From the NCBI GenBank assembly GCA_030651905.1, contig JAUSBS010000001.1, positions 1-51,121 on the forward strand: a stretch of DNA of 51,121 nucleotides, in the 5' to 3' direction. This document shows positions 1-51,121 of the stretch, piece after piece. Each line of letters opens with the position of its first letter. Within the stretch, counting starts at the first letter, position 1. The stretch is from Coriobacteriia bacterium. Lineage in GTDB: Bacteria > Actinomycetota > Coriobacteriia > Anaerosomatales > PALSA-660. The position numbers and the translations under genes were made by a program. The notes under the pieces are model-generated. The model was not told the DNA's origin, did no database searches, and worked only from the letters and a program-made list of their open reading frames with translations.

Positions 1-15
1 CGCGCTCCTGAGCTG

Positions 16-167
16 CCGCTCGTCGCCTGGCGCTCTCGAATCGTGCTCACCGTCACGCCAGCACTCGGAAGTGCCCGTTCGTCGCCCGCCCGATCCCGTT
101 ATCACAGTGCCGTTCGTCCGTTAGACCACCGCTCGTGCCCATCCGTCACTCATGGTAGCCGCTCGTC
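16..167 (+). promoter_or_regulatory. Cluster of CCGYTCGTC direct repeats, putative LytTR (AlgR-type) binding boxes
   Basis: Exact CCGYTCGTC at 16-24, 75-83, 110-118 and 159-167; variants at 96 (CCGTTATCA), 118 (CCGTTAGAC) and 129 (CCGCTCGTG). All lie on one strand upstream of the 218 ATG. Confidence 0.6.
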
Positions 168-217
168 TGCCGAAGAATACCTTGTAGGCCGAAAGTGGCT
201 TCCAGGGGGTGGACGAG

Positions 218-526
218 ATGAAGCACAGGATCATCACATCGGTGGCAGGAGTGCTGCTGATCGCGTCTCTCGTCGCCTCTCCCGCGGCGTCAGCGGCACC
301 CGGGTCGGGCTCGGCAGGGGTCACGGTCACCGTGTCCGTCGCAGCCAGGGTCGACTACACACTGGTCGACCACGATCACATCGACGTGCGCTCGAACGCC
401 CCCTGGAGGCTCACTCTCGTCTCGGCGCAAGGCGTCTCAGAGATCACCGGGCCCAGGACGGGCAGCACTCCGGTACGCCTTGCGGTCCCGGAAGGCACGA
501 CAGACTACTTCGTGACTCTGGAGTAG
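218..526 (+). CDS. Small secreted beta-rich protein, WxL-like
   Basis: ATG at 218 after a G-rich SD-like run. Sec signal peptide (MKHR-hydrophobic-ASA/A), alternating beta-strand pattern, and a VRSNAPWRL motif. Confidence 0.7.
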   Translation: MKHRIITSVAGVLLIASLVASPAASAAPGSGSAGVTVTVSVAARVDYTLVDHDHIDVRSNAPWRLTLVSAQGVSEITGPRTGSTPVRLAVPEGTTDYFVTLE

Positions 527-558
527 CCTTCCCCGAACAACAACTCACGCCGTCCCCT

Positions 559-585
559 CGACACCGCCTCTCGCAGGCGGTGTCG
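559..585. terminator. Hairpin between convergent genes, likely terminator
   Basis: CGACACCGCCT-N5-AGGCGGTGTCG, a perfect 11-bp stem; the U-tail is weak. Confidence 0.6.
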
Positions 586-618
586 GCTTGTCCGGGCGGA
601 ATCGACGGACGGGCGGCC

Positions 619-1830
619 TCAGGCCCAGGAGTCCTCGTCGTCGGACCACAGCTCGACGTTGCGAGGGAAGCTCGGATCGTGTGCGGCCGTATCGGCGGCG
701 TCCGCGGCCGCGTCGGTCTCGCCCTCCCGCGTCGGGCGGGCGGGGGCCTGCGGCTCCGGAGCCTCGATCGGCTCCGCCACTGACACCGTGCTGTCCGCGG
801 GCCCCGCGTCGCTTCGTGGGCGACGACCGCGTCCGCCGCGCTTCGTGCGCGCCGCGCGGCCGGCGGCAGCCACAGCTCCGCGCCACGTCAACCACAGCAC
901 CAGCCCGCCGACGAGCACCACGACGCCGATCACGAGCCACAGCGGGAAGACCCAGATGGTGCGGTCCTTCACGATGTCGACAGGGACGGCCTCGCCTTGT
1001 GCGTCGGGCTCCTTCGGGTACGTCGCAGTGAGCCGCGCCGTGAACTTGCCGATGCCGACGCCCATGAGGGCCAGAGACGCGCTCTGCTCGCTCATGGAGC
1101 GTGAGTACAGCGTCGTCTCGGTCATGACGGTGCTCTTCTGAAGCACGTTCTCGCCCGCGTCGAGGATCTCGAGCTTCGCGCTCACGGTCTTGTCGACGTT
1201 GCCATCGTTGCGTACGACGAAGTCGTAGGGCATGAGGTCGCCGATCACGAGACCGCGCACGTTGAACGGCTGGATGGTCAGCTTCTCCACCAGCGTGCCC
1301 TGGACGCGCACCCGCACGCGGCTACCCACCCGCCCGGACACGGTGGACAGCATGCCTCCGCCCTGCGCGAAGTCGAACATCTCGAAGAAGATGAGGACCT
1401 GGTGGTCGCCGGCCGCGACACCGTTCGGGACCTCGAAGTTGAACTTCACGAGGACCCGCTGCTTCGGCTTCATCTCGAGATACGGCGTGTTGCCGATCGC
1501 CTTGGAGTCCTGCGGCATCTGGATGCGGAACCACGTGGCGGGACCCGAGAACCCCGGCTCACCGAACTTGGGGACCTCGTAGGTGACCTTGCCCTTGGCG
1601 TCGGTCTTCTGGTTCGCGGAGTAGACCATGACCTTGATCGGCTCGGTGCCGTCGTTGATCACGTAGAGCTCGCCCTTGCCGGTCTGCCCGGCGGCCACGT
1701 TGAAGTCGAACGTGGGGGCCGAGATGCCGACCGTGCGCACGGCCGAAGCGGGCACCGGCAGCGCCATCGGGACAGCGAGAGCAAGGACCAGCGCGAGTGC
1801 CGACAGGCGTCGCACGATGGGCCGACTCAT
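619..1830 (-). CDS. DUF916-like (WxL-associated) cell-surface protein with C-terminal TM anchor
   Basis: Signal peptide, two Ig-like segments (ELYVINDG, VVRNDGNV), TM helix FPLWLVIGVVVLVGGLVLWL, then a basic and Pro/acidic tail. Confidence 0.65.
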   Translation of the reverse strand: MSRPIVRRLSALALVLALAVPMALPVPASAVRTVGISAPTFDFNVAAGQTGKGELYVINDGTEPIKVMVYSANQKTDAKGKVTYEVPKFGEPGFSGPATWFRIQMPQDSKAIGNTPYLEMKPKQRVLVKFNFEVPNGVAAGDHQVLIFFEMFDFAQGGGMLSTVSGRVGSRVRVRVQGTLVEKLTIQPFNVRGLVIGDLMPYDFVVRNDGNVDKTVSAKLEILDAGENVLQKSTVMTETTLYSRSMSEQSASLALMGVGIGKFTARLTATYPKEPDAQGEAVPVDIVKDRTIWVFPLWLVIGVVVLVGGLVLWLTWRGAVAAAGRAARTKRGGRGRRPRSDAGPADSTVSVAEPIEAPEPQAPARPTREGETDAAADAADTAAHDPSFPRNVELWSDDEDSWA

Positions 1831-2570
1831 CAGATGCCGACCGCTTCCCGGAAGTGACGGACCTCCCGGCGAGCCACCGGGATGTGGGTCTCGTCCCGGT
1901 CGGTGGCGACGACGACGTAGCCGCCGTCCATGCGCAGGATCTCCTTGATGCAGTTCATGTTGATGATGTAACTGCGGTGCATCCGGTGGAACGACTCGCG
2001 CGCGAGCTTCTTCTCCAGCTCGCCGAGCGTCATATCCACGAGGTACTGGTTCTCATACGTGTGCACGTAGGTCGACTTGTTCTTGGCCGAGACGTAGACG
2101 ATGTCGTCGATCGAGAGCAGGACCGTGCGCCCGCCCTTGCGGACGGCGAGCTTGCGGAACTCGCCCTCGGCGCCGCCGGCCGACTCGGCCGAGCGAACGC
2201 GGGTGTGCACAAGGCTGCGGACGCGGGCCGCCAGCTCCAGGATGTTGAACGGCTTGGTCACGTACTGCTGGACGCCTTGCTTGAACGCGAGGATCTTGGC
2301 GAGATCCTGCGTCTTGGCGGTGAGCATGATGACGGGGATGTCGGCCGTCAGCGGGTTGTTGCGGATCTCCATGAGCGCCATCCAGCCATCGACCTTCGGC
2401 ATCATGATGTCGAGAAGGATGACGTCGATGGGCTCGCGGGCGAGTACATCGAGTGCCTCGGCGCCGTCACCTGCGCTGGCGACCTTCATGCCGTCGGTCT
2501 CAAGACCGAGCCGGATCATCTCGACGATCGAGGGATCGTCGTCGACGCACAGGACGTTGATGGGCTCCAC
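1830..2570 (-). CDS. LytTR-family response regulator
   Basis: REC domain (VDDD, LLDIMMP, TKPF) plus LytTR domain (FHRMHRSYIIN, IPVARR). GTG start after GGAGG. Its stop overlaps the next ATG (TGATG). Confidence 0.9.
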   Translation of the reverse strand: MEPINVLCVDDDPSIVEMIRLGLETDGMKVASAGDGAEALDVLAREPIDVILLDIMMPKVDGWMALMEIRNNPLTADIPVIMLTAKTQDLAKILAFKQGVQQYVTKPFNILELAARVRSLVHTRVRSAESAGGAEGEFRKLAVRKGGRTVLLSIDDIVYVSAKNKSTYVHTYENQYLVDMTLGELEKKLARESFHRMHRSYIINMNCIKEILRMDGGYVVVATDRDETHIPVARREVRHFREAVGI

Positions 2571-2676
2571 AAGTGCCTCCAAACAGCGCCGCCGGCGCTC
2601 CCCTGCGACCGCGTCAGCGGTCACCTCTGGCAGGAGTATACCCGACGAACGGTCGCTCTGGTGCGCGCAACCCCCG

Positions 2677-4134
2677 CTAGGCCGAGCCAGCCAGCCACTC
2701 ATCGATGGCGCGAGCGGCCTTCTTGCCGGCGCCCATGGCGAGGATGACGGTCGCCGACCCGGTGACGATGTCGCCTCCCGCGAACACGCCCGGCTTGCTC
2801 GTCTCCCCGTCCGGACCCGCGACGATGTAGCCGCGGCTGTTGAGTTCGACGTCGGGAGCCGCGTTCGTCAGCAGCGGGTTCGCGCGAGTGCCCAGCGCGA
2901 TGATCACCGTGTCGCACTCGATCACGAAGTCGGAGTCCAGCACGCAGACCGGCGCCCGACGTCCGGACGCGTCCGGCTCGCCCAGCTCCATCCGCGTCGC
3001 GACCATGCCGGTCACCCAGCCGTCGCGCCCGACGATCTCGACAGGCGAGCACAGCATCTTGAACTCGACGCCCTCCTCGCGTGCATGGTGGACCTCCTCC
3101 TTGCGCGCCGGCATCTCCTCCTCGGTGCGGCGATAGACGAGGAAGACCTCGTCGGCGCCGAGACGGAGTGCAGTGCGTGCGGCGTCCATCGCCACGTTGC
3201 CGCCCCCGACGACCGCGACCTTGCGGCCCCGCCACACGGGTGTGTCGTGGCGCGGGAAGTCGTACGCTTTCATGAGGTTCACGCGGGTGAGGAACTCGTT
3301 CGCGGAGTAGACGCCGTTGAGGTTCTCGCCCGGGATGCCGAGGAAGAGCGGCAGTCCCGCGCCGGACCCGACGAACACGGCGTGAAAGCCCTGCTCGCCC
3401 ATGAGCTCGTCCACGGTGTGCGTGGCGCCGATGACGACGTCGGTCACGATCTCCACGCCCATCTCGACGAGCATCTCGACTTCCGCAGCGACGATCTCCT
3501 TCGGCAGGCGGAACTCCGGGATGCCGTAGAGCAGCACGCCGCCGGCGGCGTGCAGACTCTCAAACACGGTGACGGCGTGTCCCAGGCGCGCGAGCTCGCC
3601 CGCGCACGCGAGGCCGGCCGGGCCGGCGCCGACGACCGCGACGCGGCGCCCGGTGGGAGCACCGATGTCGGGACGGCAGCGGTGCTCGAGGTCGCAGGCC
3701 AGGTCCAGGTCGCCCAGGTAGCGCTCGAGGCGACCGATCGCGACGGGGTCGCCCTTTCGCGCGAGAACGCACGCGGCCTCGCACTGCTCCTCCTGCGGGC
3801 AGACGCGGCCGCAGGCCGAGGGCAGCGCGTTGCGCGCCTTGAGGACCTCCACGCCGCGCTTGGCGTCGCCCTCGATGATGCCGGCGATGAAGGACTTGAT
3901 GTCGATGTTGACCGGGCAGCCCTCGATGCAGGTCGGGTTCGCGCACTGCAGACAGCGCATCGCCTCAGCGTGCGCCTCCTCGTCGGAGTAGCCGAGGTTC
4001 ACCTCGTCGAAGGACTTCGCGCGCTGCTTCGCGTCCCGCTCGCGCATGGGCGTGCGGGGCGCGCGCGAGGCGCGATGGCGCGGCCTGTCGGCCGGCGCGG
4101 GAGCGTCAGCAGCGGGAGTCACTTGATCCGACAT
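2677..4134 (-). CDS. nfnB: NfnB/SudA-type large subunit (GltD-like NADPH oxidoreductase)
   Basis: RCLQC..C.EGCP, CGRVCPQEEQC, GAGPAG, GGGNVAMD and GGDIVTG motifs; lies directly downstream of an nfnA-like gene. Confidence 0.85.
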   Translation of the reverse strand: MSDQVTPAADAPAPADRPRHRASRAPRTPMRERDAKQRAKSFDEVNLGYSDEEAHAEAMRCLQCANPTCIEGCPVNIDIKSFIAGIIEGDAKRGVEVLKARNALPSACGRVCPQEEQCEAACVLARKGDPVAIGRLERYLGDLDLACDLEHRCRPDIGAPTGRRVAVVGAGPAGLACAGELARLGHAVTVFESLHAAGGVLLYGIPEFRLPKEIVAAEVEMLVEMGVEIVTDVVIGATHTVDELMGEQGFHAVFVGSGAGLPLFLGIPGENLNGVYSANEFLTRVNLMKAYDFPRHDTPVWRGRKVAVVGGGNVAMDAARTALRLGADEVFLVYRRTEEEMPARKEEVHHAREEGVEFKMLCSPVEIVGRDGWVTGMVATRMELGEPDASGRRAPVCVLDSDFVIECDTVIIALGTRANPLLTNAAPDVELNSRGYIVAGPDGETSKPGVFAGGDIVTGSATVILAMGAGKKAARAIDEWLAGSA

Positions 4135-4961
4135 GCGCACTCGCTCTCGAAATCGGCGGCGGCTTCGCGCTCGACGTCCGCGTAGACGCGCTGGCGGCTC
4201 ATGAGCTCCTCGAAATCCACGAGGTGCCCGTCGAAGTCCGGCCCGTCGACACAGCCGAACAGCGTCTTGGCGCCCACGCTCACGCGGCACGCGCCACACA
4301 TGCCGGTGCCGTCCACCATGATCGGGTTGAGCGACACCGTGGTCGGCACCGCGAAGTCACGTGTCGTGGCGGCGCAGAACTTCATCATGATCGCCGGGCC
4401 GATGGCCATGGCGTGGTCTATCGCGCCGGCCTCACACAGCTCCTTGAGCGGCGCAGTCACGAGGTCCTTACGGCCCGCGGACCCGTCGTCCGTGCACACC
4501 ACGAGCTCCTTGAGCGGCAGCGCCCGGAACTCGTCCTCGAGGATCAGCAGCTCGCGGTTGCGGGCGCCGAGGATGACGGTCACCTCGTCGCCTGCCGCAG
4601 CCATCGCCCGCGCCACCGGATACGCCACGGCGGCGCCGACACCCCCGCCCACCACAGCAACGCGTCCGAGTCCACCGACGTGGGTCGGCTTGCCGAGCGG
4701 TCCGACGACATCCAGCAGCGCGTCTCCGGCCGCGAGGTGCGACAGCTTGTGTGTCGTCTTGCCGACGCGCATGAAGATGAAGCGGACCCAGCCCTCATCG
4801 GACGACCAGTCCGAGAAGGTGAGCGGGATGCGCTCGCCGGCCTCGTCCACGCGAAGGATGAGGAACTGCCCCGCGCGTACCTTGGCCGCGATCGCGGGCG
4901 CTGAGACCGTCGTCTCGAAGACCGACTCGGAGAGCTGGCGCGTGGCGATGATCGGGAACAT
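4119..4961 (-). CDS. nfnA: NfnA/SudB-type small subunit (FAD, 2Fe-2S)
   Basis: GERIPLT, GPLG, GGGVG and DGTGMCGACRV...CVDGPDF motifs. Confidence 0.85.
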   Translation of the reverse strand: MFPIIATRQLSESVFETTVSAPAIAAKVRAGQFLILRVDEAGERIPLTFSDWSSDEGWVRFIFMRVGKTTHKLSHLAAGDALLDVVGPLGKPTHVGGLGRVAVVGGGVGAAVAYPVARAMAAAGDEVTVILGARNRELLILEDEFRALPLKELVVCTDDGSAGRKDLVTAPLKELCEAGAIDHAMAIGPAIMMKFCAATTRDFAVPTTVSLNPIMVDGTGMCGACRVSVGAKTLFGCVDGPDFDGHLVDFEELMSRQRVYADVEREAAADFESECACRIK

Positions 4962-5068
4962 GCGGGCTTCGGCTCACCTTTCGTGTTCGAATCGCCGCCT
5001 TGAAAGGGCTGCGAAGGGACGTGTCAGTATACTAGGCGGGTCGATGCGGCGGGTGAAGGGGGCGGGGT

Positions 5069-6163
5069 GTGAGCAGGAGGAGGAGCGTCGCGCTCGGGCT
5101 TCTGGCGGCATCGTGCGCCGCAGTCCTCACACTGACCGCGTGCGGGGTCTCCGCAGGCCGGCCCGTCACCGTCAGTCGCGAGGTCCTCGGAACCGTCGTC
5201 ACGATCACGGTGTACGGTTCCGACGATGTCGCCACGCGCTCGGGCGCCGAGGCTGCCTTCGCAGACATGATGCGCGTGGAGGCGCAGCTCGATCCGTACG
5301 ACACCACCTCCACGATCGCGACCCTCAACGCCGCGCCGTACGAGTGGCACGACCTTCCGCCCGACGCCGCCACGATCTTCGACCGCGTGGGGAAGCTCGG
5401 GGTCACCGCCCAGTTCTCGCCGGCGCTGCTGGCCATCACCAACCTCTACGACTTCGGCGGCCGAGGCTCCGTGCCCGCGAGCGACCAGCTCGCGGTGGCC
5501 GTCGTCCAAGCGCAGGGTTTCGCGCGCGACGGTGCGCGGGTCCGCTTCGCGCCGGTGGCCTTCGCGCCCCCGCCGCCCGGCGCGGAGTCCAGCAGCGCGG
5601 CGTCGACCAACAACACCCTGCGCCCCGGCCTCGACTTCGGCGGCGCGGCCAAGGGACTCGCGCTCGACCGCGCCATGGAGCGGCTTCGCGCAACGCCCGG
5701 CATGACCGGCGCGATGATCACCGCCGGTTCCAGCACGCAGGTGTGGGGCCGGAAGGGCGACGGCGAACCCTGGCGGATCGGCATCGAGGATCCTCGCGCC
5801 ACGGGCAAGGTCGTCGCGGTCATCGGCGCACAGGCGCCCGACGTCTTGAACCTCTCCACGTCGGGCGACTACCAGCTCTTCTTCGACCGGGGCGGCGTGC
5901 GCTACCACCACATCCTCGACCCGGCCACCGGGCGTCCGGCCCGCGGTCTTCGCTCGCTCACGGTCTACGGGAACGTGTCGGGCCTGGACGCGGACATACT
6001 CTCCACCGCGCTGTTCGTCGCCGGCCCGGACGCGGCCAAGGAGTGGACGCAGCGCAACGGCGTCGGCCTCTACGCCATCGACCACCGAGGACGCGTCATC
6101 GCAGTCAGCGCTCCGAAGGGCGCGAACGTCACCTTCGAGCGGACGGCTTCGCCCAGGAAGTAG
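5069..6163 (+). CDS. apbE: FAD:protein FMN transferase lipoprotein
   Basis: Lipobox LTAC; LDFGGAAKG, WRIGIEDP, STSGDY, HHILDPATG and ADILSTA motifs. Confidence 0.92.
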   Translation: MSRRRSVALGLLAASCAAVLTLTACGVSAGRPVTVSREVLGTVVTITVYGSDDVATRSGAEAAFADMMRVEAQLDPYDTTSTIATLNAAPYEWHDLPPDAATIFDRVGKLGVTAQFSPALLAITNLYDFGGRGSVPASDQLAVAVVQAQGFARDGARVRFAPVAFAPPPPGAESSSAASTNNTLRPGLDFGGAAKGLALDRAMERLRATPGMTGAMITAGSSTQVWGRKGDGEPWRIGIEDPRATGKVVAVIGAQAPDVLNLSTSGDYQLFFDRGGVRYHHILDPATGRPARGLRSLTVYGNVSGLDADILSTALFVAGPDAAKEWTQRNGVGLYAIDHRGRVIAVSAPKGANVTFERTASPRK

Positions 6164-6184
6164 CGCGACCGTACACGCGCAACG

Positions 6185-6223
6185 CGAAAGGAGCGGCCAC
6201 CATCTCGGCGGCCGCTCCTTTCG
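6185..6223. terminator. Bidirectional intrinsic terminator
   Basis: CGAAAGGAGCGGCC-N11-GGCCGCTCCTTTCG between convergent genes. Confidence 0.8.
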
Positions 6224-6242
6224 ATCGCAACTCCAGCGAGTA

Positions 6243-6605
6243 CTAGCTGGGGTTGACCCACTGCTTGATGAAGCCGGAGACGACCGGCACGTCGAAGTCC
6301 TCGCCCTTCCATGCCTTGAGCGTGTAGACGACCAGGACGATGAAGACGATCGGGTAGATCAGCAGCCCGATGAGCACTGCCGAGGTCACGCTGGCGACCA
6401 GGTAGCCGATGATCGAGAACGCGGCGCCCTGAAGGACGTGCTTACGGAGCCACGGCTCGTTCTTGTACGGATCGAGGAACAGCGCGATCAGTCCCCAAGG
6501 AGCGAACAGGTAACCGCCGAACGCCGCGATCGCCTTGCTGTTGTCGCTCGCGGGCCCCCCCATCGACACGGGGGCGGGCGGGGTCATGCCGGTACCGTCA
6601 GTCAT
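6243..6605 (-). CDS. DUF4870-like small membrane protein
   Basis: Three hydrophobic segments; pattern SKAIAA..GY, KH..Q, KAWKGE.FDVPVV; GGAGGG SD. Confidence 0.75.
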   Translation of the reverse strand: MTDGTGMTPPAPVSMGGPASDNSKAIAAFGGYLFAPWGLIALFLDPYKNEPWLRKHVLQGAAFSIIGYLVASVTSAVLIGLLIYPIVFIVLVVYTLKAWKGEDFDVPVVSGFIKQWVNPS

Positions 6606-6762
6606 CGCAGTCCCTCCGTTTCACACGTACCTTGTCGGATCGTCGAAATGCGCTCTCGTTTGCGACACACCCTCTACGAGAGATACTATAGCGGGTGTAT
6701 ACCACACCGCGTGGCATTCGTAGAGCCAGTCGCAGCCAGCCCGCAGGAGATGATTCGCAGTA

Positions 6763-7971
6763 ATGCGTCGCACAACGCCGCTGGGCATCCTCCTCGTCGC
6801 CGTTCTCGTTTCGGCGTGCGCCCTTCCGGGCGTGGCCCTCGCAGCCACGAACGCGGACCTCTACGCTCACCAGCGCGCCGCCGATGAGGCCCGCAAGAAG
6901 GCCGCGGCCGAGCAGAAGCTCGCAGACGCGCTGCTGGCCCAGACGCGCAAACTCGAGTCCGAGATCCAGGTGATCGCGGGCGAGGTCACCGCTCTCGAAG
7001 GTGAGATCGGCACCGCCTCCGAACGCCGGGCACGCCTTGAGCAGGAGATCGGCCTGTTGCGCGGCAGTATCGACCTCAAGCAGCAGCAGATCGAGTCCGT
7101 GAAGCAGGACTACGAGGTACAGACCGACGCACTCGCGGCGCGCGTCGACGCCACCTACCGCTCGGGGGAGTGGGTCTTCATCGACTGGCTCCTGTCGGCC
7201 GAGTCGATCCCCGATCTCCTCGATCGCACCGCCATGGTCCAGCGGATCATGGAGAACGATGAGGAGATAGCGGACGGTCTCGAGAGCGACCGCATCGTCC
7301 TCGAGCGAGCCGAGCAGGAGCTCGCGCGCACGCTCGACGAGGTCTCGACGAAGCGTGCGGAGGTCAAGGCCGAGGAGGACCGCCTGGAAGGTCTGCAGTC
7401 GATTCGCAACAGCAAGCTCAAGGCCGAGCAGTCCGCGAAGAACCAGAAGACCGCCCTGCTCGCCGAGACCAAAGAGAACATCGCGCGGCTCAGAGCGATA
7501 GCGGCCGCGGAAGACCGGGAGTCCGCTCGCATCGCCGCGATGCTCAAGGGCGGCTCATCGCACGGCTCGGGTCGCTATGCCGGTTCGATGGCGTGGCCCT
7601 GCCCCGGCTACACGCGCGTGAGTTCCCAGTTCGGCATGCGCTACCACCCGATCCTGCACTACAACCGCATGCACGCCGGCATCGACGTGAGCGCGCCCAG
7701 CGGTGCGACCCTGGTTGCGGTAGGCTCCGGCGTCGTCGTCTCGGCCGGGGTGAGCGGCGGCTACGGCAAGTGCGTAATGATCGACCACGGTGACGGCCTC
7801 GTGAGCGTCTACGCCCACATGAGCCGCATCTCGGTGTCGAAGGGCCAGAAGCTGGTCACCGGGCAGTCGATCGGCGCGGTGGGCTCCACGGGGCTCTCGA
7901 CGGGCCCGCACCTGCATTTCGAGATCCGCGTGAACGGTAATCCGGTCAACCCGCTCGGCGGCTACATCTAG
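6763..7971 (+). CDS. Secreted coiled-coil M23 peptidoglycan endopeptidase (EnvC/CwlO-like architecture)
   Basis: Signal peptide, long coiled coil, then HAGID, YAHM and STGPHLHFEIR motifs. Confidence 0.9.
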   Translation: MRRTTPLGILLVAVLVSACALPGVALAATNADLYAHQRAADEARKKAAAEQKLADALLAQTRKLESEIQVIAGEVTALEGEIGTASERRARLEQEIGLLRGSIDLKQQQIESVKQDYEVQTDALAARVDATYRSGEWVFIDWLLSAESIPDLLDRTAMVQRIMENDEEIADGLESDRIVLERAEQELARTLDEVSTKRAEVKAEEDRLEGLQSIRNSKLKAEQSAKNQKTALLAETKENIARLRAIAAAEDRESARIAAMLKGGSSHGSGRYAGSMAWPCPGYTRVSSQFGMRYHPILHYNRMHAGIDVSAPSGATLVAVGSGVVVSAGVSGGYGKCVMIDHGDGLVSVYAHMSRISVSKGQKLVTGQSIGAVGSTGLSTGPHLHFEIRVNGNPVNPLGGYI

Positions 7972-8005
7972 GCCGCTGGCTTCTCCGCCGTCGGTCGCGC
8001 CGGAT

Positions 8006-8575
8006 CTACGCCCCGTTGCACTCCCGCATCGCGGACTCGATACCCTGCTCGAGCACGTGCATCACGCACTGTGCGGCTTCGGGCACGACCCCGTCCACCA
8101 AGTGCTCGAAGGCCTCCTTGCGCATGGGCTCGAGCACGTAGTCCGCGGGGTCCATGCGTCCGGGCGGGCGGCCGATGCCCACGCGGACGCGCAGGTAGTC
8201 GCCCGCCCCCAGCGTCTCGGAAAGCGATCGGAGCCCGTTGTGGCCGCCATGGCCTCCCCCGCGCTTGGCACGCACCGAGCCTTCGGGCAAGTCGAGGTCA
8301 TCGTGTACGACGACCAGCTCGTCCACCTCGACGCCGTAGGAGTCGAGGAGTCGGCGCACGGCCTTGCCGGAGACGTTCATGAAAGCCTGAGGCTTCGCCA
8401 GCACCAGCTCGTCCTCGCCGAGGCGCACGCGGGCCACCTTCGCCCCGGCCTCGTCCTTCCAGTACGCGGCACGCAGGTTCTGCGCGAGCAGGTCCACGAC
8501 GAGGAAGCCCGCGTTGTGGCGCGTGGCGGCGTATTCCGGTCCGGGGTTGCCCAGGCCGACGACGAGTCTGGTCAC
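8006..8575 (-). CDS. pth: Peptidyl-tRNA hydrolase
   Basis: VGLGNPG, TRHNAG, HDDLD, GGHNG and RVGIGRP motifs. Confidence 0.97.
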   Translation of the reverse strand: MTRLVVGLGNPGPEYAATRHNAGFLVVDLLAQNLRAAYWKDEAGAKVARVRLGEDELVLAKPQAFMNVSGKAVRRLLDSYGVEVDELVVVHDDLDLPEGSVRAKRGGGHGGHNGLRSLSETLGAGDYLRVRVGIGRPPGRMDPADYVLEPMRKEAFEHLVDGVVPEAAQCVMHVLEQGIESAMRECNGA

Positions 8576-8588
8576 GGTTTCCCGAGCA

Positions 8589-9215
8589 CTACTCCTCGGA
8601 CTTCTCGCCGATGACCTCGGGCTCGACCGCCTCCGTGGCGATTTCTTCCTCGACCTCTTCGGCCTTCGGTGCGACGACCGAGCACAGGATCTCGTCCGCG
8701 GCGTCCAGGATCGTGACGCCGTCGAGCGCGACGATGTCGGAGATGTGCAGCGAGTCGCCGATCTCGAGCGCACTGACGTCGGCCTCGAGGTACTCCGGCA
8801 TCTCGGTCGGCAGCGACTCGACATGCACGGTCTGGATGTTGTGCATCATCACGCCGCCGGTCTTGACGCCCGGTGACTCGCCCAGGAAGTGCACGGGCAC
8901 CGACGTGGCGACCATCTGCTTCATGTTCACGGCCCAGAAGTCCACGTGCGTGACGGTCCCCTTGAGCGGGTCGTGCTGCAGCGACTTCACGATCACGTTG
9001 ACCGGCTTGTTCTCGTCGACGGTCAGCTTCACGAGCGAACTCATGAGGCCCTCCTTGTGAAGGAGCAGGCCGAAGACGTGCTTGTCGACCGAGATCGCCG
9101 TGGACTCATGGCCGACGCCGTAGAGCACGGCGGGGAGGCGCTCGTGGGGCAGTCGCCGGTTGGCCTTACCTATCACCTCGCGGGCTGTCGCGTTCAGATC
9201 GATGCTCTCGGCCAT
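8589..9215 (-). CDS. rplY: 50S ribosomal protein L25/Ctc
   Basis: LPAVLYG, HVDF and GVKTGG motifs with an acidic tail; lies between prs and pth. Confidence 0.96.
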   Translation of the reverse strand: MAESIDLNATAREVIGKANRRLPHERLPAVLYGVGHESTAISVDKHVFGLLLHKEGLMSSLVKLTVDENKPVNVIVKSLQHDPLKGTVTHVDFWAVNMKQMVATSVPVHFLGESPGVKTGGVMMHNIQTVHVESLPTEMPEYLEADVSALEIGDSLHISDIVALDGVTILDAADEILCSVVAPKAEEVEEEIATEAVEPEVIGEKSEE

Positions 9216-9273
9216 TCTTGTCGTCCTTCCGAAGACTCGCGGCCGGCGCGTTCGCGCGCGGCGCTGCTGTTGG

Positions 9274-10233
9274 CTACTGGAAATCCGGATCGAAGAGTTC
9301 GGATACGGACTCGTCATCGTAGACGTTCTGGATGGCATGTGCGAACAGGGGCGCCACAGACAGCACGTGGATCTTGCCGTGAGTGCGCTCCTCGGGTGTC
9401 GGCAGGGTGTTCGTGATGATGAGCTCAACGATGGGCGCCGTGTCGATCCGCTCGAATGCCGGCGGCGAGAAGATGCCGTGCGTCGCGGCCACGTAGACCG
9501 CCTTCGCCCCGGCGTTCATGAGGGCCTTCGCGCCCTCGCTGACGGAGCCCGCGGTGTCGATCATGTCGTCGGCCACGATGCAGGTGCGCCCGGCGACCTC
9601 ACCGATGACGTGCGTGATCTCAGCGACGTTGTGCTGCGGGCGGCCCTTGTGCATGATCGCGAGCTCGGCGCCGAGCATGTCCGCGAGCTTCTTGCACACC
9701 TTCACGCGGCCCACGTCCGGCGAGACCACGGTGATGTCCTCGAGCTTGAGACTCTCGAAGTAGTCGGCCAGGATCGGGAGCGCGGTCAGGTGGTTCACCG
9801 GCAGGTTGAAGAAGCCCTGGATCTGGCCTTGGTGGAGGTCCATCGTGATGACGCGGTCGACGCCCGAGACCGTGATGAGGTCGGCGACGAGCTTGGCGGT
9901 GATCGGCTCGCGCGCTGCCGACTTCTTGTCCTGGCGCGCATAGCCGTAGTGGGTGATGACGGCGGTGATGGTGCGTGCGGAGGCACGCCGGGCCGCGTCG
10001 GCCATGATGAGCAGCTCCATCAAAGACGCGTTGACCGGGTTGGCCACGGACTGCACGAGGAACACGTCGGCGCCGCGTACGCTCTCGAGATAGCGCACAT
10101 AGATCTCGCCGTTGGCGAACCGGTCGATCTTGACGTTGCCGAGCTCGATGCCGAGGTGCTTGGCGATCCCTTCCGCAAGCTCCGGGTTCGCACTGCCGGT
10201 GAACACCATCATCCGTTTGCTCATCTGACTCAT
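9274..10233 (-). CDS. prs: Ribose-phosphate pyrophosphokinase
   Basis: FANGE, YARQDKK, DLHQGQIQGFF and DDMIDTAGS motifs; ATGA overlap with the glmU stop. Confidence 0.97.
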   Translation of the reverse strand: MSQMSKRMMVFTGSANPELAEGIAKHLGIELGNVKIDRFANGEIYVRYLESVRGADVFLVQSVANPVNASLMELLIMADAARRASARTITAVITHYGYARQDKKSAAREPITAKLVADLITVSGVDRVITMDLHQGQIQGFFNLPVNHLTALPILADYFESLKLEDITVVSPDVGRVKVCKKLADMLGAELAIMHKGRPQHNVAEITHVIGEVAGRTCIVADDMIDTAGSVSEGAKALMNAGAKAVYVAATHGIFSPPAFERIDTAPIVELIITNTLPTPEERTHGKIHVLSVAPLFAHAIQNVYDDESVSELFDPDFQ

Positions 10234-11627
10234 GACTGCGTGCTGCTCCCTTGCGTGTCCGTCGTATCCTCGGCCGCCTTGCGGTCGGCCCACCCTTCCA
10301 CGTTGCGCTGCCCGGTCCGCTCGATCCCGAGCGCTCCCGGCGGCACATCCTTCGCGATCGCGCTGCCTGCGCCGGTCACAGCCCGCTCTCCCACCGTCAC
10401 AGGCGCCACGAGCATCGTATCCGAACCGATGAACGCGCCGTCGCCGATGACCGTGCGGTGCTTGCCCCGCCCGTCGTAGTTGCAGGTGATCGAGCCGGCG
10501 CCGACGTTCACGTCGGACCCTATCTCCGCATCACCTATGTAGGAGAGGTGGGGCACCTTGGAACCTTCCCCGATATGCGAGTTCTTGACCTCGACGAACG
10601 CGCCTGTCTTCGCGCGAGCCTCGAGCCTGGTACCCGGCCGCAGGAAGCCCATGGGGCCGACGGTCGCGTCCGGACCGACCTTGACCCCGGTGAGGACCGA
10701 CGAATCCACCCGAGCGCGCGGCCCGATCTCCGAGTCGTGCACCCGTGCGGACGGGCCGATCGTCGCGCCATCGGCCACGGTGGTGTCGCCGGTGAGGAAC
10801 GTCATCGGCTCGAGCACGACGTCCCGACCGATGCGCACGGTGGGCGAGACCCACACGAGCGTCGGATCGGTCATCGTGACGCCGGCGAGCATGTGCGCGT
10901 CGTTCACGCGCCGCTGCAGGACGCGGGTCGCCTCGGCCAGCTGGATGCGCGTGTTGACGCCCATCCCCTCCGCCGCGTCCTCGGTCGTGAGCGCAACGAC
11001 GGGCAACCCCTCGGCGCGCAGGACGGCGACCATGTCGGTCAGGTAGTACTCGCCCTGCGCGTTGTCCGTCCGCACGCGATGCAGGTGTTCGAAGAGCGTG
11101 CGTGCTTCGAAGCAGTAGGTGCCCGTGTTGACCTCATCGATGCGGGCCTGCTCCAGTGTGGCGTCCTTCGCCTCGACGATGGCGTCCACCGAGCCATCCG
11201 CGCCGCGGACGATCCGGCCGAGCGTCGGGTCGGGCACCCGCGCGGTGAGGACCGACATCGCCGCGCCGCCGCCCTCGCGCGCGGCCACGAGCGCGCGCAG
11301 GGTCGCGGGTCGCATGAGCGGAGTGTCTCCGGAGAGCACGAGCAGGGAGCCGGAGTACCCCGCGAGCGCGGCCTCGCCGCACATGACCGCATGTCCGGTG
11401 CCGAGCTGCAGATCCTGGCGGGCGCACGTCTCGCCCGGGATCAGGGCCTCGACCGCGTCGGCGCTGTGTCCGGTGATCACGACCACGGGATCGCAGCCCG
11501 CCTCGCGTGCCGCAGCCACGACCAGCGTGATCATCGGCACGCCGAGCACGGGGTGGGCGACCTTCGGCAGACCGGACTTCATCCGGGTGCCTTCACCTGC
11601 GGCGAGAACGAGGGCCGCCGTGCTCAT
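10230..11627 (-). CDS. glmU: Bifunctional UDP-GlcNAc pyrophosphorylase / GlcN-1-P acetyltransferase
   Basis: LAAGEGTRMKS, QLGTGHAV, EYYLTD, HLSYIGD and NYDG motifs plus hexapeptide repeats. Confidence 0.97.
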   Translation of the reverse strand: MSTAALVLAAGEGTRMKSGLPKVAHPVLGVPMITLVVAAAREAGCDPVVVITGHSADAVEALIPGETCARQDLQLGTGHAVMCGEAALAGYSGSLLVLSGDTPLMRPATLRALVAAREGGGAAMSVLTARVPDPTLGRIVRGADGSVDAIVEAKDATLEQARIDEVNTGTYCFEARTLFEHLHRVRTDNAQGEYYLTDMVAVLRAEGLPVVALTTEDAAEGMGVNTRIQLAEATRVLQRRVNDAHMLAGVTMTDPTLVWVSPTVRIGRDVVLEPMTFLTGDTTVADGATIGPSARVHDSEIGPRARVDSSVLTGVKVGPDATVGPMGFLRPGTRLEARAKTGAFVEVKNSHIGEGSKVPHLSYIGDAEIGSDVNVGAGSITCNYDGRGKHRTVIGDGAFIGSDTMLVAPVTVGERAVTGAGSAIAKDVPPGALGIERTGQRNVEGWADRKAAEDTTDTQGSSTQS

Positions 11628-11687
11628 CGGTGCTCCTTAGCCTGGAACGGAAGCGCGTGTCTCATCGCGTGCCTCCGGTGAGGGCGG

Positions 11688-11762
11688 TGGCTGGGGCGGC
11701 AGGATTCGAACCTGCGGATGGAGGCTCCAAAGGCCCCTGCCTTACCGCTTGGCTACGCCCCA
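11688..11762 (-). tRNA. tRNA-Gln (TTG)
   Basis: TGGGGCGTAGCCAAGCGGTAAGGC...CT TTG GA...GGTTCGAATCC...CCA folds as a cloverleaf. Confidence 0.97.
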
Positions 11763-11813
11763 ACGGTACCGCCGAAGTGTAGCAAATGAGGATGCGATGC
11801 TGACGGGTCGGGC

Positions 11814-12119
11814 CTACTCGACCGCGTAGACCTCGGCCGTCGCCGCCGCGGCCGCGAAGGCCTCGAGCCCGCCGTCGACCTGGAACTGCTCGAGGACCGC
11901 GGCTTGGATCATGTTACGCGCGTCCGTGTTGATGGGGTGGCAGATGTCGCGGAACTCGCCGTTGGGAAGCTTGCGCGAGGGCATCGCGACGAAGAGCCCT
12001 TTGTCGCCGTTGACGACGCGGAGGTCGTGCACGACGAACTGGTCGTCGAGGACGACGCTGGCGATGGCGCAGACCTTGTTCATCGCGACCGGACGCAGGG
12101 TCACCTTTGTGATCTCCAT
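11814..12119 (-). CDS. spoVG: SpoVG family nucleic-acid-binding protein
   Basis: MEITKV, FVVHDLRVV.G.KGLFVAMPSRK and FRDICHPIN motifs. Confidence 0.95.
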   Translation of the reverse strand: MEITKVTLRPVAMNKVCAIASVVLDDQFVVHDLRVVNGDKGLFVAMPSRKLPNGEFRDICHPINTDARNMIQAAVLEQFQVDGGLEAFAAAAATAEVYAVE

Positions 12120-12192
12120 TGCAGCCCCCCAGATGCGACCCGACTCGTTTCCGCCTCGCGCACTCGCACGTCGCGGGTCGTCTGAGGGAGAT

Positions 12193-12219
12193 GTTCGACG
12201 TCCGGCCAGCGGCTCCTGC
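12193..12219 (-). promoter_or_regulatory. Sigma-H (Spo0H)-like promoter of spoVG
   Basis: GCAGGA-N17-GAAC on the minus strand in the spoVG upstream intergenic region. Confidence 0.55.
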
Positions 12220-12253
12220 CAGTCTCCCCCAGCCCGGCGTCACGCGCGGGACC

Positions 12254-13018
12254 CTATTCTGAGGCGCAGGCGCGCTCCCGCAAGACACGCTCGACCAGCG
12301 CGAGATCGGACGGCTTGTCCACATCGACGGCCAACGATGCGTGGGGGGTGACCACCGCCGCACCGGTCCCGCCGAGCAGTTGCTGGATCTTGCCCGCCAG
12401 GTCCTGCGGCTCCAGTCTGCCCATGACGAATCTGACGACGAAGCCGACTCCCGCGATCCGCAGCATGCCGATCGTGTTCTTGCGCTGGTCGAACAGCCGC
12501 TGCCCCAGATCCCGCGCGGCCGGGATGAGTCGTGGATTCGCGAGCATGGCGTTCCCGCCCGTGTGGGAGCCGCTCTTCAAGCGGAAGTAGGTCCGTTCGC
12601 TGCCGGGGAACTGCCGCTCCATCTCGTCGCGGCGCACCATGGGATAGATGAAATCGGCCTCGGTCTCGAGGCTGGCGCGCACCAGATCGTCGATCGCATC
12701 GGGTGTCACGAGCGGGATGTCGCCTGTGGCGATGAGCACCGGTCGGTCCGCGCGGAAGGACGCCGCTCCGGCGAGCGCGTTGTCCATGAACATGCCGTCC
12801 GAGACGACGAGCTTGTCCACGCGGTCGACCCACGACCCCAGTCCCTCCGCGGTGGGCATGACGACCGCGATCTCGTTGATCGTGGTGGCGGCGCAGAACG
12901 CGTCGACGACCCACTCCACGAGAGGCTTGCCCGCGACGGGAACGAGCCCCTTGAACTTGCACGTCGGGTCGATGACCTCTCCGTCACCGCCGGCGAGTAT
13001 GACCGCGTCGACCTTCAC
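12254..13018 (-). CDS. MobA-like NTP-transferase domain protein
   Basis: VILAGG, KGLVPVAGKP, TGDIP and VDVDKPSD motifs. Confidence 0.85.
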   Translation of the reverse strand: MKVDAVILAGGDGEVIDPTCKFKGLVPVAGKPLVEWVVDAFCAATTINEIAVVMPTAEGLGSWVDRVDKLVVSDGMFMDNALAGAASFRADRPVLIATGDIPLVTPDAIDDLVRASLETEADFIYPMVRRDEMERQFPGSERTYFRLKSGSHTGGNAMLANPRLIPAARDLGQRLFDQRKNTIGMLRIAGVGFVVRFVMGRLEPQDLAGKIQQLLGGTGAAVVTPHASLAVDVDKPSDLALVERVLRERACASE

Positions 13019-13020
13019 CG

Positions 13021-13935
13021 CTACCTCGCCCTCATCGTCGGATCGACCACGTCCAGTCCGGCGGACACGGTGCGCGTTGCGCACGCCCACCAGCCGCGCT
13101 CTCGCGCCTCCGCCGCGCAGGACTCCGCCGAGGCCGGGTCGGCGCAGACACCGAACACCGTCGAGCCGCTGCCCGCCATCGCGAAGCCGAGCACGCCGGC
13201 CGACCGTTCGAGGAATCGTAGCGTGAGACCTATGTCGGGCACCAGAGCGACGGAAGGCTCGGTCATGTTGTCGTAAAGCGCCGCCGCGATGGCTTCGCGG
13301 GCACCGCCACGGATCGCCGTGACCATCGCTTCATGCGAGGGTGGCGCCGGCTGCAGTGTCCGGTCGAACCGCGCGTAGGCCGCGCCTGTCTCGACCGGGA
13401 TGCCGGGATTGACCAAGACGACGTCCAGAAGTGGCGTGGGCAGTGTCTCCACAAGCTCGTCGCCGCGTCCCATCAGAAGCTGCGTACCGCCGCCCAGGAA
13501 GAAGGGGACGTCCGCGCCGAGCCTCGCCGCCGCTCCAGCCATGCGTGCGCCCGCTGACTCCTCGATCCCGTCGAGCAACGCCAACGCCTTCAGCACCGCC
13601 GCCGCGTCCGCGCTCCCGCCGCCAAGGCCGGCCCCGGCGGGGATGCGTTTGCGCAGCTGGATGTGGGCCCCGGCGGTGACGTCGGAGGATTCGAACCAGT
13701 ACTGCGCTGCGCGGTGGGCGAGATTGTGCTCCGGCGCGACACCGACGTCCGGTTCGCAGTCCAGGGTGAGGGCTTCGCCGCCGAGTGTGACCGCGACGTC
13801 GTCATGGAGTTCGAGAGCCTGGATCACGGTCGTGACGTCGTGGTACCCGTCCTCGCGGCGACCCCCCACCGCAAGGAAGAGATTGACCTTCGCGTGTGCC
13901 TTGATGAGCACGGTAGGCGCGAGCCGGTCCGTCAC
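13021..13935 (-). CDS. ispE: 4-diphosphocytidyl-2-C-methyl-D-erythritol kinase
   Basis: AKVNLFL, DGYH, IPAGAGLGGGSADAA, GADVPF and GSGSTVF motifs. Confidence 0.96.
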   Translation of the reverse strand: MTDRLAPTVLIKAHAKVNLFLAVGGRREDGYHDVTTVIQALELHDDVAVTLGGEALTLDCEPDVGVAPEHNLAHRAAQYWFESSDVTAGAHIQLRKRIPAGAGLGGGSADAAAVLKALALLDGIEESAGARMAGAAARLGADVPFFLGGGTQLLMGRGDELVETLPTPLLDVVLVNPGIPVETGAAYARFDRTLQPAPPSHEAMVTAIRGGAREAIAAALYDNMTEPSVALVPDIGLTLRFLERSAGVLGFAMAGSGSTVFGVCADPASAESCAAEARERGWWACATRTVSAGLDVVDPTMRAR

Positions 13936-14023
13936 CGCCCATGACCTCCCCGAAGCACAGAAGCGGGCGCGGGAACCTGATTCGGCTCCCGCGCCCGTCA
14001 CCGTGCGCTCGTCTTCGTACCCG

Positions 14024-14305
14024 TCAGTTGAGCCAGGGGAAGACGCTCTCCCCGCTCTCGCAGTGCGTCAACTCGACCGTGCCCGTCAGGATATCCACAT
14101 AGCTGTACGAGACCCGTGCGGTACGATCGCGCTTCTCGTCGACTTTGACGACGAAGAGACTCGGATGAGTCTCTTCGAGAACACCTTCGCGTTCCACGAT
14201 CTTCGAGCGGCCCATGTTCGCCTTCAGCCGCATCCTCGTGCCCATGAGGCTCTGAAGGTCGCTGCGTATGCGACCGACGACCTCGACCTGCCTGACTACA
14301 TCCAT
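14024..14305 (-). CDS. veg: Veg family protein
   Basis: ANMGRSK...EGVLEETHPSLFVV and RVSYSYVDILT motifs; GGAGG SD. Confidence 0.93.
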   Translation of the reverse strand: MDVVRQVEVVGRIRSDLQSLMGTRMRLKANMGRSKIVEREGVLEETHPSLFVVKVDEKRDRTARVSYSYVDILTGTVELTHCESGESVFPWLN

Positions 14306-14329
14306 GTATCGCCTCCCATGAGTAGGGGG

Positions 14330-14358
14330 ATTATACAGTGCTAACCGGCAAAACTCAA
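14330..14358 (-). promoter_or_regulatory. Housekeeping sigma promoter of veg
   Basis: TTGAGT-N17-TATAAT. Confidence 0.75.
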
Positions 14359-15221
14359 GGTAGAAGGCCCTGTCCGCGTGCTTCGCGGGCCAGATCGATG
14401 TACTCGTCGAGCGAGAGCGACTCCGCCCTGCGCCGACCGTCGATGCCGGCCGCGGCCGCTGCCGCGTCGAAGGCAGCGCCCTCCCAGCCGGTCGACGACA
14501 GCACCGAGTTGCGCAGTGTCTTGCGGCGCTGGGCGAAGGCCGCTGATGCGAGCGATGCGACGCCGGCGGCCGACGCGGCCAGGCCCGCGTCCCCGACACG
14601 GTCGAGTCGCAGGACGGCGGAATCGACGCGAGGCGGCGGCATGAAGCAGGCCCGGGGAACAGCGAAGCGGCCGGTCACGCGAGCCTGCAGACGCAGCTTC
14701 ACTGTGTAGGCACCGTACGCCTTCGAGCCCGGCGAGGCGCATATCCGGTCCGCGACCTCGGCCTGCACCATGACGACGGCGGTCCGCAGCGACGGGATCT
14801 CCTCGAAGAAGCGCAGGATGACGGTCGCAGCGACGCCGTACGGCAGGTTCGCCACGAGATACTCGGGTGGGCCCAGCGGGGTGACGAGCTCCGCAGGCGG
14901 GACGCGCACGGCGTCAGCCTGGACGATCTTCAGCGCCGGGAACGCCGTGACCACTTCGCCCAGCGCCGGGAGCAGCCCCGCATCCCGCTCCACCGCGACG
15001 ACCGCGCCGGCGACGCCGCACAGCGCCGCGGTCAGCGTCCCGATGCCGGGACCGACCTCTAAGACGACGGAGCCGCTCGGCAGGTCCGCCAGAGCGAGGA
15101 TGCGGCCGACGATGTTGTCGTCGATGAGGAAGTGCTGGCCCAGCGACTTCTTGAGCACCAGACCGTGCCGCAGGAGCGCGTCGCGCGTCGCGGAGGGACT
15201 TGCGAGCGGCGAGTGGGCCAC
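14355..15221 (-). CDS. rsmA: 16S rRNA adenine dimethyltransferase
   Basis: KKSLGQHFL, EVGPGIG, ANLPY and QRRKTLRN motifs. Confidence 0.96.
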   Translation of the reverse strand: MAHSPLASPSATRDALLRHGLVLKKSLGQHFLIDDNIVGRILALADLPSGSVVLEVGPGIGTLTAALCGVAGAVVAVERDAGLLPALGEVVTAFPALKIVQADAVRVPPAELVTPLGPPEYLVANLPYGVAATVILRFFEEIPSLRTAVVMVQAEVADRICASPGSKAYGAYTVKLRLQARVTGRFAVPRACFMPPPRVDSAVLRLDRVGDAGLAASAAGVASLASAAFAQRRKTLRNSVLSSTGWEGAAFDAAAAAAGIDGRRRAESLSLDEYIDLAREARGQGLLP

Positions 15222-15225
15222 GCCC

Positions 15226-16362
15226 CTACTTGCCGAGGACGGTGACGGTGACGGTGCCTCGGCGATGTGCGGCACCCCAGCGATACGCCGCGTCTCTCGC
15301 CTGCCGCACCTGAGCGTACGTGCCCGCTGACGACGACGGCGCATTGGAGTCAGCGCCCCAGAAGCAGACGTCGATCTTCTTGCCGTGGATGACGCCGCCG
15401 GTATCGCATGCGATCGCGTAGCCGTAACCTTCGACGAATACCTTGCTCTTGAGCGGTATCACGCGCTCGTCGACGGCGATGATGCCCCATCCGTCGGGGA
15501 TGCCGAGTGACTTGCGCTTGGCCGCCACCCAAGCGAAACCCTTCGAGAATTCGGTATGTCCGATGCAACTCGGGTCCCACGGGGTGTACGCGGTGGAGGT
15601 GACCTTGATGGTGCGTCCCGCGACGTCAGGCGCCGTCGGGCGTGACTGCCCGCGCGAGACCATCACCTGCCGGAAGACGTTGCTCGTACCAAGGGTCACT
15701 ACCTCGGTCACCGGCGCGACGAGTTGCTTCTGCGCCTTGAGGAAGCGCGGCCCCTCGGCCCCGCCGACCACGAGCACCTGGTAGACCTTCAGTGACGTAC
15801 CGGCGACACCGGGGGTCGTCACTTTCCGGGATCCGGGCGCGGCACTGACGTCCCCGACGACTACGACGTCGAACGGGATCACGACCTCTTCCTGGGCCAC
15901 GCGGATGAACACGTCGGTGGCGGTGATCTCCATGTCGTGCTCGAGCGGAGAATCCACCGCGGGGTCGGTCTGCATGCCGGAGGTGGGGTCGAGTCCGGCA
16001 GCGACGAGAGCGTCGGCCACGGTACGGCCCACGACGTTGAGCAGTATCCGCTCGTCACCGAAGTGGAGCGTGACCGGGATCGCGTGACGGACGACGACGA
16101 CGTCGCCGTCGACGATCTCCGTTCCGCGCCCGGGACTGACGAGGTCGTTGGCGGATGCACGAACGCCCGCCTCAGCGAGGAGCGAGGCGACGTCTGCAGA
16201 CTGGGTCGTGAATTCGGTCACGGTGCCGTCGACGATGACGGTCACGCGCTTGTTGGCCCATGCGAATCCGGTGATGCACGCTACTGCGACGGTTGCGGCG
16301 GCGAGGGCTGCGATGAGGTGGTGGGCTTTCAGGAAACGTGCCGGGCCACCCGGCAGTCTCAC
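15226..16362 (-). CDS. YabE/SpsB-like protein (DUF348 repeats, G5, 3D domain)
   Basis: N-terminal TM, ubiquitin-like repeats (VADAL...G), G5 segment, and 3D motifs STAY, IAVD..VIPL, DTGG, IDV. Confidence 0.88.
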   Translation of the reverse strand: MRLPGGPARFLKAHHLIAALAAATVAVACITGFAWANKRVTVIVDGTVTEFTTQSADVASLLAEAGVRASANDLVSPGRGTEIVDGDVVVVRHAIPVTLHFGDERILLNVVGRTVADALVAAGLDPTSGMQTDPAVDSPLEHDMEITATDVFIRVAQEEVVIPFDVVVVGDVSAAPGSRKVTTPGVAGTSLKVYQVLVVGGAEGPRFLKAQKQLVAPVTEVVTLGTSNVFRQVMVSRGQSRPTAPDVAGRTIKVTSTAYTPWDPSCIGHTEFSKGFAWVAAKRKSLGIPDGWGIIAVDERVIPLKSKVFVEGYGYAIACDTGGVIHGKKIDVCFWGADSNAPSSSAGTYAQVRQARDAAYRWGAAHRRGTVTVTVLGK

Positions 16363-16412
16363 ATTCGACCCCCTGGTTCTTTGGCAACAGGTCGGTGACG
16401 TGACGGAGTCGA

Positions 16413-16441
16413 ATTATAGTCGAGCCCGTGGGAGGCCACAA
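16413..16441 (-). promoter_or_regulatory. Housekeeping sigma promoter of the yabE-rsmA unit
   Basis: TTGTGG-N17-TATAAT. Confidence 0.65.
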
Positions 16442-16493
16442 ACCCGCAGGTCGCCACGGAACGCTTTCCCAAGACGCCCGTCGGCGGTGCGGA

Positions 16494-17096
16494 TCAGCCG
16501 CGCGCGACCGAGCCCGCGATGCCCGCGCCGAGGGCGGTCGCGGCCAGCCGGGCGTCGGGATGACGGCCGATATCACTGGGTGAGTCGACGCCTTCGAGCA
16601 CGAGCGGCTCCGCAACCGTCAATCCGATGACCGCGAAGACGCTGCGCGTGGTGGTGACCGCACACTCGTACCCATACGGGTCCTTGCCTCCGCGCACCAC
16701 CAGCAGCCCTCCAGGGCGCTTCTCCGGCACGGGCCGCCCCAGCTGGTACCTGCGTGCCCAGTAGGGCTGACACCGGTCGTAGAGCGCCTTGAGGACCGCG
16801 GGGACGGTCGCGAAGTACACCGGCGTGGAGACCACGACCGCCGCCGCGCTGTCGAGCAGCGCGTAGACCTCGCCCATGCGGTCCTTGACGACACACTCAC
16901 CCGTCAGCGAGCAGGCGTTGCAGCCGCGGCACGGCGCGATGCCGTACTCGACCACGGGCAGCTTGAAGACCGGTGCGCCGGCGGCACGCGCGCCGGCCAG
17001 GCACGCGTCGAGGAGTCGTTCGCTGTTGCCGTCCCTGCGCGGGCTCCCGGCGATCCCCAGCACGGTCCCGGGCGCGAGCTCGGGAGAGTCAGTCAT
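16494..17096 (-). CDS. Flavodoxin family / iron-sulfur flavoprotein
   Basis: GSPRRDGNS, CRGCNAC.....C and STPVYF motifs. Confidence 0.9.
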   Translation of the reverse strand: MTDSPELAPGTVLGIAGSPRRDGNSERLLDACLAGARAAGAPVFKLPVVEYGIAPCRGCNACSLTGECVVKDRMGEVYALLDSAAAVVVSTPVYFATVPAVLKALYDRCQPYWARRYQLGRPVPEKRPGGLLVVRGGKDPYGYECAVTTTRSVFAVIGLTVAEPLVLEGVDSPSDIGRHPDARLAATALGAGIAGSVARG

Positions 17097-17107
17097 CGTC
17101 GTGCGCT

Positions 17108-17974
17108 CTAGTTCCCGCCACCGAGCACCCTGCGAGCGTTCGTCAGTGTCGCGGTGGCCACGTCAGCGGGAGACAGTCCCTTGATCTCAGCGAGGGCCGC
17201 CACGGTGAAGGTGACCCATGCCGGCTCGTTGCTGCGCCCGCGATGCGGTACCGGTGTCATGAACGGGCTGTCCGTCTCGGCAAGGAGCCGGTCGATCGGG
17301 ACGACCTCGACCGCAGAGTGGATGATCTCCGCCCGCGCGAAGGTGACCGGCCCGGCGAACGAGATGTGGCATCCCATCTCGAGGAGCATCTCGGCGGTCT
17401 TCGGGCCCTCGGTGAAGCAGTGGATGATGCAGCCGGCCTTGGGCACGCCGAGATCCCGCAGGATCGCGATGCCCTCCTCGTGCGCCTCACGCAGGTGTAC
17501 GGCGATCGGCAGCCCGAGCTCGTGGGCGAGGCCGAGCTGCGCCTCGAACGCCCGGCGCTGGTGGTCTCGCGGTGAGTGATCGTAGTGGAAGTCGAGGCCT
17601 ATCTCGCCGATGGCGCCGACGCGGGGATCCACGGCGAGCTGGCGGAGCGTGTCCGCCGTCTCGGGCGTGTAGCCCTTCGCGTTGTGCGGGTGCACGCCGA
17701 CGATGATGCGCACCTCGGGCGTCTCGGGATGTGGGACGCCCCACAGGTCCATCCGCTCCTTGGCCTCGTCGATCCATGATCCGAGCGCGTCGAACGTACC
17801 GAGCGGCGCCTCGGTGACGTCGGCGACCGTCGCTATGTACATGACGCCCGCCACCACAGCGCGCTCGAGCGCGCCGGCCGGGTCGTCGAGCATGTCGAGA
17901 TGAGCGTGCGTATCGGCGGTCTGCGCGCCCAAGCGCGGGACCTCGATGCGCGGCTTGCGTTCGTCCATCTTCAC
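17108..17974 (-). CDS. tatD: TatD family hydrolase
   Basis: DTHAH, GVHPH, GEIGLD, HCF and ETDSP motifs, with an insertion of about 25 aa before GVHPH. Confidence 0.93.
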   Translation of the reverse strand: MKMDERKPRIEVPRLGAQTADTHAHLDMLDDPAGALERAVVAGVMYIATVADVTEAPLGTFDALGSWIDEAKERMDLWGVPHPETPEVRIIVGVHPHNAKGYTPETADTLRQLAVDPRVGAIGEIGLDFHYDHSPRDHQRRAFEAQLGLAHELGLPIAVHLREAHEEGIAILRDLGVPKAGCIIHCFTEGPKTAEMLLEMGCHISFAGPVTFARAEIIHSAVEVVPIDRLLAETDSPFMTPVPHRGRSNEPAWVTFTVAALAEIKGLSPADVATATLTNARRVLGGGN

Positions 17975-18025
17975 AACCCCTTAGCGTCGCGTACCGCGGT
18001 GCGGCACCCTACTGCTCCTGCAGTC

Positions 18026-19576
18026 CTACTCTTCCTCGTAGATTCGCGGGAAGAGGGCGTCTCCCTTCACGACAAGACTGCCCGCCGGCAGCTTGCCCCA
18101 GACGCTCTCGGCGGCGATGTCCGTGACGGAGCACGGGTCGCCGATGCCCAGCCGACGCCAGACCTCCGCCGATGTGTTCGGCATGACCGGCGCCGTGAAC
18201 AGCGCCGCGATGCGGACCGACTCGAGCGCGTCGTACAGGACCGCGAGCAGGCGCGGCCGCGTCTCGTCCGACTTCGCGAGGTTCCACGGAGCGGCGTCCT
18301 CGATGTAGCGGTTGGCGCGCTTGATGAGCATCCACGCCGCCTCCAAAGCCCCCACGTAGTCGAGGCGGGCCATAGCGGCCTCGTACGTCGCCGGCAGCGC
18401 TTCCGCGATGCCGCGCAGCTCGAGATCGTCCGCGGTCGCATCGGCATCCGCCGGCGGCTCGGGGACGACGCCGTCGCAGTACTTCTCGGTCATGTTGAGC
18501 AGTCGGCTGACGAGGTTGCCCCAGTCGTTGGCCAGGTCCCCGTTGTAGCGCTGCACCATCCCCTCCATGGAGATGGAGCCGTCGGCGCCGAACGGGACGT
18601 CGCGGAGGAAGTAGTGGCGGTAGGCGTCCACGCCGAACCTCGCGACGAGGTCGGCCGGGGCCACCGCGTTGCCCTTCGACTTGCTCATCTTCTCGCCCTT
18701 GGTGAGCAGGAAGCCGTGAGCGAAGACGGTCTCGGGCAGCGGCAGTCCGGCCGCCATCAGCATCGCGGGCCAGATCGCGCAGTGGAACCGGATGATGTCC
18801 TTGCCGACGAACTGGTACTGCGCCGGCCAGCGCTTCGCGAACTCCTCGGCACGATCGGGATCACCGTAGCCGATCGCCGTGATGTAGTTGAGCAGCGCAT
18901 CGAACCACACGTACATCACGTGCTCGTCGTCGAACGGCAGTGGGATGCCCCAGGTGAAGGTCGTCCGGGACACCGAGAGATCCTTCAGACCTCCCGAGAC
19001 GAAACTGACTACCTCGTTGCGCCGCGTCTCGGGCTGTATGAACTCCGGGTGCGCCTCGTAGTGCGCGAGCAGACGGTCCTGATAGGCCGAAAGACGGAAG
19101 AACCAGTTGTCCTCGCGGATGAACTGAACGTCCCGCCCGCAGCCGGGGCACTTCCCGTCTGCGAGTTGCTCCTCGGTGTAGAACGTCTCGTCCGGTACGC
19201 AGTACCAGCCCTCGTAGTGGCCCTGGTAGAGGTCGCCGCTGTCCTTGAGGACTTGCAGGAACGCCTGCGCTCCGCGGACATGGCGCCCCTCGGTGGTCCG
19301 GATGAAGTCGTCGTATGTGATGTCGAGCATCTTCCACGCCTCGACGAACTTCGGTGCGATCGTGTCGACCCACGCCTGCGGCTCCGTCCCGTTCTCGGCG
19401 GCGGCCTGGGCGACCTTCTGCCCATGCTCGTCCAGACCGGTCAGGAAGTGGACGTCGTGACCGGTCATCCGCCGGTATCGGGCGAGCGCATCGGCGGCGA
19501 TCGTCGTGTAAGCCGTACCGAGGTGAGGTACCGAGTTCACATAGTAGATGGGGGTCGTGAGGTAGAAGGATTTCAT
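18026..19576 (-). CDS. metG: Methionine--tRNA ligase (short form)
   Basis: TTPIYY, HLG, TGLDEHGQK, YVWFDAL and KMSKS motifs. Confidence 0.97.
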   Translation of the reverse strand: MKSFYLTTPIYYVNSVPHLGTAYTTIAADALARYRRMTGHDVHFLTGLDEHGQKVAQAAAENGTEPQAWVDTIAPKFVEAWKMLDITYDDFIRTTEGRHVRGAQAFLQVLKDSGDLYQGHYEGWYCVPDETFYTEEQLADGKCPGCGRDVQFIREDNWFFRLSAYQDRLLAHYEAHPEFIQPETRRNEVVSFVSGGLKDLSVSRTTFTWGIPLPFDDEHVMYVWFDALLNYITAIGYGDPDRAEEFAKRWPAQYQFVGKDIIRFHCAIWPAMLMAAGLPLPETVFAHGFLLTKGEKMSKSKGNAVAPADLVARFGVDAYRHYFLRDVPFGADGSISMEGMVQRYNGDLANDWGNLVSRLLNMTEKYCDGVVPEPPADADATADDLELRGIAEALPATYEAAMARLDYVGALEAAWMLIKRANRYIEDAAPWNLAKSDETRPRLLAVLYDALESVRIAALFTAPVMPNTSAEVWRRLGIGDPCSVTDIAAESVWGKLPAGSLVVKGDALFPRIYEEE

Positions 19577-19718
19577 GAACATAGGTGAATTCGTCCCTGC
19601 TTTGGGTAATACTGGCACGAGAGTAGAGCCTGGGGGGAGGCTCGGAGCGTTCCGTAGCGACCTCCCCCGTATCCTTCACCAGCACGTGTGTGCAGTCAAA
19701 TGAAGGGACCGCGAGAAG

Positions 19719-19961
19719 ATGAGCGACACGGGGATCGTACGCAGAGTCGATGACCTCGGACGGATAGTGCTTCCCATGGAGCTGCGGCGGACACTGGGGA
19801 TCAACGTGCGGGACCCGATGTCCATCTCGGTCGACGGCGAGCGCATCGTCGTCGCGAAACACCACGACTCATGCGTGGTGTGCGGAGCTCTCGAGGACAT
19901 CATGCGGGTCAAGGAGCGGGCGATCTGTCGCAACTGCGTGGCTGCGGTGCAGCGCCTCTAG
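19719..19961 (+). CDS. abrB: AbrB family transition-state regulator with C-terminal CxxC...CxxC
   Basis: TGIVRRVDDLGRIVLPMELRRTL; positioned between rsmI and metG on the opposite strand, as in Bacillus. Confidence 0.9.
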   Translation: MSDTGIVRRVDDLGRIVLPMELRRTLGINVRDPMSISVDGERIVVAKHHDSCVVCGALEDIMRVKERAICRNCVAAVQRL

Positions 19962-19968
19962 CGCCCCG

Positions 19969-20835
19969 TCAGTCGCGCACGGAGATCCCGTACGCGACGT
20001 TGCGCGGCACGCCGAGTTCCCGGGCCGCCTGCTTGACCGCGTCCTTGCGGGTGACCCCGTCCGCGACCAGCTCGGCGATACGCGCCGCCACCGCGCCTTC
20101 ATCGATCTCGGCCGCCCTGCCGTCAGGCGGCCCGACGAGCAAGACGACCTCTCCCTTGAGCTCCCGCCCCGCGAGCGCGCGAGCGAGCTCCTCCACGGGC
20201 GCGCGAGCGACCTCCTCGTAGAGCTTCGTGAGTTCCCGCGCCATGGCGGCGCGCCTGCCGGGAAACGCCTCCGCGAGTGAAGCGACGGTCGCGGCTGTTC
20301 GGGCAGGCGCCTCGTAGAAGACGAGCGTCGCGTCGAGCGCGGCGAGCTTCTCGAGCGCGCGCCGACGGTCTCCCGCCTTGCGCGGGAGGAAGCCGCCGAA
20401 GTAGAACGCGTGCGTCGGCAGTCCGCTCGCGACGAGCGCGGTCACGATCGCCGAAGGACCCGGCAGCACATCGACGGGAAGCCCCTCCTCGAGACAGGCA
20501 TCGACCAGGCGGGCCCCCGGGTCCGAGATCCCCGGCGTCCCGGCGTCGGACACGAGCGCCACTGATGCGCCCGCCCGCACACGTGCGACGACCTCCGGGG
20601 TCCGACGCTCCAGGTTCTTCGCGTGGTAGGACTCCAGCGGGGTGGAGATGCTGAACCGCGTGAGCAGCTTGCGGGTCACGCGCGTGTCCTCGGCCTCGAT
20701 GACGTCTGCGTCGCGGAGCGCGTCGAGCACTCGGGAGGTCACGTCGCCGAGATTGCCGATCGGTGTCGCGCAGACGAGCAGGCGGCCCGGCGCGCGGACC
20801 GCCTGCTCGGCGTCGGATGAGGTGCGACCCGCCAC
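19969..20835 (-). CDS. rsmI: 16S rRNA (C1402) 2'-O-methyltransferase
   Basis: ATPIGNL, EDTR, SDAGTPGISDPG and RELTKLYEE motifs. Confidence 0.96.
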   Translation of the reverse strand: MAGRTSSDAEQAVRAPGRLLVCATPIGNLGDVTSRVLDALRDADVIEAEDTRVTRKLLTRFSISTPLESYHAKNLERRTPEVVARVRAGASVALVSDAGTPGISDPGARLVDACLEEGLPVDVLPGPSAIVTALVASGLPTHAFYFGGFLPRKAGDRRRALEKLAALDATLVFYEAPARTAATVASLAEAFPGRRAAMARELTKLYEEVARAPVEELARALAGRELKGEVVLLVGPPDGRAAEIDEGAVAARIAELVADGVTRKDAVKQAARELGVPRNVAYGISVRD

Positions 20836-22014
20836 CTACGCCCCTTCGGGCGGAGGCGGCGGCATCAAGCTCTCCTGGGGAGCGTCGGGCCCGGCGACGG
20901 ATGTGGCGGGCGGCACGACGGGTGGTACGTCGTTCGCAGCCTGCCACGGGTCGACGGCGGGGGGTGCCGGCTCGACGGGAGGTGTGTACTCGGCTGCCGG
21001 CGGCTCAGGGAAGCCGGTGCCCGGCGGTGCGGGCGGTGCGGGCGGGAAGCCTCCACCGTAGGCCGGTGTGAGCACCGCTGCCGGACCCTGCTCCCGGCCG
21101 GTCATCCGGCGGAAGAAGATCGTCCAGGCACTCCCCGAGAAGGCGCCGTAGACCGCGGCGGGCAGCATGGCTACCAACCCGGCGACCATGCTGACGGCAG
21201 CGACGCCGATGAAGTTGCCGGCGATCGCCATGACGATGATCGGGACGATGAAGATCATGAGCATGACGGTCAGCACGACGCTGTAGACCATCGAGGTCAC
21301 CCACATCACGAAGAACATGCCGATGGCGCCGCGCTTGGCCCACACGTCCGACCAGCCCTGCTTGAGCGACTCGATCGCGGTCCGCTCTTCGAGTACCGCG
21401 TAGCGAATCGCCAACTGGTTGACCGTGCCGAAGACGATCGAGTAGGCGAAGACGGTCACGAACAGGAAGACGAGCCCGCAGCAGAATCCGCCGATGCCCC
21501 CCGCAAGGCCGGAGGCCTGAGTCAGGGACGACGTGTCACCGCCGGCCGTCGCCGCGACGATCCCGAAGATCGACGCGCCGAAGATGACGAGGAAGAGCAC
21601 GAGGATGACGATCATCGGCAGACCGATCAGGAAGTTGAGGAGGAAGACCCGCCCCCAGTGCGCGAATCCGACGCGCCAGCCGTCGGCGGCCTTCACCGCG
21701 CGCTTCTCTTCGGCCTCGTTGACCAGGAACGCGAGTCCGCCTTGCGCGGCGTACGTCAGGACGAAGAACACGATGCCGATCAGGACCAGGAACGCACCGA
21801 CCGCGATGATGAGCGGCAAGTAGTTCTGCAGCTGATCGAGGAACTGCTGGCTGGCGGCGTTGCCCGAGCCGCTGTTGCCACTACCGCTGTTCCAGTTCGA
21901 GCTGGAGTTCCCGCCGCCGGCGCCGCCGGCGCCCGCGAACAGGCCGAACAGCCACAGGATCTTGTAGCGCCAGGTCGTGCCCCATGCGCGCTTGACGATA
22001 TCGAGGTAGTTCAC
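20836..22014 (-). CDS. Polytopic membrane protein with Pro-rich C-terminal tail
   Basis: Six to seven hydrophobic segments, a Gly/Ser/Asn loop, GTG start after GGAGG. Confidence 0.75.
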   Translation of the reverse strand: MNYLDIVKRAWGTTWRYKILWLFGLFAGAGGAGGGNSSSNWNSGSGNSGSGNAASQQFLDQLQNYLPLIIAVGAFLVLIGIVFFVLTYAAQGGLAFLVNEAEEKRAVKAADGWRVGFAHWGRVFLLNFLIGLPMIVILVLFLVIFGASIFGIVAATAGGDTSSLTQASGLAGGIGGFCCGLVFLFVTVFAYSIVFGTVNQLAIRYAVLEERTAIESLKQGWSDVWAKRGAIGMFFVMWVTSMVYSVVLTVMLMIFIVPIIVMAIAGNFIGVAAVSMVAGLVAMLPAAVYGAFSGSAWTIFFRRMTGREQGPAAVLTPAYGGGFPPAPPAPPGTGFPEPPAAEYTPPVEPAPPAVDPWQAANDVPPVVPPATSVAGPDAPQESLMPPPPPEGA

Positions 22015-22070
22015 GCAACTCCTCCGCTCCCTTGGCATCGCTGTCATGGCGACGCGCGGCTCCCTTGAGG

Positions 22071-23183
22071 CTACTCCATCCGCACGAGCTCGTACGCTCG
22101 TGTTCCCAGTCCCATCACTTCCGCATACGCCATCGCGGACGTGCCGTCCACTCCGGTGATGACCGTGAACTTGTCGCTTCCCGCCGCCATGCCTTCACCA
22201 AGAGAGCCCGGAAGACCCGCGGCGGCGGTCACGAGGTCATAGGCCGCCTGGTCGATGGCCACGGGATCGGTGGACGCGAGGACGCCGATGTCCCCGACGA
22301 TGGGCGCGTCCGAGAAGCTCCAGCAATCGCAGTCGGGCGAGACCGCGGTCACGAAGGACAGGTAGACGACCTTGCCCTCCTTGCCGGCCACAGCCCCCGC
22401 GACATGCTCGACGATCTTCTCCTGGATGGCCTCGGGTGTCGTCTTCCACTGCGTCGCGATCGCTCCGTACGGGCAGCTCGCGACACATTCCCCGCATCCG
22501 TAGCAGACGCTGAAGTCGACCTCGGCCACGCGGTCGGGGTTGATGACGATGGCGGCGACGGGGCACCACTTCACACATCTCGCGCACGCGGTGCACTTCT
22601 CAGTGGTGACCTCGGGGCGGAAGTCGGAGTGCATGCGTTGCTTCGCCGAGCGGCATCCGAGCCCCATGCCCACGTTCTTGAGCGCGCCACCGAAACCCGT
22701 CGCCTCGTGGCCCTTCACGTGCGTCACGACGACCATGGCGTCCGCATGGACGGCGGCCGCCCCGATCCGGACGGTCTGGAAGTGCCTCCCGCCCTCGATG
22801 GGGACGTCGACAGCGTCGCGACCGTCGATGCCGTCCGCGATCACGATGGGCGCGTCGACCGTCGCGAAGCTGAATCCGTTGTGGACGGCGCAGGCGAGGT
22901 GGTCGACGGCGTTGGCGCGCTGGCCTCGATACAGGGTGTTCGCGTCGGTCAGGAACGGCTTGCCGCCGTGCGACTTCACGCGCGCGACGACCTCGCGGAG
23001 GAAGACCGGATGGACGAACCCTGTGTTGCCCTGTTCGCCGAAGTGGAGCTTCACCGCCACGAGATCGCCTTCGGCGACCGCATCGCGCAGACCGGCGCGC
23101 TCGAGCAACTGCCCTGCGCGCGCGACCATCGAGATCTTCTTCGGAGAACGGACGGGGGCGAAGTGGACCTTCGGCGCGCTCAC
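22071..23183 (-). CDS. DUF362 domain protein with 2x[4Fe-4S] ferredoxin
   Basis: KLHFGE, HVKGH, GGALKN.GMG, two CxxCxxCxxxCP motifs, PDCDC and DPVAID. Confidence 0.9.
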   Translation of the reverse strand: MSAPKVHFAPVRSPKKISMVARAGQLLERAGLRDAVAEGDLVAVKLHFGEQGNTGFVHPVFLREVVARVKSHGGKPFLTDANTLYRGQRANAVDHLACAVHNGFSFATVDAPIVIADGIDGRDAVDVPIEGGRHFQTVRIGAAAVHADAMVVVTHVKGHEATGFGGALKNVGMGLGCRSAKQRMHSDFRPEVTTEKCTACARCVKWCPVAAIVINPDRVAEVDFSVCYGCGECVASCPYGAIATQWKTTPEAIQEKIVEHVAGAVAGKEGKVVYLSFVTAVSPDCDCWSFSDAPIVGDIGVLASTDPVAIDQAAYDLVTAAAGLPGSLGEGMAAGSDKFTVITGVDGTSAMAYAEVMGLGTRAYELVRME

Positions 23184-24154
23184 CTGTGCAGCCCCTCCCG
23201 GGAGTCGTGCTCGTCGAACGCGAGCGCCGCGGCGCCCACGACACCGGCGTCGTTGCCGAGTTCGGCGGGAACCACATGAACGTCCCTGCGTCCCGCCAGC
23301 GCCTCGGACGAGATCGCCTGGGTAGCCCGCTCGATGATGAGCGGACAGGTCTCACCGATGCCGCCGCCGATCACGACCAACTGGGGGTTGAGCAGGTTGA
23401 CGAGTCCCACGAGCGCCTCGCCGAGCACGTGCCCGACACGCCCCATGATCTCCGCTGCGGCCTCGTCTCCGGCGTTCGCAGCCTCGATCACGAGCTCGGC
23501 GGTGATGAGTCCGGGGTCGTCGCCCGCTCGGCGCAGTATGCCGGAGCCTCTGTACGTCTCGGCGGCCGCCCTTCCCTCGCGGATGATGGCGGGCCGTGCC
23601 ACGAAGGCCTCGAGGTGGCCCTTGCCACCGCACGGGCAATCGGGACCGTCGAGATCGACGACCATGTGGCCGATCTCGCCGCCGAGTCCGCGGTGGCCGC
23701 GGTACAGCTCTCCCGCGATGAACACACCGCCGCCTACACCGGTGCCGACCGTGACCATGAGGAAGTCGCGGGCGCCCTTGGCGGCGCCGAAACGGGACTC
23801 CCCGAGAGCGGCCGTGTGGCCGTCGTTGTCTATGGCGACCGAGTGCTTCGTACGCGACATGACCAGACCGCGCATGTCCACGCCGCCCAGTGGGAGGTTC
23901 GTGCAGAACTCGACCGTCTGCCGTCCGAAGTCGATCTGCGCCGGGAGGCCGATGCCGATCCCGGCTATCTCGGAGGCGTGGACGCCCGTGGCGACCTCAC
24001 CGATCGCGTCGATGATCGCGTCGACGACACCGAAGGGGCCGCCCTTCGGCGTGGAGGTCCGCATCTCTTTGACGATGCGCCCTTTTCGCTCGACGAGCCC
24101 TGCCGCGATCCGGGTGCCGCCGACATCGAGGCCGATGGCGTAGCTGGCGCGCAT
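23180..24154 (-). CDS. ROK family sugar kinase (glucokinase-like)
   Basis: GLDVGGT, DND, GTGVGGG, GEIGH and CPCG..GHLE motifs; no N-terminal HTH. Confidence 0.92.
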   Translation of the reverse strand: MRASYAIGLDVGGTRIAAGLVERKGRIVKEMRTSTPKGGPFGVVDAIIDAIGEVATGVHASEIAGIGIGLPAQIDFGRQTVEFCTNLPLGGVDMRGLVMSRTKHSVAIDNDGHTAALGESRFGAAKGARDFLMVTVGTGVGGGVFIAGELYRGHRGLGGEIGHMVVDLDGPDCPCGGKGHLEAFVARPAIIREGRAAAETYRGSGILRRAGDDPGLITAELVIEAANAGDEAAAEIMGRVGHVLGEALVGLVNLLNPQLVVIGGGIGETCPLIIERATQAISSEALAGRRDVHVVPAELGNDAGVVGAAALAFDEHDSREGLHR

Positions 24155-24258
24155 GTACCCCCCGATCCTTCTCACATGGGATGCCGTCCGCCCATGCAGA
24201 GCGGGCCCGGCTACAGATGATACGCCTGCCGCCCAGGGCATGCGGGCGCGTGTGCGCG

Positions 24259-24753
24259 TCAGTAGTCCCAGACGACTCCGCGCGCCTTCATGAGTCCCAG
24301 GTCGCGCATCTTGGCCATCATGTCGCTCTCCGAGACGGCGAAGAGGCGGGCCAGATACCGGTAGTCGTTGAACCACTTCGCGGCCTGTTCGCGGACCATG
24401 TACTCCGGCATGACGAACTCCTCGGCCATCGTGTCCGCGAGCCGGTGATCGCCGGTCGTGTCCCGAGGGTAGGGAGTAGCAGGGTCGTCGATCCTCACGA
24501 GGATGTGCGAGAGCATGTGCGCGAGGGCGTCCCGGCGGCTCTCGGGGGTACTCGAACCGTTGAGCAGGATGACCGGAACACCACCTTCGGAGACGATCGC
24601 ACCGGTGAACCACGCCGGGAAGGCCACGGTCATCGTGGGCACGCCGAGGATGGCCGCAGCGTCGTCGACCGACACAGGCGGCTCGATGGCGCCGGCGCGC
24701 CGGAGTTGGGCCTCTACGAGTCCCTTGTAGTGGGCATCCGACGTGAGTGGCAC
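24259..24753 (-). CDS. ImmA/IrrE-like protein with degenerate HExxH (HMLSH); start uncertain
   Basis: PPV.VD..A..LG, ILLN, R..LAH.L.H, A..FVMP and LA.LFAVS family pattern. Confidence 0.8.
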   Translation of the reverse strand: MPLTSDAHYKGLVEAQLRRAGAIEPPVSVDDAAAILGVPTMTVAFPAWFTGAIVSEGGVPVILLNGSSTPESRRDALAHMLSHILVRIDDPATPYPRDTTGDHRLADTMAEEFVMPEYMVREQAAKWFNDYRYLARLFAVSESDMMAKMRDLGLMKARGVVWDY

Positions 24754-24830
24754 GAAGAGAAGCGACCCTCCAAAGGAGAAGCGACGCACAATTGCATCGT
24801 CTCATGTATCGGCATTGCGGATAATGTAGT

Positions 24831-24856
24831 AACAGTCCGCCTACAACAGTCCGCCT
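24831..24856 (+). repeat. 12-bp direct repeat AACAGTCCGCCT x2
   Basis: Copies at 24831-24842 and 24845-24856 in a divergent intergenic region. Confidence 0.85.
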
Positions 24857-24905
24857 GCGGCGGGCGATGCCGATACCTCTCGTATAGGTCCTTCCGGGAA
24901 GGCGA

Positions 24906-26825
24906 ATGATGAGCGGGCAGGTGCAGCTTCGCGCTGAGGAGGTCGTCCGTGCGCTCGCGGCCGCAGCGGCGGCCGTGCGCCTGTACCCGCCCACCAGCGA
25001 GATCCCCGCCCAGACCGTCCAGAGGTTCGTCCAAGTGAGCGAGGCCGTCACGCTCGCAGCTCGCGGACCGGTCCGGTTCGTCGTCGAGCCGAAAGCCTTC
25101 AAGCTCGGGGACCAGATCGTCGCCGAAGGACAGGCGCAAGTCACCGGACTCGCCGAGATGCTCTACGCGCACCAGGTCGGCCAGCTCATCGTCGCGCCGG
25201 GACTCACGGCGGACGAGACGAACGCGTTCCTGCGCTGCGCCGGCTCGGACGCCTCGGCGGTGCGTGAGGAGGGTGGCCTGCGCGCCGTCATCGTCCAGGC
25301 CGGAGTCTCGCAGCTCGCGGTCATCGAGGTCACGCTGCGCGCATCCACCGACGAGGGCCTCGCCGGGCTCGACCTCACGTCCGCGCCGCTCGACGCGATC
25401 GGCCCTGCGGTACTCCGCTCGGCCGCATCATGGGCCCGCTCCGCAGCGTCCGGCGAAGGGCGGGACGAGATCGGCGAAGTCATCAACGGCCTCGAATCGG
25501 CCGCTCGGGAACTTGCCGCCGAGCGCGTCGCCGCCGCTCTGCTCCAGCTCGACGAGGCCACGCGCGCCGCCGTTCTGGCGGCGGCTATCCGCCCTGACGC
25601 AGGCGGTCGCGTCATGGAGGGCGCGCTGTCGGTGATCGCGAACATGCGGCCGGCCACACTCGCCAGACTCATGACGCTCGCCGCCGCGCGCACTGGTGGC
25701 GACGCGGGCTCCATCATGTCGAAGCTGGAGCTGGGGCCCGAGGCCATGCGCGCTCTCGAGTTACTGCTCCGCCCCTCGCCCCGGACCGAGGCCGAGTCGG
25801 GAGTCCCCCCGGTGATCGATGCCTCGGCCATAGCGAGCGACGCGGTCGCCGAGACCGAGGACGACGACGAGGCCATGGCCATGGTGCTGGCGACCCGCGA
25901 CCCAGCGGGTGAGGCGGTGCGGGCGCTCGCCACGACGATGTGCATCCTGGACCGTGGGGCGACCGCCGAGTCCATCGAGTCGGTCGGCGAGGCGATGCCT
26001 CGAGCGGTGGCGGCCGGCGCGTTCCCGCTCGTCCGCACAGCCCTCGCGCAGCTCGACATCTTGACCGACCGTCCGGAGCTGCAGGACGCGGTGGAGCGCG
26101 CGCGACGGGCGTCCGCACAACCCGAAGCGCTCCTCGAGGGCCTGCTTGCGCTCAGCGATGCACCGAAGGCACGCGACGCGGCGGCCGTCGCCGCGGCAGC
26201 AGGAGTGGTCGGTGCCGAGGCCGTCGTCGAGGCCTGGCTGCTCTCCTCCGAGGCCAAGCGGCCCTTGCTGGTCGAGATCGGTCGCGCGATGCCCGAGCAG
26301 TTCATCGCGGCCACGGGGCGCCGGATCCGCGCGGGCGACCCCGTCGAGGTACGTGAACTCGCGGGGATGCTGGGCCGTCTCGGCGACCGTCGTTCGGTAT
26401 CGGTACTCTCCCTGGCGCTGGACCACCAGGCGCGCGAGGTCAGGCTCGCCGCGATAGCGGCACTCGAGACCATCGACGCGGAGGAGTCCTGGGCGGCGAT
26501 CATCAGCGCACTGACCCATCCCGATGAGACGACGGCGCGCGCCGCCCTCGAGACGATCCGAAGGACCGGAAGGCGTCGCGCGGTCCCTGCGATGCTCGCG
26601 GTACTGCAACTGCGGACATCGGGTACGAGGAATCACGACCTCAAGCGCGAAATCATAGAGGACGTGCGCACTATGGGCGCTACGGAGGCGATCCCCGTAC
26701 TCAAGCGGATAGCATCGAACCGGCTGACGTTCCGCCGCAAGCCGCGCGAGTTGCGCGACGCGGCACGCCGAGCAGTGACGGACCTGCAAGCGGCCGAGCA
26801 GGCCGACGGAGAGAAGGTGCGGTAA
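24906..26825 (+). CDS. HEAT-repeat protein with N-terminal 'LYP' domain
   Basis: Ala-rich helical protein; C-terminal HEAT/PBS-like repeats (LGRLGDRRSV..L...L, VRLAAIAAL, ALTHPDE.TARAAL). Confidence 0.8.
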   Translation: MMSGQVQLRAEEVVRALAAAAAAVRLYPPTSEIPAQTVQRFVQVSEAVTLAARGPVRFVVEPKAFKLGDQIVAEGQAQVTGLAEMLYAHQVGQLIVAPGLTADETNAFLRCAGSDASAVREEGGLRAVIVQAGVSQLAVIEVTLRASTDEGLAGLDLTSAPLDAIGPAVLRSAASWARSAASGEGRDEIGEVINGLESAARELAAERVAAALLQLDEATRAAVLAAAIRPDAGGRVMEGALSVIANMRPATLARLMTLAAARTGGDAGSIMSKLELGPEAMRALELLLRPSPRTEAESGVPPVIDASAIASDAVAETEDDDEAMAMVLATRDPAGEAVRALATTMCILDRGATAESIESVGEAMPRAVAAGAFPLVRTALAQLDILTDRPELQDAVERARRASAQPEALLEGLLALSDAPKARDAAAVAAAAGVVGAEAVVEAWLLSSEAKRPLLVEIGRAMPEQFIAATGRRIRAGDPVEVRELAGMLGRLGDRRSVSVLSLALDHQAREVRLAAIAALETIDAEESWAAIISALTHPDETTARAALETIRRTGRRRAVPAMLAVLQLRTSGTRNHDLKREIIEDVRTMGATEAIPVLKRIASNRLTFRRKPRELRDAARRAVTDLQAAEQADGEKVR

Positions 26826-28304
26826 GTGAGCGACAGCGACACCGGTCCCGACCGTCTCGAGACACCGGAGGAGATGGCGGCAGCGACCTCGGCGGCCTCC
26901 CGCTCGCCGTTCTCGAGCGCCAAGCGCCTCGCACGCGCCAAGGAACTCGTGCGCGCCATAGCCGTGGCGGCGACGAACGCCGCTCTCTATCCCGCGACCC
27001 ACCCGAGCGTCGCGCAGTCCATGGACGACCTCGTCGCGGCCGTCGGTGGCGTCATCGAGCTCGGATTCGAGGACGTCACGGTCAACATCTACAAAGCGAC
27101 GCTCTTCGTCGAGGACCATGTCCTCCCCGAGGAGAGCACCACCTACGGGAAGCTGGTCGACGACTTGCTGGCCCGGGGTATCTCGGCGATCACGTTCTCC
27201 GAGGACTTCGCCCGCAACGACGCCGAAGCGTTCGTGGCCCTCATGGGCACGGACGGCGTCAAGGACATCACAACCGCGCTGTCCTTCCTCGACCAGCGCG
27301 GCGCGACAAACGTCGCGGTGGCAGAGACGACGACCTTGGCCGACGAGGACCGGGGCGAGGCCAACAAGGAGACTCGGGACAAGGCCCGCAAGCAGTACGA
27401 GACCGGCGTCACCGCGATGCGCGACGTCGAGACCCAGGTCAAGCTCGGGAAGGTCTTCGAGATCGGGCCGCTGCAATCCCTCGTCAACGGCCTTCTCGAG
27501 ACGCTGTTCCGCGACCCTGCGGCTGTCCTCGGCCTGACCGCCATCAAGAGCCATGACGACTACACGCTCAACCACTCGATCAACGTGTGCATCCTGTCGC
27601 TGTCGCTGGGAACCACGCTCGGGCTGGACGAGGAGTCGCTCAAGTCCCTGGGTCTTTCCGCTCTCCTCTACGACCTGGGCAAGGTGCGCATCCCCGAGGA
27701 CATCCTCAACAAGGAGGGCCCTCTCACCGCGGACGAGTGGCAGATCGTGAAGAGTCACGCGGCCGAAGGCGCCGACTTGCTCAAGCGCATCCAGCTCATG
27801 GACCAGATGCCCATGATCGTCGCCTACGAGCACCACCAGCGCCACGACCTAAAGGGCTACCCGGACATCGGCGAGCCGCAGGAGCAGCACCTGTTCTCGA
27901 AGGTGGTCGCGCTGTGTGACGCGTACGACGCCATGACCACTTCACGGCCGTTCCGGCGCGAGATCCGGCCCGACAAGGCGCTGGCCGTCCTCATGCAGGG
28001 TCGCGGCAAGGCCTACGACCCCTCTATCACCAAGGGGTTCGTGGCGATGCTCGGCATCTACCCGATGGGCGCCGTCGTCAAGTTGTCCGATGCGTCCACG
28101 GCCGTCGTGTTCCGCGTGAACCGCGACGATCTGCTGTGCCCGCGGGTCAAGGTGCTGATCGACGCGGAAGGCCGCTGGGCCGACGAGCCCGCAATCCTCG
28201 ATCTGCGGATCATCGACCGCGGCACGGGGAGCCACTCGATCACCATCTCGGAGTGCATCCCCGCCGCCGACGCGGGCATCGACGATGTCTGGGAGTACCT
28301 CTAG
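26826..28304 (+). CDS. HD-GYP domain protein (degenerate YD)
   Basis: HDDYTLNHS.NV, LLYDLGK, ILNK.GPLT..EW, HHQRHDLKGYP, DAYDAMT..RPFR and YP.GAVVKL motifs. Confidence 0.9.
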   Translation: MSDSDTGPDRLETPEEMAAATSAASRSPFSSAKRLARAKELVRAIAVAATNAALYPATHPSVAQSMDDLVAAVGGVIELGFEDVTVNIYKATLFVEDHVLPEESTTYGKLVDDLLARGISAITFSEDFARNDAEAFVALMGTDGVKDITTALSFLDQRGATNVAVAETTTLADEDRGEANKETRDKARKQYETGVTAMRDVETQVKLGKVFEIGPLQSLVNGLLETLFRDPAAVLGLTAIKSHDDYTLNHSINVCILSLSLGTTLGLDEESLKSLGLSALLYDLGKVRIPEDILNKEGPLTADEWQIVKSHAAEGADLLKRIQLMDQMPMIVAYEHHQRHDLKGYPDIGEPQEQHLFSKVVALCDAYDAMTTSRPFRREIRPDKALAVLMQGRGKAYDPSITKGFVAMLGIYPMGAVVKLSDASTAVVFRVNRDDLLCPRVKVLIDAEGRWADEPAILDLRIIDRGTGSHSITISECIPAADAGIDDVWEYL

Positions 28305-28316
28305 GGACGAGCTCGA

Positions 28317-28628
28317 TCAGTAGAGCGCGCCCTCCGCGGACCCGAAGTCGGTGTCCGCCGGCATGCTCAGCGAATCGAGCTCCTTCTGCATGGCATCGAG
28401 TTGCTGGTCCATCGCCTTGATCTCCGATTTGGAGGACCCGGGCGTACCGGCAGCAGGTAGCGCGATCGGGCTGACGTCAGCGGACGACGTCGACTGCGCG
28501 CTGGATGTCGCGGTGGTCTCGAGGGTCCCGCGCGCGCCGTCCGTGGCGGGAGTCCCCGCACAACCTACGAGCATCGCGCCCAGCGCGAGTGCCAGTGCGC
28601 CGGCCAGTACGGCGGTACGCATCGTCAC
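28317..28628 (-). CDS. Small lipoprotein
   Basis: Lipobox LVGC, Ser/Thr linker, short C-terminal coiled coil. Confidence 0.75.
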   Translation of the reverse strand: MTMRTAVLAGALALALGAMLVGCAGTPATDGARGTLETTATSSAQSTSSADVSPIALPAAGTPGSSKSEIKAMDQQLDAMQKELDSLSMPADTDFGSAEGALY

Positions 28629-29167
28629 TACTGTGCGCCCTCCAGGCCGTTCACCACGGCGCGAAGGTCGAGGATCGCCTTGCGCAGTGTGGTGCGTGCC
28701 TCATGCAGCAACCGGCGAGCGATCTTCGCTTGTGCCTTGGCGGCTGTGAACGCGGCGCGCCTGTCGGTCGCGGTCGGGACGGCCTTGAACAGCTCATCGG
28801 CCGCGGCATCGGCGGCCTTGGCCTCGGCGACCAGCGCGCGAGCCTTGTCGAGCGACGCGCGCACGTCGGTCACATCGGCGCCGGCCGACTCCACCTTGCT
28901 GGCGATGACAGACACGCGATCGATGCGGCGAAGGATCGCCGCGGCGGCGGCATCGAAACCACGGCCGCGGTTCTCGAGCACCTTCGTGATGCGCTCCTGC
29001 AGCCTCTGCTGCCGCATATCGAAGCGCGCCTGACGTGTGGCGTCCATGGACGACTTCGGCTTGCCGAGCCTGCCGCGGCCAGGGACCGCGAACGCCGCCG
29101 CGGGGGCGATGAGCATGGCTACGAGCGCGAGTGCGATCGCGGCCTGGATGGTTGTGCGGCTCTTCAT
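28628..29167 (-). CDS. Secreted basic helical/coiled-coil protein
   Basis: Signal peptide (AFA/V), Ala/Arg-rich helices, AAGGAG SD. Confidence 0.75.
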   Translation of the reverse strand: MKSRTTIQAAIALALVAMLIAPAAAFAVPGRGRLGKPKSSMDATRQARFDMRQQRLQERITKVLENRGRGFDAAAAAILRRIDRVSVIASKVESAGADVTDVRASLDKARALVAEAKAADAAADELFKAVPTATDRRAAFTAAKAQAKIARRLLHEARTTLRKAILDLRAVVNGLEGAQ

Positions 29168-29249
29168 GGTGAGGCTCTCCTTCGTGGCACTGGGCGCGGC
29201 CGCACGTCCGACCGCTCAGGAACCAGTATCGCCGCAGGTGGTTGGGCAT

Positions 29250-30716
29250 TCATTGGCGCGACGTTGAGTTCACGTTGAGCATATCGGGCCCTGCCGCGGG
29301 CAACTCGACGGTGAAACGCGCTCCGCCTAGGTCGGGAGACGAGTCCGCGCGAACGCGACCACCCATCAACTCGACGGTGCGACGGCAGATCGCCAGCCCC
29401 AGGCCCGATCCGCCGCTTGTGGAAGCCCTCGACGGATCGAGGCGCGCGAAACGCCCGAAGATCCGATCGCGGTCCTCGGGAGCGATCCCCGGCCCGTCGT
29501 CAGCGACCTCGAGCCGCCACACCGCTCCGACCACGTCCGCGCGAAGCCGTACGCGCCCGGCTCCGGCGGCGTGCACCAGTGCGTTCTCCACGATGCCGGA
29601 CACCGCCTGCAGTAGGCGTTCGGGGTCAGCGAGCGGCCGCTCGGAACCCAGATCGACGTCGAATGCCAGGCCGGCCTCGGCCGCACGAGCGTCGAAGCGG
29701 TCGCGCAATGTCCCGGCCAACGCTGCGACGTCGACAGGCTCCTTCGTGAGCTCGACCACACCCGAGTCCAGATCGGCAAGCGACAGCAGGGTGGCCGTCA
29801 GGTCAGCGAGGCGGTCGGCCTCGTCGATGATGATCCCCGCGGCGCGCTTGATGCCGGTCTCGTCCGAGACGACACCGTCACCGATCGCTTGCGCGAAGCC
29901 CCGGATGGACGTGACCGGTGTACGCAGCTCGTGGCTGACGTCCCCGACGAAGGCCTGCTGCGCCCGATAGGCATCCGCGACCCTCGCCGACATGTCGTTG
30001 AACGCACCCGCGAGCGAGGAGACCTCGTCGTCACCCTCGACGGGCACCTGCCGTCCCCACTCGCCGGCGGCCACGGCGCGTGCGCCGTCGGTGAGCCGCA
30101 CGAGCGGTCCGGTCACCCGGCTCGCCAGCCATGTGCCGACAAGCCACGCCACGAGCAGCGCGACCAGGGCGGACAGCCCGATGGAGGCGAGGACCCAACT
30201 GTCGCCGGCTTGGATGTCGGCGATGGGCTTGGCGCCCACGAGATAGCGCTGCGGCTCGTCAGGCCCGGCGAAGGCGACAGGTACCGCAGCTACGACCACG
30301 CGACCGACGCCGGCGACATCGAGCACGCCGACCCTCGCGTCGAACTCGGAGCCCGGCCGCTCAAGCCTCGCGATCGGATAGGAGGACACGCCGGTGCTCC
30401 CGGCCGTCCCGAAGAGCACCGTGCCCGTGGCGTCCGTGACCGACAACCGCGCGCCGATGAGTCCGGCCTCGACTTTCAACAGCCGCGCCCGCACCTGGCC
30501 TTCGTCCCGGGAGCTGCCGGGAAGAACGGAGCCCACGGCGACACCGGCGCCCACCACACCGACCTGGCGCTCCAACTCCGTGGTCCGCAGAGCGAGGGTC
30601 TGTCGTGTCCACAGGGTGTAGAAGGTCGTCACGGCGACAGCGATGCACAGCGCCCCGACGGCGAACAGCGCGAGCCGGAGGCGCCGCGCGATCGGACTCC
30701 GTGGCCGCGATCTCAT
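29250..30716 (-). CDS. HAMP-domain sensor histidine kinase
   Basis: Two TM helices, HAMP, SHELRTP, ENA, DDGPGI and GSGLGLAI motifs. Confidence 0.93.
   Translation of the reverse strand: MRSRPRSPIARRLRLALFAVGALCIAVAVTTFYTLWTRQTLALRTTELERQVGVVGAGVAVGSVLPGSSRDEGQVRARLLKVEAGLIGARLSVTDATGTVLFGTAGSTGVSSYPIARLERPGSEFDARVGVLDVAGVGRVVVAAVPVAFAGPDEPQRYLVGAKPIADIQAGDSWVLASIGLSALVALLVAWLVGTWLASRVTGPLVRLTDGARAVAAGEWGRQVPVEGDDEVSSLAGAFNDMSARVADAYRAQQAFVGDVSHELRTPVTSIRGFAQAIGDGVVSDETGIKRAAGIIIDEADRLADLTATLLSLADLDSGVVELTKEPVDVAALAGTLRDRFDARAAEAGLAFDVDLGSERPLADPERLLQAVSGIVENALVHAAGAGRVRLRADVVGAVWRLEVADDGPGIAPEDRDRIFGRFARLDPSRASTSGGSGLGLAICRRTVELMGGRVRADSSPDLGGARFTVELPAAGPDMLNVNSTSRQ
29261..29279 (-). promoter_or_regulatory. 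Tandem CTCAACGT repeat with 11-bp period, putative OmpR-family site
   Basis: ACGTTGAG at 29261-29268 and 29272-29279, upstream of a GATACT -10-like element (29225-29230). Confidence 0.5.
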
Positions 30717-31402
30717 CCCGCGGCTCTCATCACGCGGTAACCCACGCCTCGCACCGTCTCGACGAAGCGTGGAGCGGCCGCTTCGTCGCCCAGCTTCGCC
30801 CGCAAGTGGCGGACGTGGACGTCGATGCCGCGCGCATCCACGAAGTCGGAGAATCCCCACGCGCGCTCGAGCAACTGCTCGCGCGTGAAGACCACACCGG
30901 GCTCGGCAGCCATCGCGGCGAGCAGGTCGAACTCCTTCGCCGTGAGTTCGACGAGGATATCGTCGACGAGTACCCGGCGCTGTGCGGCGTCGATCGTGAG
31001 AGCTCCGACCCGCAGCGGAGCGGCGCTCACCGGAGGGGCCGAGGCGCTGCGGCGAAGCACGGCGCGGGCGCGGGCCACGAGCTCCGGGGGACTGAAGGGT
31101 TTGGTGACGTAGTCGTCCGCCCCCGCCTCGAGCATCGCGACCTTGTCGAGGTCGGTGTCCCGTGCCGTGAGCATGATCACGGGGACCTGCGATGTCTCAC
31201 GAAGACGGCGGCAGACGGTGGCTCCGTCGATACCCGGCAGCATGATGTCGAGGATCACGAGATCGGGTAGCTCCGCCTGAGCCTCGCGAAGCGCCGTGGG
31301 GCCGTCAGCCGCCTGGCACACGTCGAAGCCCGCCGCAGTGAAGTAGACGGTGACGAGCTCCCGTATGTTCGCTTCATCGTCGACGACGAGGACTCTGGGC
31401 AC
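30713..31402 (-). CDS. OmpR/PhoB family response regulator
   Basis: VVDDE, LDIMLP, GADDYVTKPF, LTAKEFDLL and TVRGVGY motifs. Confidence 0.95.
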   Translation of the reverse strand: MPRVLVVDDEANIRELVTVYFTAAGFDVCQAADGPTALREAQAELPDLVILDIMLPGIDGATVCRRLRETSQVPVIMLTARDTDLDKVAMLEAGADDYVTKPFSPPELVARARAVLRRSASAPPVSAAPLRVGALTIDAAQRRVLVDDILVELTAKEFDLLAAMAAEPGVVFTREQLLERAWGFSDFVDARGIDVHVRHLRAKLGDEAAAPRFVETVRGVGYRVMRAAG

Positions 31403-31459
31403 GGAGATCCCTCTCGCAGGTGGTGCCGTCCGTGGCCTTCAGTGTACCGCGCGGACGTT

Positions 31460-33313
31460 CTACGACGACCGGCCCGGGAGCGACAGTGTGAAGACCGACC
31501 CCTTTCCCGGTTCGCTCGCGACGTCGATCCGCGCCCCTATCGACTCGGCCAGGCGGCGTGAAACGGCAAGCCCCAGGCCGGTACCCTCGGTCTTGCCACC
31601 CCCCGGAGGCACCACTTGATAGAAGTCATCGAACACGCGCTCCAGGTCGTCCAACGCGATACCGCTGCCCGAGTCCTTCACCGCGACGGTCGGACCTGTG
31701 TCGTCCCCTGACACGATCACCGTGATGAGGCCGCGTTGCGTGAACTTCACCGCGTTGCCCAGCAGATTCAGCAGGATCTGCCCGACGCGAAGCTCATCGG
31801 TCCGGACCGCCAGGCTCTCGCGGGAGCATTCCCATCGCATCTCGACGCCGCCAGCCTCCGCCACTGGGCGAATGGTCTCGTACATCTCACGCGCGATGGG
31901 AACGAGGTCGGCGTCCCGGATGGTCGGGTCGTCGTGCCCCGACTCGATCTTCGCCAGATCCAGGACTCCGTTGATGAGTTCGAGCAGGTGTCGCCCGGAG
32001 TTGTTGATCATCGCGACCTGTTTGCGCTGCTCATCTCCCAGGGGACCGGAAAGACCCTGCGCGAGCACACCCGAGAAGCCGATGATCGAGTTCAGCGGCG
32101 TACGCAGTTCGTGGCTCATCGCGGCCAGGAAGTCGTTCTTGGCGTGTGTGGCCTCCTCGAGATCGATGTTCGCCTCGGTGAGGCTGCTGATCGCGGACAC
32201 GAGTTCCTCGTTCGCCGCCTCGAGCTCCTCGGTGCGGCTCTGCACGCGCTCCTCGAGCTCGGCGTTCAATCTCAGGATCTCCGCCTCGGCGCGCTTGCGC
32301 TTCGTGAGGTCGTGGACGACGGTGAGGGCGCAGCGCTCCCCGCCGATCTCGAGCACATCGCCGAAGGCCGAACCGGGGAAGACCTCGCCCGTCGAACGCC
32401 GGAAGCCCGTCTCGAAGTCGACGACCCGGCCGTGCTCGCGCAGCTGCCCGACGAACCGGTCACGGTCCGCAGTGTCAGCCCAGATACCCAGCGCGATGCT
32501 GGTGGTGCCGGACACCTGGTCCCGCGTGAGCCCCGCCATCTCATAGAAGGCCTGGTTCACTTCGATGATCCGGCCGTCCGCGATCGACGAGAGGACGACG
32601 GCGTCCGGGATGTTGGTGAAGGCGATGGAGAACTTCTGCTCGCTCCGGCTCAGCGATTCGAACAGACGACTGTTGACCAGCAGGAGAAGAGCGAAGGTGA
32701 GGCCGACGGCGAGGAGCTGATACGCCATCAGCACCGACGTGTCGAGCACGCCGGACTGGAAGAGGTCGTTCACTCGCGGTTCGTTGAACTGCAGCACGAT
32801 TCGGAAGACGCTCAACAGGACGTAGCCGACGAAGACCAGTCCCGCCGCCCGCGTGGCTGGCCGGACCTCCGGCTCGACTCGGCGCAAGAGGAGCCACGCG
32901 CTTTCCGCGGTTACGAAGAGCAGCCCCAGCGCCACGTTGATGTTGCGCGCGAACAGGCTGGGTTCGACGACGGCGAAGTACGTCTGGACGAGCGCGAACG
33001 CCGCCAGCGTGGCCCAATCCTGGACATGCGGCCCTCGCTTGCCAAGATAGAGCTCCAGCCCGATCAGCAGGATGATGGTCCCCGCGATCGATAGCGTGTT
33101 GGACACCACCATCGACACGACATCGGGCACGATGCCGCGTGCCGCGATGAGCAGCAGGGCGGCGAACTGCATCACGAAGCTCACGAGCCACAACCCGATG
33201 CCGGGCGAGCGCTCGCGGTTCCGCATCCAAAGCGTCGCCAGGACGACCGAGCACAGGACGTACGCGAGGACATCGCCGATGAGGACGGTCCGCATGTCGA
33301 GCAAGGGTGTCAC
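31460..33313 (-). CDS. Multi-TM PAS-domain sensor histidine kinase
   Basis: About 7 TM helices, PAS domain, SHELRTPLNSIIGFS, NLLGNAVKFT and GTGLGL motifs. Confidence 0.92.
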   Translation of the reverse strand: MTPLLDMRTVLIGDVLAYVLCSVVLATLWMRNRERSPGIGLWLVSFVMQFAALLLIAARGIVPDVVSMVVSNTLSIAGTIILLIGLELYLGKRGPHVQDWATLAAFALVQTYFAVVEPSLFARNINVALGLLFVTAESAWLLLRRVEPEVRPATRAAGLVFVGYVLLSVFRIVLQFNEPRVNDLFQSGVLDTSVLMAYQLLAVGLTFALLLLVNSRLFESLSRSEQKFSIAFTNIPDAVVLSSIADGRIIEVNQAFYEMAGLTRDQVSGTTSIALGIWADTADRDRFVGQLREHGRVVDFETGFRRSTGEVFPGSAFGDVLEIGGERCALTVVHDLTKRKRAEAEILRLNAELEERVQSRTEELEAANEELVSAISSLTEANIDLEEATHAKNDFLAAMSHELRTPLNSIIGFSGVLAQGLSGPLGDEQRKQVAMINNSGRHLLELINGVLDLAKIESGHDDPTIRDADLVPIAREMYETIRPVAEAGGVEMRWECSRESLAVRTDELRVGQILLNLLGNAVKFTQRGLITVIVSGDDTGPTVAVKDSGSGIALDDLERVFDDFYQVVPPGGGKTEGTGLGLAVSRRLAESIGARIDVASEPGKGSVFTLSLPGRSS

Positions 33314-33411
33314 CCGGATCCGCCTCCCCCGTCGGGTGAACCGCGTTCACATTGGTAAAGGTACCCCTAATGCGCAGCACAACGACAGTCACAGCGGCCA
33401 CCGGACCCGCG

Positions 33412-33888
33412 CTATCTGACGCCCAGGAGCTCCACATCGAAGACGAGGGTCGCGTTGGGCGGGATGACACTGCCCGAGCCCCGGGCGCCGTAGCCCATCT
33501 CGGGCGGGATGGTCAACTTGCGCTTGCCGCCGATCTTCATCCCGGCGACACCTTCATCCCATCCGCGGATGACACGCCCCTGGCCCAGCTGGAACTCGAA
33601 GGGCGTACCGCGATCGACCGATGAGTCGAACTTCGTGCCGTCGGTGAGCCAGCCCGTGTAGTGGACCGACACCGTCTTGCCGCTGACGGCCTCGGCGCCC
33701 GTTCCTACGACCATGTCCTCGATCTTCAACTCGGTGACCTCCTCGGTCGGGGTGGGTGCGGCTGCCGGCTGCTCCGCGGGCGCCGGCTGTGGAGCCACCG
33801 CTGCAGGTGGAGTCGAGCATCCGACCGATGCGCTCACCGCTACCACGGCGAGCCCGGCGACCAGCCAGCGCAACGATCGCTTCGACAC
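33412..33888 (-). CDS. FKBP-type peptidyl-prolyl isomerase lipoprotein
   Basis: Lipobox SVGC; [22 protein letters not shown] and [13 protein letters not shown] motifs. Confidence 0.95.
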
Positions 33889-33999
33889 GTTGACCTCCTG
33901 AGGGCGCGAATGGGGCCCGTCAGGGCCAAGAACACACTAGCGCATGGGCGGCTCGTCCGCTGTGTGTCCTGTGCGCCCGACGTGCACAGGGCTTTCGCG

Positions 34000-35601
34000 C
34001 TACCTGACGCGCTTGCGCAGGCTCCCGCTAGATGACGCGTAGCGGTACGGTGCGCCGACGAACACCGCCTTGAAGTAGTGCGTGCCGCGATAGCGCAGAC
34101 GGTACGACGTGGCCCAGCGGCCGCTCGTCGTGAAGGTCGCGGCCGTCTTGATCCTGGTCCAACGTCGCGAGCCGGGCCGGCGCATGTAGACCGCCACGGT
34201 GTCGCCCGCGGCACCAGGGCTCACGTATCCACTGATGGTGACCGTGCGGCTCCGCCTCAGCGTGCCGGAGATGCCGATGCTCGTCCGTGTCGAGGTCCAG
34301 ACGGGCGCGTTGACCTCGAAGGCGGCGGTCTTGTGCGGGGTCTCCTCGTTGCCGGCGCTGTCCACCGACCAGTACTCGAGCGTGTAGGTGCCCACGGTCG
34401 AGGCGTTGACGGTCCGGCCGGTGCCGCTGCGGGTCTCGGCCCCGGTGAGGATCCACTCCGTGACAGCCACGCCCGAACCGCCGGCGTTGTCGGTCGGGAA
34501 CAGCGCGATCGACGCCGAGCCGGTGTACGGGCCTGCCACATCGGACGTCGTGTTCGGAGGCGTCGTGTCGGGGCCGATCGGCGCGTTCTGCGACATGAGT
34601 TCGGTGCGGTATGAGATCGTCGCCGGCGCGCCGGTGCTCCTGAGCGTGATGCCGCCCGAGACCGTCACATCGAAGACGTCGCCCGCGCGATAGGAGCCGA
34701 GCGTCGCCGCGTCCGGCCTGAAGACGAAGCAGTTGTTGACGCCGTAGCCGCTCGTCTCGAAGTTGAAGTACTTGCCGGACGTGTCGGTGTCCACGCCGGA
34801 GAAGGTCCAGGTCCGACCATCGCTCACACGGCGCAGCACGACCGTGTGGCCGGTACGCCCCGCAGTCCAGGAGTACTTCGCCGGGTTGAGCTGGACCGAC
34901 CAGGCAGTGGAGGTGCCGAGCATCTCCACCGGGAAGTAGCCAGCGCACGGCCAGTTCAGCGAGTCGTAGTCGACCGCAGCGCTGCGACTCCGGTCGAAGA
35001 CGAACGTGTCGGAACGATAGCTCGCGAAGCCCATTCCGGTCTTCAGCATAGAGGGGTTCAGCAACCAGCGACGATGACCGAGACGGTCGATGTTCGACGT
35101 GTCGCTGTCATCCATGCAGGCCGAGTTGAACTGGGCCAGCGTCGCGTGGCCCCAGCCGATGTTGCTGCTGCTCGTCGCACCGTAGCCGAGATCGTAGAAC
35201 GCCTGGTCCATGTTCGCCGGCTTTGGCGGTGTGTGTGAGAACGTGCTCGCGGCAAGCAGGACGGCTCCATACTGGGCGCGGTTGGTGAGAGTGGCATCGA
35301 GCACGACGTCGTCCGGGATCCCGGCTAGGAACCTCGCGTAGTTGACGGCGTTCAGGCCGTCTCGGAGGAAGGCTGCGTTCAGGGATCCCGCGGCGTACGG
35401 CGCGGTCACGCTGGGTGCCACGGCGTACTCCGAACCCGAGTATGAGGGCTTGAGCTGTGCCCAGCGGTCCTGGATCGCCGCGGCGGATCGCGTGGACGTG
35501 TCGAGGGCGCCAGCGATCCCCGGCGGCGCGATGATGAACGTTGCGCAGACCGCGGCGGTCACGAGCGCCAGTGAGAGGATTCTCGGTATGCGGAACCCCA
35601 T
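34000..35601 (-). CDS. Secreted CAP/SCP-like domain protein with Ig-like C-terminal domains
   Basis: Signal peptide; NYARF.AG, FSHTP and GHRRWLLNP motifs; DTTPP...SVDSAGNEE Ig module; basic C-terminal domain. Confidence 0.8.
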   Translation of the reverse strand: MGFRIPRILSLALVTAAVCATFIIAPPGIAGALDTSTRSAAAIQDRWAQLKPSYSGSEYAVAPSVTAPYAAGSLNAAFLRDGLNAVNYARFLAGIPDDVVLDATLTNRAQYGAVLLAASTFSHTPPKPANMDQAFYDLGYGATSSSNIGWGHATLAQFNSACMDDSDTSNIDRLGHRRWLLNPSMLKTGMGFASYRSDTFVFDRSRSAAVDYDSLNWPCAGYFPVEMLGTSTAWSVQLNPAKYSWTAGRTGHTVVLRRVSDGRTWTFSGVDTDTSGKYFNFETSGYGVNNCFVFRPDAATLGSYRAGDVFDVTVSGGITLRSTGAPATISYRTELMSQNAPIGPDTTPPNTTSDVAGPYTGSASIALFPTDNAGGSGVAVTEWILTGAETRSGTGRTVNASTVGTYTLEYWSVDSAGNEETPHKTAAFEVNAPVWTSTRTSIGISGTLRRSRTVTISGYVSPGAAGDTVAVYMRRPGSRRWTRIKTAATFTTSGRWATSYRLRYRGTHYFKAVFVGAPYRYASSSGSLRKRVR

Positions 35602-35698
35602 CGGGGTACTCCTCTCAGGACGACACCACACCATGAGTCATGTATCGGCGGTCGCGTGTGCCGAGATGAGCAGACGGGTCGCCCGCCCGGCCACACGA

Positions 35699-35728
35699 GA
35701 AGGACCGGTCCACAAGGACCGGTCCTTC
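35699..35728 (-). terminator. Terminator hairpin downstream of tRNA-Phe
   Basis: GAAGGACCGGTCC-ACAA-GGACCGGTCCTTC. Confidence 0.75.
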
Positions 35729-35738
35729 GAGGCTTTCG

Positions 35739-35814
35739 TGGTGGCCAGAGACGGACTTGAACCGCCGACACGGGGATTTTCAGTCCCCTGCTCTACCAAC
35801 TGAGCTACCTGGCC
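35739..35814 (-). tRNA. tRNA-Phe (GAA)
   Basis: GGCCAGGTAGCTCAGTTGGTAGAGC...CT GAA AA...GGTTCAAGTCC...ACCA. Confidence 0.97.
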
Positions 35815-35929
35815 GTGCCGCAGTATGGTAGCCGCGTCGCGCATAAGGGGTCAAGGCGGGCGCCGCATCCCATATACTTGTGCCCACCGGGATCCCGGTG
35901 GGGGCGATCAGGTCCACGCGAGGCGACAG

Positions 35930-37972
35930 ATGGCAGACGAGCAGACCCCAGAACGACCCGCAGGAAGCGGCGTCCCGTTGGCGCGCTCCCTCGCGCTGAG
36001 TGCGGTCGGCCTGCTCCTGGCGGGCGCCGTGCTCTACGCCGTCAGCATCTACAGCTTCCCCGTCTTCCACGGGCTGATCGAGCTGTTCGCCGCGTCTACC
36101 GCGCTGGCCATCTTCTTCGTCGCATGGCACTCCCGACGCTTCCTCGATAACGCATACGTCGGCATCGTCGGCGTGGCGTACCTCGGCGTCGCGATCATCG
36201 GCGTCCTTCACACGCTCGCGTACAAGGGGACGAACGTATTCCCGGGAACGTCCAACGACCTCGCGACCCAACTGTGGCTCGCGGCCCGCTACGTCGCCAC
36301 CCTCGCTTTCCTTGTCGCACCCTTCTTCGTGAACCGCCGGGTGGACCTGCGCGCCCCACTTCTGGGCTTCTCCGCGCTCACGGCAGTCCTGCTGGCCGCG
36401 ATCTTCCGCGGAGCCTTCCCGCCCGTCTTCGTCGAGGGAGTCGGTCTCACGGCGTTCAAGATCGGTGTGGAGTACGTCGTGGTGGTCGCCCTCATGGTCG
36501 CCTTCGTCCTGCTCGTCAGGGTCCGCGCCTCCTTCGATCAGCGGGTCTTCCTCCTGCTGTGCTGCTCGATCGCGATGAGCGTCGGCGCAGAGATGGCGTT
36601 CACCCTCTACGCAGATCCGTTCGGGCCGGCGAACCTCGGAGGTCACTTCCTCTACGCAGGCGCCGCGTTCCTCGTCTATCGAGCGCTCGTACACGTGGCT
36701 CTCGAGGACCCCTACGCCGTCCTCTTCCGTCGTCTGAAACAGCGCGAGGAGGACCTGCAACTCGCGAACCGGTTGAGCGAGGCGCTGACGCGGATCGTCT
36801 CGGGGATAGCGTCGACCCTGGACTCGCAGGCGATACTCGAGCGGGTCGTGGTCTTGGCCGCCACGACGATCGGCGCGGACGCGGCGGCGGTCAGCGCGCC
36901 CGACGACGACGCCTGGGTCGTTCGCTCCGTGCACAAGCATCCCCCCGACGTGATCGGCACACGGCTCACCGCCGCCCAGTCGGCGCACATCGCCGCAGCC
37001 GTCGCCAGCCGCGAGGTGCTGGTGGTCGAGGATACGTCGATACCCGGCATCTTCAGCCGGCAGCTCGCGGCCGACTACTCGATCGGCGCCCTGCTCACGG
37101 TACCGCTCACGGTCCGTGACGAGCCCATCGGCGCGCTCTCGTTCCACTTCCACCGCCCACATCACTTCCGCGAGATCGAGCTCGACTTCGCCCGGAAGCT
37201 CGGCAGCGCGGTCGCGCTGGCGGTCGAGAACGCGCGACTCTACGAGACCGAGCACGAAGTGGCGGAGACGCTGCAGGCCGGATTGCGCCCGCAACTCGAG
37301 GACGTCGCCGGCGTCGAAGTGGGCTGGTCGTATGAAGCCGCGCCCGGGGTCGGTCGGCTCGGCGGCGATTTCTTCGACGTGTTCGCGATCGATGGGACGC
37401 GCGCGGCATTCATGATCGGTGACGTGGCCGGCAAGGGCATCAAAGCGGCCACGACGACAGCCACCGTGCGCGGCGCGGCGCGTGCTCTGGCCTACGTCGA
37501 CTCCGAACCCGTCACGGTGCTCAACGGGCTCAACATGACCCTCGCCCGCCGCGGTCTGGACGCGGGATTCGTCACACTGCTCTACGGCACGCTCGACGTC
37601 GTATCAGGCTACATGCGGCTCGGCATCGCGGGCCATCCGAGCCCGTATCTGTGCGACCGCCGCGAGCAGCCCGACTACGAGCACGCGATCGATCCCCCGC
37701 TCGGCCTGTTCCCGGAGCGGACCTACCACTCCGTCGACGTTCAGCTGGCGAAAGGCGAGCGTTTCATCATGTACACCGACGGCCTCATCGATGCACGCAG
37801 CGACGGTGTCCCGTTCGGCGAAGAGGGAGTGTATCGCGTGCTCGCCGAGGACACCGAGATGTCGGTATGGGAGCTCAGTTCGGCGCTGGCGGAAGCTGCA
37901 GCGGCCCACACCGGCGGCAACCGGGTGCTCGACGACGTCGCGGTCCTGGCGATCCGCTTCGTGGGCAGGTGA
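35930..37972 (+). CDS. MASE3-GAF-PP2C (RsbU/SpoIIE-type) membrane phosphatase
   Basis: MASE3 pattern (FH..IELF, HTLAYKG, QLWLAARY), GAF domain, then GGDFFD, GDVAGKG, YTDGL and DDVA. Confidence 0.9.
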   Translation: MADEQTPERPAGSGVPLARSLALSAVGLLLAGAVLYAVSIYSFPVFHGLIELFAASTALAIFFVAWHSRRFLDNAYVGIVGVAYLGVAIIGVLHTLAYKGTNVFPGTSNDLATQLWLAARYVATLAFLVAPFFVNRRVDLRAPLLGFSALTAVLLAAIFRGAFPPVFVEGVGLTAFKIGVEYVVVVALMVAFVLLVRVRASFDQRVFLLLCCSIAMSVGAEMAFTLYADPFGPANLGGHFLYAGAAFLVYRALVHVALEDPYAVLFRRLKQREEDLQLANRLSEALTRIVSGIASTLDSQAILERVVVLAATTIGADAAAVSAPDDDAWVVRSVHKHPPDVIGTRLTAAQSAHIAAAVASREVLVVEDTSIPGIFSRQLAADYSIGALLTVPLTVRDEPIGALSFHFHRPHHFREIELDFARKLGSAVALAVENARLYETEHEVAETLQAGLRPQLEDVAGVEVGWSYEAAPGVGRLGGDFFDVFAIDGTRAAFMIGDVAGKGIKAATTTATVRGAARALAYVDSEPVTVLNGLNMTLARRGLDAGFVTLLYGTLDVVSGYMRLGIAGHPSPYLCDRREQPDYEHAIDPPLGLFPERTYHSVDVQLAKGERFIMYTDGLIDARSDGVPFGEEGVYRVLAEDTEMSVWELSSALAEAAAAHTGGNRVLDDVAVLAIRFVGR

Positions 37973-37977
37973 GCGGC

Positions 37978-39207
37978 GTGAGCGACGCCGACCGCGAGTC
38001 CCTCCGGACCGCGCGCGCGCAACGCCAGCGAGATGCGCGGCGAGCGAGGACGAAGCGCACGCTGATGGTCTGCGCCTCCGTCGTGGGCGTCGCGCTCATG
38101 GTCGGAGCCGCCTACGCCGCGTGGACGGTGTTCGCTTCCACCCGGACCACCCGGACCGCACTCGCCGCACCGGTGGCCCCGAGCGTCGCCGGAGCACCCA
38201 CCATCGCGCTCGCGACGCTGCAGGCGGCCGCACTGGCCGCGCGCGACGACACGCTGACGGTCATCGCCGTCGGCGACCTGCTGTTCTCGCTAGGGCCGGC
38301 GAGCCTCATCAAGAGCCAGGGGGGCGCCGCGCCGCTCGCAAAGGTCGCCGATCTGCTCAAGGACGCTGACATAACCATCGCGAACCTCGAGTGTCCGCTG
38401 TCCACCCGCGGCGTCAAGGTCGGCGGCAAACCCGACCACCTCATATTCAGAGCCCCGCCCCAAGCCGTGGAGAGCCTGACGACGGCGGGCGTCGACATCG
38501 TCGCCCTGGCGAACAACCACATGATGGACTACGGCGCGCCCGCCATGGAGGACACGCTGCGCACGCTTGACACCGCCGGCGTGGCGCACGCGGGCGGCGG
38601 CATGAACAAGGCCGACGCATGGAAGCCCGCGATCGTGGAACGCGAAGGCAAGAAGGTCGCCTACCTGTCGTTCACGCAGCGCATCCCGTCGTACTTCATG
38701 CCGACGGCATCGACACCAGGTATCGCGTCGGGCAAGGACATGCGTGCCGTCATCGCCGCGATCCGTGCCGCGAAGACACAGGCCGACTACGTCATCGTCT
38801 CGTTCCACTGGGGCGTGGAACAGGCGTACGAGGTCAACGCCGGGCAAGTCCGAGACGGGAGAGCGGCGATCGACGCCGGCGCCGACATGGTGCTGTCACA
38901 CCATCCGCACGTCATGCAGGGAGTCGAGTTCTACAAGGACAAGCTCATCGCGTACTCGCTCGGGAACTTCCTGTTCCCGTACAAGACGACCGAGGGACGC
39001 AAGTCGTTCATCCTCAAGGCATCACTCGGCCCCAGCGGCGTGACGGATGTGACCGCGGTCCCGGTCTACATGGGCGAATGGGGCCGCCCGACGGTTCAGA
39101 CGGGCAGTAGTGCAGCGGGCATCCTCGGCAAGCTGAAGGCCATCTCCGCACCGCGCGGCGCGAACGTGATCATCGAGGGCGACAGGGCGCGGATCGTACC
39201 GAAGTAG
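37978..39207 (+). CDS. CapA/PgsA family metallophosphatase-fold protein
   Basis: VGD, ANLE, LANNHMMDYG, HWGVE, HHPHV and YSLGNF motifs; N-terminal TM. Confidence 0.92.
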   Translation: MSDADRESLRTARAQRQRDARRARTKRTLMVCASVVGVALMVGAAYAAWTVFASTRTTRTALAAPVAPSVAGAPTIALATLQAAALAARDDTLTVIAVGDLLFSLGPASLIKSQGGAAPLAKVADLLKDADITIANLECPLSTRGVKVGGKPDHLIFRAPPQAVESLTTAGVDIVALANNHMMDYGAPAMEDTLRTLDTAGVAHAGGGMNKADAWKPAIVEREGKKVAYLSFTQRIPSYFMPTASTPGIASGKDMRAVIAAIRAAKTQADYVIVSFHWGVEQAYEVNAGQVRDGRAAIDAGADMVLSHHPHVMQGVEFYKDKLIAYSLGNFLFPYKTTEGRKSFILKASLGPSGVTDVTAVPVYMGEWGRPTVQTGSSAAGILGKLKAISAPRGANVIIEGDRARIVPK

Positions 39208-39225
39208 TCGACCGTGCTGCAACGA

Positions 39226-39900
39226 CTACTCGTCGGTTGCCGCGGCTCCCAGGCCCGCCATGAGTGCGGCGGCAGCGGCAGCTTGGCGCGCCTCGAGTGA
39301 AGCGACACGGGCCTCCAGTGTGCCGATCTCCGCTTCACTCACCCCTGCGCCTTCTGCGACCGCAACAGGTTCGTCCTTCTTCCCTCGAACGAACTTCAGA
39401 TAGCCGAGCCCGATGGTCACCACGAGAGCGAACAGGATCACCAGGAACCGCTCCCACGAACTCCCGCTGACGATGACCCAGCCCGCCCCGTAGAGCATCG
39501 TGAAGAGACCGCCGAGCAACAGCCCGTTGGAGAGCACTCGGAGTTGTTCGCTGCGGATGAGGGAGACCCCCATCACGAGCGTCGCGAACACGACGAGCAC
39601 GATGCTCGTGTTGCGGGCCCAGATCTGCCGTTCGGCCTCGCGCTTCTTCTGAAGCGCGTCGATCTGAGCCTGCACTGCGTCGTACTTCGCCTTGTCGGAC
39701 GTGGACAGGACGCTCGGGTCCCCCTTCAGCCCCGCGATGGCCTGCTGTTCGCGATAGAGCGTCTGCTCCTGGTCCGAGTAGCGCTGCTCGGGGAACTCGT
39801 AGAACGTGTTCACGCCGACACCGATGAACGCCAGCACCATCAGGCCGACGAAGAACGAGAAGATCGTCTGCAGTGCGTCCCGCTGGCGGTCCCGGGCCAT
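39226..39900 (-). CDS. Hypothetical 4-TM membrane protein
   Basis: Hydrophobic segments with an extracytoplasmic coiled coil; GGAGG SD. Confidence 0.75.
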   Translation of the reverse strand: MARDRQRDALQTIFSFFVGLMVLAFIGVGVNTFYEFPEQRYSDQEQTLYREQQAIAGLKGDPSVLSTSDKAKYDAVQAQIDALQKKREAERQIWARNTSIVLVVFATLVMGVSLIRSEQLRVLSNGLLLGGLFTMLYGAGWVIVSGSSWERFLVILFALVVTIGLGYLKFVRGKKDEPVAVAEGAGVSEAEIGTLEARVASLEARQAAAAAALMAGLGAAATDE

Positions 39901-39954
39901 GTGGCGCCTCCGTAAGTCGTCAGGTGCGTGCAGGTCTATCGTACCCGCCCGGCG

Positions 39955-40647
39955 TCAGAGTCCGTCGACGAAGCCACTGTCGCAGTGCGAGCCGTCGCAC
40001 AGCGGCTTGTTCTTCGACTCGCCGCAGCGGCAGAGGGTGACGCGGTTGGCCACCTCGTACACGAAACCGTCGGAGGACTCGACCGAGACAGCGCCGCGCA
40101 CCCACAGCCCGCCGCTGACACCGAGCTGGGGATCCTCCACAAGCCCGATCGATGACTCGAACTCCAGCTCGTAGGGCTGGCCGGTGCCCTTGTCCCAGGC
40201 GACATAGCGTCCCGCCGGACACAAGCACGCTTGCCGGGTCACTCGCTCGGTGACCTCGGGATCGTCGGTGTGCTCGACACCGCGCCAGACCGTGTCGTAG
40301 GCGACGCAGAACCGCGCCTCGGCGCAGAGCCCCCTGACGTCGGTCACGTTCAGGCCCGGCCCTTCGAGGAGCACCGCCTGATCGAGATACGGCTCGCGAC
40401 TCGCTGTCTCGGTGCCGTCGAAGCCGGCGTCGATGTGCGAACCGTCGCAGAATGGCTTGGACCCGGAGCGGCCGCATCGACACAGCGTGTAGCGCGGCTG
40501 CGTGGGGATCGGCGCGCCCTCGGCCCACTCCACGGGCGCGCCGTCCGGACCGGGCACGATCGTGGTCTTCATGAGCGGCACGTCGCCCGAGACCGCGTAG
40601 GGCCCGTCCTTGAGGATCTTGATGCGGGGGCCGTGCTCGTCGCTCAC
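39955..40647 (-). CDS. Dual CDGSH iron-sulfur domain protein
   Basis: CRCGRSGSKPFCDGSH and CRCGESKNKPLCDGSH flanking a central Cys-containing domain. Confidence 0.92.
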   Translation of the reverse strand: MSDEHGPRIKILKDGPYAVSGDVPLMKTTIVPGPDGAPVEWAEGAPIPTQPRYTLCRCGRSGSKPFCDGSHIDAGFDGTETASREPYLDQAVLLEGPGLNVTDVRGLCAEARFCVAYDTVWRGVEHTDDPEVTERVTRQACLCPAGRYVAWDKGTGQPYELEFESSIGLVEDPQLGVSGGLWVRGAVSVESSDGFVYEVANRVTLCRCGESKNKPLCDGSHCDSGFVDGL

Positions 40648-40783
40648 AGGGGTGACCTCACCGTCGACTCGGGCCTTGCGCTGCGTCTTGGTTCGAAGCA
40701 TACGCCGTCGCGGTGAGCGACTGCGAGGGTGCTCCGCGGTGCTAGACTCGAACGCGCATCACCGCACAGCGTCAGGGGCTCAC

Positions 40784-41332
40784 GTGCTGCAGGAAAGCGA
40801 CGACATCCTCAGACTCACCGCGATCGGGCACGAGGGCAAGACCGCGCTCACGGTCCGCTTCGGCGTGGCCCCGTCGCCGATCGGCCCCATCCTCGTCGGC
40901 CGGACGGACACAGGCGTCTGCGCGGTGCTGCTGGGAGGCGACGCGGACGTGCTGGCAGGGGAGTTCCCTCGCGCCGCGCTCGTGGCGGACGACGCAGCGG
41001 CAACGGCCGCCGCGACACGACTGGCCGGGTACGTCGCCGGCACGGATGCCCTCCCCGACCTGCAACTCGACCTTCGCGGGACGCCGTTCCAGCGAGCGGT
41101 GTGGGCTGCGCTCCTGCGGGTCCCAGCGGGAACGACGGCGAGCTATGCCGACATCGCCCGCGACATCGGGGCGCCGGCCGCGTATCGTGCGGTGGCGAAC
41201 GCCTGCGGGGCCAACCACGTCGCCATCCTGGTGCCGTGCCACCGGATCGTGCGCACCGGAGGCGGAATGGGCGGCTATCGAGGCGGCATACAGCGCAAGG
41301 AGTGGCTCCTCGCGCTTGAGAAGGGAGTGTAG
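40784..41332 (+). CDS. ogt: Methylated-DNA--protein-cysteine methyltransferase; start uncertain
   Basis: GTPFQRAVW, RAVANACGAN and PCHR motifs. Confidence 0.9.
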   Translation: MLQESDDILRLTAIGHEGKTALTVRFGVAPSPIGPILVGRTDTGVCAVLLGGDADVLAGEFPRAALVADDAAATAAATRLAGYVAGTDALPDLQLDLRGTPFQRAVWAALLRVPAGTTASYADIARDIGAPAAYRAVANACGANHVAILVPCHRIVRTGGGMGGYRGGIQRKEWLLALEKGV

Positions 41333-41334
41333 TG

Positions 41335-41853
41335 ATGGCGGACCAGAGCGCTCAGGTAGCGGCTGCACAAAGCGACGACGGCCTGGCGGTCGCGGAGCTG
41401 GTCGCGGCCTACGTGGCCGGCGTGCAGCTCCTCGAGGACTCGGTGGCAGGGATGGACCTCGCGACCCTGCGCGAGCGCCCCATCGAAGGCCAGATGAGCT
41501 CGCTTGAAGTGCTCTCCCACGTGGCGGACTGCGAACAGTTCCTTGCGGACCGCATCAAGCGCACCGCGGCCACCGACCGGCCGCTGCTCGTCGGGATCGA
41601 TGCGAGTCCCTACCTGACGGTGCTGCACTATCAGGACCGCGACCCGGAGCTACAGCTGAGATTGGTCGAGATGACCCGGCTGAATCTGGCCGCGGACCTG
41701 GCGTGGCTGCCCGAGGATGCATGGACGCGAGTCGCGATCCACACCGAGACCGGCCTCGTGACGATGCGCCAGCTCCTGCTGCACGCGATCCGTCATCTCG
41801 AGTACCACGTGGGTACGATCCTTGAGAAGCGACGCGCGCTCGGACTGGGCTGA
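41335..41853 (+). CDS. DinB family protein
   Basis: S.LEVLSHVADCE and H..HL..H metal-binding pattern. Confidence 0.85.
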   Translation: MADQSAQVAAAQSDDGLAVAELVAAYVAGVQLLEDSVAGMDLATLRERPIEGQMSSLEVLSHVADCEQFLADRIKRTAATDRPLLVGIDASPYLTVLHYQDRDPELQLRLVEMTRLNLAADLAWLPEDAWTRVAIHTETGLVTMRQLLLHAIRHLEYHVGTILEKRRALGLG

Positions 41854-41873
41854 ACCCAAGGAGGCGAGACTTC

Positions 41874-42107
41874 ATGGAACCACTCATCGTGATCACGGGA
41901 GTCGCGGCCTTCGCCTTGGTCCTCGTTCTGCTTGGCAAGCTCTTCGACTGGATCCGCGGGATACGGGGTGGCGACAGGTTCTCGGGATGGTACGCCGGCA
42001 AGGCGAGCAACGCCTACCAGGACAACACCCGCAACCTCATCAGTGGTGCGGAACTCGACAACATGGACGACCGCGGGCCGGACCACCAGGACGGCGGGCT
42101 GACCTGA
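41874..42107 (+). CDS. Small single-TM hypothetical protein
   Basis: AAGGAGG SD; N-terminal hydrophobic helix. Confidence 0.6.
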   Translation: MEPLIVITGVAAFALVLVLLGKLFDWIRGIRGGDRFSGWYAGKASNAYQDNTRNLISGAELDNMDDRGPDHQDGGLT

Positions 42108-42127
42108 CGCTCAGCTGATCCACGGGG

Positions 42128-43033
42128 CTACCGGCCTGCCGTGTCCCGCCGAACATACCCGTCCCAGCGCGCGTCGACCCAAGCCTGTACCTCGTCGACG
42201 CTGCCGTCCGGCATGCCCCGGAACCGGCCCTGCGTCGCGATGTAGTCCGCGACAGGCGTGCGCTTGCCGCTCTTCGCGAGCGCGGCGCTGCGGCCAGTGA
42301 GACGGAACACGCCGTCTTCGACCTCGTAGAGCACCACGAGTCCTGCATCGACGGCCATCTTGCCGAGGCGCACGGTGTCCTTCGGATCGAAGCCCCAGCC
42401 GCTCGGACATGGGACGTTCATGTGGACATAGCGCAGGCCGTGGATCGTGCGCGCCTTGGCCACCTTGTCGTAGACATCGGTCGGATACACCGCCGAGGTC
42501 GACGCGACGTACGGGATGCCGTGAGCCTCCATGATGCGCGGCATGTCTTTCGGGTTCTCCCGCTTGCCGCTCCACGTCGTGGTGGTGCGCGCGCCGGCGG
42601 GCGTCAGACCGGAACGCTGCGTCCCGGTGTTCATGTACGCCTCGTTGTCGTAGCACAGGTAGATGAAATCGTCGTTGCGTTCGGCGGCGCCGGAGAGCGC
42701 CTGGATGCCGATGTCGCCGGTACCGCCGTCACCCGCCATCGCCAGCACGGTCATCTCATCGGCCTTACCCATGGCGCGCAGCCCGGCCGCGAGACCGGAT
42801 GCCGCGGCAGCAGTGGATGGGAACGCGACGTTGACCCACGGCACATCCACTGAGGAGATCGGGTACATGCCGCCGAGCACCGTGAGGCAGCTGGCCGGTA
42901 CCGTCATGACCATGCGGCCGTCGAGCGCCTTCGTGATCGCCCGCAGGCCGATGCCGATGCCGCAGCCGGCGCAGGCCCGGTTGCCCGAGAGCACCCGCTC
43001 GGTCACGGGCAGGTCGAGTATCTTCGTCGGCAT
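42128..43033 (-). CDS. porB: 2-oxoacid:ferredoxin oxidoreductase beta subunit
   Basis: ACAGCG, GDGGTGDIG, YDNEAYMNTG.QRS and PCPSGW motifs. Confidence 0.92.
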   Translation of the reverse strand: MPTKILDLPVTERVLSGNRACAGCGIGIGLRAITKALDGRMVMTVPASCLTVLGGMYPISSVDVPWVNVAFPSTAAAASGLAAGLRAMGKADEMTVLAMAGDGGTGDIGIQALSGAAERNDDFIYLCYDNEAYMNTGTQRSGLTPAGARTTTTWSGKRENPKDMPRIMEAHGIPYVASTSAVYPTDVYDKVAKARTIHGLRYVHMNVPCPSGWGFDPKDTVRLGKMAVDAGLVVLYEVEDGVFRLTGRSAALAKSGKRTPVADYIATQGRFRGMPDGSVDEVQAWVDARWDGYVRRDTAGR

Positions 43034-43037
43034 CTTC

Positions 43038-44258
43038 TCACCCATCCAGGCGGAGGTTGATCCAGTCGGTCGGCCGGTGCCGTGTACCCGCGTGGCCGTC
43101 GGCGAGAGCCCGTCGCGCCGCGTCCACAAGGTGATCCGGCGAGACGTCGCGACCGCCGAGGCCACAGACGGCGCCCCACACGGTCGGCGCATCCGGCTCA
43201 CCCGAGAGCGCGGCCCGCAGGTCGGCGCATATCGGGCCCTCGTAGCCGTAGGAGAGCGCCTTGTCGAAGACGAGGACCCCCTTGCGACCGACGAGCCTCT
43301 CGCGAAGAGCCGCGGCCGGGAACGGGCGGTAGCAGCGGATCCCGAGCACACCTGCCTGGACGCCCTGGGCACGCAGCGTCTCGACGGCCACGGTCGCCTG
43401 TGTGCCAAGAGAGCCGGCCGCGACAAGCACGAGCTCCGCGTCCTCGAGCAGGTACTCCCACGTGAGACCGCCCCAGCCGCGACCGACGACGGCCGCGTAC
43501 TCCGCGTCGACCTCCGGCACGACCTCGAGCGCTGCCAGAAGTGCCTGTTGGTGCAGGGCGCGGATCTCCATGTAGCCGTGGCACGACTGGCCGGACGCGT
43601 CCGCGCGCGGGTCCGCGATCACCACGGGGCCGATGTTGCGCGGGTCGTTCACGTCCACGATCTGCAGCGGTTCAGGCCGCTTGGGCAAGAACGCGTCCGC
43701 GTCACCGACCGACGGTACGGACACAGGCATGACGGTGTGCGAAAGCAGGAAGCCGTCGTAGCACACCATCACCGGCACGTTCAGGCGCTCCGCGATGCGG
43801 TACGCCTGGAGCGTCGTGTCGAGGATCTCCTGGTTGTCACGGCAGTAGAGTTGGACCCAGCCCGCGTCGCGGACCGACATCGAGTCCTGCTGGTCGTTGA
43901 GCACGTTCCATGGCGCGGCCATGGCGCGGTTCGCGATGCACATCACGATCGGCAGCCGTGCGCCGGCGGCCCACCAGACCTGCTCGGTCATATAGGCCAG
44001 CCCGTTCGCGGATGTCGCGGTGAAGACGCGAGCACCGACCGTGGACGCGGTGATGCAGACGGTGAGCGCGGAGTGCTCGGACTCCACGGTGACGAACTCG
44101 GCCGGCAACTCACCGGACTCGACCCACGCGGAGAGCTGCTCGACGACAGGCGATTGCGGCGTGATCGGGTAGGCCGCGACGACCTGCACCCGAGCCAGCT
44201 TGACCGCCGCGGCCGCGGCCTCGTTGCCGGTCATGACCTCGGTGGTGCCGGTGCTCAT
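43038..44258 (-). CDS. porA: 2-oxoacid:ferredoxin oxidoreductase alpha subunit
   Basis: GNEAAA, YPITPQ, VESEHSA and DGF.LSH motifs. Confidence 0.92.
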   Translation of the reverse strand: MSTGTTEVMTGNEAAAAAVKLARVQVVAAYPITPQSPVVEQLSAWVESGELPAEFVTVESEHSALTVCITASTVGARVFTATSANGLAYMTEQVWWAAGARLPIVMCIANRAMAAPWNVLNDQQDSMSVRDAGWVQLYCRDNQEILDTTLQAYRIAERLNVPVMVCYDGFLLSHTVMPVSVPSVGDADAFLPKRPEPLQIVDVNDPRNIGPVVIADPRADASGQSCHGYMEIRALHQQALLAALEVVPEVDAEYAAVVGRGWGGLTWEYLLEDAELVLVAAGSLGTQATVAVETLRAQGVQAGVLGIRCYRPFPAAALRERLVGRKGVLVFDKALSYGYEGPICADLRAALSGEPDAPTVWGAVCGLGGRDVSPDHLVDAARRALADGHAGTRHRPTDWINLRLDG

Positions 44259-44584
44259 CGCGCCACCTCCGCGGCGGCGTCGATCTCGCACGTGCCATGC
44301 TCGGCCTCGGGGACCATCGCGATCGCGCCTGCGGGGCACTCCTCGGCACAGATGCCGCACCCCTTGCAGTACGTGAGATCGATCGCCGGGCCGGCACCTT
44401 GCGTGATGCACGCGTCGGGGCAGTAGGCCCAGCACAGTTGGCAGGTCACCTTGCCGGACTTTGCGGCGAGGCACTTCGCCGCGTCCATGACCGGCCGGCT
44501 GTTGCGCCAGTCGCCCGTCAGGCCTGCCTCGCCCACACTCGGGCGCGACATCGCTATCGGCGATCCACACTCCCTGGTACCCAT
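44255..44584 (-). CDS. porD: 2-oxoacid:ferredoxin oxidoreductase delta subunit
   Basis: TGDWR..RP, C-x9-CQLCWAYCPD and YCKGCGICAEECP motifs. Confidence 0.92.
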   Translation of the reverse strand: MGTRECGSPIAMSRPSVGEAGLTGDWRNSRPVMDAAKCLAAKSGKVTCQLCWAYCPDACITQGAGPAIDLTYCKGCGICAEECPAGAIAMVPEAEHGTCEIDAAAEVAR

Positions 44585-44607
44585 GCGACTCCGTCCTTCG
44601 CGCGCGC

Positions 44608-45162
44608 TCACGCGCGGGTGCACTCGTACGCGATCTTCGCGGCCTCGATGTTCTTCGACGCCGCCGTGCCCTTGAACGCCTTGCCGATGGCGGCTTCGAC
44701 GCCGGCCATCGTGATGAGCCCGGTGGCGGCAGCGAACGCGCCCAGGATGGCAGTGGAGACCATCGGCTGCCCGCCAACGATGAGGTCGACCGCCTGGGCG
44801 GCGCCGGTGACGTCACTCGTGACGACACGGATGTCGCCGCCGAGTCCGAGTTCGGCAACCGACTTCGTCGTGTTCACGATGATGGTGCCCCCCGGCCTCA
44901 TGCCGGCCGTGGCCTTCGCGACCCCCAGCAGGGAGTCGTCGAGGACGACGACGATGTCGGGTGCGGTGACTTGCGACAACACCCGGATCGGTTCGTGCGC
45001 GAGCCGTGAGGACGCCGTGATCGGCGCGCCCCTTCGCTCCGCACCGAAGGACGGCTGTGACGTCACGCCCTCGAACCCGCTGCGGAACGCCGCGTCCGCG
45101 AGGAGCTTCGCGCTCGTGACAGCGCCTTGTCCGCCGCGGCCGTGCCAGCGTATCTCGTGCAT
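44608..45162 (-). CDS. porC: 2-oxoacid:ferredoxin oxidoreductase gamma subunit
   Basis: EIRWHGRGGQGAVT and FGAERRGAP motifs. Confidence 0.92.
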   Translation of the reverse strand: MHEIRWHGRGGQGAVTSAKLLADAAFRSGFEGVTSQPSFGAERRGAPITASSRLAHEPIRVLSQVTAPDIVVVLDDSLLGVAKATAGMRPGGTIIVNTTKSVAELGLGGDIRVVTSDVTGAAQAVDLIVGGQPMVSTAILGAFAAATGLITMAGVEAAIGKAFKGTAASKNIEAAKIAYECTRA

Positions 45163-45208
45163 GCGATCGCTCCCCACATCGTTCAGCATGGGGAGGATGA
45201 TACCAGCC

Positions 45209-45937
45209 CTAGAGGCCCAGGCCGTTGAGAAGCGCGAACTGCGAGCCGAAGTCGTCGTTGCTGAACACGACCGTCATGCCTCCTTGAGAGAAGACGCCTC
45301 CCCTCGAGACCTGCGGCACCGTCACCGATGAGGATACTGACGCACCTGCGGCGGTCGGTCCGGCATAGAACGGCACGGGCTCGACCGGACGGCCCATCCT
45401 GCCCAAGACGAAGGCGGCGACAGGCTGACCGAGGAAGACGGCGACTATGTATGAGATGAGGGTGGCCGAGCCCTCCCAGGCGCCCTTCGGCGGCACGTAC
45501 CCGGCCAGCACCACTAGAACGACTCCCACCGGGACGCTGAGAAGTAGTCCCGTCAGGCAACCCCAACGAGTCGAGGCGGTCCCGCCGAAGAGCCACGCGA
45601 TCGCCGCCCTGGCGACAACGGCGATCATCGCGATCGCCATCAGCCAGGTGAGGCCGGTCAGGACCGCGCTGGCCTGCTCGGGCAATCCCCCGACCGCGGG
45701 AAGAGCGAGGCTGAGGGCGAGCACGGCGGTGAGGCAACCCAGGCCCTTGTTCGAGCGCTCCTTCTTCTCCCTGGCAGCGCACACGTCGCACAGCGGGAAG
45801 TCCAGCGAAACGGTGTACTTGCCCGCGTTGGCCGAGCCCCCTGCGCGCAGCTTCCCGCTGCCGGCCGGTGCGCCGCACGAGCAGCATATCCCCGGCATGA
45901 CGTAGCTGGCGCCCGGTACGAGTCGAACCGACTTCAC
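45209..45937 (-). CDS. Hypothetical membrane protein with N-terminal CxxC/CxxC
   Basis: CCSCG...LCDVC followed by 4 TM segments; GGAGGG SD before the GTG. Confidence 0.65.
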   Translation of the reverse strand: MKSVRLVPGASYVMPGICCSCGAPAGSGKLRAGGSANAGKYTVSLDFPLCDVCAAREKKERSNKGLGCLTAVLALSLALPAVGGLPEQASAVLTGLTWLMAIAMIAVVARAAIAWLFGGTASTRWGCLTGLLLSVPVGVVLVVLAGYVPPKGAWEGSATLISYIVAVFLGQPVAAFVLGRMGRPVEPVPFYAGPTAAGASVSSSVTVPQVSRGGVFSQGGMTVVFSNDDFGSQFALLNGLGL

Positions 45938-46065
45938 GGCCCCTCCCCCCAGCGTGGCGGTCTCGGCCGGGCCCTCGCCCGGCCTCCCCGCCGCTCAGCG
46001 CCACTGTACTCCGCGATCCGGCCGCATGACGAGTGGTCGGTGGCGCTGTGCAGGTGCGGCCGCAG

Positions 46066-47727
46066 CTAGCTCGCGAAGACCTTGGCGTCGCTCAGGCCCA
46101 ACTGCTCCCGCGCCATGTCCCGGAGCTTGTACTTCTGGATCTTTCCGGACGCGGTCATCGGGAACGTATCCACGAAGAAGACGTACTTCGGGCACTTGTA
46201 GCGCGCCAGGCGCGCTCGCGTGTATTCCTGCACGTCGCCCTCACTGACGTCGCATCCTTCGGCGCGCACGATGAAGGCACCGACCACCTCGCCGTACTTC
46301 GCGTCGGGCACGCCCACGACCTGCACGTCCTTGATGCCCGGCATCGTGTAGAGGAACTCCTCGATCTCGCGCGGATAGATGTTCTCGCCGCCGCGGATGA
46401 TCATGTCCTTGATGCGCCCCGTGATGCGGTAGTAGCCCGCCTCGTCCACGGTGCCCAGGTCGCCCGAGTGAAGCCAGCCGTCGGCGTCGATCGCCTTCTC
46501 GGTGGCCTCGGGCATGTTGTAGTAGCCCTTCATGATGTTGTAGCCGCGGCAGAGCAGCTCGCCGGGGACGTCCGGCGGGCAGTCCTCGCCGGTCTCCGGA
46601 TCCACCACGCGGACCTCGATCTCGTCGTGCCGTCGGCCGACCGTCTCACACTTGCGCTCGAGCGTGTCCTCGGTCGTCGTCTGAGTGAACACGGGTGACG
46701 CCTCGGTCAGCCCGTAGCAGATCGTCATCTCGGACGCGTGCATCCGGTCGATGACCTGCTTCATGGTCTCGATCGGGCACGGCGAGCCGGCCATGATCCC
46801 GGTGCGCAACGAGGTGAGGTCGAACATGTCGAACATCGGGTGCGCCAGCTCGGCGATGAACATCGTGGGCACTCCGTAGAGAGCGGTGGCCTTCTCCTTC
46901 TGGATCGCGGCCAGGACGATGACCGGGTCGAACGACTCGACCATGACGAGCGTGGCGCCGTGCGTCAGTACAGCCAGCACGCCCAGCACGCAGCCGAAGC
47001 AGTGGAACAGCGGCACCGGCAGGCACACGCGGTCTTCGGGCGTGAACTTCTGGCGCTCGCCGATGTAGAAGCCGTTGTTCAGGATGTTGGTGCTCGTGAG
47101 CATGACGCCCTTGGGAAAGCCCGTCGTTCCCGATGTGTATTGCATGTTCACGACGTCGTCGGCCTTCAGCGAGGCTGTGAGTCCGCGCAGTGGCTGGTCG
47201 GGCGTGTGCTCGCCGAGGACGAGCAGTTCCGGTACGTTGTAGAAGCCGCGATGCTTCTCGGGACCCATGTAGATGAGCGACTTCAACACCGGGAACTCAG
47301 TGCTGTTCAGGTGCCCGCGCTCCTGGATCGCAGCCTCCGGTACGAGTCCGCGGATGATATCCACGTAGTCGACGTCCCGGAAGGCGTCGATGATGACGAG
47401 CGCCTTCATGTCGGACTGCTTGATGACGTAGGCGAGTTCGTGGCTCTTGTAGACCGGGTTCACGGTCACGAGAACGGCGCCTATCTTCGCCGTGGCGAAC
47501 ATGAACGTCAGCCAGTCCGGCACGTTGCGCGCCCAGATGCCCACGTGGTCGCCCTTGCCGATCCCGATGGCGAGCAGCCCCTTGGCCAGCCTGTCGACAC
47601 GCTGATCGAACTGGGCGTACGTCCAGCGAAGATCGCGGTCCGGGTAGACGACGAAATCGCGACCGGGGTCCGCGGATGCCGTCTTCTCGAAGTACTGACC
47701 GATCGTGAGGTCGGTGTGCAGCTGCAT
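46066..47727 (-). CDS. AMP-forming acyl-CoA synthetase
   Basis: [38 protein letters not shown] and SGKIQK motifs. Confidence 0.95.
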
Positions 47728-47736
47728 ATCCGCCCC

Positions 47737-48315
47737 CTACGCCGGAGCGTAGACGACGGCCAGGATGCGCGCGGGCGCGCGCCCGTATGCGCGGACCTGG
47801 TGCGGCACGACGGAGTCGTAGTAGATCGAGTCGCCGGCGGCCAACACATGGAGGTCCTTGCCGTACTCGACCTCGACCGAACCGTCCATCACGTGGATGA
47901 ACTCCTCGCCCTCGTGGGTGGAGAGCGAATGCTGTGAATCGCCCGCGGGCTGGACGTCGATGAGGAACGGCTCCATGTGACGAGCGGTCTTGCCGGCGGC
48001 GAGGGAGAAGAAGTCGAGTACGCCTCCGTCACTCGAGGTCTCCAGACTCTTCACACGACGGACCTCGTCGGCCTCGCCCTTGCGGGTCACGACCGGCCCG
48101 ACGCAGGTGTCGTCGTCCAGAAGGGTGCCGAGCCGTACGCCGAGCGCCCGCGTGATCTTGATGAGCGGCGCCAACGATGGTGCGACATCACCGGACTCGA
48201 GACTGGCGATCAGCGTCGCGTCGCAGTCACAACGCTCGGCAAGATCAGCGACCGACAGACCGAGCGACTCGCGCAGGGTCGTGAGCTTGGCACCGATCCG
48301 GTTCGCATCCGCCAT
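47737..48315 (-). CDS. XRE-family HTH-cupin transcriptional regulator
   Basis: HTH (LRESLGLS..DLAER, PSL..L.KI..ALGV) plus cupin (MEPF, HEGEEF, DSIYYDS..PH). Confidence 0.93.
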   Translation of the reverse strand: MADANRIGAKLTTLRESLGLSVADLAERCDCDATLIASLESGDVAPSLAPLIKITRALGVRLGTLLDDDTCVGPVVTRKGEADEVRRVKSLETSSDGGVLDFFSLAAGKTARHMEPFLIDVQPAGDSQHSLSTHEGEEFIHVMDGSVEVEYGKDLHVLAAGDSIYYDSVVPHQVRAYGRAPARILAVVYAPA

Positions 48316-48493
48316 GCGGCATACCCCTCCCCGAACAGACCGCGGACATTCGTGCGTACCGGCACGATACAACGCAGAGGTCACGATGTCCTGCATGGAC
48401 GCCGATGTGACCCGAGATGCTGACTTTAGGACGCCCGATGTGGCAGACTCCTCCAAGTCGGCACGTCCCCGACCCCGATCATGGAGGCCCCGC

Positions 48494-48898
48494 ATGTCCG
48501 ATGCTCCCGTCAGCGCTCCCGCACCGAAGAAGAATCCGGCGCGCACCCTCGTCGTCGTCGTCTTGGCTGTCGTCCTCGTGGGCTTCGTCGCCTTCGCCAC
48601 GACGCAGGTCACCGCGTCCCGTCAGGCCGACGTGGTCGGCGGCGTGCAGAAGTTCGCCATCGACACCGCGAGCGGCAAGTTCGTTCCCAACGTGATCAAC
48701 GCCAAGGCCGGCGTGCCTATCGAGATCACCTTCGGTGCAGGCGGCAACGCGTGCGCGGCGGCCGCCACGTTCGAGTTCGCCAACATCACACAGGACACCA
48801 AGGCCGGCGGCGTCGTGACACTGCCCGCCCTTGCAGCCGGTACATACGAGTGGATCGCCGCATGCGGCGACAACGGGGGCACGATCACCGTTCAGTAG
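48494..48898 (+). CDS. Membrane-anchored cupredoxin-like protein
   Basis: TM helix, then F.PN.I.AKAGVP.EITF and GTYEW..ACG...GTITV. Confidence 0.8.
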   Translation: MSDAPVSAPAPKKNPARTLVVVVLAVVLVGFVAFATTQVTASRQADVVGGVQKFAIDTASGKFVPNVINAKAGVPIEITFGAGGNACAAAATFEFANITQDTKAGGVVTLPALAAGTYEWIAACGDNGGTITVQ

Positions 48899-48947
48899 CA
48901 TCGCGGACCACTTGGGTATCTCTCCATCAACCGTCGAGAGGTGCCCC

Positions 48948-49946
48948 GTGCTCTATCCGCTGAGTCGCATCTGGAATCCGGCCGTCTACCAGGGCGGCGC
49001 ACGCACGCGGCGCTACTTCGAGGGCTGGTACCTGAAGCTGGTCGACGCCGACGGGCAGCACCCGCTCGCGCTCATCCCCGGCGTCTCGTTCTCCGCGGAC
49101 GGCTCCACACGCCAAGCGTTCGTCCAGCTCGTCAGGCCCGGCGGGACCGGACGGTACTTTGCTTACCCGGCAGATGCCTTCACCTTCACGAAGGACCGCT
49201 TCCGTATCGCGGTCGGAGACAGTCGTTTCGCCGAAGACGGGCTGGATGTCGACCTTCGCGATGAACACGGCGGCGTCTCCGGTTCGGTCCGGTTCGGCCC
49301 TTGGTCGCCCTGGCCGGTGCGGCCGCTGTCACCCGGCGTCATGGGCTGGTACCGCTTCGTGCCCGGGATGGAGTGCTACCACGGCGTCTTGTCCATGGAC
49401 CACTCCCTTTCCGGCACCCTCGTCGTCGACGGCGAAGTGCTCTCCTTCGACGGTGGACGCGGCTACGTCGAGAAGGACTGGGGCGCGAGCTTCCCGAGTT
49501 CGTGGATCTGGGCCCAGTCGAACCGCTTCGCCCGCCCCGGCGTCTCGGTGTCCGCATCCATCGCGCGCGTCCCGTGGATGAACGCCTCGTTCACGGGATC
49601 GATCGCGGGTCTGCTCCTGGACGGCGAACTGCACCGCTTCACGACGTACACGGGCGCCAAGCTCGCCTGCCTCAAGACGCGACCGGGCGAGGCCGACGTC
49701 GTGCTGCGTGACGCACGCGCGGAACTGGAGCTTCACATACAGGGCGCGGCCGTATCCGCGCTCAGGGCGCCGACTCTGGGTTCGATGGAGGCGCGAGCCG
49801 ACGAGGCCCTCGATGCGAACATCCACGTGACGCTTCGGACGATCCGCGGCGGTCGCGCTACCACGGTCTTCGACGCGGAAGGCCGCAGCGCCGGCGTCGA
49901 GATCATGGACGAGCGCGGCGAGCTGGAACCGGCGCCCCGCCCCTAG
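48948..49946 (+). CDS. Tocopherol cyclase family protein
   Basis: YFEGWY.K, MGW, MEC.HGV.SM.H and GYVEKDWG.SFP..WIW.QSN motifs. Confidence 0.88.
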   Translation: MLYPLSRIWNPAVYQGGARTRRYFEGWYLKLVDADGQHPLALIPGVSFSADGSTRQAFVQLVRPGGTGRYFAYPADAFTFTKDRFRIAVGDSRFAEDGLDVDLRDEHGGVSGSVRFGPWSPWPVRPLSPGVMGWYRFVPGMECYHGVLSMDHSLSGTLVVDGEVLSFDGGRGYVEKDWGASFPSSWIWAQSNRFARPGVSVSASIARVPWMNASFTGSIAGLLLDGELHRFTTYTGAKLACLKTRPGEADVVLRDARAELELHIQGAAVSALRAPTLGSMEARADEALDANIHVTLRTIRGGRATTVFDAEGRSAGVEIMDERGELEPAPRP

Positions 49947-51067
49947 TAGTAGCCGGGGTACATCCGCTTGCAGAAGGTGCGATATGTCAGCATGCGTGCG
50001 CGGTCGGCACGGCTGATGCGTCGATCCGGTGTGCTCAGCGCCCGGTCGATGAGAACCGTCCGATAGGTCGCGCTGCCCGCGCCGGGCGTGCGATCGCGGA
50101 ACACCGGAAGGACGCGGAGGTTCGAGACCGACGTCCCCTCGGCGCGCTTCGTCACCTTCGCCGTGACCATCGTCCCGAGGTCCGTGAGCCGCTTGGACTG
50201 GCCGCTGATGAAGTTGCCCATCGAGTAGACGATGTAGCGCCCCCGGTAGAGCTCCACGGGACGGACCACGTGGGGGTGAGAGCCCAAGACCAGGTCCGCT
50301 CCGCTGTCGATGAGGTAGCGCCCCTGCGCGCGAGTCCGGCTCTCGACTGTCGTCTTGTACTCGGAGCCCCAGTGCACGAAGACGACGACGATGTCGACGC
50401 TGGGCCGGACAGCCTGGATGTCGGCGCGCATCCGGGCGAGGTTGATGCGGTTGACCGCGCCGGCGAACGGGCTTCGGATGCCGTTGGTGGCGTAGGTGTA
50501 GGAGGCGAACGCGACCTTGATGCCGTTGCGCTCCGCGATGATGGGCGCAGGGTTGTTCGAGCCGAAGTGCGCCAGTCCGATGCGATCCAGGTAGCTCGTT
50601 GTGAAGCGGACCCCTCGCGCGCCGCCATCGAGGGTGTGGTTGTTCGCCGTGGAGAGCACGTCGAACCCGGCCGCCTTGATGGCGTCGGCGAACTGTCGCG
50701 GTGACTTGAACGCCGGGTAGCCCGAGTAGCGTCGATCCGACAGCGTGGTCTCGAGGTTGCCGACGGCGAGGTCGGCAGCCGAGATGGTGTCGGCGACTGG
50801 CGCGAACGCGGCCGTGAACGAGTAGCCGCTGCGCGTCTTGGCCGCCTTGAGTTGTGCGGCGTGACACATGATGTCGCCGACGGCCAGCAGCGTCATCGAC
50901 GGTTCGACCGAGGGCGACGTATCTCCGGACGCAAGGACCTCGGCGGTCATGACGGGCGCCTCAGGCCCCGCAGCGAGCGCGACGACCGGCGAGAAGAGGG
51001 TGCTTCCACCGGAGGCGAGCGTGAGCACCGCCGCCAGTACCAGCGAGACCGACCTTCGACCCATCAT
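49943..51067 (-). CDS. CapA/PgsA family protein (second paralog)
   Basis: VGDIMCH, GNLET, ANNHTLD, HWGSEY, GSHPHV and YSMGNF motifs; signal peptide. Confidence 0.92.
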   Translation of the reverse strand: MMGRRSVSLVLAAVLTLASGGSTLFSPVVALAAGPEAPVMTAEVLASGDTSPSVEPSMTLLAVGDIMCHAAQLKAAKTRSGYSFTAAFAPVADTISAADLAVGNLETTLSDRRYSGYPAFKSPRQFADAIKAAGFDVLSTANNHTLDGGARGVRFTTSYLDRIGLAHFGSNNPAPIIAERNGIKVAFASYTYATNGIRSPFAGAVNRINLARMRADIQAVRPSVDIVVVFVHWGSEYKTTVESRTRAQGRYLIDSGADLVLGSHPHVVRPVELYRGRYIVYSMGNFISGQSKRLTDLGTMVTAKVTKRAEGTSVSNLRVLPVFRDRTPGAGSATYRTVLIDRALSTPDRRISRADRARMLTYRTFCKRMYPGYY

Positions 51068-51121
51068 GGCGAACCCCCCGATGCTTGAAGCGCAGGCCCC
51101 TACTTCACGATGAATACCGGA

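Follow-up and report, generated by a model that had tools for sequence, protein, structure and literature searches.

A conserved gene pair encoding a HEAT-repeat protein and an HD-GYP protein with a common, uncatalogued N-terminal domain

Two abutting genes and their surroundings

The window, by which we mean the whole stretch of 51,121 nucleotides that was analysed, carries two abutting genes on the plus strand, here called A and B. Gene A (24906..26825; P0001) encodes 639 aa, in which an N-terminal domain (hereafter the N-domain) and an unassigned helical middle part precede C-terminal PBS-type HEAT repeats, as judged from the open reading frame, its translation, Pfam HEAT_2 and the alphaRep/HEAT chains of the PDB; its GC3 is 0.85. 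Gene B (26826..28304; P0002) encodes 492 aa, made up of an N-domain, a helical linker, an HD-GYP domain and a C-terminal extension of about 80 aa. At the junction (26809..26828, plus strand) the TAA stop of A is followed immediately by the GTG start of B (26823-26828), and a Shine-Dalgarno-like GGAGAGAAGG lies 7 nt 5' of the GTG. Both reading frames, and the direct abutment of a HEAT gene and an HD-GYP gene, are as the first-pass annotation of this DNA had described them.

The HEAT-repeat region of A covers approximately residues 449-610 (26250..26735, plus strand). Pfam HEAT_2 (PF13646) matches residues 531-604 with an E-value of 4.8e-6 and 27.2 bits, slightly below the cut-off of 27.7, and residues 449-571 match alphaRep/HEAT chains of the PDB with E-values down to 2.6e-19; the two A paralogues in the same genome score 32.2 and 63.7 bits with HEAT_2. 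Despite the sub-cut-off Pfam score, we class A as a HEAT-repeat protein on the strength of the PDB alphaRep matches, the paralogues and the wider relatives, and its orthologues carry the name 'HEAT repeat domain-containing protein [Coriobacteriia bacterium]'. The repeats are of the same type as those of PBS-lyase-type HEAT proteins (NblB, CpcE) and of the alphaRep designs. NCBIfam PBS-lyase-type families give A 19 bits against cut-offs of 300-330, the window holds no sign of phycobilisomes, and we know of no N-domain in NblB/CpcE-type families. The HD-GYP domain of B (residues 240-410; 27543..28055, plus strand) is recognised by HD_5 (PF13487) with an E-value of 2.7e-25 and 89.5 bits (cut-off 27.2), and by HD with 41.4 bits (cut-off 22); the sequence of PmGH (4mcw) aligns to it at an E-value of 1.6e-27.

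Upstream, a divergent gene on the minus strand (24259..24789) encodes a protein of 176 aa with an M78/IrrE-like metallopeptidase domain (Pfam Peptidase_M78, E-value 8.2e-8). An M78-type gene lies upstream in 7/7 orthologous loci, and we regard it as conserved context only. The synteny around the pair is conserved and consists of housekeeping genes. A scan of 24200-28800 returned no sigma-70-type promoter sites and one terminator-like site, on the minus strand at 24799-24782. A direct repeat, ACAGTCCGCCT, occurs twice 5' of A and is not conserved across the orthologous loci. A search of sequencing runs found no RNA dataset with the sequence, the sole match being a groundwater metagenome from which this DNA may itself derive.

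The shared N-domain

The N-domain of A (residues 9-154; 24930..25367, plus strand) and that of B (residues 37-180; 26934..27365, plus strand), supported by BLASTP and hhalign and for B also by an AlphaFold model, are homologous. BLASTP of A against B aligns them with 26% identity over 146 residues, at an E-value of 5e-6 in a single comparison. Alignment of the profiles of the three A and three B paralogues of this genome by hhalign gives a probability of 97.7% (E-value 1.6e-12), which rises to 99.6% (E-value 1.4e-24, 134 columns) for 32 A against 32 B N-domains. The first-pass annotation had aligned the two N-termini by eye and proposed exactly this profile comparison; the similarity is far beyond chance. 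Its statement that the domain has no named family also holds, as no Pfam or NCBIfam match at E <= 1 covers the domain, the nearest being the tail of DUF3391 on residues 171-214 of B, behind the domain. A Tyr-Pro at the tip of a helical hairpin is invariant in A-type and B-type domains alike, and further invariant residues are specific to each type: the A motif L-Y-P..S, here LYPPTSEIP (24981-25007, plus strand), includes a Ser, and the B motif Y-P..H-P, here LYPATHP (26985-27005, plus strand), a His-Pro.

An AlphaFold model of the B N-domain (m3a749d9facf7; pLDDT 90.4) predicts a helical hairpin followed by the order beta3-alpha-beta-alpha-alpha-beta, so that the N-domain appears to comprise about 140 residues, with a Tyr-Pro-tipped hairpin and then a small alpha/beta unit. 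For the whole model, Foldseek against the PDB gave a best E-value of 0.31 (TM 0.2), and a wide VIA-align search gave a best Z of 8.0 in which the aligned part was the 48-residue helical hairpin only. The alpha/beta part folded alone (pLDDT 87.1) returned a best Z of 3.2 with VIA-align, with 0/48,161 chains at Z >= 5, and a best Foldseek E-value of 0.73. The N-domain profile, run against PDB sequences, matched an artificial protein (E-value 0.0014, 41 residues) and two entries at E > 1. Among solved structures, the modelled domain thus resembles no known fold that we could recognise, which is not proof that its fold is new. In the ESM Atlas, residues 30-185 of B reach at best 0.82, with unnamed clusters labelled Gemmatimonadota/Thermodesulfobacteriota, and 0.77 with a DUF3391 cluster, scores that we treat as leads only.

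A close parallel to B in overall design is the Bd1817 family (DUF3391-HD-GYP; PDB 3TM8; PA4108, VC2497), whose members are likewise cytoplasmic HD-GYP proteins with a helical linker and an N-terminal domain of about 120-140 aa to which no function has been assigned. The DUF3391 profile (PF11871) aligns its positions 86-134 to residues 171-214 of B with an E-value of 0.054 and 14.5 bits, where the cut-off is 27.8, and finds nothing on B 37-170, on A or on the two paralogous pairs; we do not assign B to that family. The fold of DUF3391 is described, in the available part of a preprint, as four beta-strands with a pair of long alpha-helices after them (10.1101/2021.11.05.467447), an order of elements unlike that of the N-domain model, which starts with a helical hairpin. 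3tm8 is not among the matches that Foldseek or VIA-align listed for the model, which need not mean that the folds differ. The preprint mentions no HEAT partner for the Bd1817 family, with 0 occurrences of the word 'HEAT' in its text (10.1101/2021.11.05.467447). The N-domain also has no Pfam GAF match at E <= 1, and the GAF rows of the Foldseek output have E-values of 0.3-1.4 and TM scores of 0.15-0.27.

A Tyr-Asp dyad in the HD-GYP domain

Compared with PmGH, a GAF-HD-GYP protein (PDB 4MCW), B conserves the GYP, the HH, the Asp and the Lys, but where the HD dyad lies in the 'MHDIGK' of 4mcw it has Tyr282-Asp283 (LLYDLGK; 27669..27674, plus strand). The window's B accordingly lacks the HD dyad of the PROSITE definition of HD-GYP (PS51832), which its two same-genome paralogues have, and keeps the HHExx(D/N)GxGYP motif as EHHQRHDLKGYP (27828..27863, plus strand), with the HH metal ligands and the GYP motif intact in alignments to 4mcw and to the orthologues. 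The other ligand positions are also kept: H250 (NH), D283, H312 (KSH), H336-H337, D369 (CDAYD) and the Lys of DLGK. The dyad reads YD in 8/8 members of the orthogroup of the window's B; in the other two orthogroups, with 24 members, it reads HD. B orthologues are 63-71% identical over their full length, with a common start position, compared with 38-43% for A; together with the conserved YD, this indicates strong constraint on the window's B rather than decay. The first-pass annotation had overlooked the dyad, and our literature search found no mention of 'YD-GYP'.

Because Tyr replaces the His of the dyad, the window's B is probably not a standard phosphodiesterase; from its residues, it is probably a nucleotide-binding or adaptor form, or one with an altered metal site. 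The more specific reading that the YD-GYP orthogroup is catalytically inactive, and works as a receptor for c-di-GMP or as an adaptor in the manner reported for PA2572, is one that we take seriously without favouring it. PA2572-type HD-GYP proteins have a REC input domain, which B does not, and their N-terminal domain and partner differ from those of B. Common to PA2572 of Pseudomonas aeruginosa, a YN-GYP protein, and to all eight orthologues here is a Tyr for the dyad His with the GYP kept, and the available part of the report describes PA2572 as failing to hydrolyse c-di-GMP while remaining regulatory (PMC3774798); inactive HD-GYP proteins often work through protein-protein interaction, according to the accessible part of the preprint (10.1101/2021.11.05.467447). 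Yet PA2572 has lost the Asp as well, which the window's B keeps (YD, not YN), and retention of all the remaining ligand positions would be unusual in a dead enzyme. Tyrosine, moreover, is a possible iron ligand in other metallo-phosphoesterases. Whichever holds, the conserved YD variant provides a test case for the role of the His in the HD dyad.

Conservation of the pair and its interpretation

The A-B pair is a strictly conserved unit. Three paralogous pairs occur in this 1.9-Mb genome. N-domains are present in 52/52 further genomes sampled from the Coriobacteriia order to which this genome belongs and in 0/68 of the sister orders of the class, and the number of copies per genome is always even: 2 in 1 genome, 4 in 18, 6 in 30 and 8 in 3. 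The carriers are a whole order of groundwater actinobacteria. A precedes B on the same strand in 32/32 fetched loci, and in most of these 32 pairs the stop of A overlaps the start of B by 4 bases or abuts it. In a tree of the 64 N-domains, the A clade and the B clade are each supported at 100/96 and each divides into the same three orthogroups, matching the pairing, which indicates that the pair was duplicated as a unit. When the tree is rooted at its midpoint, the three orthogroups branch in a different order in the A half and in the B half.

Beyond the pair, the N-domain profile matches 6317 clusters (50% identity clusters, E <= 1e-3). Of 87 proteins scanned among the best representatives of these clusters, 54 carry HEAT repeats (E below 1e-4), 6 carry HD_5 and 27 have nothing beside the N-domain in Pfam, so that the only Pfam partners seen there are HEAT or HD/HD_5; 3/25 further proteins combine GGDEF, AAA_16 and HEAT. 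Two N-domains stand in tandem in one chain in 10/143 representatives, among them GGDEF-AAA-Ndom-Ndom-HEAT proteins and proteins of about 300 aa that consist of two N-domains only. In the latter, the first domain fits the A profile better in 5/5 cases and the second the B profile in 3/5. One of them, P0076, has no homologue among longer proteins at E <= 1e-10, its completeness being judged from the common end point of the group alone. Elsewhere in the Actinomycetota, outside the order, there are N-domain+HEAT proteins of 800-1300 aa without an adjoining B gene; outside the Actinomycetota, a spread was seen for the GGDEF fusions only. The fusions to GGDEF link this module with c-di-GMP.

We propose, with a probability of roughly 0.5, that A and B, coupled in translation, constitute a two-protein signalling unit of cyclic-di-GMP type that is joined through paired N-domains. 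B would contribute the HD-GYP domain, a phosphodiesterase in canonical members, with the substrate assumed from family membership; A would have no enzymatic activity and act as an alpha-solenoid (HEAT) scaffold; N-domains of the A type and of the B type would pair with each other, and A would thereby hold or place the HD-GYP protein that belongs to it, or gate it. Three such pairs could operate in parallel in one cell without cross-talk. Docking of A and B on each other through the N-domain, as the first-pass annotation supposed, is plausible in view of the co-duplication and of the tandem N-domain proteins, and we infer from sequence both the physical pairing and whatever ligand or effect on activity may accompany it. 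Complex prediction with A and B N-domain alignments gave ipSAE values of 0.01 and 0.02, where the mark is 0.32; obtained without controls, these speak neither for nor against binding. Several points weigh against the proposal: a ligand sensed by both proteins, or a third partner bound by both, would equally account for their adjacency and for the domain that they share, scaffolds without an adjoining HD-GYP gene exist, the orthogroups branch differently in the two halves of the tree, and the window's enzyme, with YD for HD, may not hydrolyse anything.

If the N-domain were instead an input domain, through which A and B bind the same small molecule or third protein and respond in parallel without pairing, its position would be familiar: it precedes the HD-GYP domain as REC, GAF or DUF3391 inputs do in known HD-GYP proteins, according to the available part of the preprint (10.1101/2021.11.05.467447). 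The Tyr-Pro common to both types and the unaccompanied N-domain+HEAT proteins would also fit. We consider this rather unlikely, as three diverged pairs per genome, with co-diversifying A and B N-domains, agree better with pair-specific recognition, the tandem proteins suggest that the domain acts as a pair, and neither Foldseek nor VIA-align recognised a ligand-binding fold. A homodimerisation module, by which A and B would each form homodimers and be neighbours merely through a common pathway, would account for the tandem N-domains as any dimerising domain would, but does not explain the constant presence of an N-domain HEAT protein directly upstream (32/32) or the persistence of A and B as distinct clades with type-specific invariants (S versus H-P); we judge it improbable. 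An anti-phage defence module using a cyclic nucleotide is brought to mind by the giant relatives, which join GGDEF and HEAT repeats to an AAA_16 (STAND-like) ATPase and of which one weakly matches PADLOC HEAT-ARM, and by the weak match of the M78 neighbour to CapP/RmrA. We rejected it, as PADLOC-DB 2.0 families match 0 of the 6 proteins of the three pairs, and the pair is core, not patchy, within the order and set in conserved housekeeping synteny; the chance that it is correct is very small. Smaller still, in our estimate, is that of a reading which extends a suggestion in the first-pass annotation and ties the pair to a WhiG-type sigma factor, with an RsiG-like anti-sigma factor that depends on c-di-GMP as the link. 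Nothing beyond the general c-di-GMP theme speaks for this link, and it found no support: 0/6 Sigma70_r2 matches of the genome lie on the window's contig, and the 45 window ORFs scanned contain no sigma or anti-sigma domain.

Returning to the paired scaffold and enzyme, precedents exist for an HD-GYP protein in company. RpfG, which has a REC input domain, interacts with GGDEF proteins; common to its case and the present one are an HD-GYP protein proposed to act within a complex and, here, GGDEF-fused relatives of the scaffold. To our knowledge, RpfG has no partner that shares a domain with it. A bolder version of our proposal, possible but doubtful, is that the N-domain is a self-recognising, pair-specific docking module of new fold, through which scaffold-enzyme complexes insulated from one another are assembled to signal locally by c-di-GMP, three of them orthogonal in each cell of the order. 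The window's HD-GYP, with its Tyr for His, would then be a receptor or a metal centre of new chemistry, the giant relatives would use this domain to join diguanylate cyclase, STAND-type ATPase and scaffold, and in many phyla the N-domain would act generally to connect HEAT scaffolds with the enzymes that make and break c-di-GMP.

Of the two classes of c-di-GMP phosphodiesterase, the HD-GYP enzymes have been worked out less well, and few of their input domains have a known signal. Here is a large family in which the enzyme is always accompanied by a dedicated non-enzymatic partner that has its own copy of the domain with which the enzyme begins; retention of the gene pair by a whole order, often in three copies, suggests a two-protein signalling unit that has yet to be studied. 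Among the papers listed in literature searches that paired HD-GYP with HEAT-type or armadillo repeats or PBS lyase, none concerned the A-B pair by its title or abstract, and the N-domain is uncatalogued. If the N-domains dock, they would offer a simple genetic answer to how the many c-di-GMP enzymes of a cell keep their signals apart, for which the three diverged pairs of this genome make a natural specificity test set. The c-di-GMP machinery of the genome comprises 11 GGDEF matches, 9 of them over 23.8 bits, and 10 HD_5 matches over the cut-off.

Two abutting genes with homologous N-terminal domains

Gene A (24906-26825, forward strand, 639 aa) is followed without a gap by gene B (26826-28304, forward strand, 492 aa), the TAA of A directly abutting the GTG of B, and GGAGAGAAGG sits 7 nt upstream of that GTG. 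PBS-type HEAT repeats form the C-terminal end of A, which scores E 4.8e-6 and 27.2 bits against Pfam HEAT_2 (cut-off 27.7) and matches alphaRep/HEAT chains in the PDB down to E 2.6e-19. An HD-GYP-type domain is found in B, where Pfam HD_5 scores E 2.7e-25 and PmGH (4mcw) E 1.6e-27. Together with the stop-start junction, these matches bear out the abutting HEAT/HD-GYP pair of the first-pass annotation.

That annotation had also claimed that the two N-termini are homologous. In a BLASTP comparison of the two proteins, A 9-154 lines up with B 37-180 at 26% identity (E 5e-6); hhalign returns 97.7% (E 1.6e-12) for the three A against the three B paralogues of the window's genome, and 99.6% (E 1.4e-24, 134 columns) for 32 A against 32 B sequences from 16 genomes, upholding the claim. 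Tyr-Pro is invariant across 64/64 copies of this ~140-residue region, the N-domain; A-type copies have an additional invariant Leu and Ser (L-Y-P..S), and B-type copies an additional His-Pro (Y-P..H-P). Judged by these alignments, the N-domain shared by A and B is real. The pair thus comprises two proteins that are co-translated and whose N-domains are homologous.

The N-domain is covered by no Pfam or NCBIfam model at E <= 1, in line with the earlier remark that no named family was recognised for it. The single match nearby, to the tail of DUF3391, is sub-threshold and lies behind the N-domain at B 171-214. AlphaFold2 modelled the N-domain of B confidently from a 64-sequence alignment (pLDDT 90.4, pTM 0.84), predicting helix 2-21, a Tyr-Pro turn, helix 27-44, three short strands, a helix, a strand, two helices and a strand. 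With the whole model as query, Foldseek found nothing in the PDB at E <= 1e-3 (best E 0.31, TM 0.2), and the best VIA-align Z among 48,161 chains was 8.0, with the 48-residue hairpin alone aligned. The alpha/beta part, folded separately (pLDDT 87.1), gave a best VIA-align Z of 3.2 (0 chains at Z >= 5) and a best Foldseek E of 0.73, and the N-domain profile found no meaningful match among PDB sequences. The predicted fold thus has no recognised counterpart in these searches.

In the available text of a preprint on HD-GYP architectures (Galperin and Chou, 10.1101/2021.11.05.467447), six associated domains are given for HD-GYP proteins, and families with input domains include RpfG (REC), Bd1817 (DUF3391) and PmGH (GAF). 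DUF3391 is described there as having four beta-strands and then two long helices, an element order that, compared by description, differs from that of the N-domain model. The word HEAT is absent from this text, whose supplements could contain relevant alignments. Among the papers found by literature search, none describes a HEAT/HD-GYP pair with a shared domain.

Co-inheritance, co-duplication and a conserved YD variant

The window's genome (1.88 Mb, 130 contigs, 96.5% complete, the window being contig C97) has nearest protein relatives labelled uncultured Coriobacteriia MAGs, and a groundwater metagenome is the only public sequencing run containing the stretch. This genome carries three A-B pairs: that of the window on C97, one on contig C41 (3808-5790 and 2489-3811, both reverse strand) and one on contig C33 (4838-7054 and 3423-4841, both reverse strand). 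Its N-domain count is the odd number 7 because of a contig-end fragment on C56 (locus L014, 2733-3239) that nearly matches the beginning of the C33 A gene in sequence and, like that gene, lies next to Maf; the probable cause is strain heterogeneity or collapse of a duplicate during assembly.

A six-sequence N-domain profile was run against 120 further genomes of the class. Matches occur in 52/52 genomes of the window's order, always in even counts (2 copies in 1 genome, 4 in 18, 6 in 30 and 8 in 3), and in 0/68 genomes of other orders. Across 20 fetched regions and the three loci of the window's genome, B directly follows A on the same strand in 32/32 cases, mostly with a 4-base overlap, so that the co-occurrence of the two genes proves conserved. 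In a maximum-likelihood tree of 64 N-domains, the A/B split is supported at 100/96, and orthogroups I, II and III, defined by pairing, recur in each half, with 6/6 groups monophyletic. A single origin of the pair, followed by duplication as a unit, therefore accounts for this tree: A and B are strictly co-inherited and co-duplicated. The branching of I, II and III differs between the halves under midpoint rooting, and we do not deduce the order of events. A phylum survey of 300 further genomes brought matches to 45 of the 301 counted with the window's own genome (43/299 without G202 and G369, genomes flagged unpublished), mostly as pairs ~2 kb apart.

In relatives (L029 5158-11066; compare L012 and L013, the C41 and C33 loci), pairs I and II are divergent and ~6 kb apart, separated by genes for Maf, a methyltransferase, an amidohydrolase, two PspC-domain proteins, a LiaF-like protein and a CNNM/CorC transporter. 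Genes from the outer parts of this block stand at the ends of C33 and C41, so these contigs probably adjoin each other.

Aligned to PmGH, the B protein of the window reads LLYDLGK at the HD dyad position. Among 32 B proteins surveyed for HD-GYP ligands, orthogroup III, which includes the window's pair, has YD in 8/8, with every other ligand position, Lys and GYP intact; orthogroup I has canonical residues in 14/14, and orthogroup II keeps HD, with G[YFW]P and a two-residue deletion, in 10/10. Identity among orthologues is 63-71% for the window's B and only 38-43% for A, which argues that the YD form is under strong constraint. PA2572 of P. aeruginosa, a YN-GYP protein that is described in PMC3774798 as regulatory though unable to hydrolyse c-di-GMP, has Tyr at the same dyad position, in YN versus the YD of B. 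A literature search for the term YD-GYP found no publication. From its residues, the window's B is an atypical, putative enzyme of the HD-GYP type.

Wider family, fusions and a proposed mode of working

Among 1.84 billion representatives, the N-domain profile collects 6317 clusters (50% identity) at E <= 1e-3 and 1656 at E <= 1e-10. On the 87 best-scoring representatives, Pfam finds HEAT in 54, HD_5/HD in 6, nothing in 27 (mostly short) and no further family; on 25 others it finds HEAT in 10, HD_5 in 7, a partial HD in 1, nothing in 4, and GGDEF, AAA_16 and HEAT combined in 3. The last combination recurs elsewhere, in giant proteins that have GGDEF, an AAA_16 ATPase and one or two N-domains, plus HEAT repeats in those that were scanned. 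One of 1278 aa (L062 4623-8459, reverse strand) lies in an actinobacterial genome, 6 kb from an A-B pair; others come from records titled Planctomycetia (L069 6001-10125), Candidatus Aminicenantes (L070 5887-9534) and Eubacteriales (L072 5965-9537). Two N-domains in tandem occur in 10/143 representatives, including GGDEF giants and one 957-aa HEAT protein. Five proteins of ~300 aa (P0076, P0079, P0092, P0118, P0150) have two tandem N-domains and nothing else; since all five share one profile end position, they are probably complete stand-alone forms. Their first copy favours the A profile in 5/5 and their second the B profile in 3/5.

We propose that the N-domain copies of A and B would dock together. 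Each HEAT scaffold may then hold or gate its own HD-GYP protein, and the three pairs may be mutually insulated. The main rival is that the N-domain is a shared sensor and that A and B make no contact. Of the indirect signs that domain copies work as a pair, the strongest in this analysis comes from such tandem fusions. Outside the order, N-domain and HEAT proteins of 800-1300 aa occur among housekeeping neighbours, with no adjoining B. We rate the A-B unit as HD-GYP signalling that involves an undescribed domain and has a dedicated partner subunit; the window adds order-wide triple paralogy, the YD orthogroup, a fold model without recognised counterpart, and tandem-domain and GGDEF-AAA fusions.

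Neighbourhood and cyclic-di-GMP context

In orthogroup III, the pair is preceded by three genes divergent from it, which encode, in this order, a DUF362 Fe-S protein, a ROK-family protein and an M78/IrrE-like protein, and a histidine kinase and response regulator lie beyond it on the opposite strand. ROK and M78 genes are present in 7/7 loci, and the kinase falls inside the fetched range in 4/7. The first-pass annotation had considered a tie to a WhiG-type sigma factor, which finds no support on the window's contig, where no sigma factor is encoded. With 11 GGDEF and 10 HD_5 matches in the genome, c-di-GMP signalling is plausible, and the signal may be c-di-GMP or a related nucleotide. No PADLOC model matches A or B.

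The M78/IrrE-like metallopeptidase domain protein (24259-24789, reverse strand, 176 aa), divergently upstream of A-B in 7/7 orthologous loci, weakly matches the PADLOC models CapP and RmrA, and no HTH partner of it was seen. In the 116-bp gap between M78 and A, ACAGTCCGCCT occurs twice as exact copies separated by 3 nt (24832-24856); this copy number within the window is no higher than chance would give (38/100 shuffles reach 2 matches), and the repeat is missing from 7/7 orthologous loci. Between B and the histidine kinase, two small ORFs of 103 and 179 aa (28317-29167, reverse strand) have coding-like GC3 and no Pfam family; of the first, only a 30-37-residue stretch is conserved, in 3/7 orthologous loci. 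Elsewhere, the window encodes a MASE3-GAF-SpoIIE (PP2C) membrane sensor phosphatase (35825-37972, forward strand) and two PGA_cap capsule-synthesis-like genes (37651-39207 and 49943-51067).
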